Origin: Asterionella formosa
Lineage: Eukaryota
Assembly (NCBI GenBank): GCA_002256025.1
Contig: NKIB01008526.1
Coordinates: 1 to 64,000, forward strand
DNA: 64,000 bases
Reading direction: 5' to 3'
Position numbers and translations under genes: made by a program. Below the pieces are notes generated by a model. The model saw nothing but the letters and a program-made list of their open reading frames with translations. It was not told the DNA's origin and did not search any database. Each line of letters opens with the position of its first letter. Positions within the stretch are counted from its first letter, which is position 1. Below are positions 1-64,000 of the stretch, one piece after another.

Positions 1-175
1 ATTCAGATAATATATAGATATATTCAAGTAAGCATTTTGATGTATTCAACTAATTCATGTGATCCATTCAAAATCAACTAGGCTTATTTACGTGATGGTC
101 ACTTCACGTAATACGCGGCTTAGATGTGGTACCCAGAGCAGCAGTCCAGTGGCCAGCATGCACATGGTGGAATTC

Positions 176-560
176 TATAATATAAAAGATAATCTGTTTT
201 ATAACCCGTTCCTACTCCCCTTTTTCAAGGCAAGTATTCATTGTGCTGCCTGCGGACAAGACCTGTGCTTCCCTAGTTTTGTTTGCATAGGTGAGTCCCC
301 AACCACCCTTCACGAAAGATGATCATCTTAGCCGCAGCGTTAGGGGAAACTCCGACCGCCTAGGAAGGCGGCACAAGCTGCTTGTAGGGGGGGGGGGGGC
401 AACCCACTATTTCTTGCACACCAGGCAAAACCATGCGGGACGGTAAGGAGTGGTGTGGGAGTCGAACCCAACAATTGCTTCTCAAAAAAATTGCTGGAAT
501 CGAACCTCACAACCTCAGATCAAAGGCAACGTGCTCAACAAACTACCATAAGCTATTCCC
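176..560 (-). mobile_element. tRNA-derived SINE, family A (near full-length copy)
   Basis: Minus strand starts GGGAATAGCTTATGGTAG (A-box-like), followed by GGTTCGATTCC (B-box) and a second T-arm-like GGGTTCGACTCCCAC. Colinear with the copy at 51341-51703. Confidence 0.7.
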
Positions 561-1361
561 TGGTATTCTATAATAGTTATATTGGGTACAACTAACTTAT
601 GATGGGACTAGCATGCAAATGTTTCAAATCCCAGCCAATTGATATAGAACCGTTCATTATTGGCTGGTTGTTTTCATCAGTTCGGCCAGAAAAGGAGAAC
701 GATTTTGAATTTGGAGAAAGTAGTACTAAGCAAAGTAACATAAGCAAGATTTGCTTACTATTGCTTACTTTGCTTTACTTTTGCTTTGGGCTGCCCCTCT
801 ATTGCCCCAGTCACTGTCATTTTCTTGTTTCAGCCATTTGCATTGTTTTTACATTTCTGTGTCTAATCAAAATAATTATTTATGTCACTTACAAGTTGTG
901 ATAGCCTACTGTTGACTCAAAGAGAGAGTTGATGACCTTCTCTATTTAGTCGTTTTGAGTGCCTGTCATGTGTCATGTTGTCCATTTCAACAATATGACT
1001 GCAACTTGCTGGTACCAGTACTCCCAATATCAGTTCGGTAGTTTCCGGGGTACTGGTTCGTAGTAGAACGCTAATTCATACCTGATCTGGAATCAGGAAT
1101 CTCTGTCATTCACCTCTGTACATAATATTTATATATACATATTCTAAATAGATCAACGGTTTAGGATGGCGCACAATAGGGCAATTGAGCCGGAGAAAAT
1201 CATAAGAGTCAAATAGCCCCGGAATATTTTTAAGATGGCCGCAACAATTGTTTTGTCAATCAAGAGAGAAAGGAAGTAATGCCGCCGGTGTGTGGTGGGG
1301 TTATAACACACTGAAGCCAGTGACCTCACCTATTAAAACAATGATTTGATCGATTCTGAGC

Positions 1362-3654
1362 ATGAAAGGTGATCACATCAGCACATCGATATCTGTCAGT
1401 CGGAAAGCATCATCCAATACAACACCAAATGTAGCCAGAGGAAGAATTTACCGAACCGTTGTCAGTGGCCAAACGAAATGGGTAACTCGGGACCTAGCAG
1501 CCTTGGATTTCTTGCTAGGAATCCCTATGGAAAAAGAATCGACATTAGTTCATTCAGGATGGCAGCGAAATCAGCAGCCAGCCCAGGGAAAATGGTGGGA
1601 AAAGCTTATTCATCAAACTCCTGGAGTCCCTAGAAGGGTGTCAGGCGACAACAACATTTTGGAACAACCAGACTCCCAATCCGTGGACAAAACGAACGAT
1701 CGCACTGTTGTGACTGGTGGGCGAAGCTTAGATGGCGACGAAGCTACTAAAGTGGCCATCCCGAGAACTGGATTTGCGATGACTCGGCAAAGATCGATCG
1801 CAAGACAGGCTGAAATCCGAGAATGGGAGTTACAAGTAGCGCATGGTCTACAGGATGAAAAGTCGTATGGTCTACTTGATGGAAGAGTCTTCTTCTCGAG
1901 CAAAGAAAATTATCCGATCTCCGTTTTTAGTGTCATACGCTACGAGCCGAAGCGAGAAGAGGCAGCAAGACTGAGGCAAAAGTTGGAAGCGCGAGGCGGA
2001 GGTGGAACACAGTTTGTAGTCCCCGAACGTGATTGGCGTGAGTATTATTTTGTGTTCGTTGATGTAGGTTTGTTCGTGTGTCCTTTGCTCAACAATTTTC
2101 CTGTGCACTTTAGGAGGGACGTCATATAGGGCTTTGCTTGTTCGCCATGAAAAGAAGAACAAAAAGTTTAATAGGTTTATTGGGCCAGAAACAGAAGCGG
2201 ATGAGTCAGATGTGTCATCGTCAAGTTCCGAAGGTGGTGATGCATACGTTCCAGGCTTTCTCGACGATCCCGACATGGTGCAAGGCAGGAATCGGAATGT
2301 TGTCATTGGAGACCGTGTAACAGGATGTATAGTATCCTCGACAATACAATTTGTAAAACCTGCGGACCTCAAAGCCGATCTCAACAAACAGTTTCGGGAA
2401 AGATTTGATGGATGGGAGCCGCCCAAGTCGCTTCTAAAGTTTATTGCTGCCAAGGTCGTTGACGGAGTTTATACATTAGCGGATCCAAAAGATGTCACAG
2501 ATGGGCATGATGATCACGAAATAAAAATGCATGAACCCATGCGGCGACCACGCCTGGGTTCTATACCGTCTCCCGCAGAGACTAAAGAAACGATCAGAAT
2601 GCCGCCTTCCCTGACCCTTTCCAAAATACGATCTATCAAGCAGCAGGCTTTAAAAGCTGCTGTCAAGGCCAGACTAGAAGTCAGCACAGTTGCTTTAGCG
2701 TGCGTTTATTTCGAACGCCTTTGCCTTGACTGTCGAGTGGATAAGTCCAATAGACGATTGTGTTTTGCTGCTTGCCTGTTGTTAGCAGCAAAAATTAACG
2801 AAGCCAATGTGGTTGGTCTGGTCACGAGAAATCAAGAAGAGAACACCAAAGAAAAATCGGGTATACAATCATTGATTAGGCCCACACAGAAGAGCAATAC
2901 TATTTTTGCCAGTCTTCTGGAGTTTATGACTCAGGATTGGTCACTTTCCCTCAAGCATTTATTTTCTGCTGAATGGGGAGTGTTCGCTGCTCTTGGTTTC
3001 GAGCTTCATGCCACGCCATCTCAAGTATCTTTCCACTTTCGGCGGCTCATGAAAGTTCTCGAATGGCAAGCTTTATCATATCTTGGATCTGATATGTATA
3101 GCCAATGGCAGGATTGTTTGCTCAAGGAAGAAACAAGAAGGCAGGAGCGTGAGCAGAGGAGAGAAATCCGTCGAGCAAGGAATGAAAGGAAATTGCTCAA
3201 AATGGAATTCAAGCTAAAACAGGAAAGCGAAAAAACCAACATGCGATCAAATTCCGATGATTGGCATGAAGCTGCCAGTCACACCGTGGACACTACGATG
3301 TCATATGACCTAGGTCGACAAACACTGCTTGATCCTCCTGGTCTGGATGATCGACGAAAAGGTGGTGCTGCCAGGAAGCTTTTGAATCGACTAACTATGA
3401 AACGAGCACCCAGCCAGGAAAGTTTTGTTACTGCTAAACGTATGGTTATGTCAAGCAACAACGACAAGTCCAGACTATATAAGAAGAATTTGGGTATTCC
3501 GAAATCATCGTCCACACCAATATTACAAGTGCACAGAGAGAGCGAACGTTATCACAAGGCCGAGCATGTTGCAATCGATGTCAGTTTTAATATAGAATCT
3601 CACTCTTCTGATGGAATTGATGAAGCTACAGATGAAGAAGGCATTGTCATTTAA
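1362..3654 (+). CDS. CABLES-like protein with C-terminal cyclin box; exons 1362-2037, 2114-3654
   Basis: Intron GTGAGT(2038)...TTTAG(2113) joins the two ORFs in frame (DWR/GTSYRALLVRH). The segment SLTLSKIRSIK...STVALACVYFERL...NRRLCFAACLLLAAKIN matches the Cables-type cyclin fold. Confidence 0.8.
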
Positions 3655-4011
3655 GTGCCTACTCATGGAACAGATTACATGATAACTTTTCAATTTGTGA
3701 ACTTATTTTCTTTGAGAATGCAACCTTAAAGAATAATGATTGCTTCGAGGTTGGATAGGAACTTTCTATCAAATTGGATGAGCTTGGGATGAAATCCAGA
3801 TGTGATCCATTCAATTATGTAGTAGAAACATTTATCAATTTTTTTAAAGTCTGCGATGTGATGATGACTGGCTGCATACAACCCTCATCAGATAATTACT
3901 ACCATTTGTCATTATTGAGAAGATTCCGGTTTGATCACTGGTCAAGGAGGTGGGCATGCTTTTCCCTCTGTGCAGGCAAGACTGTATGTAATGGTAAGTA
4001 ATATGAGAGCC

Positions 4012-4081
4012 CAACAATTGCGGGAATCAAACCACACAACCTCAGCTCAAATGCAACGTGATAAACCACTAAGCCATTCCC
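4012..4081 (-). mobile_element. SINE family A head fragment
   Basis: Diverged match to the tRNA-like head at 490-560 (GGGAATGGCTTAGTGG...CACGTTGC...GAGGTTGTG). Confidence 0.55.
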
Positions 4082-4419
4082 TCAACATCAATTTTGATGA
4101 TAATGATGATGGCAAGGAAATAAAATCATTCTAGCAAAATCAATGCATAAGCATTGCTAAAAATGTACATGTGCTGAACAAATATATGTATGGTAAATTG
4201 ACTTCTTTGGTTCATTTATCTAGATGCTAATAACTTAAATTCTGAAACAGAGTTTATTCTCGAGCCTAGTAAGTAACTCAAAAAATTAAGTAAGCCAACC
4301 CTCACATCGAAAAATGGTATTTAGAGCTTGTGAATATAGTTAACATTTGCTATAAAAGTTTCGGTTCATTATAGTTATTAACATAGACTTATTTATATGC
4401 AATGTACCATAGGTCTTGC

Positions 4420-5225
4420 GAAACCACGTTTCTACATATAATTCAATAATTTTTATGGCGCATTCCGCTCCATGGCTCAGAAAATAGGGTGGTGGATGTT
4501 GTTATGGTGGTCACTTGGTCCCTCGAGTGGGAGTCGTGTAAGAAGAATTAGTGTCGCCTTTGTTCTGTACCTGGTTGGCTGGGGAAGACCGCTTGGATTT
4601 CCTACGGGTCAACAACCTGGATGTCCCTTGGGTATGATCTGTTGTTGGAGGGCATGATTTCCGTTGTATTTAGGTGGCTCCCTGCAGTGTTTTGAGTTGT
4701 CTTGGTAAATTTCAGAGTCATTTGCCCTGTTGCTGCTAAAGTGCGGGATGCCTCAATCATAAATTCCGTTCTTTCCAGAAAACTTCTTTTCTGTGCTGTC
4801 CTCCATGATTTAAGCTGGGTTTCTAGATCTTTGCCAAAAATGCTGCGTTTATCTCTATGACATATTACATGTTGTAGAAGATAGAATTTACTGATTCTTC
4901 GCTTTCTGCTGATTAGGAAATCATCTCGTTTTCGGCCTTATGTAGCTCCTTGTTTCTTGGCTTCCAGGCGCTGTGGGTGAGCAACCAGGAAAAAGTATGT
5001 GTTCATTATTTTCCTGGTGCCCACATTGAGGACATCCTTCCATACCGGCTTCTATCATTTTTCTTCCTGTCCCACATGGGAGTCATCTGTGGATATACTT
5101 GGTGATGAATGTTTTCATTTCTTGTAAGAGCTAGAAAGGCTAACTGAATCGATGTCCCACATCATCTGTTTGGTTAAGCGATGTTTTGATTGAAAATAAA
5201 TGTCGTAGTTATTTTCCATTTCGGA
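4420..5225 (-). mobile_element. Degenerate 3' end of a non-LTR retrotransposon (LINE)
   Basis: Manual minus-strand translation gives YFQSKHRL...WDID...FITKYIHR*LPCG, CPQCGHQENNEHIL (zinc-knuckle-like) and AWKPRNKELH. It resembles the C-terminal part of the LINE at 14905-17240 and is broken by stops and frameshifts. Ends are approximate. Confidence 0.6.
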
Positions 5226-5660
5226 ATCTCTTATAATACAGTTACATCAATGTGAAAACCGAAAAGCATACTAACTATACCAGTACATACTGGAAAAAAT
5301 AAGGACAAAGCGCTACCACTACCGGGTTCATCCTCCCCACCATGGCGGAAAGCTAACCCGATTCTCAAAATTTCGATGGATAGTACATACACCGTGCACA
5401 ACGGTTGGATTATGGATTTTGTAAACAAATCACTTATTCGAAATAGAGGCGAAAGCAGCAAGTTGCGGTCATTTTGCCAAAACTGAATCGCGTCGCTGGC
5501 AGGCACTCAAATTCGACTGCTCCTCCGGTAATATTACTTAGACATTTGGAAATATCTAATGGTTTTAAGCTGGCCAATTAATTTCAATTTAATCAAATCT
5601 AATTTGAAGAATAATTTTCTGAAAAAAACCAGTTTCCGAGCCTTGCTACCATTGGGTCCA

Positions 5661-6021
5661 GTAATCGCACTCGTGCCCACTTGAATGGACACAATTGCTT
5701 ATTATCAGGTGATTGCTTTGTGCGCGCATTCGACCCTGACAGAATCTAGCTCTCTGGTTAAAAATTCCAAAAAGAATTTCGATTGGGGAAATGAGTTTGA
5801 CCCTATTCGGGAAACTGCAACCGTCTAGTAGGAATGCAGCACAAGCTGGTGCTTGTAGGGGGGCAAACCCACTATTTCTGGCACACCAGGCAAGACCGTG
5901 CAAGACAGCAAGGAGTGTGGAATTCGAACTCAACAAATTGCTTCTAATAAATAGCGGGAATCAAACCACACAACTTCAGATCAAAGGCAACGTGCTCAAC
6001 CAACTACCATAAGCCATTCCC
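5661..6021 (-). mobile_element. tRNA-derived SINE with a family-A head and a different tail
   Basis: 5806-6021 matches 345-560. 5663-5695 (AATCGCACTCGTGCCC...AATGGACACAAT) matches 37701-37733. Confidence 0.6.
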
Positions 6022-6480
6022 TCATTTGACAATCATGGCAGTCTTAAAAGCGGCAACAGAGGCAATGATCTATGCACCACCCACAACTGATGCACCTTCT
6101 CCAATAACTCGGAATAATGGAATTATCCCAGACCCTGATGATACCAAAATCATTGAGCTCTACGCACACAAGGGCGTGATGAACAAGGAAATATACATTT
6201 CATGGGCAACTTGCTCCATACAACAAGATAAAGACCTGCATCAAATAATGTAATGTTCAGTTTATCTCAAGTAGCTGTAGTTGCATGATACTTTTTGTGG
6301 GATAGGCCAGCTGTCGATGAAAATATTATTCATTAAGTAATTTAGGAAAATGCCAGAGAACGATTTGCAGAGTCAGTCTCTGAACACGATCCGGATTTGC
6401 TGACTGATAAACAGGATCAAGAAAATGTCTTCTAGTTTCGGAATCCACATAGGAATCCTACCTTTCTACGTTTAAAACTT

Positions 6481-6545
6481 GCTGAGAATGACTAGGATTT
6501 GCTGACAATTACCAAAATTTGCTGACTACGACTAAAACTTGCGAA
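6481..6545 (+). repeat. 20-bp minisatellite, ~3 units (consensus ~GCTGACAACGACTAGAATTT)
   Basis: Units gctgagaatgactaggattt / gctgacaattaccaaaattt / gctgactacgactaaaactt. Confidence 0.6.
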
Positions 6546-7307
6546 TAAGAATACCGGTAGATTTTCTGAATGACCCTTTTGCCTATGAAGTATATACCTG
6601 AACGAACAAAACCACTACCCCCTGATTGCCTTGCCAATACTAACTATAGGCATCTGTAATGTCACATCTATATACATGGCTGGTCACAGTCATAATCACG
6701 CCAGATGCAACAGCCTACCGGAGTACTGCTATACTATTTTCAATATCATACATACATCACATATCACATATATACGATGACTACATAAGCTACTGGTATA
6801 TATATTCAGGGTACCAGGTACCGGAGGTATACCTTATAGACGCTAGTGTATAATTATTTAGCTTAGATGTTGCTATTTATTTCTGTATATAAAACACTCA
6901 AGTGTAGTTCTTGTGTGCGGCTGGAGAATCCTGCAACATGCCATCCGCCTTGACCATGTCGAAAATAACAAATTTTTGCATGGAAAATGAAAACGACGCT
7001 ATGATATCTGGTTTATATATCAAACACAACATATACAATACAAAGATAAAAGAAAATAGTAAAAACACTAATATTGACAACGAAAATTGAAGTCGCCAAT
7101 GGCGCATTGTTTCACATAGTTTAGATGATCCACAATTCAAAACAACAAAGTTACAAACAGATTTGACACAGTGATAGTACACAGCATGCTACACTACTAT
7201 GGTAATCTGTAGGTCGAACGAAATTTTGTTTGATTCTCTATTTTTAAGCAAGTAATGTTGATTAATAGTCCATTGACATTTTCAAAATGACTCTTTTGTT
7301 TACGATT

Positions 7308-7392
7308 GCTGATGTGACTAGAAATCTGCTGACAACAACTAGAACTTTCTGACAACAATTAGAATTTCCTGACTACGACTAGAAGTTACTGA
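7308..7392 (+). repeat. Same 20-bp minisatellite, ~4 units
   Basis: Units gctgatgtgactagaaatct / gctgacaacaactagaactt / tctgacaacaattagaattt / cctgactacgactagaagtt. Confidence 0.65.
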
Positions 7393-7943
7393 TTTTTTTA
7401 TTGGTGAATTCCATTAGCGAACCATCATCCAGTTGCTGAGTACCATTACCATTAGTAGTGGTGAACACAATATTGATGATCAGGACCTTGAATGATCATT
7501 TTACATTGAAGAAAGTTGCTTAAGAGAGTTTGGAATGAAAAGCCAGTCCATCTCATCTGGAAGGCATGAGACAATCCATTTGGAGTGTGTCGAAACTGAA
7601 AAGGTGCGCATAAAACGTGCGCTACCGGATCTTCCAGGTTGGTACTTTCAGTTGCTTATGTACTCGGATTAGTGGTACCAGGTACCGTATGAAACACGAG
7701 CGAATGATGTGGGATGGGGAGCCCCACTTCCCTCATTATAGGCACTACATCAAATAGCGGAATTTGTCATCACTGGCAGGAAGAGCAGCAGTTTACGCAA
7801 GTTGCCAGTCCCAAGGCACAGCACGCTTCGATTGAATGGCATCTGAGACTTCGGTTGGAAAGAAATATCACAACGAAGATTATTTGACAGATAGAATCAC
7901 AAATCGGTGACCAAGGACTTTCTCCTTGGGTAAGATTGATTGC

Positions 7944-10900
7944 ATGTCTTCGCGTTGGGGTCCACGCGTTCCTCAAGAAGTACCCGAAGGAGCTGCTCCG
8001 GATCCTACAGAGGTAGAGCTCATCACGGACGTGGAATGGGCTGATGCGAAGGATCGTCAAGCGACGGGAGAGCTGGCAACCAAGCCTAAAGCCGTGTACA
8101 CAGATCCTTGTGGTTGCACTGCTTCAGATGATGGCATGCCTTGCTGCATTGATGAATCATGTGTCTTGTATGCTTGCTTAGAAGAGTGTCCAGCTGATTG
8201 CTCGTCTGGAAATGCTTGTAGAAATAGGCGGATTGCCAAGAAGGAATGGAAGAACGTCGAAATCGTAGATGCCGGACCGAAGGGCCGAGGCCTCGTGACA
8301 CTCGAAGACATAAGGCAGGGGGAATTCATCATAGAATACGTGGGGCGGGCCATCAGAAAGGCTTATTTGGAGAAACTCTTTGGCAGGTACAAAAACGAAC
8401 GGATGCTTTATATCATGGCGCTCGATACTGACATTTACATTGATGCCAGGACAAAGGGTGGAAAGGCGCGTTTCATCAACCATTCATGCGAACCAAATTG
8501 CGTTGTACACCGTTGGAAGGTCAACGGCATTTTACGTGCCGCCATATTTGCTACCAAACATATTAAGGAAGGAGAAGAACTATCCTTTGACTACAAGTGG
8601 GAACGAAAGCGGGGCCGTGCTCCAACAAAGTGTCATTGTTGCACGCCTTCTTGTCGTGGAACGTTGGAAATGCCCAAGTCAATGGAAGAGGAAGAAGAAG
8701 AGAGAAAACTAATGAGTCATTGGAAGAAGCCGATTAATAAGGAAGCTGGGAGAGAAATTGTGAACCGATCGATTCGAATTATGTCCGATGAGCATCATGA
8801 ATGGTTCTCTGCGGATGTAATCAAGTACGACGAAAGCAGCGGAAATCATCTAGTAATGTATAGGGCCAATTTTGAGGAGGCATGGGAAGACTTAAAGAAA
8901 GAGAACTGGATGATTTTGGATGAAGATGCAGAGCAATTCGTCATTGCAAAGAAATCAGCTCGTCCTCGATCCTTACATCAGCCAACGAGTTTGTTGCATG
9001 CATCAGGTTTGGACGGAACCCAAGGACGAGTACAGGGAGAAGTAAAGAACTACCTGTTTGTGCAAACACCAATCAAAGACGGATTCTTGAAGCAGGGGCT
9101 GTTTGATCGATGCCAACGAACTGTCGGAGTTGTTATCGAATTTGAACGGGTCATGGACATCGAAACAGATTCGCAAGGGCAGACAGAAGAGGACTTGGAC
9201 CGAAGGCAGGCCCTGTCAGAGTCCAAAGACGGTTTTGCGTGGAAAATATCTGTTAGTGGTAAAGGTCATGAAGCAATCATTCATGCTTTGTTCATCCTCA
9301 ACAAGAACGTCGTTTATCTGCACAGCAAATACAACATTGAAATGCCAACTAGTATGGCATCCAATATACCAAAGAAAGTAACTTCGGAGCTATCAGAGGA
9401 AGTCATTATTCCACGAGTCATCGTGGATCAGATTAAGAGAAGGATGCCATTGATTCGAGAGCTTTGCCGGAATGTTTCAGTTACATTTGCTCCTTCTGAG
9501 AGCAAGAGCAAGCAGTTTGCTAAACTGTTACTAGAAGCGAACATCGAATCTGACCTCTTTGACGCCAAAAAACAGCTCTGGCCTCAATGTATCGCGGCAT
9601 GTGTAGAAATGCAAGCAGAGTTTAATTCGTTTGGAGCGCACAAAGATTTGGGATTCTTTGGGGGCGAACTTAGCAGCGAGCAGTTCAAGCTTCTCGTAGG
9701 GCTGCAGCGAGACTTCACGTTAAATCAAGAATGTAATGAGGACCTGAGAAAATCGTCTTTCTTCAATTCTTTTCAAAACACTCACAGGTGTACTGTGTGG
9801 GTGCAAGCGGAAGATGACATGGGTCGTATTGATCGACGCACTTTATCTGTCAGCGAAGCTGTGCCCAATGCCCCAAGAAAGATATACTTCGGGTGTGATC
9901 CCAAAGACGTCCCAAAAGTCTGGGGCTTGGTGGAAACTCGTGCAGCTGAATTGGCCAGAGGAGTACGATACCTTCATTTAGGTGCTGATAAAGTGTATCA
10001 ACAATTTATGATGCGAAAAGGTGGACAATTCTTTGATTATATCCAACGTACTTCTGGGGCTTCCGTGCAAATTGATTCAATGACAGGCGACCATCTCAGA
10101 ATAGATGGCCGGGTATCGGGGTCTGGGATAATTCAAATTGGAGATTGGGACTCGGAGACAACACTGGGAGAAAGCGACAAAGCTGCTTTAGCAGAAGAGC
10201 TGATTAAGCTACAGATTGAGCTGTATAGAGATCATTGTACTCGATACGAAAGCTGGATATTTGGTCGAGATTGGACTCTATCAAATTCTGTTGATAAAAA
10301 CGTAAAGACAGAAATGCAAGCAAGCGCTTCAGCCCATGCTACAACTCTTTCGACCAGGGCCCCAGGAACACCATCCGGTCGCAATCAGTTCGAGTCTCGT
10401 AGTGTTGCTGTAGCGTGCATGGAGATTGAAGATATCAATAGCAACTTGGAATTGGAAGGAATGGTCGCAGCACACGCTGTTGTGATCCTCTATCGATTCC
10501 TTCATGTACTTGGTGAAAACGAAACTCTGGGAACAAGCTCAAAGCTTCGCGAGCTTCTCCTGGCCAGCCTTTTCTTGGCCAACAAGTCTCAAAAAGTGAC
10601 AAAATGGAAACGAATGGAAAGCCTCCTTGAAGCAGCTTACAGGAGCTTCTACCCTGGAACTCGGTTCGACAAGGACAACGAAGAGGTAGCAATATTGGAG
10701 AGTCGTGTTATCCAAGCGGAGAGTGAGATTCTGGAAACACTGGACTTTGACATCTTTTGGAGTGGGATGGATTGGGTGCTACGAGCGGCTATCGAAGGCG
10801 GCCGAATCGCAGAGCCTCTTGCGAAAAATGCATTTGACACTGCTTTGAGCGGACCAGTCCTGGCAGCCGGTTCGGAGGTGTGGCTCAGTTTCGGTCCGGC

Positions 10901-13238
10901 ATATGTATTTGCTGCAGTTGCTGGTTTCCTTTCTCTCGACCTCGACCCTATCTTTGCTGCGCTGTCTCTGATCCCCTACAAAGTTTGCCTTGTTGCGGAA
11001 AGGATTCTTGAATCAATTAATTCATCTTCTATCTCCAAGAGGGCTGCTAATATATCAATTTTCAACGCTGGAAACAGTGGTCTCATCAATAGCTTTGATC
11101 AGATGAAGCAAAACTGTATGAACGCGATGACAAACCGAGTTCGGTCTGGTTTGGCCCCTCACGCAAATCTGTCCGAAGTTGGTGCCCGTTACATGCTCAT
11201 TGGCCAACGAGATTCTCGAAGGTTGATTTTCCGAGGTGTTTCAAGTGATGTTGTGCGGAACGAGATTGTTCCTGTGATTGATGGAGTGATTGCTGAGAGC
11301 AAATGCAAGATCCTTGTTGGCGAGAATGACAAAGGAGGTTCAGAAGATATAGTGTTGGAAGGCAGTTGGAGAGCATTGGCTATAGCCGAATTCCTTATTA
11401 AGGGTGCTTGTACAAAGAAAGGCTCGTTCCCTTCGCCAGTCGATGCATTTACAGCCAAGGAGGATGCAGTCTACAAACAACAGTCCAAGCGCCAACCTGG
11501 TTTGCTAACAATGAGTGCAATACACACCGCAGAAGGCTGGGACGGGACCATCCAATCGAAACTTCGTAGCGACTCGGTTGGGCGGAAAGTTGGTGGGAAG
11601 GCCTGCGTTGCAGGCAAAATCCCTGAAGAAAGGCTTCGAAAAGTGGGCCTTCGATGGTGGATTCCTCCACGCTATGGACCCAGCCCAACAGCATCCATCT
11701 GTGACATGTTTTGCATACGGACCCCGACAGGAGGGGAGGACAAGCGTTTGGAAGACCTCAAGGCACTCGTGGATTTGTCTATGGCGTTGCTCGGTGAAGC
11801 ATCAGCGTCATCAGAGTTCCCAGTGCTCTTTTCGGTGTCGTCAAAAAGAATTGAGAATTCTCAAGCTGATCGATGCATTGCTGTGTCAATGCAGCGCTGG
11901 CCGTCCGAGAAAGTTTCTAGCAAGGAGCAAGGGAAATCCTCTTCCAAACAGTCACAACTTGGCTATTCACCTGCTGCCCTGCAAGAACTGCAACTATTAA
12001 CACAGCTACACTCCCTCATTCCATCACCGCAGGGCCACCCGAATTTCATTTTGCCGGTTGCCATTGCACTTCCTCAAAATATCCCCAATAATGCAACCCA
12101 TGACCAGCCGGAAGCAAGCACTTTTGGTCAACCACAGAAAGATATATTTTCTCTATTCCAAACCAGCGAACAAAATGAACGACGAAAAGAGAAAGAAAAG
12201 AAATGGAAGGAGATGGCGACTGGCCCTCATCTTGTTTTCCATCCTACTCCTTTTGTTCTGCAGCGAGTTATCTCGTGTTCGAAGAAAAACCGCGACGATC
12301 CAGATTCTGCGATAAGTTCGCCGCTGCTCGCGGCATGGTTCCACGATTTGCTTTCTGCGTTAGTTCATTGCCATACTAATCACGTGGTTTTACGCGCATT
12401 CCAGGCTGATCAAGTGTTCTTGGATGACAGCGGTGTCGCGAAGCTATCAGGGCTCTATCGTGCAACAATCCTTCCTTTCAACGAGCGAGCTACTTCTATC
12501 AATCCTCTGCGCAATGCCCGTTCCGCAAAGAAAGAGAAAGGAAGAGAGACGCAGGACGATGGTAGTGATATGACGAGCAATCCCTTTGTTGCACCTGAAA
12601 TTCTTCTTGGGTCCATGAAGCACACGAAAGAAACCGATATCTGGTCGATTGGTTGCCTCATGGCGAATTTGCTTCTGGGCAAGCCGTTATTCGTTGGAAA
12701 AGAGAGAACCTCCGTTCTCATGGCCATGTTCAAGATTGTGGGCACACCTGGAAAAGAAAACTATTCCGATGCCTCGCGCTTCCCCTACTATAGAGATCCT
12801 CCTAAAAAGTACAAGCGTGGTGTCCAAAAGGCTTTCCAGCATATGATGAAGGATGAAGACTACAAAGTGCACGAGAAAGCGATTGATCTCATCGCTGCAA
12901 TGATCTATTTGGATCCACAAAAACGTATCACCGCTGTCGATGCGTTGAAGCATGAGTATATGATTCAGTACGTCGAGGATTGCTCCACGGAGGCTTTTCG
13001 TGGACAATTCGTGCAGGATTGGATGTCGCTTAAGAAACGGCTTGTGTATTCGAATAAGAACGACGAGATTGAGGCTCGGCAGAATGAACAGTCTGCTAAG
13101 CGCAAGGCTATGATTTTGGCGACACAGAGCTCACCTGCAGAGGACGAAGTTGATGACCTTTATGATATGGATGAGATTCTGGGGGGAAGGACGGAGAAGA
13201 AATCCAGGCTTTCTGTTGGCTACCATGGAATGCCGTAA
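7944..13238 (+). CDS. Multidomain protein: AWS-SET-postSET (Set2/ASH1-like) + Tudor-like + KH-like repeats + cyclin box + CDK-like (pseudo)kinase
   Basis: Uninterrupted ORF, first ATG at 7944. SET motifs ARFINHSCEPNC, ELSFDY and CHCCTPSCRG. Tudor-like EWFSADVIKYD...HLVMY. KH-like MRKGGQFFDYIQRTSGASVQI. Cyclin LLLASLFLANK...IQAESEILETLDFDI. Kinase C-lobe FVAPEILLG...TDIWSIGC...GKPLFVG...DPQKRITA. Confidence 0.88.
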   Translation: MSSRWGPRVPQEVPEGAAPDPTEVELITDVEWADAKDRQATGELATKPKAVYTDPCGCTASDDGMPCCIDESCVLYACLEECPADCSSGNACRNRRIAKKEWKNVEIVDAGPKGRGLVTLEDIRQGEFIIEYVGRAIRKAYLEKLFGRYKNERMLYIMALDTDIYIDARTKGGKARFINHSCEPNCVVHRWKVNGILRAAIFATKHIKEGEELSFDYKWERKRGRAPTKCHCCTPSCRGTLEMPKSMEEEEEERKLMSHWKKPINKEAGREIVNRSIRIMSDEHHEWFSADVIKYDESSGNHLVMYRANFEEAWEDLKKENWMILDEDAEQFVIAKKSARPRSLHQPTSLLHASGLDGTQGRVQGEVKNYLFVQTPIKDGFLKQGLFDRCQRTVGVVIEFERVMDIETDSQGQTEEDLDRRQALSESKDGFAWKISVSGKGHEAIIHALFILNKNVVYLHSKYNIEMPTSMASNIPKKVTSELSEEVIIPRVIVDQIKRRMPLIRELCRNVSVTFAPSESKSKQFAKLLLEANIESDLFDAKKQLWPQCIAACVEMQAEFNSFGAHKDLGFFGGELSSEQFKLLVGLQRDFTLNQECNEDLRKSSFFNSFQNTHRCTVWVQAEDDMGRIDRRTLSVSEAVPNAPRKIYFGCDPKDVPKVWGLVETRAAELARGVRYLHLGADKVYQQFMMRKGGQFFDYIQRTSGASVQIDSMTGDHLRIDGRVSGSGIIQIGDWDSETTLGESDKAALAEELIKLQIELYRDHCTRYESWIFGRDWTLSNSVDKNVKTEMQASASAHATTLSTRAPGTPSGRNQFESRSVAVACMEIEDINSNLELEGMVAAHAVVILYRFLHVLGENETLGTSSKLRELLLASLFLANKSQKVTKWKRMESLLEAAYRSFYPGTRFDKDNEEVAILESRVIQAESEILETLDFDIFWSGMDWVLRAAIEGGRIAEPLAKNAFDTALSGPVLAAGSEVWLSFGPAYVFAAVAGFLSLDLDPIFAALSLIPYKVCLVAERILESINSSSISKRAANISIFNAGNSGLINSFDQMKQNCMNAMTNRVRSGLAPHANLSEVGARYMLIGQRDSRRLIFRGVSSDVVRNEIVPVIDGVIAESKCKILVGENDKGGSEDIVLEGSWRALAIAEFLIKGACTKKGSFPSPVDAFTAKEDAVYKQQSKRQPGLLTMSAIHTAEGWDGTIQSKLRSDSVGRKVGGKACVAGKIPEERLRKVGLRWWIPPRYGPSPTASICDMFCIRTPTGGEDKRLEDLKALVDLSMALLGEASASSEFPVLFSVSSKRIENSQADRCIAVSMQRWPSEKVSSKEQGKSSSKQSQLGYSPAALQELQLLTQLHSLIPSPQGHPNFILPVAIALPQNIPNNATHDQPEASTFGQPQKDIFSLFQTSEQNERRKEKEKKWKEMATGPHLVFHPTPFVLQRVISCSKKNRDDPDSAISSPLLAAWFHDLLSALVHCHTNHVVLRAFQADQVFLDDSGVAKLSGLYRATILPFNERATSINPLRNARSAKKEKGRETQDDGSDMTSNPFVAPEILLGSMKHTKETDIWSIGCLMANLLLGKPLFVGKERTSVLMAMFKIVGTPGKENYSDASRFPYYRDPPKKYKRGVQKAFQHMMKDEDYKVHEKAIDLIAAMIYLDPQKRITAVDALKHEYMIQYVEDCSTEAFRGQFVQDWMSLKKRLVYSNKNDEIEARQNEQSAKRKAMILATQSSPAEDEVDDLYDMDEILGGRTEKKSRLSVGYHGMP

Positions 13239-13666
13239 TGCAGAACTTAAACTGTTGTGTCCCCAGTTTGTGCTCTAAGTCGCCATTTAAGTTTTGATTT
13301 TAAAAAAGTTGTTGGCGTGTACTCGAGATTGTCTATATTCCTGCAGTTTCAATGTTTTTGAATACGTATTCCAATGAGTGTCGTAACTCTCGTTTTTTAA
13401 CGCAGACACGGTTTATTTTGGACGTGTTCTACTATGTATACGCACAATGCTCGAACTAATATCCGTGTGAGCTATGTGGACAAACAGACCGACCGGGAGT
13501 TGTTGTTGGTACTTTTAAAATAGCTAAATACGAACAGGTCAACTGATTCATAACGCCTTCGCCCAAACAATTTCAAACTATCTCCAATCGTTCTCGAGGT
13601 GAGGTAATACCGGTAATGCCGCTGTCACTTCAAACCTTATAGAGTGGAAGTCATCATCCATTCATG

Positions 13667-14601
13667 TCAATGAAGAAGGCATACACACGTTGCCACTGGC
13701 CGTTCACACGTAAGTTCCACATCAAGGCATGTCGGACGATTGATGATTTCCCCGTCAAGAACAAAAGTAGAGGAAGATCCACCATCAAGATTGATGGCGT
13801 GCCATGCTCCTAGATCGATCAAGAAAGTTGCAATCTCCTGCAATGTCAAGCCTTTGTGACGAAAGCTACAGGCTGTTGAGTTTGCTTAGACTGAACATGG
13901 GTCAGTATCCAAGTGAGCACTCACCATTTCTCACAGCCATCTACCACACCAACAATCAAGCGCCCATCTACCGTCACCCCAATTATTGTACGTGGCGATC
14001 GTTCGGCGCCAGTGGGATTGGTTTTCGGAACAGCAGAGCTGCCATTATAGACAAGCCAGTTGAACCCGCCGAGAAAGGTTTGGATTTGCAACTCCCCTGC
14101 TTCAATATCGTCCTTCAAACCACCGAGAACCCACTCATTTCCTGAGGTGACCCCAAATCCAACGTTTTCCGATGAGAAATCAGAGTGAAGAATGTTCCTA
14201 TTTACAATCACAGGACCAACAGGCTCACCGGTGCCCTGAAACGGACCTCCATTTGACAAGACCGAACATCCTGAAGCTTGATGTGACGGGCGCTTCAAGC
14301 CATGTTCAGGAATTCGGATTGATAAAGCTGCGCTAGAAATGGCAGTATATCCTCTATAACCGCTAGCATGGATGTTGGAATAAATCGTGATGTTGGTGAT
14401 TTGCGTCGAGGTGGAAGCGGGGTGATGAACCAATCGAGGTGGTTTTATTACGACGTTTCTTGGTATATCGCTGCCTTTGATGCAATGTACGAGCACTAAT
14501 GATGAAATAGAAAGGGCTACGATTAACAAAGACATACCCCATTTTGGATGAAAGTTGCTATAGGTGCTCGAAATGGCACACTGGCCACCATTGCTGGTCA
14601 T
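13667..14601 (-). CDS. Phosphodiester glycosidase (NAGPA/DUF2233-like); exons 14601-13925, 13865-13667
   Basis: Motifs SNGGPF, SPRTIIG...LIVGVVDG and AINLDGGSSST. A 59-nt GT-AG intron (13924-13866) joins the ORFs in frame. Hydrophobic N-terminal stretch; alternative start ATG at 14535. Confidence 0.82.
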
Positions 14602-14904
14602 GGCGAAGATAGGAGGTATCCATATTTTTTGTTTATCATACCTTTTTATGTTGCAAATGGATGTTAAATTCCTTAGACCAGTAGCAGTACACGTTTGTAC
14701 ACGCAGTATGCTATGGTCTTTCTTTAGACAAGTCAAATGTAGACAGCAACATTTTGCTTCCTTATTTTTTTGTGCGATTGTTAAACTAGAAATCGATTTA
14801 CAATCGATTCAACTCCCCTTATTTCAGATCAGTCATGTCCAAGCTTTCATATAGATAACCAAGTAATGATAATGATCTGTTCTTGATAATTAAATCATGC
14901 ATTT

Positions 14905-17240
14905 ATATATATATATATAAATCATTTTTATAGTGCCATTATCCTAGCCTATTTCTAGATTTGGCATTATTGCGCTCCATGGCCCATAGTGAGGTGGGGC
15001 AGTGGAAGATGTGTTGGTGGTATCTCCCTCGAGTAGAAGTAATGATTAAAAAAATTCGGTAGCTGCTGTCTTGGATCCTTTCCATGTAGCTGAGTTGTGC
15101 ATGTCAGCTTGGGAATTGGATTCGAAGTGTGGATTGTTTTTAGTTCCTGTGACATCAAATGTCTGATATAGTAATCTAAACATACTGGTGTCACTTTTGT
15201 GCCTGCTCGTGTTTTCTGGATAGCATTTGCCATTGCTGACAGCCTAATTCCCATGCATAGTATACCGTGCTTTGGGACATCTGCATGTGATGATGTGTTC
15301 ATTGGTTTCTTGGCACTCGCATCATTGTGGGCAGGAGTCCACCCCATTATGAATAAGTTTCATTCGGGTACCTGGCTGTGGGTAACCAGCCATGTAGGTA
15401 CTTTTTTATAATTGTTTTCATCCCTGTTGTTTGTTTCTTGACGGCTGATTTCAGACTGCGCCAGTCAATGTATGATTCTGCCAAATGGTCGATCTTGTGT
15501 TTCTTCCCGAAATATGATGTTCTGTAATGATGGCCTTGTTTGATGTGTGAGCGGATCTGTGCACTGGTAAAACTGTGTATTTTCCTGTCTTCGATTAGTA
15601 ACCTTGTATACATAGTGGGGAAGTGTCTCGATGCCCTTCTTGGACCTCCTGTAGCTGTGTTTGGTTGTCTTTGCAGATATTGGGAAGCTAAGCTGTCTGC
15701 CTGAACATTCATCAATGCTATTGAAGTCAAACGCTGTGTTGTATCAGCATTGTCTTGATGGGCTTTAATCCACTGTATCTTGATGTCTATGTATAGTTAC
15801 TTGGACATATATGTTAGGAGTGAAACAATATCAGCGTTTGCTGGGGGTCGTCCTTGGTGCTTGCTCCATGAGATGAAATCCAATCTTGCTATGGATGCCG
15901 TACTGTCGCTCCATATGTATGAGTTGGAGCTGGTTGATACGCTATGAAATTCAATGAATTCCTGGAGAAAAAGCATTGCCGAAGCCATCCCAAAGAGTTC
16001 CTCCCTAGTGGAGCTGTTTTGGGCAGGGTCGCCATCAATGGGACCGGAGCACTGTGCGCTTTGTTCTGAGATCAGTGTGTTTGTTCGTTTCAGCCGCATT
16101 GTCCACGCGAAGGAACTTCTTTTGTCCTGCTGCATTGAGCCATCAGTCACAATCTTGCATGGTAAGCCAAGTGAAAGGAAGATGGCAGCAAAGTCTGGCC
16201 TCCATCATATTTGTCAGAGTGAGATTTCGAAGTAGTCTTTGTTTGTGGGGGGTGATGGTGTCCAAGCCTTTAACATGTTCCCTGAAAGTTCTAGGGTTGG
16301 TTGCTTGAGCTTGTTTTTGATATGATGACACGGGATCTAAATGTAATTGATCCACAAGGACTAACATCATCACATCGAGCGCAATGATCATTTGGTGGCC
16401 CCACATTTTATGGAGTGCCTTGTTTGGACAAGTTAAATCTTGCAGCTCCCATTACCGGTTCATTTTCATATACTGTCCATACTTTTGCGTTTATCTCCTG
16501 AAGTTTCCATAATATTTTTGTCGTTTGATCATAATAATATTGCCAGTGGCTAGTAGCTAGGAGTGCCAATCCACTAATGGTTGAGGAGCCTTAGGTGTTT
16601 TTTGGATCATTGAGTGAGTAGGTGTTTAGTAATTGCTTCTTTCCAGTTGTCTTGTTGTTGGAGCGTTGGGTCTGGTTGTTGTGGCCAGGTCCACTGTGAG
16701 CTTCGTTGTGAAATTCGATTGCACTCCACTATTTCTTGTCGGATGTAGCTGCCATCCGCGGTTACTATATCTGCTAGTGAAGAGTTGACATGGAGATACA
16801 AACATCCTTCACGCTTTAAGTATAAAAACAGATAATCTGATATGCCTGCCTTTTTTGAGGAAGAGAGACATGATCATCTGATCATGTACACATTGTGTCC
16901 TGGGTTGCCATCCTCTTGTCCGTTCGATGCGGAGATCGTGGTGCGTTCCCATGAAGTTCCTGAGTTGAGTTGTCCATGTTGATGTGGTATAGCCAATTGG
17001 AATCTTTGGGTAGAGGAGTAATTACTCCTCCCTGCCAGACTCAAGCTGGGTGAATCGTAATGAAATATCCATCAACTTCGATATTTCGTCTTGTGCATAT
17101 TGGAGAAAGAGGAGGTAGCTGTCCATGGCTCTAATTCCTTGTTCGATTGTAAGGTCAACTAGATTCCGTGTCGCCCCAGTCACCTACACCTTCCAGGTCA
17201 TTGACCTCATTTTCAAAGTCATTACTAGCTTGGTTTTTCT
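14905..17240 (-). mobile_element. Degenerate 5'-truncated LINE carrying RNase H
   Basis: RNase H motifs TDGS, SSTREEL, WSDS and WIKAHQD...NVQADSLA. C-terminal IDWRSL...KYLHGWLPT. Multiple stops and frameshifts; (TA)n at the 3' end. Confidence 0.75.
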
Positions 17241-17369
17241 TCACGAAAACACGGCAGTTGCCTAAGATTCTCTTTAGACTTTTAATTCATTGTGTTCCCC
17301 TGTCTCGTTATCCCTCGTGATACTAACATTGTAATTATTAAAGTGTGCTTGTGTTTATCCATGGATCTT

Positions 17370-20300
17370 ACCTCACTCCCACAAAATCTGTGCTACACCC
17401 TTGGCCTTACCAGCCCATCCTGGAATCACAATTTTTAATTGGGTTGTTGTTTTTCTATGGAACATGCATAGTGCGACCAGAAAAAATGAATTCCGATCAC
17501 TAAATCGTGTAGGCAACAATTCAGCACCGACGTTTGTACGTAGAAACTCAGCAAGCTCATTCTTGTCAAGTCTTCTTGTTCTCTTCTTTTCTCCATTCAT
17601 CTGTTTCAACATCATTCATATATCTTTCACTCTCCTCCTCTGTAACTCACCAAGTACCTACACTTGATTACACTGGATACACATGAAATTGAAATTCTTG
17701 AGTGTCACCTTACTTTAAGGTGTATGGTCCATTGTTGAAATCTCCAATATCATTGCTATCAAAAAGGTCTGAACTGTGCATCTTAGGGAGCCTGCCTCCA
17801 AATCCAATGTTTAATGAAGATATATTGAGACTGCCAATACGCTTTTGACAATAACAATAACTGTGCTGATCAAAGTATGCAAATACCTCAAACTGTGGAT
17901 AGCTACATCACTTTCATGTAGTCCCTAAAATCTTCAGTTTGTATCAATGCACGATTCCCAGTCCAATAGCTAGCCCCATGATTTAATCCAGTTTTCATTG
18001 TCCTAAAATTAATTTTTCACAAAACAGGAAGGGAAGAAATGAAGATCAATTTCAAAATCAGTAACATGAAAAGTACTAACAAAAAGCACTTACCAAAACT
18101 TCAATGATCCTCCATTTTGACGTTGTCCTTGGTAGCTAGCTTTTCTATTTACTTTGTTAGCAACATCAACAGAAACATAGCTTGACCCACACCTATCATC
18201 ATTGATTCTGACAAGCTGTTCAGCTGTTGCTCTTCGGTTCCATTCATGAAAATGATATGACGAAGTGAATGCTGAATAGATAAAACTTATTACCAAACTC
18301 TTTGGCCGCATTAGCTGCGGATCCTCCCCTGACCGAAGAAAAGAGGCAACAAGGGTTCATTGAATTCTCTTGTATAAAATATTCATCTAGTCCAATAATA
18401 ATTACTGGATTCTTTTCTTCTCTTGCTGAGCAGCCCACCAAACTGATTACCAAACTCAGTCAAATACACCGTCTCTGGAAACGTTTCGTGATCATCAACA
18501 TGTTTCTCACACATGTCTACCATGCTATCTTCTTCATTATACTGGTATCCAAAATAGTTCATAGTCGGGACACCATCTTTCTGCATTTCTGTGGCCAAGT
18601 CCTTTGAAATTTGAATCCATAAAGGGGCCCTAATTTCAATTTTTCCCAAGATATTCATAACAAAACCAGGCTCTGTATTCAACAACATCGCTCCACTCAT
18701 GTCCATCAACATAAAAAGCCTTTTTTTGTCTTGAGTGACTGAAGTATATATAAGGATAAAGATCAAGAATAAAAGCAGTTCTATAAGTTAGTTCAGTATC
18801 AACTGTGAGATCCTTATTCTATTCAACTTAATAAAACCCTAGATAGTACTTCATCCAGTTTGAGGCAGTTGCTAGGAGATACAGTGTTCTTAGTCCTCTA
18901 CATTCCTGAAGAATCGTTTGTTTGTGTACAAGAAGGTTCCTTTCCTTCTTTGTTGCGTTCTTTGATCAAATCTGAAATCAATTCTTCAAGAATGTATTCT
19001 TGGAAGCTATTACAGTCTAATGTAAACAAATTGGCATCCCAGCCAGTAGTATTCATTATGATCATATCCAATCCAGGATTTACCGCAAAAAAGTGGGCCG
19101 TTTTGACATGAATATTTGAGTGGATTTTAGAACTTGCGTTTCTTGCTGAAATCAGCAAACCACCTTCGAATGGTGGCCCCTCCACTTTTATTGTTGAGAA
19201 GAAATGTCTTTCCAACGGCATGCATCATATTTACTGCTTCTCTGCATCTTTTGCACCATTCAAGTTGATGACGCTCACCATTCACCTCCAATATAAGTGG
19301 AAATGCACAAGACATGATATACAGTGCTTTGTTCTGCAAATATAAAGCAACATATCTATTGAATGTCCCAGTATCTGTTACAATTCTACTTTCACCTCCT
19401 TCTTGTTCACTGGAATCCTCGGATCCTCCTCAACCTATTCCATTATTTTCCAGGTATTGTTGGCAGCATTGCCGAGAATTTTCCACATTGTCACACCAGC
19501 TGCATCTCATGCTGTTTCACCATCTTGCTTGTGGATTGAATAGGTTACCAGCTTCAGATGAATACCAAAACATTTTATCCATCTATTTGACCTCATGAAC
19601 AAAGCCACGGAGGCTAAAGAACTTATTTGCTGTGTTGTTGCAAAGTAGTTCTTCCACTGACTAGTCTGATTACCATCACACGTGATATTGACACATAGTA
19701 GAAGCCTGATCCTTGATTCTTGTTACCATCACATTCCTGTTGCAGTCCCGAGTACAGCACTGAACCATGACTTTGACAATTAGCATCATGAAACCAACTT
19801 TGACTCCCATCCATGTATGGACCAAGCAAAACTCCACTTCCGTAAAGTTTTGAAAGGACTGCTTTAACAGACGTACTTTATTAATCAACCACATGGACCC
19901 ATTCCTTAATTGGAAACCATTGGGATTGACATCATGGATTTTCGTAAGCCATTGTGAGAAATGTAATATTCAGCTCATTCAACCGTTTATGATGTGCTGG
20001 TGCTGTCATTAGTAAATGATCAAAAGGAAAGAAATGTTCAATTGTCTCATATTTTACACGACTCCATGATGATTTTGTTGGTGCTTCATTTATTTTGAGG
20101 TTGCCTGAGAAATCAAAGTAGTAATCTCTTTCACATCTTTATACTAGCCTTGTTGTCAATATTAACAATCTGAGCATTGAATGTAAACACAAATGATGTA
20201 GATGGGTGAATGTACTCTCTCCCAAACTCTTCCACCACAGTGATACCATGCTTCTTGGAAGGCATTGATAAACTCTGAGATATATGTTCTAGGGTGGCTG

Positions 20301-21150
20301 GCTCTGGTGGTGGTATTTGCGAGTCTGTTAAGAAAGCTCTTGAACTATTGAATATATCCACTACTTTTTGCATTGATATCCACAAACACTGCCAACAATT
20401 CCCTATGCCCTCAAATCAGAATAAATCACATATTTGTGTCAAGATTATGACATCATGATCCTTCCATTTTTCCTCAATCAAAAGTTCTTGCTTTTGCAAA
20501 TCTTTGGGTACTACCATCATGTGATAGTGTGGTCTCACATCCTCATCATCCAACACTTCGATATCCAGCATGTTGGCAGCAAAAGTATATGTTTAAGTAA
20601 ACTGGAATAATGGAACATGCGCATTCTTGCTGAGCCTGCACTTGAGTGCCATTTTCTTTTTTTTCATTATCCTTTTCGAGAACAACAGCATTTTTTGAAA
20701 TTGAAATTGCTGCACTTGCTTTCATTTGAGCCAGCCTCCTCTGGTTACCACGACCATGATGGTTGATTATCTTTCACTTGAGCTTCTCTATAACATTGTG
20801 CAAGAATATGTTCAGGAGCAGTTTGCTTCAAGGAGCCTCGAAACCCAGGCTTTCTGTGGAAGCATTCCTTCATTTTCCTTGTGTGTGCATATTTGAACAG
20901 GTATCATGTGGCTCATCCAAAAGGATAAGGTAACATAATTTTACTTATAGTTTTTTATAAACCGACAGAGGATTGGTCCTTGGTGAATGTTCCCATCTCC
21001 ATTGTGGCAGTAGGTGCAAGGCACCACACTGGTGCTGACAGTGGCTGACACAACCTTGATTTTGAAATCAACAGCCGGAAGTCTTGTAATTGCTTACAAA
21101 TCACTGATTGCAGCTTGCTGGATCCTGCCTCTCGGCCTGCACGTCCACTA
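17370..21150 (-). pseudogene. Fragmented long coding remnant, probably TE-derived (family not identified)
   Basis: A string of co-oriented, protein-like ORF fragments broken by stops and frameshifts, with no recognisable intron structure or diagnostic motif. Confidence 0.35.
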
Positions 21151-21602
21151 TACTATAGATGTCAGGTAGCACACCTTAGACACAGCTCTCGGTCGTTCTG
21201 TGGCAGATTTTCGATGTTGTGGATCGATTTCACCATGGCAATTCCTCTATTAAATGTATTCATTTTGTATATAAATGCATATACTGTAAAATAATTAGTT
21301 GGATTTGTGGATGAAAGTCAGCCCATACATTTCGGAGCTGTGTACAATCCACGTACATTTTCGTGATTTCTAAAACAGCTGTACCGTAGTCACTATTATC
21401 CGGTATTCCCATGGAGGACAACGTTACTGTTAAGACGGTTTCTAATTAACGTGGTTGTCCAGCTCACATTTTCACTTCATTTCAAGTACATACCGGTACA
21501 TCATTGTACCTCGGCTCAATAGCGTCGATAATCACGTGAACATCCCATAATAATGATTATATAATTATCGAAAACTCCATGTGATTTTGTCTTCTTAGTA
21601 TT

Positions 21603-22391
21603 ATGATGACCACTTCTGCTCTTTCTCCAGTTGACGAATGTTGCTTGAAGACAGCCTTGGCCTTTTGCATTCTCCGGCAACGCAGAAAGCGCAAGGCTCA
21701 TGAAACAAAGCTTCCGTTTTGCCGCAATTTGATGTCGCCAATGCTATTGCCAGTTGTGCACCCTTCGACTACCAGAACCGCGAACCGCTATCATCTTGAT
21801 AGCATGTTGAGGGTTGGCGTTGCAGCAGCTCAAACGCTGTACAAGGGTCATGACACGATGAGTCGATTATTCCAGGATATGGAAAAATCTAGTACTGTAG
21901 ATCGTTTAAATGGCATTGTTTCGCATTTGGCAACTCAACTGATTTCTGATTCTCATGAGAAGCACGATTGGATATCGCCATGGATTCAAGATAGCTTGGT
22001 GAATTACACGCCTGTGGCTGTCTGTTATTTGTGGTATTCTTTATCAGATATTGAACCGAATATTTCTGACATTCTGATTGGAGCTATTGGCAGGACCTTG
22101 CATAAAATATATCTCGATGAGGTCACATCGGTGGACAATGCAGATTTGCTTGTGGTAAATCTCGTCCATTTGCTTGAAAGAACTGTGGTGCTGAAGCTCA
22201 ATGTTTCTAATTCATGTGACATATTGGAATTAGTCAGTATATCTGTGGGTTCCGAGTTGTCCCTTCCGGTTTCAATGCCTGATATGGCAAACTTCGTTTC
22301 GAAGACCAATGGAACGAATCTTTCTGCCCCGTCCAAGCTCCTTCTTCGCCTAGGAGTCCATGATTTAATGGTGAAACTTTCTCATAGCTAG
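21603..22391 (+). CDS. Hypothetical protein (262 aa)
   Basis: Intact ATG-started ORF in a gene island, convergent with SEC11. No motif recognised. Confidence 0.55.
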   Translation: MMTTSALSPVDECCLKTALAFCILRQRRKRKAHETKLPFCRNLMSPMLLPVVHPSTTRTANRYHLDSMLRVGVAAAQTLYKGHDTMSRLFQDMEKSSTVDRLNGIVSHLATQLISDSHEKHDWISPWIQDSLVNYTPVAVCYLWYSLSDIEPNISDILIGAIGRTLHKIYLDEVTSVDNADLLVVNLVHLLERTVVLKLNVSNSCDILELVSISVGSELSLPVSMPDMANFVSKTNGTNLSAPSKLLLRLGVHDLMVKLSHS

Positions 22392-22459
22392 GAGAAGAAT
22401 TTTGAATTGTAAAACGAAATTACATGGATCCATATTGAATCTGTCAAATAAGAGTTTGC

Positions 22460-23128
22460 TTAGCCTTCTTTACTTGTCAATACAAATAAACCCATCATTC
22501 CAACCAGGACGTATTTCAGAACTGGATAGTCATTCAAAGCGATTGTCACCATGCCCACGTAACGGAGTGTGCCGACTGCCTTGCCCAAAATATCTTCTCG
22601 TTTCAACCACAACTGTCCAGGTGCATACAAACCTCGATCGTCGACTCGATTATTATCTCCCTTGGTCAACAATTCAACAATACCATCCGGCTTCTCGTGA
22701 ACCTTCAAAATCCGATGAACAATTGGAATATCTCTGTCTTTAATTTTAAAGACCACTACATCACCCACTCCCACTGCATGGACGGAATTGTCCAAAAAGA
22801 GAATATCACCTCGTTGAAATGCAGGTTCCATTGAACCTGACAAGACTACAACGACCGGTGATTCCGACTGCATATGGATGTAAATCGATGGGCAAAATGC
22901 ATGCCAACAAAGTTAGTCACTAACAAATCATTGAATATTTATCTCAGCAGATACGCTGTCTCTCCCAGCAACTATACATACCTTGGTCACAAACATCAAT
23001 CCCTTCCAAATCATCAAAGCAGAAAACACAATCATTGCCAAATTCAACACTTGAAATGTCAATTGCCGCTTGTTCGCCCAAAGCTTTTTCAGCTCCATCA
23101 CTTGCTTATCAATCATATCCTTGATCAT
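22460..23128 (-). CDS. SEC11: Signal peptidase complex catalytic subunit SEC11; exons 23128-22982, 22867-22460
   Basis: [26 protein letters not shown] and LLTKGDNN motifs. The 114-nt GTATGT...CAG intron keeps the frame. Confidence 0.95.
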
Positions 23129-23949
23129 CTTTCCGTTTGCTTGATGAGTCGGTATTTATAGTATGAGGATCTGTTTGATTGCTTGTTGTTGGAAAATCAA
23201 AAGTTGAACAATTCTTATTTCTTTTTACTGCTATTCACGTCGCTGCCACTTGTTGATGCAATCGATTACCATTTACCGGGTACTGTACTACCTGCTACTC
23301 CTGTCACCTGGTGCTGTACGTATCATGAGTAAACTAGAGATCGGTTGCTGCGTATGAAAGAGTTGTTGTTATGATGTACCTGGTAGCTCGTACTCCTACC
23401 GTGTAGTAGTACCTGGTAACTGGTTTATTAATTAGTACCAGTACCAGGTTATAGGTACCGGTATGAGGGTATACCCTGACCAGGCAAGTTGCCGTCATTT
23501 TGCTTTAACTAACATTTTAATCTGCGATAAAGATAGCTAAATCTTTAATCTCACCAAAATTACCGCAACTTGTACAGGTAACAACAGTACGTCAGGACAG
23601 GAGCTCAACAAGAATAAATTGAGAACGTCATCAACTGTCACTTTGAATCGACAGTACCAGGTATAACTTAAAACTGTCGAGCCACCATTCTTTTACTCCA
23701 TCTTCCAACTAAAATTTCTTGCTATACAGGGATCAAAACTTGATGCAAGTACAAAGTGTATGTTCGACAATGCTCTCTGCTGTAGCTACTATTAAGGAAT
23801 TAGTTTTGATTCAGTGCATTGAGCCATGAAGATATTATTTTTCCAAAGTCACTAAGATTGTTGCATAGCAGTGCTGGCTTACAGTGCATATTTTTCTATC
23901 TGTAAACTGATATAAATATTTCCACCCAAACCGTGTTTATTTTTACTCC

Positions 23950-25260
23950 ATTTATTACACAAAAATTTCTTTTCTTATTACAACATTTTACACTTTTGCA
24001 GGGCAGCATCATTGTCAGAGAAAACTTATGATGCATTCCATAAATCTTAAGCTTCTCATCCGATTACTTGCGGAGTCTGAAACTTTATTACGGAGGAATG
24101 GCGGCTCCGCAGTAGCATTCATAGCAAGAGAAAGAATAGCAACAGGAGAAGGTACAGCAACAACAACCAAAGCAGAAGGAGGTGTGCGTATGGAGAGGGA
24201 ATGGCGGCTGCTGGTCACCACAGTGAGTGGTGTCATCAAATCTTGTAATTAGGGCTTGCCTTTTTTGTGGAACCGGCAAATCACCTGATTGTTTGCACCA
24301 ATGCACAATTAATTTCAATTCTGCCACAGAAATTTGTTCTTTTGTTTTTTCCTGTTCCTTCAATGTAAGTACTTTTCCGCAAAGTACTATGTTGAACTCA
24401 TGCTGCCTTTTTGTTTCTTTTGTACTAATGACAATGTCCGAAATTCGCTTCTGTTCCAGTGTAGCAGCAAGAATATTTGGCCTAAGGGCAAAGGTTTGTG
24501 CAGGGATCAATAGTCCTGCTGTTATCCTCTTCTTGTGTCCCTCAATGTGGGCTTCGGAAGATTCCATTCTCTTTCTAGTTTGGGCCTCCCTGTTGATTCC
24601 ATTTTGCACATCCCCACATTTGCAAAACTCGTTAAACTTCCCCTCCAAATTTTTTTCTAGTAAAGCCAGTACTGAGGCTTAACTCATCAGGAGGGAGAGC
24701 GGCAGTAGCATCTGTGGGCGCATTGATGTTCTGTTGTGGTTGGGTTAATTGAATCTCAGGGTGAAGCATGACATTATAGTTCAGGGGATACCATCATCCT
24801 CGTTCGGAAATTGCTTTCCTGTTTGTCGCAACATTTGCAAATGAATTGTCCCATGCCATTTCACCGTCCCAAAATGTCGAGTAATCTCTTGCCCTGATCT
24901 GCTTTTTAAGGTGAGTAATTTGTGTTTTGTTTTTGTGATGTTCATTTTGAAACAACCGTTTTGCTCACTAATGCCTCTTGTACTACCATAAGGAAAGCCA
25001 ATACAGACTGTCCAATTCTGTAATGGGTTATTTATGTACTATTCAAGGAACAAAACGTCAAATCGAGACCCATGTCCATAAAGGATTAGGAATGGTTGGG
25101 GCCCATTGTTTCGAGGAAAGATGACAGAGTTTTCCATATGCTTTAGCATGCCAACCAGAAGCGCTGCAGTGATTGTGCCGTTTTCCTAAACACAGCAGTA
25201 TGTAGGCAATTGTTTCCTTTCCACATCACAGACTGGTCCTTGTGGATATCGTTTTCCCTT
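23950..25260 (-). mobile_element. pogo/Tc1-mariner-type (DDE_1-like) transposase remnant, C-terminal half
   Basis: Minus-strand translation gives KRYPQGPVC...ENGTITAALLVGML...PFLILYGHGSRFD..FLEYINNP..WTVCIGFPYG, then the C-terminal fragment 24088-24648. Contains stops and frameshifts. Confidence 0.65.
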
Positions 25261-28200
25261 TCACTCTTGCCATGTATGATGTAGCAGGATATCTTGGCTG
25301 GTTGGTAGCCCAGCATTCATAGGGTCATAGTAGGGAATAGTGAGAATGGGGGAGTCATCAATTAGGATTTGGGCATGTGCTGAAGAGATCACAAAAGCAT
25401 CACGGAAATTTTCAGTAGGACAAAAGATTTTCTGGGGAGAAAGCAAGCATTGCTTGCAGGCAGGAACATAAAAAGGCTTTTACACAATGAAGAGTAAGGA
25501 GGGTGCCATTATCAGAATAGAAAGACCATTTGACAGTTCCAATTCCTTCAGCCAACAACCAGACCAGAGGCGATATCGCCAAGTAACAAAGGAGTGGAGG
25601 GATTAATCATTCAGCCAAAAAATTCACCAGAGTACCCACTGACAGGACGAGTGGTACCAGTGTCCCAAATGACAGAAAAACGTGCAGTGATGTCATTGGA
25701 ATCCAGGAATGCCAAGGGAGGTCCTTCATTGATGAGAAAGACACTTGGGCAGTCATAATGTGTCATTGATTCAGAGTGGGAGCACAAACAGTGGGCAGTT
25801 GGAGGCTGAGGAAGAACCAAACCAGATGAGGCAAGAGAGGAGTTGTGAAAGTGTCGTACGTCCAAGTCAGATGGAGACATTGGATTAACAACATTATGGA
25901 ATGGATGCCAATACCAAACTGAAAAATTCATCTTTCTCAAGGGAAAGATCTGGATGATTTAAATCAGTAGGTTTACTTAGGGAAGGTAGGACATAAGCAG
26001 TTTTGTATGTAGAGACAAAGACTGCTTGTGTACCATAGCGATCCAGAAAAGCCCAGAAGGAAGCACCAAGTACCAATGCAGTGAACCACGACATACTGTA
26101 CATGAATCCACTGAGTATCATCATATTAACTGGTTGAAAGCAGGCCAGGATCTTGACATTGTTTTCTCTAGGATGATACAACATATCAAGAATTGTAGTA
26201 GGATGGCCAACAGAAACAAATTTCTGTTGGCAGGTTTTTCAGGTCGGGACCACAGTATCAGTAGTTGCAGAAAAAATTGGAGAAGTAAAGGCTGTCACAG
26301 CAGGGATAGTAGCAATTGAAGACCAATCAAATTCATGGTCATAGCAAGAAGCGAAAAAACCAGCAGGATTGTACATCAAAACACCATCTTCTGCTGGAGA
26401 CTCATTGTCAACTCCAGCTATGTTGGCAGCAGCTGTAAAGGTAACAGTTTTTGGATTCCCTTTGTGAGTCTCAGTGCCATGAGTATGAGACCAACGCCCT
26501 TCTCCTCCACGGCATTTGTTGCACCAATGCCACTGGCGACCATCTTTGGTCATAGAAAATTTTCCATCAGTAGCTAGGTGGAACATTTTGCCAAGAGTTC
26601 TCAGGGTAAGTGGTTGTCTTGTCAGGACAGTTGGGACAAAGATGACCAAGTTTGCCACACTTGTAATAAGTAGTTTTAGAGAGGTTCCGGCCAGACCCAG
26701 CACTAGGCTTGGTCCCAAAATCTTTGCGGAGGGCTTTAAGTTCATCAGCAAGGGCTTGAAAAGCAGTAGGAAAAACTGTAGCCTGGAATGCAGCTGGTAG
26801 GGAATCTGACTGCTTCTTGGGAACAGTTTGGGAAGGTGGCCATTGGCCGTCCATTGTCCATGAGAAATTTGTACTGTGTGAGTGCCATATCAAATAGTGT
26901 CTTGACTCCACTTGGTGTAGCCTGGAATTTGACAAGGGAATCATTATCTTTACCCATGAGACCCCATTCTTCAGTATCAATCTTGACAGAGATTGTATAG
27001 AATACAGCACGAAATTCCTCAACTTGACAGAGTAGGAGTTTGGTAGCAATAATGCTGGAGGCAGTGATAGGAAGACATTGTCCACTCTTGTTTAGTAATT
27101 TAAATGAAGCTTGAATATCATGGACCACGAGGTGGACATTTTTGCTGGGGTAATCAGAAAGTTGGATCTTCTTAAAATAATCCAAGATGCCATTCATTGC
27201 CTGAGATGAACCAGAGGTGACTTCATCCATGAAGGCCATCCAGAGGAGGAGGCCTGGACCACGATTCCCATACTCATCAAGACATTCAAGGAGACCTGTT
27301 AGGAGTTTTGGGAGACCATGTAGCATACAATCAGACGCCAAAGGTGGGAAGAATCATCCAATGCCTGATCATCAAAATCTGACGTGACTTGGTGAGAGAA
27401 TCAGCTGTGGGATTTCCAGTTTTTGTGTCAATGTCTGGTGTGAATGTCTCAAGACCAATACAATGATCAACATATTTCTTTGTCTCTTCAAAAGTAAGTC
27501 GAGTATGGTGTCTGGTCATACACCAAACTTTCCCAGAACTGTCAGGGGCATAGAGGAAAGTGTCCACACCGCCAGTCTCTGCATCATTTTAAATAAGAGT
27601 GCAGAGCTGAGAAAGAGTGATAGTATTGATAGGGTCACCATTGGGGCCATTGTAAAGCTTTTCACATTTTTGAGTAAAGAACTTAAATGCGGTCTTGATG
27701 TCCCTGGAATCATCTGAATGGATCTGGTAAGTAGACCACATTGGTTTCTTGGTGATAGTAAGAAAGTCATCATTCAGTTGCCCTCCAGAGTACTGTTTGA
27801 CAAGAAGAGTACCAGTGGTCACTTGGCCAAACTTGGTAGGTAGAATAGTAGTAATAATAGTGGATACTGACATTGTAAGGAAGTTGAGGTGTATGGGAAA
27901 GATAAACAAGCAGTGATAAAGAAAGATAGTGAAGAAAAGAAAAAAGGACTGTGCAATTGTCTCAGTGGGCTATACCAAGAAGTAATAAAGAAAAGAAAAA
28001 AGGACCAGGCGATTGTCTCAATGGGCAAATACCAGGTAACAATGAAAGAAAATGCAATGAAGTTTGCTGAAAGAAGTTTGACACTATTGCTGGGACAAGA
28101 AAATGAACATGGTTTTAGAAAATGGCTCTGGGAACAAAGGAGCAGGAGAAACCAACTGAAAAATGAGCAGGTATAATTGTTTTGGGCTTATAACCACTTG

Positions 28201-28283
28201 AAAGAGAAGTCATAGATTAAACTGAAAGGAGTTCGACTTATTGAAAAATAGTATATATATCTCGATGTATATACTCAGCAACA
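25261..28283 (-). mobile_element. 3'-truncated Ty1/copia element (short LTR, PBS, gag, protease)
   Basis: TG...CA segment 28283-28199 followed by GGTTATAAGCCCA (copia-like PBS). Gag zinc knuckle YKCGKLGHLCPNC and WHWCNKC...WSHTHGTETH. Protease VIWDTG, then EGIGTVKW and LLSPQ. Confidence 0.75.
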
Positions 28284-29080
28284 TCGCCTAGGCAGTGGAT
28301 CGAAGGAGGATCACGGTGAACTTGGAGAATGTTGTTGGATAGATCTGACTCTTTTGGTATTTCCAAGTAAAGTGACCTAATAGAATTAACTTTTAGCAAA
28401 CCAAACCAACAAAACTAAGTCATATATAAGTAAATCGACACATGTTCATGACAAGACTCAAAGATTGATTCATATATGAGGAAAGATTGATGCATGTTCA
28501 TGACTAGACCCAAAAAGGTCATGACTGGGCTAGTTTTGAGACACAAACAAGATTCATTTGACTGATCTGTCTCAACGGTATATACAGGTATATACCCTGG
28601 ACACTGAACCTTGAAACAATGGTATAAGTCATCGTTCATCATTCATCATTCATCGTAATTATGTCAGCAACAACTACAACAAATCACTGACAATTTGACA
28701 ACAGTGATCATGACATCTTTCCCTCAATTGCTATGTATACTAATCAAATACATAGAATCGAATTTTCATTAGCTTATTGTAAACGATTTTAATTGTAGCT
28801 ACTACTTTTTTTAGATATAGCAGAAACAGTAAAATCGGAAACCCACAAGTGGCCTCGACAACAAAGAACGATATCTCCATGCCTCGTTGTTGCATTGAAA
28901 TGCGTCTTATTTGTTCATATGCGCCGTCTTACAATGCTCCATTGTCTACAAGAGATCAGGCACAAAACAAAAATTGATTTGAAATTCACTATTTATCTGT
29001 TCAGAATAGTTGGATCATGTGATCGTCATCGTCATATGGTTGTTTCCACCACCAAGTCACCATACTCAGAGTACTTTTCA

Positions 29081-29481
29081 ATTGAGTCCACATTTGCTAA
29101 AGAATTAATTAATTCCCATAGAGGAATCATTCTATTTCATTTGTATAAATGGTACCGTAGTCGATGGACTGACAAGAACATTCATGTAGCTCCCCTCCAT
29201 CCTGCTACCATTACTGGTACCTGGTACATAACCCTAACGGGTAGGCTAAAAAAACATCCCCTAACCCTAATGTAATTGAGTCCACATTTGCTAAAGAATT
29301 AATTAATTCCCATATAGGAATCATTCTATATCATTTGTATAAATGGTACCAGGTACCATAGTCGATGGACTGACAAGAACATTTATGTAGCTCCCCTCCA
29401 TCCTGCTGCTACCGTTACTGGTACCTGGTACATAACCCTAACGGGTAGGCTAAAAAAACATCCCCTAACCCTAATGTAATT
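29081..29481 (+). repeat. Tandem duplication of a ~195-205 bp unit
   Basis: ATTGAGTCCACATTTGCTAAAG...CCCTAACCCTAATGTAATT occurs twice, starting at 29081 and ~29275. Confidence 0.85.
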
Positions 29482-29818
29482 AGAAGTTTGTTTGCTGCTT
29501 TAGTTTAAGCAAGATTCACGTTCATTGCTTAAGGTTGCGGCCACGGCTTAACCCTAGCTTGGAGAAAAAATCGCTAGGGTTGTAAAAACGGCATGGAACA
29601 GGGAGTTTCCTACCATAGATTCCCATGATTCAAGTGTCCATTTGAATATTTGAATTAAATAGGAATCGGCGCCAGATTGACAGAGTTCCATTTCAAACAA
29701 ACAAAAATGATTTTTAAACGTTGACACTATATCTTCATTGCTGGATGTAGACATGATTTTGCTCAATGCCAAAACACATATATAAATCAGGAGTATGCCA
29801 ACATGTATGCTCATGGTT

Positions 29819-30124
29819 TGTCCACGGGCCAACGCCCCGACGGGTAGGGCAGACTGCATACTGGTCAAGACTGGGGCTGCACACAGGTTTTTAGTGAGTG
29901 AAAGTCTCACACTACCTCGCCCAGGTGAGAGGGGCGGGGTGCCTCACCGGACACTGGGACATGATTGGATGATGGGGTGCCTCAAAAACATTCCTGAACA
30001 CATGAACTGGTGGGAGGAGTTCGAATCCTCCCATGATGCCCCCGAGCACCCCACATCGATGGGGCAGGCGGGCAAAGCGGCCGGATAGGTTTTCTCCTGG
30101 CGCCTTGGAACAGCCAAAAAAAAA
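29819..30124 (+). mobile_element. Retroposed GC-rich insert (SINE-like) with A9 tail and 10-bp TSD
   Basis: GCTCATGGTT at 29809-29818 and 30125-30134 flanks the insert. The uninterrupted site is present in the sister copies near 31112 and 31530. Confidence 0.8.
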
Positions 30125-30692
30125 GCTCATGGTTCGTGTTTATGCGTTATATTGAATCTACGCTGAAGTATGTTGGTTAAATAAAGATCAGCGCGGTACC
30201 AGGTACCGAATTACCAGAGAACCGGTACCTGGTACCAGGTAGTACCAGGTACATATTCTCGGTTCATGACGATGGAAGACAGGATAAAACCAGTACCGGT
30301 GTACCGGTACTGATTTTACCTGCTGGTATGGTAAATGTAATACCGGTAAATGTGGTTCAAGCGTGGCTGGCGTGATTTTACAAGACCGGAATACTTCAGC
30401 CAATCTGGAGCAGGTAAGTAAATTCAATTCAACCAATCAGAATATGTGTAGTGACGCGGCAAAGTACCCTGGAGTCTTTTCGGACTGAGAATTATTCAGC
30501 GAAACATACCTACGCAAGACTCCAAGTATACGAGAACATTTTTGCACGTACAAATTCTGATTCCAATATTTTGGCGACGGTTGAAAAAGCCGATCGGGTC
30601 GACTCTTTCGAGGAGGATTGCTCTACATCTACAGGGTTTGATGAAGAATGAAATAGATAGCCGTGTAGTACCCTATAACGTCAGGAGTTAAC

Positions 30693-30812
30693 TTCTGCAG
30701 AGAAGTGGCAGTTATCCCTCGTAGATTTTTTAAAAGCTTGATGGCCCCCGTTTTAAACTATTTTTTGGATAGTTACGATTCCAAGAGGGATAACTGCCAC
30801 TTCTCTCCAGAA
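30693..30812. repeat. Small MITE-like inverted repeat
   Basis: Perfect 22-bp IR AGAGAAGTGGCAGTTATCCCTC (30699-30720) / GAGGGATAACTGCCACTTCTCT (30785-30806), extendable with one mismatch. Confidence 0.7.
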
Positions 30813-31812
30813 ATGAGGTCCTTACCATATCAGTATATAGATCATACCCCTAAGTCGACCCATGACTGTATCTAAGCATATGCAAAGGGGTCGTATTGGT
30901 GAAAGCTAATTTTACTTTTAACTATTTTATTTCGTTGCTCGTACTGTGTGGATTGAAGTACGTAATAAAATTATTTTGGAAAAAAACAGACCTCGTGATG
31001 TGTAACTGCGGGGCCGCAACCTTAAGCTTATGGTTGCGGCCCCGGCTTAACCCTAGTTTGGAGAAAATATCGCTAGGGTTGTAGTATAAATCAGGAGTAT
31101 TCCAACATGCATGCTTATGGTTCGTGTTTATACGTTATATTGAATGTACGCTGCTGTATGTTGGTTTAATAAAGATCAGCGCGGTAATAGGTACCAAAGT
31201 ACTGGTACCAGAATACAGGTGTACCGGTATTACATATTCTCGGTTCATGAGGATGGACGACAGGATGAAACTAGTACCGTTGTACCGGTACTGATTTTAC
31301 CTGCTGGTATGGCACATCTAATACGTGTGGTTCAAGTGTGGCTGGCGTGATTTTACAAGACCGGAATACTTCAGCCAATCTGGGGCAGGTAAGTAAATTC
31401 AATTCAACCAATCAGAATATGTGTAGTGACGCGGCAAAGTAACTCTGGTACGTCGGTACCTGGTACCGTGCTGATCTTTATTAAACCAACATCCAGCAGC
31501 GAAGATTCAATATAACGTTTAAACACGAACCATGAGGATACATGTTGGCATACTCCTGTTTTATATATGTGTTTTGGCGTTGAGCAAAATCATGTCTACA
31601 GACAGCAATGTAAATATAGTATTAACGTTTAAAAATCATTTTTGTTTGTTTCAAATGGAACTCTATCAATCTGGCGCCGATTCCTATTAAATTCAAATAT
31701 TCAAATGGACACTCGAATCATGGGAATTCATCGTAGGAAACTCCCTGTTCCACGCCGATTTCACAACCCTAGCGATATATTCTCCAAACTAGGGTTAAGC
31801 GGGGGCCGCAAC

Positions 31813-31911
31813 CTTAAGTTTAAAGCAAGGTGTCGGTTTCCTGCTTAAGTTTAAGCAAGGTGTCAGTTTCCTGCTTAAGTTTAAGCAAGATGTCAGTTTC
31901 CTGCTTAAGTT
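31813..31911 (+). repeat. 30-bp tandem repeat, ~3.3 units
   Basis: CTTAAGTTTAAGCAAGGTGTCAGTTTCCTG repeated. Confidence 0.85.
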
Positions 31912-34335
31912 AAAAGTTTCTTCGGTGAGAAGGCTGGCGTGCATGCATTTTACCCCGCCGGTCCATCCCAAAGGATGTTAACGTATAACGACTTAAGTTT
32001 TTGCGGTGAGTTTTGAAAAGTGTAACGAAAATTCACTTTTCATGTGTAAAAGCACGTTTTCCGCATGTCCCAGGGCTGGCAGTGCCAGGAAGCGCTACGC
32101 GGTCTACCCTTCTAGCAAATGAGTAGTCTCAAAGCGCTTAATATAAGTGAAGTTTAAAAAATTGAATACAGGAAACAACCGTGGCTGAGCTGTTTCAAAA
32201 TCCCAATAGTACGCAAGTTTTTTTAAATGCTAGAACTTCAGGCATATTGACATATTGTTTTGGGGTACATGTGTACAACTCTTTCCATCATCGTTGCAGT
32301 TGTGGTAATGTTTTCGGAAGGTGCAGTGATATGAACAATTGATTGGGAAAATTGATTTCACAAAACTGACAGGCACACTTTTCAGCAAAAAGATTCGTCC
32401 GGATTGTTCGTGTTGATGTTCTCAATAGATTGTTTTTCTTGAATAAATGAATCAATAAAACAATGATTTCTTGTTTTAATCGATTTATTCTCAGACAAAG
32501 CAGAAAGTGCATTAGCTGCAATCAAATATCTCCCATACGTAGCCTTCTCAGTTTCAAGGTTATCATCTTATGTAGATTGCTTCTCCTTGGGTATCAATAG
32601 TAAATCCTTGGACAGAGTCGGAAACATTAGTAGATGAATTGTTGTCATCTACTACTGATAAATCGTCTTGATGATTAAGGAAACTTTTTTCAAGGATTTC
32701 ATGATATTCAACTTAGTCTTTTGGAATAGAAGCAACACTTAGGCTGAAATATGAATCGAAATTACTTTCAACATAATTGTCCTTGCCGGGAATGTCTCTT
32801 ATATTTTCGGTTCTTTCATTCGTCGTAATTACTCTTTTTTTAAAGAATTACTGGCTATCACTAGTATGTTGTTCATCATCAGCAAGGATAAGGGGAGAAG
32901 GAGCAAAATATGATGCAGGCAGCACTGACTTTGGAAAAATAGACTTTTCTTCCGAAAGAACCAAGTGCTTTGGTTTCACTTTCGGAAGCAATTTTTCTTT
33001 TCTTTGTAATCACGCCACTATCGAATCTGCATACTTTATTCCTTTATCTGGAGAAAGGAGATATATATTTTCGACTTCATTTGGTCTGTGTGTTGTCACA
33101 AATAATTGTTCTACTGCTTGAAGAGATTGTTCTATTTTCTTGTCCAATGTCAATAGGTTCCAAAGTGTAAAAGGGGGACGTTTCTCACTTCTCGCAGATT
33201 TTTCCGTATCATTCCTTTTTCATTTTTGGAATTTTCCAACGTGATAGATGGTAAATAAACACCAAAAACAATTGATGAGCGAAGAGCTTGGTAACACCAC
33301 AATCCAACAGAGTAAAACTAAATTGTATGCATACATAGGCAATAGTCCTGCCTGGTGGCTGTTTAGGTTAAGACAATATAACCGTGAGTGATTGTACAAG
33401 TGATGACATGGTGTTATATTATACATCAGCGCAACACAATAGCCATATCCTAGACTACATGGTACCACCTCAAAACTGAGAGTCAACATTCAGAAGATTT
33501 TGAAGTGAGAGTCAATCATGTTAAGTCGAGTAAATTCACGTTTTGGAAGAAATGTGCTAGATACGAACATAATTATTCAAGGAATGTTGTAGCGATTTAT
33601 ATACTAACCAATAATGATCATGCGTTGAACTCGTCAATTAGTTTGCGTTATTTCCATATTTAGTCCCAAAGGTTGCTGCTGTCGACGAGAAATGTAATAA
33701 AAAAAACTAAAATAATTTTTACTCCATTCAGCTGGCATCACCTTACATATATGTATGCAGGTATCAGAAAGTATTTCCGTCGATAGATTCATTTAGTGTC
33801 CGAACAATTTTTTTTGTCAGAGCAAAATATGCAAAGACGTCATTTTGCTTACCCCTCTATCTAAATCGAGAACATCAGCTGCGACCTCTCAGCGTGACGA
33901 GTACCTGAAACAGTACATGCGAGATTTTTTCAAGAAATCACCACAATCACCTATGATATGAGTTGAAACAAGAGGAGGACCACCGGACAGATGAGAACTT
34001 GAAGTGATTGATATGGTCAAGGTATTATTAATATGATTTATACCGACTGCATTATTGAGGTCAAATTCTGTTTTCCTATGTGCTCCCATCAGTTGTCTGG
34101 TGCACATATCATCACCAGAATCACAAGTATTCAATTATACCAGCAGCAGTCAGCAGCAGTCAGCATCAGTTCCAAATGTTGTTGTCTGTACTCAGCAACC
34201 AAAATTTACTTCAGACATCCAATAAAGTAAGACCATGTCTAATATAAAAGCAGGTCACGAGAAATTTCAGAAGCCATGGATGGTATACTGAATCCTCTGT
34301 ACTAGGTACAAACAAAGAAGTAATTCACAAATAAT

Positions 34336-35366
34336 TTATTTATGGATAAATTGAGCATCACGCTTTTCCAAGAAGGCAGTCATTCCCTCCTTCTGATCAT
34401 AAGTTGCAAACAAAGAATGAAAGAGACGTCGCTCAAACTGAAGCCCTTGCTGTAAACTAAGTTCGTCAGCTGCATTTACTGCTTCCTTCGCCATCATTGT
34501 GGATATGCGACCCTTGCTGGCAATTACCTTGGCAACTTTGATAGTTTCATTCAAAAGGTCATCAGCTGGGAAAACCTTGGCCACCAAACCAGCATCAAAT
34601 GCTTGTTGTGCTGTCATTCTTTCACCAGTCAGAATCATGTTCCTGAAATGCAACATTGGGTAAAAAATATATTTTGAGGAAAGTAACCCAAACAATTTGA
34701 ATCCATGAATTTCACTCACATTGCTTTACTTTTCCCAATCGCTTTGACAAGGCGTTGGGTGCCTCCAGCACCTGGAATTACTCCTGAAAATCATATACAT
34801 TCAGATGGGTTAAAAGGGGAAACCAAAAGTCAATGCACATTAGCACACTTTATCGCCTAACCTAGATTAATCTCTGGCTGTCCAAATTGCGCCTTATCGC
34901 CTGCAAACATGATGTCACACATCATGGCCAATTCACAACCCCCTCCCAGGGCAAATCCATTGACAGCGGCGATTACAGGCTTCTTGAGGGTTGAAAATTG
35001 GGCCCACTGGGCAAACTGATTCTGTTTGTAGACTTGATCAAATGTACGAGTACTCATTTCCTGAATATCTGCTCCGGCAGCAAAGGCTTTTGCAGACCCA
35101 GTCAACACAATACATCCAATATGGTCGTCTTGGTCCAAAGCTTGACCAGCGTGAATGAGATCGTCAAACAAATCGTCACAGAGGGCATTTAGAGCTTTGG
35201 GGCGATTCAAGGTAATGAGGCCAACACCATTTTCTCCTTTTAAGTCTAAATGACGTTCGACTTTAACATATTCATAGTCATCTCGGAGCAAAGTTGCGAG
35301 ATGGCGCTGAATGCGAGAACTGGTCGGACGGGCCTTGATGAGAGACGAAGCTGTTGTGAACAACAT
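34336..35366 (-). CDS. Mitochondrial enoyl-CoA hydratase (crotonase family, ECHS1-like); exons 35366-34862, 34783-34720, 34642-34336
   Basis: LNRPKALNAL, AFAAGADI, GFALGGGCELAMMCD and FGQPEINLGVIPGAGGTQRL motifs. Two GT-AG introns restore the frame. R/S/T-rich presequence. Confidence 0.93.
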
Positions 35367-35481
35367 ACCGGCAGAAGCGATGATCGATTGTGCCGTCCTG
35401 TTCCATCATAAATACTGTACCTGGTACCTGGTACCCTAATAATAGATTTACCAGTATGGTACTACAGAGTAACTGTGTACG

Positions 35482-37587
35482 TGAGCGATCTCCCTCAACT
35501 ACAGATATACCGACATACCTATAAGGTTAGGTTTACATAGATACATCAGAACTCTATCAGGAGAGAACTCGACTGACACCTTCTTGAATACTTTAGTGTC
35601 AACCTAGGAGATTGAGTTGCACAAAAGGATTAACTAATAAGCTCATAAATTCAACAAATACTAATACTTCTAGTTAGATACTTCACTTTGAATTCAAAAA
35701 AAGTCAAATTAGAATTAACAATGTTGATATATTCTCAAGTCCCAGTGGTCCCATTGATCCAGGATTTCAACCTACTAAACATTAAGAATAGCACTTTTCA
35801 TTCATTCATTCATTCATTCATATCATTTCGACATCTTGAGTCTTCCAAGCAAGCAAGATGAGATTCATGGAAGTTACATGGAAGCTTTGTTGATTACTGT
35901 GAGTTTATTCCATGACATTGCTTGCCTAACCCCTCCAGCAAGAAATACCTTCTTTCTACTCCAAACGTGCCTTTACAGAAATCGCCTTGTCCGAGTGGAT
36001 GAACATTGAAGTAATCCCAGATGATCAGCCCGATAACAATTTTTATGATGCCATGATGATATGGTTGGAAGAGCAACCTTCTTCTTTTTCAGGATAGCTT
36101 CTTTCAGTGCTGTCAGCATCAGTGGATGCTCTGCTACATTACAAAAACCATTCAGCATTTTTTATGGAACCTCGGAAAATGTCTCAAGACCAGGAATAAA
36201 ATTTTCAAGCTCATGTATCATCCAGACGATCAAGAGACTTTGACAAAGGATAATTTGATAGTGATTACAGTTTGCTCTACGCTCGATGTGTGGCAACAAC
36301 AGTTTGAATTGTAAAAAGAAAGCAACACAGACCAATCGATTTGCTTGGTTTCGACTTACTTTGAGAGTCAATAATGATTCTAAGATAGTCTCAAGCACAT
36401 CCCCAAGCATGGATTCTTCCATGATACAAGAGTGCTGAAGGCAAGCAATCATGTGATGCATCAAGAAACCAAGCGGGACTGGTGTCAATTTTTAACACGA
36501 AATTGTCGTTACATGGTTGAAGTTGAAGGCAATCATGTGATGCATCAAGAAACCAAGTGGGACCGGTGTCAATTTTTTAACACGAAGTTGTCGTTATATA
36601 GTTGAAGGCAACCATATAATGAATCAAGATACCAAGCATGTCTAGTGTCAATATTTAACAAAGATTGTCTTCGCATTGCTGAAGTCAATTGTATAATGTG
36701 TCAAGAAAACAAGTGTATGAATAAATAAAAAATTGTACACAATATTTTTACACGAAGCGGTTGTGACAGTGCACATGCAATCATGATTGCAGCCAGCCAG
36801 CCATGCATGCAGTTGTGAACCAACGGCTAAACATAAGGCCCCTCAAGTTATCTTATTACTAACACTACTTACACTGCTAACCCACTTACTGTCCCTCTTG
36901 CGTGGAAATTCTAGGCAAAGCAAATTATCATACTGACATGACTAACCCTATTCATGTTTTCTGCCTTGGATACATTTGTCTTCTACAAGCAAATCCATGG
37001 GTTAACCCTATGACGATGTCTGGTTAGGGTACTGTGCCAAGGGCCATACTTGCCGACTTTTATGAATCTGCCCAGGAAATTTTAGTGGTTATGAATCCTC
37101 TTGTTGGTCAGCTAGTGGCCTATGGCCTAACAAAAACCAGCCGAATGCTGAACAGTTTGCACATGTGCAACAATAGCAATGCTATTATTATATATACATG
37201 ACGACACTTTGAATGTGTCTCATGTCGGTCCTCACCTGGATATTATTTGTTATTTACAGGATAATTACGGTCTGGATACCGCCCTTTTTCCGTAATGTGG
37301 GATCTTCCAATTGCATAGCAGGATTCATGTATCCCATGCATGATTTAACTGAACTATACCTACTACTGAACGAATAAATATTCGTCATATCAAACCTTTT
37401 CAAAGGTGAAAGGTTTTCCTTGGTGTAGGAGAGTGAGCGATCTCGCTCAAATACAGATATACCTATAGATAAGGTTAGGTTTACATAGATAAATCAGAAC
37501 TCTATAAGGAGAGAACTCGACTAACACCTTCTTGAATACTTTAGTGTCAACCTAGAAGATCGAGTTGCACACAAGGAATAACTAATA
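35482..37587 (+). mobile_element. Internally deleted LTR retroelement (gypsy-like remnant); LTRs 35482-35639 and 37434-37587
   Basis: ~155-bp direct repeats starting TGAGCGATCTC. Purine-rich GTAGGAGAG precedes the right copy. QRLNIRPL near 36825 resembles gypsy integrase C-termini. No clear TSD. Confidence 0.6.
36437..36715 (+). repeat. Degenerating ~80-bp tandem repeat (3-4 units)
   Basis: AATCATGTGATGCATCAAGAAACCAAG...GTGTCAATTTTTAACAC recurs with progressive divergence. Confidence 0.75.
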
Positions 37588-37697
37588 TGTGAATCTTTTG
37601 GAGATTCATTGTTATGTTTTCTGCTTGTCAAGAACTTTTGGACCTTGCTATTAAAAGAAATATGTCAATTAAATTTTATAGCATGTTAAAGCTATCC

Positions 37698-37986
37698 AAT
37701 AATCGCACTCAGGCCCAAATAAATGGACACAATCAGAACCGATTTTATTCGTCTGCACGGTACAATGGGACCTGTCTTTTCGTCGTTCAGGAATCGAACC
37801 AATCGCACTCAGGCCCAAATAAATGGACACAATGAGAACCAGTTTTATTCGTCTGCACCGTAAATGTGACCTGTCTTTTCGTCGTCCGCATCCCCCGTAA
37901 CTCTAGGGACTACAAAAAAGCCAGGTGGAGAATGCAGGAATCGAACCAGCCACCGCAGAAGGTGTGCAAACCAATATGCCATTCCC
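37698..37986 (-). mobile_element. tRNA-derived SINE, family B, with a duplicated ~100-bp tail
   Basis: Head GGGAATGGC...GGTTCGATTCCTGCATTCTCCA matches 55856-55917. The tail unit AATCGCACTCAGGCCC... occurs at 37701 and 37801. Confidence 0.6.
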
Positions 37987-40917
37987 CTCTTGGGCCTTGC
38001 TATTGTTCATAGTATCAATCGCTGACCTCTTCTTTCTTTGAAATGTACTGTCTGATCCCTTTGGTGGCAATGTCGATCATTGATGCCTACTAATACGATG
38101 ATCTAAAAAAAGCGACTCTGTATACAATTGAAATGCAGCCTTAGCTATCATAATATAGTTTACATGATGATAGTATCAGTTCTGATCTGAAAGTACAATC
38201 TGTACTCAATAATGTATGATACTTACATCCTTTACATGTGATCTAAATATGTTGATCATTTGTTGATTTAAGTTGAAAATAACAAGATCGAAAATAGGAC
38301 AATCTATTATTGAATGGAGGATGAAATGTTCATAAGCATGGGATATTCTGTTTCCAGCTCTACTATTAACCCGTATGGTATTACCGTGATTTTGTGTAGA
38401 TTTAAATACCAGTACGAAATATGCAGTAGGCCGCAACTCATTGGGAGTCTGCTTATCATGTACCTGTAAATACGGTCAAATTACTATATGAATTATACGA
38501 TATGTACAATGTGTTATGACTCCTGCAAAGTGGGGGGCTTAAATTATTCGCTAACATTCTTGATAGAAAAAATGTTGATTCAAACAAATTTCAAAAACAG
38601 TAGATGAAGTCGTGGAAAACAATAAACTCATAATGCACTTTTTTATATATTCGAATTCTGCATCAGTTATATTGATGACATAGTGTGTAGTGATGCGCCA
38701 TATTAAGAGTGTCTCCTATTTATGCCAATGTACAAGTAGGAATATATTTATTTGTTTACAAAACTTTCTACATATTCACTATCCACATGCTCATGTTGCC
38801 TGTTGTTAACTATTCTCGTCAATGGATCGATTCACAACTGTTAAAACATAACTAATACATGTGTGTTGCTTCCTTCAGCAGGGCAATATTAAACAAAAAG
38901 TATTTGTAAGTTATTGACAACGTTAGTGGGTGTGCGTGACTATTGACGATTACTTATTCAAAAATCGACTGACACATGGCATGGTTTTACAGAAATATGC
39001 ATTTGATTTGTGGTAAGTGAAGATAGAATGGAATTGATTGTTATGGTTTTAACACAACATGACTAATGATTACTTCCTTTCAATTGCTAGGATGATTACA
39101 TAGGGTAAAACCAACGAATTAATGGAATAGCTGCAACTTCAGAGTCAGAGAAACAGCAGGGAATGAAGCAGTACTTGACACGAGATTGAGAATAGAATAA
39201 GAAGGGGAAAATATATCAAGCAATACCTGACACAAGATTCAAAATAGGAGAAGAAGGGTGAGACAGGACCAAGCAGTGAGCTGGCAAGAAAGCGGAACAG
39301 TGTATTGCAACTAACAAAGTAAGATTGGTCAACTTACTTTAAACCATGATATTGATTAGAATTATGATAATGTTAAGATTGCTAAATGATAAAAGAATGC
39401 ACATGATATGATAAGATTTAGCAATTCTTATGGTGACTTCTTGACACTATTAACATCTGTTGATCACGTGAACTTCAAATGTCAAGAGATCCTCAACTGG
39501 ACGGAAAAATGTGGACGATTTTTCCCACAGACTTGAAATGCCGGGTTAATGCTAGTCTAAGTAGTCCACTCCGGTAATGTAGATACCGGTATGCTGCAGA
39601 TAATACATAACACATCAACGTGCAATACCGCCCATGTATGCGCAAATACCATGCTCGTATGGCACCTACAATTCCATCAGGTGCGTATACAGTACCTGGT
39701 ATCTGGTACCAGGTACTATGTAGTGCAATCATCATATGGCATTGTGTGTACTAGTACTGGTAATACTGGTAGCTTATTGTAGCATGCCTAGCTTTCAGCG
39801 TAAACAGCTAGCAAACTATAGCAATGACTAAACTGGGAGGCACAAATCAAGTGATGTGGCAGTACATATATAGTAGCATTCTATTAATTGAATGCACATA
39901 TTGAAGGGTACTAGCTAGCTAGCACAGCAATATGTGCAGATGTACAAGAATATGATGGTTATTCTTCAAATATATAGATAGAAAGTGAATGAACCTTTAG
40001 ACTTCTTGCAAGTTTGCTGATGCTTCACCACCTTGCAAAGTCATGGCAACAACCATCATTTGATCTCAATCAATTAGGGAATATGATTGCAGTACTAGAA
40101 GTTACCACAACTGGCTGTTTACAAACTTTCTCTCAGTTTGCATTTATCTCCTAGAAGTAGTGCTGTTCCACTCTTCATCCCTTGAGCAGTCACAGGTGAA
40201 ATACCAAGGCAGCCCTCACATTGCTCAACAAGAGCAACATGGACATTTTCTCTTTTAATTAAAGATTGCAGTAATCCCCCACCTCTCGTGAAAATCTGGA
40301 GCATCTAAGATGACGGAAATGATTACCGGGTATATCAGTGTTTAGTCATACTTATCGATCGAACAAAGTGAAATAGAGGTTCAAGGCAGTTTTTAGGTGG
40401 TACCTTGTACCAGGTACCAGTACTTAGCAGGAGTACCCGCTACTAGACATTCGTAGTGAAACTATTATTTATGTAGGCCTACAGTGGTACAAAACTGAAC
40501 GCTCTTTCTACACATTTCTGTGTTGAAAATCATCCAGATTTTTCCGGAAAGCAGGGGCCGAAAAAATGAATCACGGCGGAAGCAAGCAAAAACCGCTGCT
40601 GACAGAACTGGCCGTTAGGAAAATGTGGACGTAATCCAACACAGATTTACGTACAGAAACTACATATGTTCGACATTTTTCTGTACTTCATATATGTACA
40701 TGCAAAAAAAAGGCTTTTGTTCATAGTAAATATCGTTTTATCACTACAATTGAAAGGTTTTTAGCAGTCTATATAATACGAGATTTCCTTGTTAACTGTG
40801 AAGGTAGACTTAGTCGAAGCATTTCATAGAGGCCTTCAACAGTTTTCTACTGGTACCACAACCAGTCGACTTACCCATCTACCACAGCCAACCTCAAAAT
40901 TATCCTTGGCATATACA

Positions 40918-41069
40918 ATTCCCCAAGCTTTTCAAATATTCATTTTCTGTGAGATCATGATGGAAATACAGAGCAAAAATTTTGTCGACCATTTCCCAAG
41001 CTTTTGAAATATTCATTTTCTGTGAGATCTTGATGGAAATACAGAGCAAAAATTTTGTCGACCATTTCC
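40918..41069 (+). repeat. ~73-bp tandem duplication
   Basis: CCCAAGCTTTT.AAATATTCATTTTCTGTGAGATC...GTCGACCATTTCC occurs twice. Confidence 0.85.
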
Positions 41070-41309
41070 TAACCCAATCCTCGTTCATTTCTTTTTCTTG
41101 TTTTTCGTCTATCGCTCCCTATTTGAAATACGGTGGTATCTCTATTCTACTTAAGTAGCCTACCGGTACGTACGTATGGTAATCTGGTTCCTGGTACTAA
41201 GAACAACCATGCATGGTTTAAGCTATACTTAGACCGCCTCTTTCTTTGTTGATTTTGTCAATTCCTCAACGTTCGGCTTTCCTGATCCTAACCATCAAAG
41301 CACCGCAAA

Positions 41310-42617
41310 ATGGAAGCAGATGGTAATGATGGTCCGAGATGTGAAGAATCTGAAAATTTATTGACGGCATTATCCTTGGCAGTGTCCCTTGCCCCTCCGC
41401 GAGCGCCACCATTTGATTCGGCTCAACGGGCCTTGCTTTTGGGAATGGATCCTTCCATGTTGCCCTTAAACAGTCACTTTCGAGAGATAGCAACAAAGCA
41501 GAATAGACGAAAATCGCTTGAAAATCTGAGAAATGCACACATAACTTGTCCTAATCGAGCACCTCATCCACACTTGCCGTCCAAGACTGACCAAGGACTG
41601 ACTCGCTTTCTGGGCAACGGACTGCCGACATCATGGTTAAACAATCTTCGAGACTCTGGTGGATTTCGAGCTATTGCCGATGGAATTGTGACAGCATCTA
41701 TCCCGTCCCTAGGCATCATGAGTCCTTCGGCAGCCATTCAGTTTTTCAAATTGACATCACAATGCCGTCGCATTAACTACGGGCCACATCCAAAGCATGT
41801 TGTCGACATGTTCCTTCCAAGTCAAAATGAACCCAAAGGTTTGGTATTTTTTGTTCACGGTGGAGCTTGGGGGAGTGGTCTTCCTTGGATGTATCGATTG
41901 ACATCCTTGCCCTTCCTAGAAATTGGGCTTGCCGTTGCTGTCGTTGGATACCGCGTGTATCCCGAGACGGACGTAGAAGGTCAAGTTTCCGACTTAGAGT
42001 TGGCGGCTTGCGAAATAGAACGTAGATTTCCTCATCTTTACAAGTCTAGCGAATTTGGAATAATCGTTATCGGGCATTCTTCTGGAGCACATATTGCACT
42101 GAATTGGATTATCGACCGGGCAAGCCTGATCAAGAATGGTAATACTCAACTCCCTATAGCATGTTCAACCTTCATTGGCATATCGGGACCATATGATATA
42201 TCCCATCACTTTGACTACGAGGCTGCCCGTGGAGTTGAAGAGCTTTCGCCCATGAAAGCAGCATGTGGATTTTCCAGAGATGCGTTTCGAGACAATTCTC
42301 CGGCATTCAGACTTCTGTCGTTGCTAATTTCGATCAATGAATCCCAAGAGGATCTGAATGAATTACTCCCAAAAATTCTGCTCGTGCACGGAATCGAAGA
42401 TGGAACTGTGCCCTTCACTGCTACAGCGGAAGCAGCTAGAATTATTAAAGCATGCGGTGTTAGCAGGTGTAGCGAACTTTACTTGACCAAAACAGGGCAC
42501 GAGCAAGCTGTCATGGAACTCATGCTTGGAGGAAAAACACGCGATCAGATTTTGAAATGGCTACTGCATGGAAACACGTATTCAGCTGGTAAAGTTAAGA
42601 AAGGAAGTAGATTATGA
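41310..42617 (+). CDS. Alpha/beta hydrolase, isoprenylcysteine methylesterase (ICME)-like
   Basis: HGGAW oxyanion motif, GHSSG nucleophile elbow, HGIEDGTVP (Asp) and GHE (His). Confidence 0.85.
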   Translation: MEADGNDGPRCEESENLLTALSLAVSLAPPRAPPFDSAQRALLLGMDPSMLPLNSHFREIATKQNRRKSLENLRNAHITCPNRAPHPHLPSKTDQGLTRFLGNGLPTSWLNNLRDSGGFRAIADGIVTASIPSLGIMSPSAAIQFFKLTSQCRRINYGPHPKHVVDMFLPSQNEPKGLVFFVHGGAWGSGLPWMYRLTSLPFLEIGLAVAVVGYRVYPETDVEGQVSDLELAACEIERRFPHLYKSSEFGIIVIGHSSGAHIALNWIIDRASLIKNGNTQLPIACSTFIGISGPYDISHHFDYEAARGVEELSPMKAACGFSRDAFRDNSPAFRLLSLLISINESQEDLNELLPKILLVHGIEDGTVPFTATAEAARIIKACGVSRCSELYLTKTGHEQAVMELMLGGKTRDQILKWLLHGNTYSAGKVKKGSRL

Positions 42618-42803
42618 GCTTGTTTCAAGTGTCCATTGTTTTAGCTCATCGTTGTATCAAAGTTCGTCGAGAGAGTCGACCTTACCCCTTGGAAACGAAG
42701 TCAATCTGCCAACATCTCGTACGTAGACAATACAGAGTTTATAACCTAGGCTGTCGTCGACTCGCCAACCCGGTTCTAGGAATTAGAAATAATAAATCAA
42801 TGA

Positions 42804-45075
42804 TTAAATATTTGGAGATAAACTGGAAAGATTCGCAAATGCACCGATATTGTTGGTAGAATCAGCCTCGTCCATTCTCTTCTGTTGAAGGTACTTATCA
42901 GCATTTTCGGCGACACCTCGACCTTCATTGATGGCCCAAACTACCAAACTCTGCCCGCGTCGACAATCTCCGGCAGCGAAGACACCTTCGACACTGGTAC
43001 GGAAGTCCCCATACGAAGCTTGAATATTGTTTCTTTGGTCAACATCTAGACCGAGATCATTGATGATATAATCTTCTGGTGAAACGAAACCCATTGAGAG
43101 CACAACCAAATCAGCAGGCCATTCCTTTTCTGAACCTTCAATAGCCTTCGGACCTTGAGTTGTGATTTCAACATCTTGTGTGATCAAGCCCTTCACATTT
43201 CCTTCAGCATCACCAACAAATTCCTTCGTCATGACAGAATAAACCCGTGGATCGTGTCCGAAGACTGCTTGGACTTCGGCGTGGCCATAGTCAACACCGA
43301 AGACACGTGGCCACTGCGGCCATGGGTTGTCAGTGGCACGCTCTGCTGGTGGCTGAGGCATGAGCTCAAAGTTTGTCACAGACTTGCATCGGTGACGCAT
43401 GGATGTTCCAATACAGTCGGTGCCGGTGTCTCCACCACCAATCACAATAACGTCCTTTCCAGCGGCTGTAATGAAGGTACTCTTTTCATATTGGGATTCC
43501 AATGTTCCTTCCTTTGTCATTAGCAAACGCTTTTGATTCTTGGTCAAGAATTCCTGTCAACGTGAACGGGTTAGCGAAAAACTCATAGGCCACATCTTCA
43601 ATAACGTGGATATGTTCAAAATGACTTACCATGGCAAAGTGGACTCCCTTTAAATCACGCCCAGGAACAGGAAGATCACGAGGCTTTGTGGATCCAAGAC
43701 AAAGACACAGAGCATCGTAGTTGGCACGAAGCTCATTAACGTCAACGTTTTTTCCAATATCTGCGTTCGTAATAAACTCAATACCCTCTTCACGAAGAAG
43801 GTTGACACGGCGATCCACTGTCTCCTTCTCGAGCTTCATGTTTGGAATTCCATACATCAACAAGCCGCCAATGCGGTCAGCCCGTTCGTAAACGGTGACT
43901 TTGTGCCCCATCTGGTTTAGCTGGTCTGCTGCTGCAAGTCCAGAAGGTCCCGAACCCACGACAGCAACAGTCATGCCTGTGCGCTCCGTTGGAATCCGAG
44001 GAGTGATGAGACCATCACGCCAAGCCCTGTCCACAATAGCGTATTCGATGTTCTTGATGGTAACAGGGCTATCGACAAGTCCTGCCACGCATGATCCTTC
44101 ACAAGGGGCAGGGCAGACACGTCCAGTAAATTCAGGAAAGTTGTTGGTCTTGTGCAGTCGCTCAATGGCCTCACCCCAGCGGTCGTTATAGACAAGGTTG
44201 TTCCACTCTGGAATAAGATTATTGACGGGGCATCCCGTGTGAGTTTGGCAAAAGGGCGTTCCACAATCCATGCAACGAGCAGCCTGAACCTTTCGCTCAA
44301 CTGGAGTATGTTCCAATTCATGACCTTCCGGAGGATTCAATTCACCCCAATCCATGAGACGTTCCAAAGGCTTTCTGTAAGGCTCAGGATTGCGTTCGTA
44401 GCTCAAGAAGCCACGGAGCTTTTCAATGGTCTCGTAAGTTCCATCTCGTCGCTTGACTCTGAAGCACAGAAATGAGGGAAAAGGGACAGTTAGTCCAGTT
44501 CAAGTGCGACAGCTAACGCACAAAATCGTTCCGAAGCGAGAGAAATCGTGGGCGTCGTGCACATTTTCATGAGGAGTTGTTCTGCGCAATTCAACTGCTG
44601 ACTGCAGTATGGGGGCATTCTGCTTCAATTGAGTAAAAAGGGCACAAGCTAAATGGAGAAACCTTTTTCTGGGAAATTTTAACTAGTGACGTCAACCCGT
44701 ATACTCAATACTAACAATTACCGGTACCTCAGACCGACTGAAAACGATTTGATTTGTGCCTCTATAGAAGTAGAACCGACATGATGAATGCAGAGAGGAA
44801 GGCCGAATGGCTCATCCAGAAAATGTCCCCAGCTCACCTCCCGCGTAAACATTATCGAGACGAGCAAGTACCAACGAAGTGCTATCAATGAAAACGAAAA
44901 AAACTCACTTGGGCGCGTTGTCGTGATCGTTAATGTCTTCACGCCAGATCTCATGGCGCCCATCATCGCCGACAGGACCACCCTTGCCCTTCTCTACGGA
45001 TGTGCCTTGAGCACGAACCGCTTGGAGACAAATTCGGGACGAATACAGCCGGCGGCGGACAACAGAAGTCAACAT
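42804..45075 (-). CDS. gltD: NAD(P)H-glutamate synthase small (beta) subunit with predicted mitochondrial presequence; exons 45075-44909, 44458-43630, 43553-42804
   Basis: [49 protein letters not shown] and [16 protein letters not shown] motifs. Both introns are GT-AG and in phase. Exon 1 ([14 protein letters not shown]...) is inferred from splice phase and is less certain than exons 2-3. Confidence 0.9.
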
Positions 45076-45620
45076 TCCCTCGAGGTACAACGTTATGAAG
45101 AACAGAACACCTCCTCAAGTGCATATTGGATTGTTGTGGCAGGGAAAGTACCATGTACCGTACCTGGTTATCTGCTATATACCAGGAGTGTAGGTAAAGC
45201 AACCCTATTAATATTCTACGTACGGGTGGGTACCTGGTACCAGGTACCAGGTTCTCGGAATACCAGGTACCAGTACCTGGAGTTGGTACCAGGTACCAAG
45301 TAACCAGGTACACCTTACGCATACGTATTCACAGAAGGGTGGGGCACTACTTGGTGTTTATGGTAACCAGGTCGTACCATGGTACCAGATGTATCGTATC
45401 AGGTCCCTGGTAGGAGTAGTCAACAGGACCGGCGGTACATATCATGTCGCAAAGTTGTGTATTTTCCATAAACGCAAATACCGGTAGGCGGTAGTACACG
45501 AAGTACCTGGTACGCGGAGTACTGGTACATGTATCTGTTTGATGTTACATACAGAACATGGACCTGTTAATTGGTACGTACGTACCTCGTATCAGATTGA
45601 CTACCGGCACCAACATCTAT

Positions 45621-48600
45621 TGTATATCTGCATATGATGCTCCATACATGCGCCGTGCGAACCATACCGGCGCAGCCACCAGATTAGGTACATGCGTGAG
45701 TGCTAACAATGATGTACTCGAAACAGCAATAGAATAGTCATAATATTGTAGTTCACCTTAATTCACAACAAGGTTCCCCTCAACAGAACTACAATATCTG
45801 TTCTCTCTCCCTTGTCTGCATCTGTGACGTTGCGGCTCTTGTCGGCGGTGCACACCAGCACTGTTCTCAACAATCAACCATACAGCACCGCTTGCCCATT
45901 CGCTTTCCCTGTCTCTTGGGCCTTCTTCCACCATGATGACTACAATCGTTTCCGCTGTTTTCCCATTCCCTCATCCGCTCTTGACGCCGATCGAGGGCAA
46001 ACCTACAGCCCTCACTGTAACCCGCCTTTGCAAGGAACTCTTTGCCAATGCTCGCTCTGTCCACTGTACCAGTGGTGGTGGTGCCAATGGTTTCCTTGGT
46101 ATTGTCATGGCTGCTGCTCCTTATCATTTATGTGCTGGTCAACCCTTTTTACCGCCTGAACATCCCGGCACCCAGCCGCCACACAGTGCTACTGCAACAC
46201 AGTCCCAAATCACTGCTGCCAACTGTCTCTTTGAAACCTCCCTTGACGCATTCCGCCGTTACTCCCAAATCCGTGAAATTCTCCGACAGCAAATTCTAAC
46301 AGCCATTGACCCAACTTACTGCAACGTTCTGGAAGATGCTACATTTGGATATGCAGACATCACTGTTCTGACCTTGCTTGCTCACTTAGAATCTACATAT
46401 GCAACGTTGAGTGCAGATGATTTAGAACTTAATCGCAGGTGCTTGGCTCATGCTTGGACACCAGAGGAACCTATTGAACATTTATGGATCCGCATCAAAC
46501 ATCTTCGTGCCATTGCCGATGCTGGTGGGGAACCTTTCTCTGACAGTACTGTCATGCGATTGACTCTTTCTGCTTTAGAACAGGATGGTGTATATTCTCA
46601 TAGCATTCAAACTTGGCGTGATTGCGCTGAGGTGGACTGTACATGGGTTAATTTTTGCCCGCATTTCATGCATGCTGATAAGGAACGATTGCGCCTTGCC
46701 ACTGCCACCACCGCCGGTTATCATGGTGCCCATGCTGCCATTCAAACCAGTGGCCCTCCCACATTGCCAGGTATTGCTGCAACTGCTCGTGCTGTCCCTC
46801 CTGGATACACTTACAACAATGTCCAATTAGGCTATTGTTGGACTCATGGTCTCACCAAAAACCATGACCATACCAGTGCAACTTGCAATCATCCAGCTTC
46901 TGGCCATCAACTCACTGCCACCCTTGATCGACGTATGGGTGGCAGCGTCCGTATTTTCAGTGATGGTACCCGTCCCACCCGGCCACCCCGTGTTTCACCG
47001 CCATCTTCACCACTTGCTTGATGTGGAGGGGAGCAAGTTGCTGTCGATAATACTATTAACACAAACTTATCTCCCATCACTTGTCCTCCGTCACACTCAT
47101 TGCTGATTCTGGCAGTTCTGGCAATTACGCCACTGTTGATTTACCTGCCATCAACAAACGACCTACCACCAACCCTATCACCATTCAACTTCCTAACGGC
47201 AACCATGTTAAATCTACACATGAGGCCGAATTATCTTTACCTATGCTATTACCCGCTGCTCGTCATGTACACATTTTCCCTGGTCTGCACAATTGCTCTT
47301 TATTGAGCATTGGACAACTATGTGACTCCAGCTACGAGCCACTCTTCACCAAACTGCACATGTCTGTCTTATCAATGGTCATTGCATCCTTCAGGGCCAT
47401 CGCTCCACCACTCGATTATGGCATGTCACCACTGCCACTATTGATCCACCATTGCCTACCCCTAACCACTATGCTGCTACCGCCATTGGCAGTCCCAATG
47501 CACCAGCCCTTGTTGCCTTTGCCCATGTGGCCCTCTTTTCTCCTGTTATCTCTACTTTGGAAAGCGCATTACTCCATGGGTATCTTGTCAATTTTCCATG
47601 TCTAACCTTAACTACACTACGCAAACATCCCCCTCATTCCATCGCAACCATCAAAGGCTACCTCGATCAAACACGTCAAAACGTACAATCCACACGTGTG
47701 CCTCCAACTATCATTGAGCCTGAACTTGCAACCATTCCTACCAATGTGCTGGGTGATGCTGATTTCCACCCTGAGGGTCTTGCAACCCCTACCCATATGT
47801 GTTTTGCGTCCATTATTGCACCCACAGACCAAATTTACACTGATCAAACCGGAAAATTCATCCTCCCCTACAGCACTGGAAACAACTACATTATGATTTT
47901 ATATGATTATGACAGCAACTACATTTTCGTTCAGCCCTTTCATAACCGAACCGCTTCATGCCTCCTTGCAGCATATAAAACATTACACCAACGCTTGTGC
48001 AAAGCTGGCCTACGTCCCAAACTTCAACGCCTCGACAACGAGTGTTCTACACTCCTCAAAGAGTTCTTGGACGCCGAAGCTATTGACTTTCAGTTGGTCC
48101 CGCCGGCTGTCCATCGTTGCAATGCTGCTGAACGTGCAATTCGCACCTTTCAAAACCATTTCATTGCCGGTCTATGCAGTGTCGACAAAAACTTTCCTCT
48201 CCACTTGTGGGACCAACTATTAGTTCAATCTGAACTTACTCTTAATCTCCTCCGTGGCTCACACCTCAACCCCAAACTGTCTGCTTGGGCACAGGTCAAT
48301 GGAACATATGATTACAACCGTGTCCCCCTTGCTCCACCTGGCTGTCGGGTCCTTGTTCATGCCAAGCCCCAACACCGCACAACATGGGCTCTGCATGCTC
48401 TTGATGGTTGGTATGTCGGCCCTGCTGTGGATTCCTATCACTGCTACCGCACACATCTGGATGTGGGACACACATTCAATCAGAATCTGCGATACTGTCT
48501 TGTGGTTTCCAACCAAAGTCCATCTACCCTGTAATTCATCCACGGACCTCATCACAACCAGTTTGCAGGACATTGCCTATGCCTTGTTACATCCCACCAC

Positions 48601-51180
48601 TCGGTCTCCTGTTGCCCCACTCACTGCAACCCACAAAGCTGCTCTCCAGCAGCTCCTTGAAATTCTCTCACCGCCTGAGCTCATCCAACTACCCATTGCT
48701 CCCCTCCTGCATTGCTCCATTCCATCACTGAGGGTGCCTGGTACACCCACAGCATCCACCATCCCCCTTCTCCCTGATCCTGATGCCTGTACACCTTTCC
48801 CGGTCTCTCCAGCCCTCGATGGCGCTGCCCACCACTGAGGGTGCTTAACCCTAATCCTAACCCTACCGACCCGAGTGTTGTTAACCCTACCCCAAACCCT
48901 AACCCTCACCTCGCCGGTAACCCTAACCCTAACCCTAGGTCCCCTCCTGCCAGTGGCCGCAAGATCATTCCAGCACCCCCTTGCACCTATTGCGATGCTG
49001 TTGTGCTGCCCAGTCCCCTACCACCTTCCCCTTCGGACACTTATGACACTACCACTGTGCCCAAGAGCTGTCGCCGCCATAAAAACACACCACGTGATGC
49101 ACCACATGTCAGCCATCCCCACACCCAATCTTTGCTTGCCAACTGTGCTCTCTCCGCCCCTTCTCAAACCAGTGCTACTCCCCTGGCCACTAATTTTTGT
49201 TTCCATGGCACCGCTATCAACCCTGACAATGGCAAAATTGCTGGATATAGAGAATTATTGACTTGCAGCGCTGCTCCCCTGTGGGCCACCGCCAACGGCT
49301 TAGAAATTGGCTGATTATTTCAGGGCTTGGGACCCCATTCTGACATGCCCACGGGTACTAATTGCTGTTTTTTCATTCATAAGCATGAGATGCCCTCACA
49401 CAAACGCGCCACTTACATCCTCATTGTGTGTGCCAATCGACCCGAAAAAACCATTCCCCAACGCGTTCGTTGGACCGCTGGGGGTGATCGTGTCATTTAC
49501 ACTGGCAATGTCAGCACCAAGACTGCTGATCTCACTACTGCAAAATGTTTGTTCAACAGCACCATCAGTACCCCCAATGGCCGCTTCATGACTCTGGATT
49601 TATCTGATTTTTATCTGGAAAGTCATCTTGCACCTGCCGAGTATGAATACATGCACATCCCTATATGGATGATCCCCCCACACATTCAAACCCTCTACAA
49701 CCTAGCTCCCAAAATCATTGATGGGCACATCTATGCCAAAATCCGTCGTGGCATGTATGGGCTGCCTCAGGCTGGTAAACTTGCCAATGATCAACTTGCT
49801 CAGTTCTTGCTCCCGCATCATTACCTCCCCTGCCCAGTCACCCCTGGCCTATGAATGGATACCACCAGTGATCTCATGTTTACGCTTGTTGTTGATGATT
49901 TTGGTGTACGTTACACCAAACGTAGTGACGTGGACCGTCTCCTCACCACTTTACGTACCAAATACCGTCTCACAACTGATTGGACTGGCTCTTGTTACAT
50001 TGGCCTTACGCTGACGTGGGACTACGAACATCGCACCGATGACCTCACTATGCCTGGTTACATTGTTCATGCTCTACAACGATTCACGCACTCCACCCCA
50101 ACACACCCACAACATGCCCCCCATGCCTGGACTGCACCTAGTTATGGCGTGCGCCAGCAATTTGTTGTTTCTGATGTCACTACTGTCCTTGACCTCCATG
50201 ATAAAACTCGTGTGCAAGAGATTCTTGGTACTTTATTGTATTATGCCCATGCTATTGACTGTACTATGTTGCTGGCCCTTGGTACATTTGCTACACAACA
50301 AGCAACCCCCACTGTGGCTACCTTGACTGCTATTACTCACCTTCTCAATTATTGTGCCACTCATCCTGAGGCCACACTTCGCTTTACTGCCAGTGACATG
50401 GTCCTCCATGTTGAAAGCGATGCCTCCTATCTATCTGAAATGCGTGGTTGCTCCCGCGCTGCCGGCATTCACTTTCTCAGCTGTAAACCCTTGTCTCCGC
50501 CTAGCCTCACTACGTCCATCCCTCCTCTTAACGGCGCTATTTACGTACACTGTCAAATTCTTAAGGAGGTTTTATCAAGTGCTGCTGAGGCCGAATTAGC
50601 TGCTTTGTTCCACAATGGCAAAGAGGCATATACTATTTGCAACATTATTATTGAGCTTGGTCATCCCCAACCTTCTACCCATATTGTCACCGATAATAGC
50701 ACTGCCAGTGGCATCGCCAATGATACCGTCCGACAAAAACGCTCCAAAGCTATGGATATACGTTATTACTGGGTATGCGATCGGGTTCGCCAAGGCCAAT
50801 TTCTTGTATACTGGAGAAAAGGTAGTTTGAATCGTGCTGATTATTTCACTAAACATCATCCCGCTTCCCATCATATGTTGATGCGCCCGCACTATCTCCA
50901 TTGCCCTCCATCCCTCCCTAGTCCTCCTAACTATTATGCATGCTTGGCTTCCGATGCTGATATCATCTCCACCCAAGCTCCTGTTCTTCTGCCTGAACCT
51001 GTTGGTGAGGGTGTGTTAATATCTGCATATGATGCTCCATACATGCGCCGTACAAACCATACCGGCGCAGCCACCAGATTAGGTACATGCATGAGTGCTA
51101 ACAACGATGTACTCGAAACAGCAATAGAATAGTCATTATATTGTAGTTCACCTTTATTCACGACAAGGTTCCCCTCAACA
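45621..51180 (+). mobile_element. Full-length but decayed Ty1/copia LTR retrotransposon (CoDi-like)
   Basis: TG...CA LTRs at 45621-45785 and 51014-51180, TSD TCTAT/TCTAC, PPT GGTGAGGGTG. Domain order gag (45933-47021), PR (IADSG), IN (YTDQTG...LDNE...NAAERAI), RT (YGLPQAG, LVVDDFG), RNase H (SDAS...AEAE...TDNS...ADYFTK). Pol has stops and frameshifts. Confidence 0.95.
45933..47021 (+). CDS. Gag of the copia element (open ORF)
   Basis: GGGANGFLG motif and C-terminal YCWTHG...H...TC...GH knuckle, inside the LTR-bounded element. Confidence 0.8.
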   Translation: MMTTIVSAVFPFPHPLLTPIEGKPTALTVTRLCKELFANARSVHCTSGGGANGFLGIVMAAAPYHLCAGQPFLPPEHPGTQPPHSATATQSQITAANCLFETSLDAFRRYSQIREILRQQILTAIDPTYCNVLEDATFGYADITVLTLLAHLESTYATLSADDLELNRRCLAHAWTPEEPIEHLWIRIKHLRAIADAGGEPFSDSTVMRLTLSALEQDGVYSHSIQTWRDCAEVDCTWVNFCPHFMHADKERLRLATATTAGYHGAHAAIQTSGPPTLPGIAATARAVPPGYTYNNVQLGYCWTHGLTKNHDHTSATCNHPASGHQLTATLDRRMGGSVRIFSDGTRPTRPPRVSPPSSPLA

Positions 51181-51340
51181 TCTACAACGCCGATTTGTGG
51201 TACCTGGTACAACTGCCACCAACAAAATATCTTGTCAACAGCATGTATTACGAATTTGACTACCCTACAAACATAGTTTAATGGTATGACATCACATAAA
51301 AAATATGATGCATCACATTATATAAATATAATTGGAGTGA

Positions 51341-51703
51341 GGGAATGGCTGACAGTAGTTGGTTGAGCACGTTGCCATTTATCTGAAGTTGTTGAGGTTC
51401 CTGCAATTTTTTTAGAAGCAATTGTTGGGTTCTACTACCACACCATCCCACATGGGCTTGGCTGGTGTTCAAGAAATAGTGGGTTTGACCCCCTAAAAGC
51501 AGCTTATACCACCTTTGGCAGTCATAGTATCCCCTAACGCTGTGGCTAAGATCACCTTCTGTGAATAGTTGTTGGGGACTCACCTAAGCTAACAAAACTA
51601 GGGAAGCATAGGTCTTGTCAGCAGGCAGCACAATGAGTGCTTGCCTTGAAAAAGGGGAGTGAGTATGGGCCATAAAACAGATTATCATTTATATAATAGG
51701 AAT
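51341..51703 (+). mobile_element. tRNA-derived SINE, family A
   Basis: Reverse-complement homolog of 176-560 along its whole length. Confidence 0.7.
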
Positions 51704-53269
51704 GAACTAAAGTAGTTTCAACAACTTCCATAATTATTTTAGAAACCTACATTATTTTTGGGGCCAACTGACAATATTCTGACGATGCAAAGAAGAATTC
51801 GTTCAGTTATAATATCTACAATATGCTACTTTTCTGTACATTTCTCTAAATTTCCGTTCACAAATATTCTTCACTCTGACCAGCATTAATTATGTTTGTT
51901 TGCTCCCATTTTATCTTCACTTTGATCACATTCATTCCTCAAGGGTGAACAAATATATAATATGATAGTCGAACAAATAATTATGTGTAGCCACCTTTTA
52001 ATTTGTTCAAAATAGTTAGAATAATCTACAATCGCAAATAGAATGATAAATTAAGTCAATCAAATTAATCGCTTCACTATATTGTTTATATTGATACTTT
52101 CTATAGAACGCGATTCTCAAACCAATAATAACAATTAATGCATGTTCATTCTTGCAGCTGGATGCTATGAGTAATTGCAAGCTTGCTTGCCTACTCATAT
52201 GTGCAGGAATTCCTGTAGCTACTAGATCAATTCATAGCAACTGCACCAGCTGCTCATTCTCATTGCTCAGATTGATTGTCTGTAGAAAGCGAACAACATT
52301 CGAAGAGTAAGTTGATGAGAAAACAAAAGTTGCGAAGCAATGATTTCGGTTCTGTTGTGCTCCTTACCATTTTCTCCAAAGTCCAGCCCAGTCCTCATCA
52401 AATTGACTTTCTGCGTAAATGACACTCGCAGAGTTGCAGAGTGAGTTTATAAACAAACAATTGTTTTACAAAGGCATCGTTTTCGTTGTGGTTACCTTGT
52501 TCCCTGATTCCCATCAAAACCCTTGCTCATCGAATTGATTGACTGTAGAGGAAAAAATCATTCATGCGCTAACAATTCCGAACAAAGACGAAGGACAATA
52601 GGAGAGAAGATCCACAACAACAGCAAACAATATCAACAAAAGGCAAGAAAACGTTGCACTTGCTTACCATTAAAATATTTGTCCCATTTGCAATGAATCC
52701 ATTCTACGATGAGAAAAAATGATTTATAGCCTGCCTGATACAGAAACATTTCATTCTTCCCAAGGTTCAACCCTGCTCTGCCAAAAACAGATTGATTATC
52801 TGTAGAAAAATAACTAGGTGCACAAAGTAACTTCATGACTGACCACTGTTACAATTCCAAACGCAAGATGAAGAACAAAATGGAGGTAGAGGAAATACAA
52901 CAGCAATCAAACATTATTCCATATGCACGACAATGAACATGATGGGGCAGAGCAAGAAGCAGAAGAAAAACAACAACAATGAAACACAGAACCTATTCCA
53001 TTTCAGAAAATATTAACTTCTTTCCATATTCATCATTTCTGTGATGATGAGAAAAAACAAAATGGCACACGACAGACAAGTCCTAGTTATCTGGCAGCGA
53101 AGAACAAGATTTACAAAATAAGATCATGGCTGGTTAAACACACACAAGACCTTTTTCCAATTCATATCAAACAATGCATGTTCAAGTTCAAAGTCAGGAC
53201 GAAGAGCAAGCAAGAGAAAGGTATATAGCCAAAGAAATAAAAACAAAACAAAAGACAGAGCTGTTTTAC

Positions 53270-53412
53270 ATCAACAAGAACAAGAGTAATAACAGCAGCA
53301 ACAACAGCAACAGCAACAGCAAAAATGACAACACAACATCAGTAAAAAAGACAACAACGACAAGAACAAGAATAACAACAACGAAAATAACAACAAAAGC
53401 AATAACAATAAC
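53270..53412 (+). repeat. Degenerate (AAC/AAT)n low-complexity tract
   Basis: Runs of AAC, AGC and AAT triplets. Confidence 0.7.
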
Positions 53413-53626
53413 CAAAATTTCATTTTACCATGAATGTGATATTTTCTCTTGCATTCCAGCAGGTGCTTTTCATCAAAGAAACCTGGTGTGGACGGTCCTC
53501 CTTGTTTACCTTTACTTTGTACTAAATATTTGTACATAGTACTTCAGAAAAGCTGGCGCAGTCTTTGCTTAGTCAGTATTGATCAAATAGGTCATGAGAA
53601 TGTGTAAAATTTTCTGTGCTTGCTGT

Positions 53627-54012
53627 GGGCTGATGGCCAGTGCTGTAGCAACCAAATTTCCGATCCATCTTTCTCCACCAATTTGGGCTGATGGCCAGTG
53701 CTGTAGCAACCAAATTTCCGATCCATCTTTCTCCACCAATTTGAGGCCGATCTCTATCTAATATAGCATTCGATGTACACGAGAGCAATGGCTTCATGTC
53801 AAAAGTCGATATGCTCAGAACGAACGTATATTGTTCAAAGGAGGCATTAGGATATGTAAACCCTTTTTGGAGCTTGTGGACCGATGCATGACCAGCCAGT
53901 GCTGTAGCAACCAAACTTCCAATCCGTCTTTCTTCACCGATTTGAAGCCGATTTCTATCTAGCATAGTATTCGATGTACACGAGAGCAATGGCTTCATGT
54001 CGAATGTCGATA
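53627..54012 (+). repeat. 57-bp tandem repeat nested in a larger duplication
   Basis: GCCAGTGCTGTAGCAACCAAA occurs three times. TTCGATGTACACGAGAGCAATGGCTTCATGTC occurs twice. Confidence 0.8.
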
Positions 54013-54034
54013 TGTTTAGAGCGAATGTATACAG

Positions 54035-54756
54035 AAGACACTTGTAACATGTTGGTTTATTGATGAGGGATGACAAATGAATGATACGTGAAAAACATAA
54101 ACTTCAGAATACGCATTTCTTCAGGCCTAGCGGCGATGTAGGTGGCTGCGTCGATTTGGTGCATCAGAATGACGAAATCTCCTTTCTATGTATCTTCGTC
54201 TTTTTCTTGGAAATTTCTACATTTTTGGCATATGTTTTATATGACGACAGGAGGCACTTGTAACATGTTGGTTTATATTTGGGGGATGACAAATGAATGA
54301 TATATACAAATATCAAATTTAAGAGTTTTACATTCACAATGCGCATTTCTTCAAGCCTAATAGCGGCTTTGTAGGCAGCTGCCTCGATTTGGTGGATCAG
54401 GAGGGTAAAATTTCCTTTCTAAATATTTTCGTCATTTCATGGGCGATTCATGGATTGTTGGCATATGTTACATACAACAACAGGAGAAGCTTGTAACATG
54501 TTGGCTGGTTTATTGATGAGGGATGACAAATGAATAATTTATGCATTTTATTTCAAATTTTCAGATTTTTCCATTGACAATGCGAATTTCTATAAGCCTA
54601 GCGGCGATGTAGGCGGCTGTGTCGATTTGGTGCATCAGGATGGCGAAATCTCCTTTCTATGTATCTTCGTCATTTCCTGGGCGATCCATACACTCTTGCC
54701 ATATGTTATATACAACAACGACAGGAGACACTTTTTACAAGTTGGTTTATTGATGT
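54035..54756 (+). repeat. ~220-240 bp tandem repeat, ~3 units
   Basis: TTGTAACATGTTGG...GATGACAAATGAAT...GCCTA..GCGGC...CGATTTGGTG.ATCAG recurs near 54040, 54258 and 54490. Confidence 0.85.
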
Positions 54757-55768
54757 TTTAGAATTTTGCATTGACATTGAACATTTTTATATGCCAATAG
54801 GGGTGACTTGTTGGTTCAGTGACACCGTGCATATCTTTACTGTTTGTAACATGAATTTAATAGCGCTTACTGTAGCGAAAAAGGTTTTAAAATTCTTCTT
54901 TTCTTTTCTCTTGTTACTGTCTTTGCCTACCATTGCCATGAATTCCCCAACTGTGCGTAGTGTTTTTGGAAAACGCGAAATCGACATCCTCGCAATCGGG
55001 TTTTTCACCATGATTCCTGCGTTAATATTTGTTTGCTTTTCCATCTCCTTCTCTTTCTGCATTCTCTTTCTGTCGGACTTCATTACTATCTAATACATGT
55101 ATGATCTTTTCTTTCTTTGCCTGGTTGGCCACTTGGATAGCCCCTTTCGTCATGGTGAATTGGTCGTTTTTAGGAATTATTAACTATCGGGACCCGGAGG
55201 TCCCTGTAGCTTATGTACCACTAAATTCTGTGATCAGCACTGTATTAACTCGCCTTTATTATACTTGGCAAAAAAACTCTCTTATCATAAATATTATAGT
55301 TATATCTATTACCTTTCTATATGTAATATACACATGATTCTGTAGCTTAGAGCAAGCCGCACAATAGGGCAGCAATTGAGCCGGAGAAAATCGTAGGAGT
55401 TAAGATGGCCCCGGAGAAATTGAAAGTCGATATAACTATTTTCTGACAGAGGGAGTACCACATAATTACCATTCCTACATTAATGAAATTTCGAAAATTG
55501 GTGAATTTTGCAGCTTAGATGTATTGTTGGATGAACCAAGCCCAAGAATCTCTCCATGTGCTGGCTTCCTATCAAAAACAGCATCATTGACAATGGCCAT
55601 GTTCAGGCAGATCCCTGCTGCAAGTCATCCTTATTTTTGTAAAATATCCATGAGTCTATCAACTGTCATATCTATATGTTTTTATGCTCATATAATCAAT
55701 TTATAATTATTAAGTAGATTTTATAGGACGCTATTGTCAATGAACTCGACAATTGTGGAGGTTGTGAA

Positions 55769-55917
55769 GTCGCACTTGGCCCCTCAGAGGGCCTTAGACC
55801 TGCTTATTGTCTGCCTCACCACCCGGATCCCAAGGGACTATATAGACAAAGCAGGTGGAGAATGCGGGAATCGAACCCGCCACCTCGGAAGGTGAGCTAA
55901 CTAACTAAGCTATTCCC
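55769..55917 (-). mobile_element. tRNA-derived SINE, family B (Ala-like acceptor and T arm)
   Basis: GGGAATAGCTTAG...GCGGGTTCGATTCCCGCATTCTCCA; the tRNA-like part is only ~62 nt with no complete anticodon arm. Homolog at 37890-37986. Confidence 0.6.
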
Positions 55918-58014
55918 TACTCATATAATCAACTATATACCGGTATTATCGGTTCAATTGGTTTCGATAAAACTATTTAGATGCTAATAATTTAATAAAA
56001 AAGGGTAAATGTTCACCTCTTTGTCTGCAAATAAAAAGTATCATGCATATAGGATCAATGGTCTCATACGGTAAGTGGCACAGGAGTTTCATATATATAA
56101 TAATTTTTGGATCAAAACTATGATCGAGGTATCCTGTAACTATGATGATTTATTAATATTTTACCAACCTTGAAGTATAATGATAATAAGATCATTATCA
56201 TCACACAATTTATATCAACTGATCAACAACATTTTTCATCAATATCATAAACCTCATTTTTATTTTCACTTCTTGTGGTCACCAAATGTAAATTATTACT
56301 ACAACGCATCCTAAAATCAGCTTAACTCTATGCTATCATGTGAATTGTTTCATCGTAAATCTATCTTAAACATGATCATAATTCTAATCACAAGCATTTT
56401 TCAAAATAGATTGGAATGGATCGTAATTTAATTAACAAATTTAACAATGCTATCTATTATTCTACATGCCAGAAACCCAACGTTTCTCTCTCTACTCGGC
56501 TCAATGTATATTTTTCCTGTCTCGCCCTTTTCTTCCTCTTTTCTGAATCTTGTGCCAAGCAATGCCTTGCTAATGTTGCGTCTCTCTCCCTGCTGTTAGT
56601 GTCATTCTGAACTCGCCGACTATTCCGTTGTTTGATCGGTTTTATTGTCCTATGCAGTTACAGTAGCAATGAGAAGGAACGACTTGTTAGCTAGACATGT
56701 TACACTGACACAACAACACGCCATTCCATTGTATCCTCTTGCTTGCCTCACTTACCACAGCCAAATCAAAGCAATTGATGTATAAGTCTGTAATAGTAAA
56801 TTGTCAGTAAATTCTTGAATAAGTAAGTTTCAGGTTGCTTTCCAATGTTGCCAAATAAAACTTACCGATTCATTTTCGTTAGCTTGACTTTGAGAGAAGG
56901 TAAAATGGCGTGCCCGTCAGTTATGTTCCATCAGAAGTGAAAAATTCAATGACAAGAGCACTTACCAATTTTGTTTTGTTTTACATTGGTGCTCCCCAAT
57001 AAGCGAAATGAGCTATTGAATCAGCTGAGAAGAAAGAAAACGTGCGTTTAGTTTACAATTTGTTGTTCCCTCCCAATGATTGTCATCAATGTACCCCATT
57101 GATGGCTTCATTACCTTAACATATTCCATCCATCGAAGGGGCAATGTGTCGAAGCCACAATGTTTTTCGTTATTGCGTAAACTTTCCTTGTCATATGCTT
57201 TACTACGATATTTCTTTTCATTAAGCAGGCATTGTTTGTTAACATGACAGAACGATTTCAAAAATATTTGCCATGTATATAGTTAAAAAATTTGTAAATG
57301 TATAAATATATATATCAAGTGTCGTATATTTATAAAATTCAAAGGCACTCTCAATATGGCACATCTGGTAGCTAGTATTGTTGAGATGATCATATTTGCA
57401 TATAGATAATTCGAAAATATTCAATGCACCATATGTCCATTGTTTTCCACGACTTTGTGTACCGGTAAGAATGTTTCTGAAATTTGTTTGCATCAATATT
57501 TTCTACATCCGTTAGAACTAATAATTTAGACCATTAAATTAGTGGTGTAAGTCACAACCCATTTGTATCATTATTTATATGCAAGGATTTTGGTAGCTAA
57601 TTATTTAAGCCCCTTTTTTGGCGGGAGTTTTTCATGTGCACATCATATGATCATAACATTTTAAAATATATACTGAAATACAGAGTACCAGTAGCAGGTA
57701 GGAAGTGATATACTGGGGGTAGTCAGAGTAGTAAGCGAGCAACAGAACACCATATGTTCAGGACTGTTGCTACTACAGTGGGACAGTAAATCATCATAGT
57801 AGTCTCAGGATTGTATAATCATAAAATTGAAAACAAGATATGCTATTACTCAAACTCGGTTCTGATTTTGTATATGATAATGTAAATAGCACTGTTGGTC
57901 TTATGGTATCATATCTAGATAGCTTAAAAGATGATTCATTTTATTGTAGCAACACCTGGCTGATTTTAAGATCATCGAACTTTAGGAAGACAACGACAAC
58001 AGTTATCTAGTAGT

Positions 58015-59907
58015 ACAATGTCTTCAAAAAACCATAAAGAGGTTCATGGAAACAAGCGACATGTGGCAAATACTGCCGGTATGCAACAAAGAAGCAAGTA
58101 CCAAAATGAGTTAACAAAGAAAAAGCGAATAGGCGAATATTCAAAGGAACCCAATCGGTGACAGGGAGTTTGTGGTGGTACTACCCCATCGTCGATGGGG
58201 ACACCATCAGCTACTAGTACAAAGGCTCCCGTAATTGATACTGAAAGCGATGATGACGTTTCTTTTTCAGTTGTTGATACAAGAAAAAGACTCCTGTCGA
58301 TGATACCATTAATAACTCCTGGATGCAGATGGACGACATGGTACCATATCATAAATTTTCTATTCGCATGGACCAACAAGTACATGAAAAACTGAGGGAA
58401 AAACATTTTGCACTTGCCAAAGGTTATTATCAATTGGTCAATGAATTCAATCACTACAAAGGTCGTAATTCGGTTCAAAACTCGTCCATACAAGGCTATC
58501 AAGAATCTTCAAATTCAGCAGCCTTATCAGAACGTCGTTCCTGCTTAGCTAAAATTGAACCGAACTATCAATTGTCACAAAGGTTGTGAGTTTTATTTTC
58601 AAGACCAAGAAGTTTTGCTGTGAACATGTACGTTTGATCGTAAATTGCAGGAACTGTAATACAGAATATCAACCTAATGTGCTTTTTTCTGGTCCCAAAA
58701 GAGAATCAAACATCCCGCCCTGCCTATCTGGTCCAAGTAGTATGAAAAGCATTTCCAATCACAAACAGGATTGGTTTGCCCAATGTTGCCTAACTTGGCT
58801 TTACACAATGAAACCGGAGTTAGGCAAAGAAGTGGAGAGTGACCCAGAGCTTGCCGAGTGATTTCATATGGAATGGTTCTGATGCACTACTTCCGATGAA
58901 TCAGACCATTGAACGTACCAACAAGGCACATTAAGATTACATCAAATCAACATTTGGTGGCATGTGCATTAAAAAGTTGAGAGAATGTCAGAATGTATTG
59001 AATAATCAATTTAAAGGAATCTTAGGTGAGTTCTTGCAGTGCGGGAGATGCGCGCACCGAAAGCATGATATTTTGAGTCGGTGATTATATTCTTATCAAA
59101 TATGATTGAATTAGAAATGCTAACATAATTCATGACACACCAGCTGGTCTAACAGAATATAGCTAACTTCCAGACTATGGATATTAATGACTTATTAGGT
59201 GAGCATTCACGCTTTATCGTTTTGCGCAGTCAAAGGAAATTGACAGAGGAAGCCAAGGATACCAAGTCTGGCGTGATGTTCTTGCTCCAGTGTATTTTAT
59301 AGGCAGGACAAGCCGTGGAGAACCATTATTAACAGGAGACAAATCTGGTGTGACCAAATTTCAACTTAGTCTTCGGGCACAGTGTGCTGAATTGCAATCA
59401 CGCTTTGTTGAGTCACTGATCAATGCCAGTACAGAAGCATTTTGCTTCTTGGTGCTGAAAGGAAAATTCCGATTGCAACAAAAATATTTGGATTTCAATC
59501 CACATACCCATGAAATTTCAGAGAAGGATATTCGTCATTCTACTGATTTTGTCGACATTGGTTGGAAACCACTTATCAAAAAAAGTGTGAGGGAAAAAAG
59601 TTCAGTTTCAAATGGTCTCACTGATCAATGGACTGATGATTTACTCGGTTATTATAAGGAAATCTACACTGGACGTTCACAAAAGAATCGATCTGAATAT
59701 GTAAGGAATCCTAGTGGAATTGCTACTTCCATGACAAATATCATCTACCACCCACACTCATACTTCTCATTTCCCAATGTAAGTGAAGAGGATATGCATC
59801 AATATGTTGAACCACTTCAACCAAATGTTTCTGAGAAGAATATTGATTACATTGAACGCATTAATAAATGGGACATTGATGACGACGTTGATTTTGAATG
59901 GATCTAA
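58015..59907 (+). pseudogene. Fragmented ORF upstream of the Plavaka-like transposase (possible accessory gene)
   Basis: Co-oriented protein-like fragments including a 205-aa ORF (59290-59907). No motif recognised. Confidence 0.35.
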
Positions 59908-60299
59908 TAGAATCCAATGCATTCTAAGTAGTTACATAATAAATATAGTTAGTGTGAGACTTCTACAATGCAAGCCATATCATAGATGTTCAGAAACCAT
60001 TGACGCTGCTCTATACTACTAGTAGTGGCGCCTGTACTGTATGTAGGGGCAAACCTCCATTTTTACTACTATGGTGGAGTGATAATTTCACGACTCTGTA
60101 TTGTCCAGCACAGCAGGTTCGGAGTGATGCCAAATTTATTATTATTTATTCATTCTCATTCTATCCTGCTCATATCATGACTTTGTCATCATTTGAAATT
60201 TGCAATGTCTTTCCGTACATTGCAATGGTGTTATTTGTGAAACTACAAATTTCGGAAAACCATGCAATATTCAGATTTTCAAGATCACACCGGCTTTCT

Positions 60300-62750
60300 C
60301 CCTGAAAATGCAATGGAAATGCCCCTTCCTCCTCAATTTCAACTTCCAATTAAAAATTCCCTAAACATGCGCGCATCCAATCGAATTAGAACTCATGTTA
60401 TTCCTTAACAAGAATTACCTTCCACCAGTTTACTTTGATCATCTAATGAAATGGCTGTTCAAGGCAGAAAAAGCAATGAAATGTTTTGATGGAAGGTATC
60501 AAGCTCCATCCTACCAGACTTTGAAAAAACGAATGGATGTTTCATTTCCACCAACATTAGCTGGAATGTAAAAAGTTGATTGATGGCAATTGGTATCTCT
60601 TTTGCCAGACATTGAAGTCAGTGATCTGGAGAAACAAATAAATAACAAGTTATCTGGTGACGACTTGTCCTTATGTCGACTCAAATTATACCATTCTGTT
60701 ACAGGATTTCTATTGTCGCCTTTCGAAGATTGATTTAAACAAGTTATACGATATTTGGGTTCATGGTCTTGGTATGACAAAAGTTTATTACCAGATTGGA
60801 ATGATCATTGTGTCTCCCAATCTAATGGCAAATACGCAACAGCAAACGAGTGGTGCCGTATTAGATCGCATAATCCTATTCTGCCTGCACTAATAAATCT
60901 TTTTTTGGCGGTGACTAAAAAGGATTATTTGGTGCAACTCCATTTGAGGTTCTTCATCAATTGCTACTTGGAATATTTAAGTACATTTTGGAATCATTGT
61001 ACAATTATTGGACTATCCCTGAAGAATGGACATGCTTTTTTTAAGAAAGAAAATCTCCAGAGATTCCAGAGAGCATCTCTGATCAGAAACGTATCACTGA
61101 AACAACAGACACTGCTTTTCTTGATCAAGAGCAACCGAAGAAACGGGTAAAGACCAAAAAGGACACACGCACCAGTTACCAAAAATATCTACACTGGCAA
61201 AAATCAAGACCCAACACTTGTACCAGGATCAGAAATGCATTTTCGAAAATTATACTTCGAACAAAGTACTAGATATGTCAATAGTCATTTGGAAAGGCGA
61301 AGCGATCGTGATATTCCAAAATTTTCATACAGATCTGGGATCATGACAGCTTTTTCAAAAATGTCAGGGCAAGAAATTCCCGGATTATGTCTGTTAACTA
61401 TTTTTTCAATGGGTGAAATGATGGGTTCAGAGAACATGCACCTAGAAAAGGATTTCACATTGCTGCCATGGTTATGTAAATCTATCAATGACACTGAATT
61501 CATACCGCAGTATACATCAACATGTAAAGATATTTTAGAGGAAAGGGTTAAGAGATTTATGTCAGTCACTAAGATTATGATTGGTCCCCAACGAGAAATG
61601 ATATCTAAAATTGGCTTATGAATGACAAATTTCATGGAATGAAACATTAACCTCATCTGATTAGGAAGTTCGTATCGCCTCTTAATTCCTTTGGTGAATA
61701 TTTGGAGTCTTTATTGAAAGACGAATTGAAACGACCCAGTAAGCGTGTCAGTGGACAACTACATCGATTAAAGCATGACATTTTAACAAGATCATATGAA
61801 GCAAGGCAGTTTTCCTTGGCACGAAAAATAGTTTTTGCAAGTGATTCATTACATACAGAAAACAAACAGAAGAAGATGAGTAAGGTACATATCAATGTAA
61901 CTGAGGGTATGTCAACAGAGATTGATTTCGAACAAATGATTCCGGATACAAGAAGGATGTTGCGCAGTAGCTACCTCACCTGATAATTTGGGAATATCGC
62001 ATACTAGCTAAGATCCATTCACCATGCATCCCTTCCTGTAAAATTTCAGTTCTCTGCTTCATCATCAAATGGTCTATGGACTATTGCAGGTGTCCCTAAT
62101 AAGATTGGGCATGTATCACGGAGTAAGGATGCACCCTTGTCTCAATTGGTTCATCGTGATACACCGAAGGGGGCCAACTACGTAAAGAGCATTGCGAATT
62201 CAGCAATAGAAATAGCAAGAACTAAAATTCTTCAAGATGGGGTTGGGCCTGTTTCCATTGTAAGGACTGACTTTTATTATCATATTATAATTGAAAGTAA
62301 CGTTCCCGGCCAAACTACTATTTTCAGATGCCATTCGAAATTGAATAATGATTCAAATGCAGGAATTTCTGGTCTTGAATGGTTTGACTGGGTCGAAGTG
62401 AACTGGGAGAAAGGAGATGGATCAAGTTCCTACACAGTTCCGGCAAAACTACTTCTTTAGGGAAATGCTGCTTTCTCCAACGCAACAACCATTCTCTTAG
62501 CGTGTATTCATTCCTTGAAAAGTTTAACTGAAATGAAAATTCATAAACTTATGTTTTTTGCAAGAGGCGACACCTAATGCAATGATTCAGCTGAATTGAT
62601 CGCTGTTGAATTTCATAACATACATTTGGCAGCGTTTGTTGTTCCTGCTTTGAAACCACAGGAATCAAGGGTTAGGGCAAGAGGTTTTGGAACAGATACG
62701 GAAAGATAATTTTTATGGTGCCATGCCTTCACAACATTTATGGAAGTCAG
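60300..62750 (+). mobile_element. Degenerate Plavaka/CACTA-like DNA transposase
   Basis: HLERRSDRDIPKFSYRSGI...KMSGQEIPG, RVKRFM, SPLNS...ESLLK...KRP and IFRCH...WFDWVEVNW...VPAKLLL resemble Plavaka-type transposases. Many stops. Confidence 0.6.
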
Positions 62751-62948
62751 TCAGGTGGGACCAAAAACTAACAAGCGAACGATGATAAAGATACAAGAAT
62801 ACAATAAATTATAATTATAATAAAGTGCAAAAATAATATAAATGATAATGATAATATAGTTTCACATACTAGTTAAGTTCCAGGACTCGTCCATCTCCAA
62901 ACGGAATTGTGCCCGGTTGCCAAGAAATTTGGTTTCGCCGTTCCTTTT

Positions 62949-63726
62949 TTATTGCAATAGAGTTTCCAAAACTTTCAAAATTGCAAATGGTCCACATGAC
63001 CATCCGCTATCATCTTCTGGTTGAAATATCATGGAATCATGTTCAGTGGCTATAAGGATCTGCAATGGTGCTTTGGTGCCAGTATAGAAAGATTCGGATA
63101 AACCAATTTCTTCAGGTGTATGGGATTCTTGTGGAAGATATCCTGTATCGGTGCATAGCAGTTCCAATTCCTTGGTGCATCCAGGGATGATGCAGTACGT
63201 ACGGGCAAGGTGAAATACTTGATCATAATGTTCATCCAAACTTGCATCTTTTCCTCGATCACGGACTTGACATAATCCATCATTTATAGCAAAAAGATAA
63301 TGCACAAAATGGTTGTTTTCCTCCTCATCTGATCGTTTGCAATAAACAATTAGCACATACAGTAGTTACTGTCATGATGAAGTGGATGACAATCACCTTG
63401 GTATGTATGCGGTTTGTTATTACCCTTTTCTGGGTTCTCATCCAGCCAGATCAAAAAAAACCTTTACATGATCATCAGTTAGATGAAGTTAATGAATTAC
63501 ATAATGGATCATAGAGCGAGGTAATTGTTTCAAGGTCCCAATATGCAAGATCTTTAAAATCTGAAAGATGATTTTTTGATACCTTTGACTCCATAAAATA
63601 CAGAGGTGTAATTGCATATTTCTGTGGGGTATGCGTGTACAATTCTTTCCGCAATTTTAGTCGTCCATGCGTTTTCGGCAAACTAAAGGAAAATGCAGTT
63701 TGCTTTGGGATAATAACTTTACACAT
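62949..63726 (-). pseudogene. Ulp1-like (peptidase C48) cysteine protease remnant
   Basis: NNHF His motif and QPEDDSGWSCGPF Cys motif; frameshifted. Confidence 0.55.
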
Positions 63727-64000
63727 TTCACATGCTGACTCTTCATAAAAGTAGCTAGCTGGCTTCGGGATTGTTCTTAATGATTTTACAAAGAAATTTT
63801 AATCTTTTTCTTCCATGTATGATTTGGTAAAAGATTCAATTTTGTGCTTCAAACTTTGTTCCCGACTCAGTGCATCAACTGCCTTAGCCAGCATCACATC
63901 TCTGTCAGCATTGATCTTCTTGAATTCGAGGTCTTAATCTAGCGCAGAATTTTTTTCTTGAATATCTTTTCTTTTAGAAATGCAATAGTTTCTCTGCTTT

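Follow-up and report, generated by a model that had tools for sequence, protein, structure and literature searches.

How does a copia element prime its reverse transcription when the site directly behind its 5' LTR is complementary to a stretch of that same LTR? The question is raised by a decayed Ty1/copia element, flanked by two LTRs, at positions 45621-51180 of the window, by which we mean the whole 64,000-nucleotide stretch of Asterionella formosa contig NKIB01008526.1 analysed here. An initial annotation had proposed that the element is self-priming in the manner of the Tf1 retrotransposon.

The element carries the traits of a Ty1/copia retrotransposon, including two TG...CA LTRs, a 5-bp target-site duplication, and a polypurine tract (Table 1), and its two LTRs differ from each other by seven substitutions and one 2-nt gap. 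Because the ends of the element are fixed by the target-site duplication TCTAT/TCTAC (4/5) and the purine tract GGTGAGGGTG, the primer site begins without a gap after the LTR. The pol order of protease, integrase, RT, and RNase H was read in sister copies and from the order of motifs in the proteins P0001, P0002, and P0004, the last of which is a database protein from an intact relative and 89% identical to the window element. The DSG protease motif was found in P0002 and the SH3 and RVT_2 domains at residues 367-423 and 840-957 of P0004, to which we add, by eye and without a Pfam match, what we take to be the integrase core in P0002 and the RNase H motifs following RVT_2. The Pfam RVT_2 model matched 28/29 aligned relatives, weakly, with scores of 19-21 bits against a cut-off of 31.6, which suggests that these elements form a distant copia branch. 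No match was obtained in a Pfam search of the window element's own broken ORFs and gag, in a PDB sequence search with P0001 and the alignment A1, or in an Rfam search of 45500-46000 at E values up to 5. Membership of the Tf1/sushi group is out, as integrase precedes RT in the window element, versus the order RT, RNase H, integrase in Ty3/gypsy elements.

The diatom proteins recovered in homologue searches are about 52-63% identical, and no named CoDi reference was among the matches; all matches named to a eukaryote were diatoms (Fragilaria, Fistulifera, Cylindrotheca, and Nitzschia), and one match was filed under a bacterium. Short contigs in bacterial metagenome-assembled genomes (L209, L210, L211, L213, and L214) are complete elements or large pieces of elements of the clade, most likely through binning contamination, and none of the 44 pattern matches in viral contigs was a relative of the element. 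The genome itself holds at least 54 exact junctions of LTR end and primer site belonging to the window family.

Table 1. Annotated and predicted features of the copia element, in coordinates of the window.
Feature	Coordinates	Strand	Remarks
Left target-site duplication, TCTAT	45616..45620	.	4/5 identical to right copy
5' LTR, 165 bp, TG...CA	45621..45785	+	
Initiator-like motif TCATA; predicted start 45740 or 45741	45738..45742	+	Spacing in 34/34 distinct sites
Paired part of predicted self-primer, ATATTGTAGTTC; predicted cut after 45754	45743..45754	+	Cut placed by analogy with Tf1
31-nt loop, rest of R and U5; predicted minus-strand strong-stop template	45755..45785	+	
5-bp inner stem, ACCTT 45755-45759 / AAGGT 45770-45774, stacked on primer helix	within loop		Predicted fold
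Predicted primer-binding site GAACTACAATAT, directly 3' of LTR, without TGG	45786..45797	+	
gag ORF, 362 aa, open, ending in TGA	45933..47021	+	Without Pfam match
pol, with domains in the copia order (protease, integrase, RT, RNase H); frameshifts and stops in window copy	47022..51132	+	tblastn with intact relative P0004
Polypurine tract GGTGAGGGTG	51004..51013	+	Equal tract before 3' LTR in relatives
3' LTR, 167 bp, with second copy of primer motif at 51138-51149	51014..51180	+	
Right target-site duplication, TCTAC	51181..51185	.	

Several features beside the priming region were noted in passing. In 29/33 loci with a protease motif, gag and pol lie in one frame with a single stop between them (25 TGA and 4 TAG), and the other four, including the window copy (47019-47035), have further breaks. 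Starting six bases past the gag stop, three positions mostly read GGG, with G counts of 23, 26, and 26 among 27 distinct contexts (the wobble position too), and RNGC usually comes next (L147-L214 and the window). Such a context resembles a stop-codon readthrough signal; only about 7/27 contexts have a strong stem downstream. The pol frame reads through the purine tract (GEGVL) and the entire U3 of the 3' LTR to the stop TAG at 51130-51132, directly 5' of the initiator-like motif, and CCCTAA-like units (TAACCC) at 48845-48940, within the proline-rich spacer between integrase and RT, attract unrelated reads. Elsewhere in the window are a frame of 1775 codons that contains SET, cyclin, and kinase domains (7911-13238), a second frame with a cyclin domain (2068-3654), and a region with 294-bp inverted repeat arms (91%) and nested inverted and direct repeats (29528-31818) that is like a non-autonomous DNA transposon. 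A dispersed repeat family is present at 175-561, 5809-6024, and 51338-51699; one of its copies is oppositely oriented and lies 160 bp downstream of the element's 3' LTR. Units of GGTACC / CCAGGTACC are dense in the intergenic stretch 45140-45600 as well as beside many other insertions of the element's family.

Examination of the 5' LTR and the sequence behind it revealed that GAACTACAATAT (45786-45797) is the exact reverse complement of ATATTGTAGTTC (45743-45754), with a 31-nt spacer between them, as the initial annotation had stated with every coordinate right. Its two accompanying observations were also borne out, in that the LTR motif is kept in the 3' LTR, at 51138-51149, and a TGG-type tRNA primer-binding site is absent, the site starting directly after the LTR without TGG. 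The fold of 45743-45797 has a predicted energy of -13.9 kcal/mol and a z-score of -6.1, with 0/200 shuffles as good, although this z-score is overstated because the stretch was picked around the repeat. The inner stem of the loop is specific to the window family and not found clade-wide, and predicted loop folds differ among the 34 relatives described below. We also considered a longer helix formed by AGAAUAG (45731-45737) and CUGUUCU (45798-45804), which presupposes that transcription begins further upstream; it was rejected because relatives do not keep it, Watson-Crick pairs at positions 13-22 being present in only 4-12 of 34 distinct sites.

The two arms were then followed through copies of increasing distance. 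Among the close copies, defined as the best 30 of 40 own-genome matches listed, all 12 pairs were present in 23/30, one G-U pair in two, and mismatches in five. An older own-genome set of 20 low-identity loci, chosen from 150 Gag matches, contained a perfect repeat of 10-14 bp in 12/20, with seven loci decayed and one without an LTR, and in these older subfamilies both arms had been swapped together (GAAC/GTTC, GAGC/GCTC, GAGT/ACTC, GAACTACGTAAT, and GAACTGATAATTTA). Outside relatives were drawn from metagenome and genome collections and amounted to 73 loci, the metagenome scan contributing from the best 80 of 563 matches; 26 loci without a Gag match and seven with less than 100 nt of upstream sequence were dropped, leaving 40 assessable loci that include some near duplicates. 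A perfect repeat of 9-15 bp was present in 37/40 of these, of at least 10 bp in 35/40, and of at least 11 bp in 33/40, and a perfect inverted repeat of at least 11 bp arose in 5/1220 shuffled upstream regions. The three misses are a locus with 11 bp and one G-U (L178), one with no LTR visible (L211), and one with two mismatches (L198), whose 9-bp repeat lies off the LTR end and was left uncounted.

Merging identical sequences reduces the 50 positive loci to 34 distinct 12-nt sites, among which all four Watson-Crick types are present at pairs 3, 4, 7, and 8. When the LTR arm of one element was crossed with the site of another, at least 9 bp were formed in 6/1122 crosses. When placed on a Gag tree, the 34 require at least 79 two-sided changes, summed over pairs 1-9, a figure that describes drift while paired, since loci were detected via the repeat and pairs 1-9 are thus paired by construction; the test against chance is therefore the count of 37/40 outside loci. 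Pairing persists in the 34 sites even where Gag identity has fallen to about 27-35%. The covariation between LTR motif and primer-binding site that the initial annotation named as a check is thus found among relatives, both arms changing together over 34 different sites. In one element (L101, G000:C537) a tandem duplication of ~44 nt has enlarged the loop to 87 nt with the 12-bp pairing intact. The 34 primer motifs are also biased in composition, with C as the last base in 31/34, T before it in 30/34, A five from the end in 31/34, and A right after the predicted cut in 27/34, a bias at the 3' end that may reflect a preference of the cut or of initiation.

The right arm is preceded by CA in 21, TA in 12, and AA in one of the 34 sites, so that CA or TA is found in 33/34 against a background of 0.155, a figure that, like the background for the initiator below, does not represent independent trials because the 34 rows are related. 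Of 23 loci checked for two LTRs, 12 had both ends comparable, and the site lies exactly at the repeat end in seven of these, the alignment end being ragged by at most 6 nt in the remaining five. The LTR ends in TA rather than CA in 12/34 relatives (including L207). In L185 the LTRs (292-436 and 5751-5898) run TG...TA and the target-site duplication, CATCC, is perfect, so that the clade's integrase seems to accept TA ends. On the other side, an initiator-like motif, mostly YCATAA, lies 5' of the left arm in 34/34 distinct sites, with the initiator A at 15 nt (8 sites), 16 nt (20 sites), or 17 nt (6 sites) from the 3' end of the arm. The pattern CA[TC][ATC], which was written after the data had been seen, is present at 15-17 nt in 34/34 against a background of 0.12 per 3-nt window, and this distance is fixed while loop length ranges over 26-87 nt (26-61 nt in all but one relative). 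Perfect pairing ends short of the initiator A in 34/34, and RNAs begun at the initiator A are predicted to form the helix in 33/34. The window motif TCATA fits the diatom Inr-like motif TCAH(+1)W, a motif that occurs in 67.9% of 80-nt upstream regions and is hence loose (PMC4686930), and the upstream stretch from -45 to -4 held no conspicuous TATA-like motif. Transcription is accordingly predicted to start at 45740-45741, 2-3 nt upstream of the 45743 favoured by the initial annotation, and the primer would comprise 14-15 nt with its 3' 12 nt paired.

RNA data were available as assembled contigs from 12 runs, with word shares of 0-0.24, and such contigs show neither starts, ends, nor strand. 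Those of four metatranscriptomes cover 27-30 of 30 element bins, in material where DNA may be present. One contig (X2 record 9, 45664-45824) spans U3 through the primer site. Such a contig would not be expected if transcription began at 45740, although DNA carry-over or a merging of the two R copies in the assembly graph can produce one. Another contig (X3) ends at 51160, inside the predicted 3' R, and as a single contig is no evidence.

These placements bear on the possibility that the repeat is a structural hairpin that acts in packaging, dimerisation, or translation control, or as a U5-IR-like helper, with priming carried out at another site or by another primer. Hairpins near primer sites are known, fungal GalEa copia elements have a conserved hairpin in place of the primer-binding site (PMC5445492), and the transcription start used here is a predicted one. 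Against this, the right arm begins exactly where the LTR ends, the point from which minus-strand synthesis has to set out, and the left arm keeps a fixed distance of 15-17 nt between its end and the initiator-like motif although the loop varies freely, neither of which a generic hairpin needs; the primer helix is also almost free of G-U pairs or bulges. We consider a purely structural role improbable.

A second possibility retains the element's own RNA as primer but takes it from somewhere other than the 5' end in cis, either from the motif in the 3' R (51138-51149) or from the 5' end of a second packaged RNA. The 3' LTR does hold an identical motif, and the copies are indistinguishable by sequence alone. 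It is, however, the 5' copy that closes the 31-nt loop, with a predicted pairing probability of 0.98, and the fixed initiator distance would be purposeless for a 3' copy, making this arrangement very improbable in our judgement.

Host tRNAs were compared with the site using 70 distinct calls obtained from 62 Rfam matches and their neighbours, with 63 of 3876 rough candidates scored. The set of 70 calls is incomplete in its nuclear part, lacking several isoacceptors; within it, neither the 3' end nor an anticodon half of any tRNA was complementary to the site, so that no tRNA among those compared fits as a primer should. The best match, of 10 nt, pairs the first 10 nt of the site with the 5' end of tRNA-Asp(GTC), at about positions 4-13, and 9 nt of the GAGC variant match the 5' end of tRNA-Arg. 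In 34/34 sites the element's own LTR pairs over a greater length than any tRNA of the set, the tRNA match being 4-8 nt in 32, with the set taken from the Asterionella genome itself and the hosts of outside elements falling beyond it. A genome search for the 11-nt complement followed by anything but the AY of the LTR gave 99 sites; ARAGORN called no tRNA overlapping any TATTGTAGTTC match in the 50 loci scanned, and most pattern sites beyond those loci coincide with primer-site junctions.

Priming by a fragment of a host tRNA, namely the 5' end of tRNA-Asp(GTC), would account for the perfect 10-nt match and for the 9 nt shared by the GAGC variant and tRNA-Arg, and many primer motifs do end like the start of a tRNA D-arm (TAGYTC-A), a likeness to tRNA 5' ends that follows from the 3'-end bias of the motif. 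The tRNA-Asp gene, however, sits on a tRNA-dense contig (C13186) that is probably the plastid genome, and a 13-nt 5' fragment is absent from the three primer types given in PMC6317226. The match is also shorter than that of the LTR at every one of the 34 sites, the covariation with the LTR would go unexplained, and the ARAGORN scan offered no further candidate, which together leave a tRNA fragment with very little credibility. Chance, or a single duplication-inversion inherited by the family, could explain the agreement among young copies, which at 90-94% alike reflects inheritance when taken by itself, but is refuted by the covariation of 34 different sequences that stay paired at the Gag distances given above, set against the rarity of such repeats in shuffled regions, and has a negligible probability.

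Taken together, the geometry and covariation of the arms and the failure of any tRNA among those compared to fit the site support the self-priming reading of the initial annotation, and we consider it highly likely that the best explanation for the window element is that it primes its own reverse transcription as Tf1 does; the diatom copia clade to which it belongs very probably does the same. RNA polymerase II would start at the initiator-like motif in the LTR, at 45740 or 45741, and the first 14-15 nt of the transcript are predicted to fold onto the post-LTR site, with 12 bp paired and the 31-nt loop closed. Cleavage behind 45754 would follow, by analogy with Tf1 and probably through the RNase H of the element, leaving a 3'-OH opposite the first base past the LTR, from which RT would extend across the 31-nt loop to give a very short strong-stop DNA. 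This DNA would then move to the 3' R, and R would regain its first 14-15 nt from the 3' LTR. If the primer is copied as well during plus-strand synthesis, any alteration of the LTR motif would pass into the primer site, and copying of this kind would allow the arms to drift freely yet stay matched.

This model extends tRNA-independent priming, demonstrated in the gypsy element Tf1 alone and predicted in the plant TAR copia elements, to a large and widespread clade of diatom copia elements, and natural compensatory changes support the extension. Its predictions are exact (a start at 45740-45741, a cut after 45754, and a 31-nt strong-stop DNA), and an active diatom element with this trait, if there is one, would permit a first experimental test of self-priming in a copia element. 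Elements of this kind would likely be overlooked by annotation that identifies primer-binding sites through tRNAs, and would offer no targets to tRNA 3' fragments. The basic picture of LTR retrotransposition is unchanged, the mechanism being known and already predicted in another copia lineage.

The initial annotation had also mentioned a similar loop as proposed for a diatom copia element. No such proposal came to light; in its main text, the article on the CoDi elements (PMC2806351) contains none of the words 'Tf1', 'loop', 'priming', or 'tRNA', and no report of a self-priming diatom copia element was found in the literature searched, mostly outside subscription journals and the notes of GyDB and Repbase. 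The CoDi elements (CoDiI and CoDiII; Blackbeard and Surcouf) share with the window element their identity as diatom copia with one or no break between gag and pol, and its short LTR of 165 bp is close to the 163 bp of Blackbeard, a comparison made from descriptions rather than reference sequences (PMC2806351). Fungal GalEa elements are a further case of copia without a tRNA primer site and with a paired structure in its place, the Conserved Hairpin Site, a 9-10-nt palindrome after the LTR that has no LTR partner (PMC5445492). The window element lacks a site of that type, its own being no palindrome and pairing with a stretch within the LTR.

The closest mechanistic parallel is offered by the Tf1 and Tf2 elements of Schizosaccharomyces pombe and, more widely, by the Tf1/sushi and Tcn1 chromoviruses of the Ty3/gypsy group, with which the diatom clade has in common a site complementary to its own LTR and the lack of a tRNA match. 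Lin and Levin are said to have found in 1998 that a further, U5-IR-like stem is required in Tf1, and no U5-IR-like second stem common to the 34 relatives was found in their predicted folds. In Tf1, whose self-priming is treated in PMC7175516 and PMC3592414, the RNA's initial 11 bases anneal to the site and cleavage by RNase H falls between bases 11 and 12 (PMC7175516). The diatom clade differs in having 1-7 unpaired 5' bases predicted ahead of the helix, with a predicted primer of 14-17 nt and a loop of 26-87 nt; moreover, Tf1 is a gypsy element, in contrast to the copia arrangement of the window element with integrase before RT, and its self-priming was established experimentally, versus predicted from sequence in the diatom clade.

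Among copia elements, self-priming has been predicted for 89% of 203 plant TAR elements, including Houba and Osr-1 (PMC6317226). The contrast drawn by the initial annotation, of self-priming in gypsy and tRNA priming as the norm in copia, therefore stands for Tf1 and needs correction for copia, and the window element is not the first copia element for which self-priming has been predicted. By the criterion used for self-primers in that study (PMC6317226), at least 10 bp located 0-5 bp after the LTR, the window element (12 bp) and 35/40 outside relatives would be counted as self-priming, a likeness to TAR in this criterion; the TAR hosts are plants, versus the diatoms to which the clade's named eukaryote matches belong. 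A self-priming ancestor of LTR elements has been floated (PMC3601003), and tRNA-free priming could be ancestral to a deep diatom copia branch, possibly as a relic of such an ancestor rather than a late invention, with a clade-wide, initiator-fixed primer of 14-17 nt, strong-stop DNAs among the shortest, and a site rewritten in each cycle, a scenario that we regard as unlikely. We lean instead towards the view that the diatom clade represents a third independent clade-wide origin of self-priming, beside those of Tf1/sushi and TAR.
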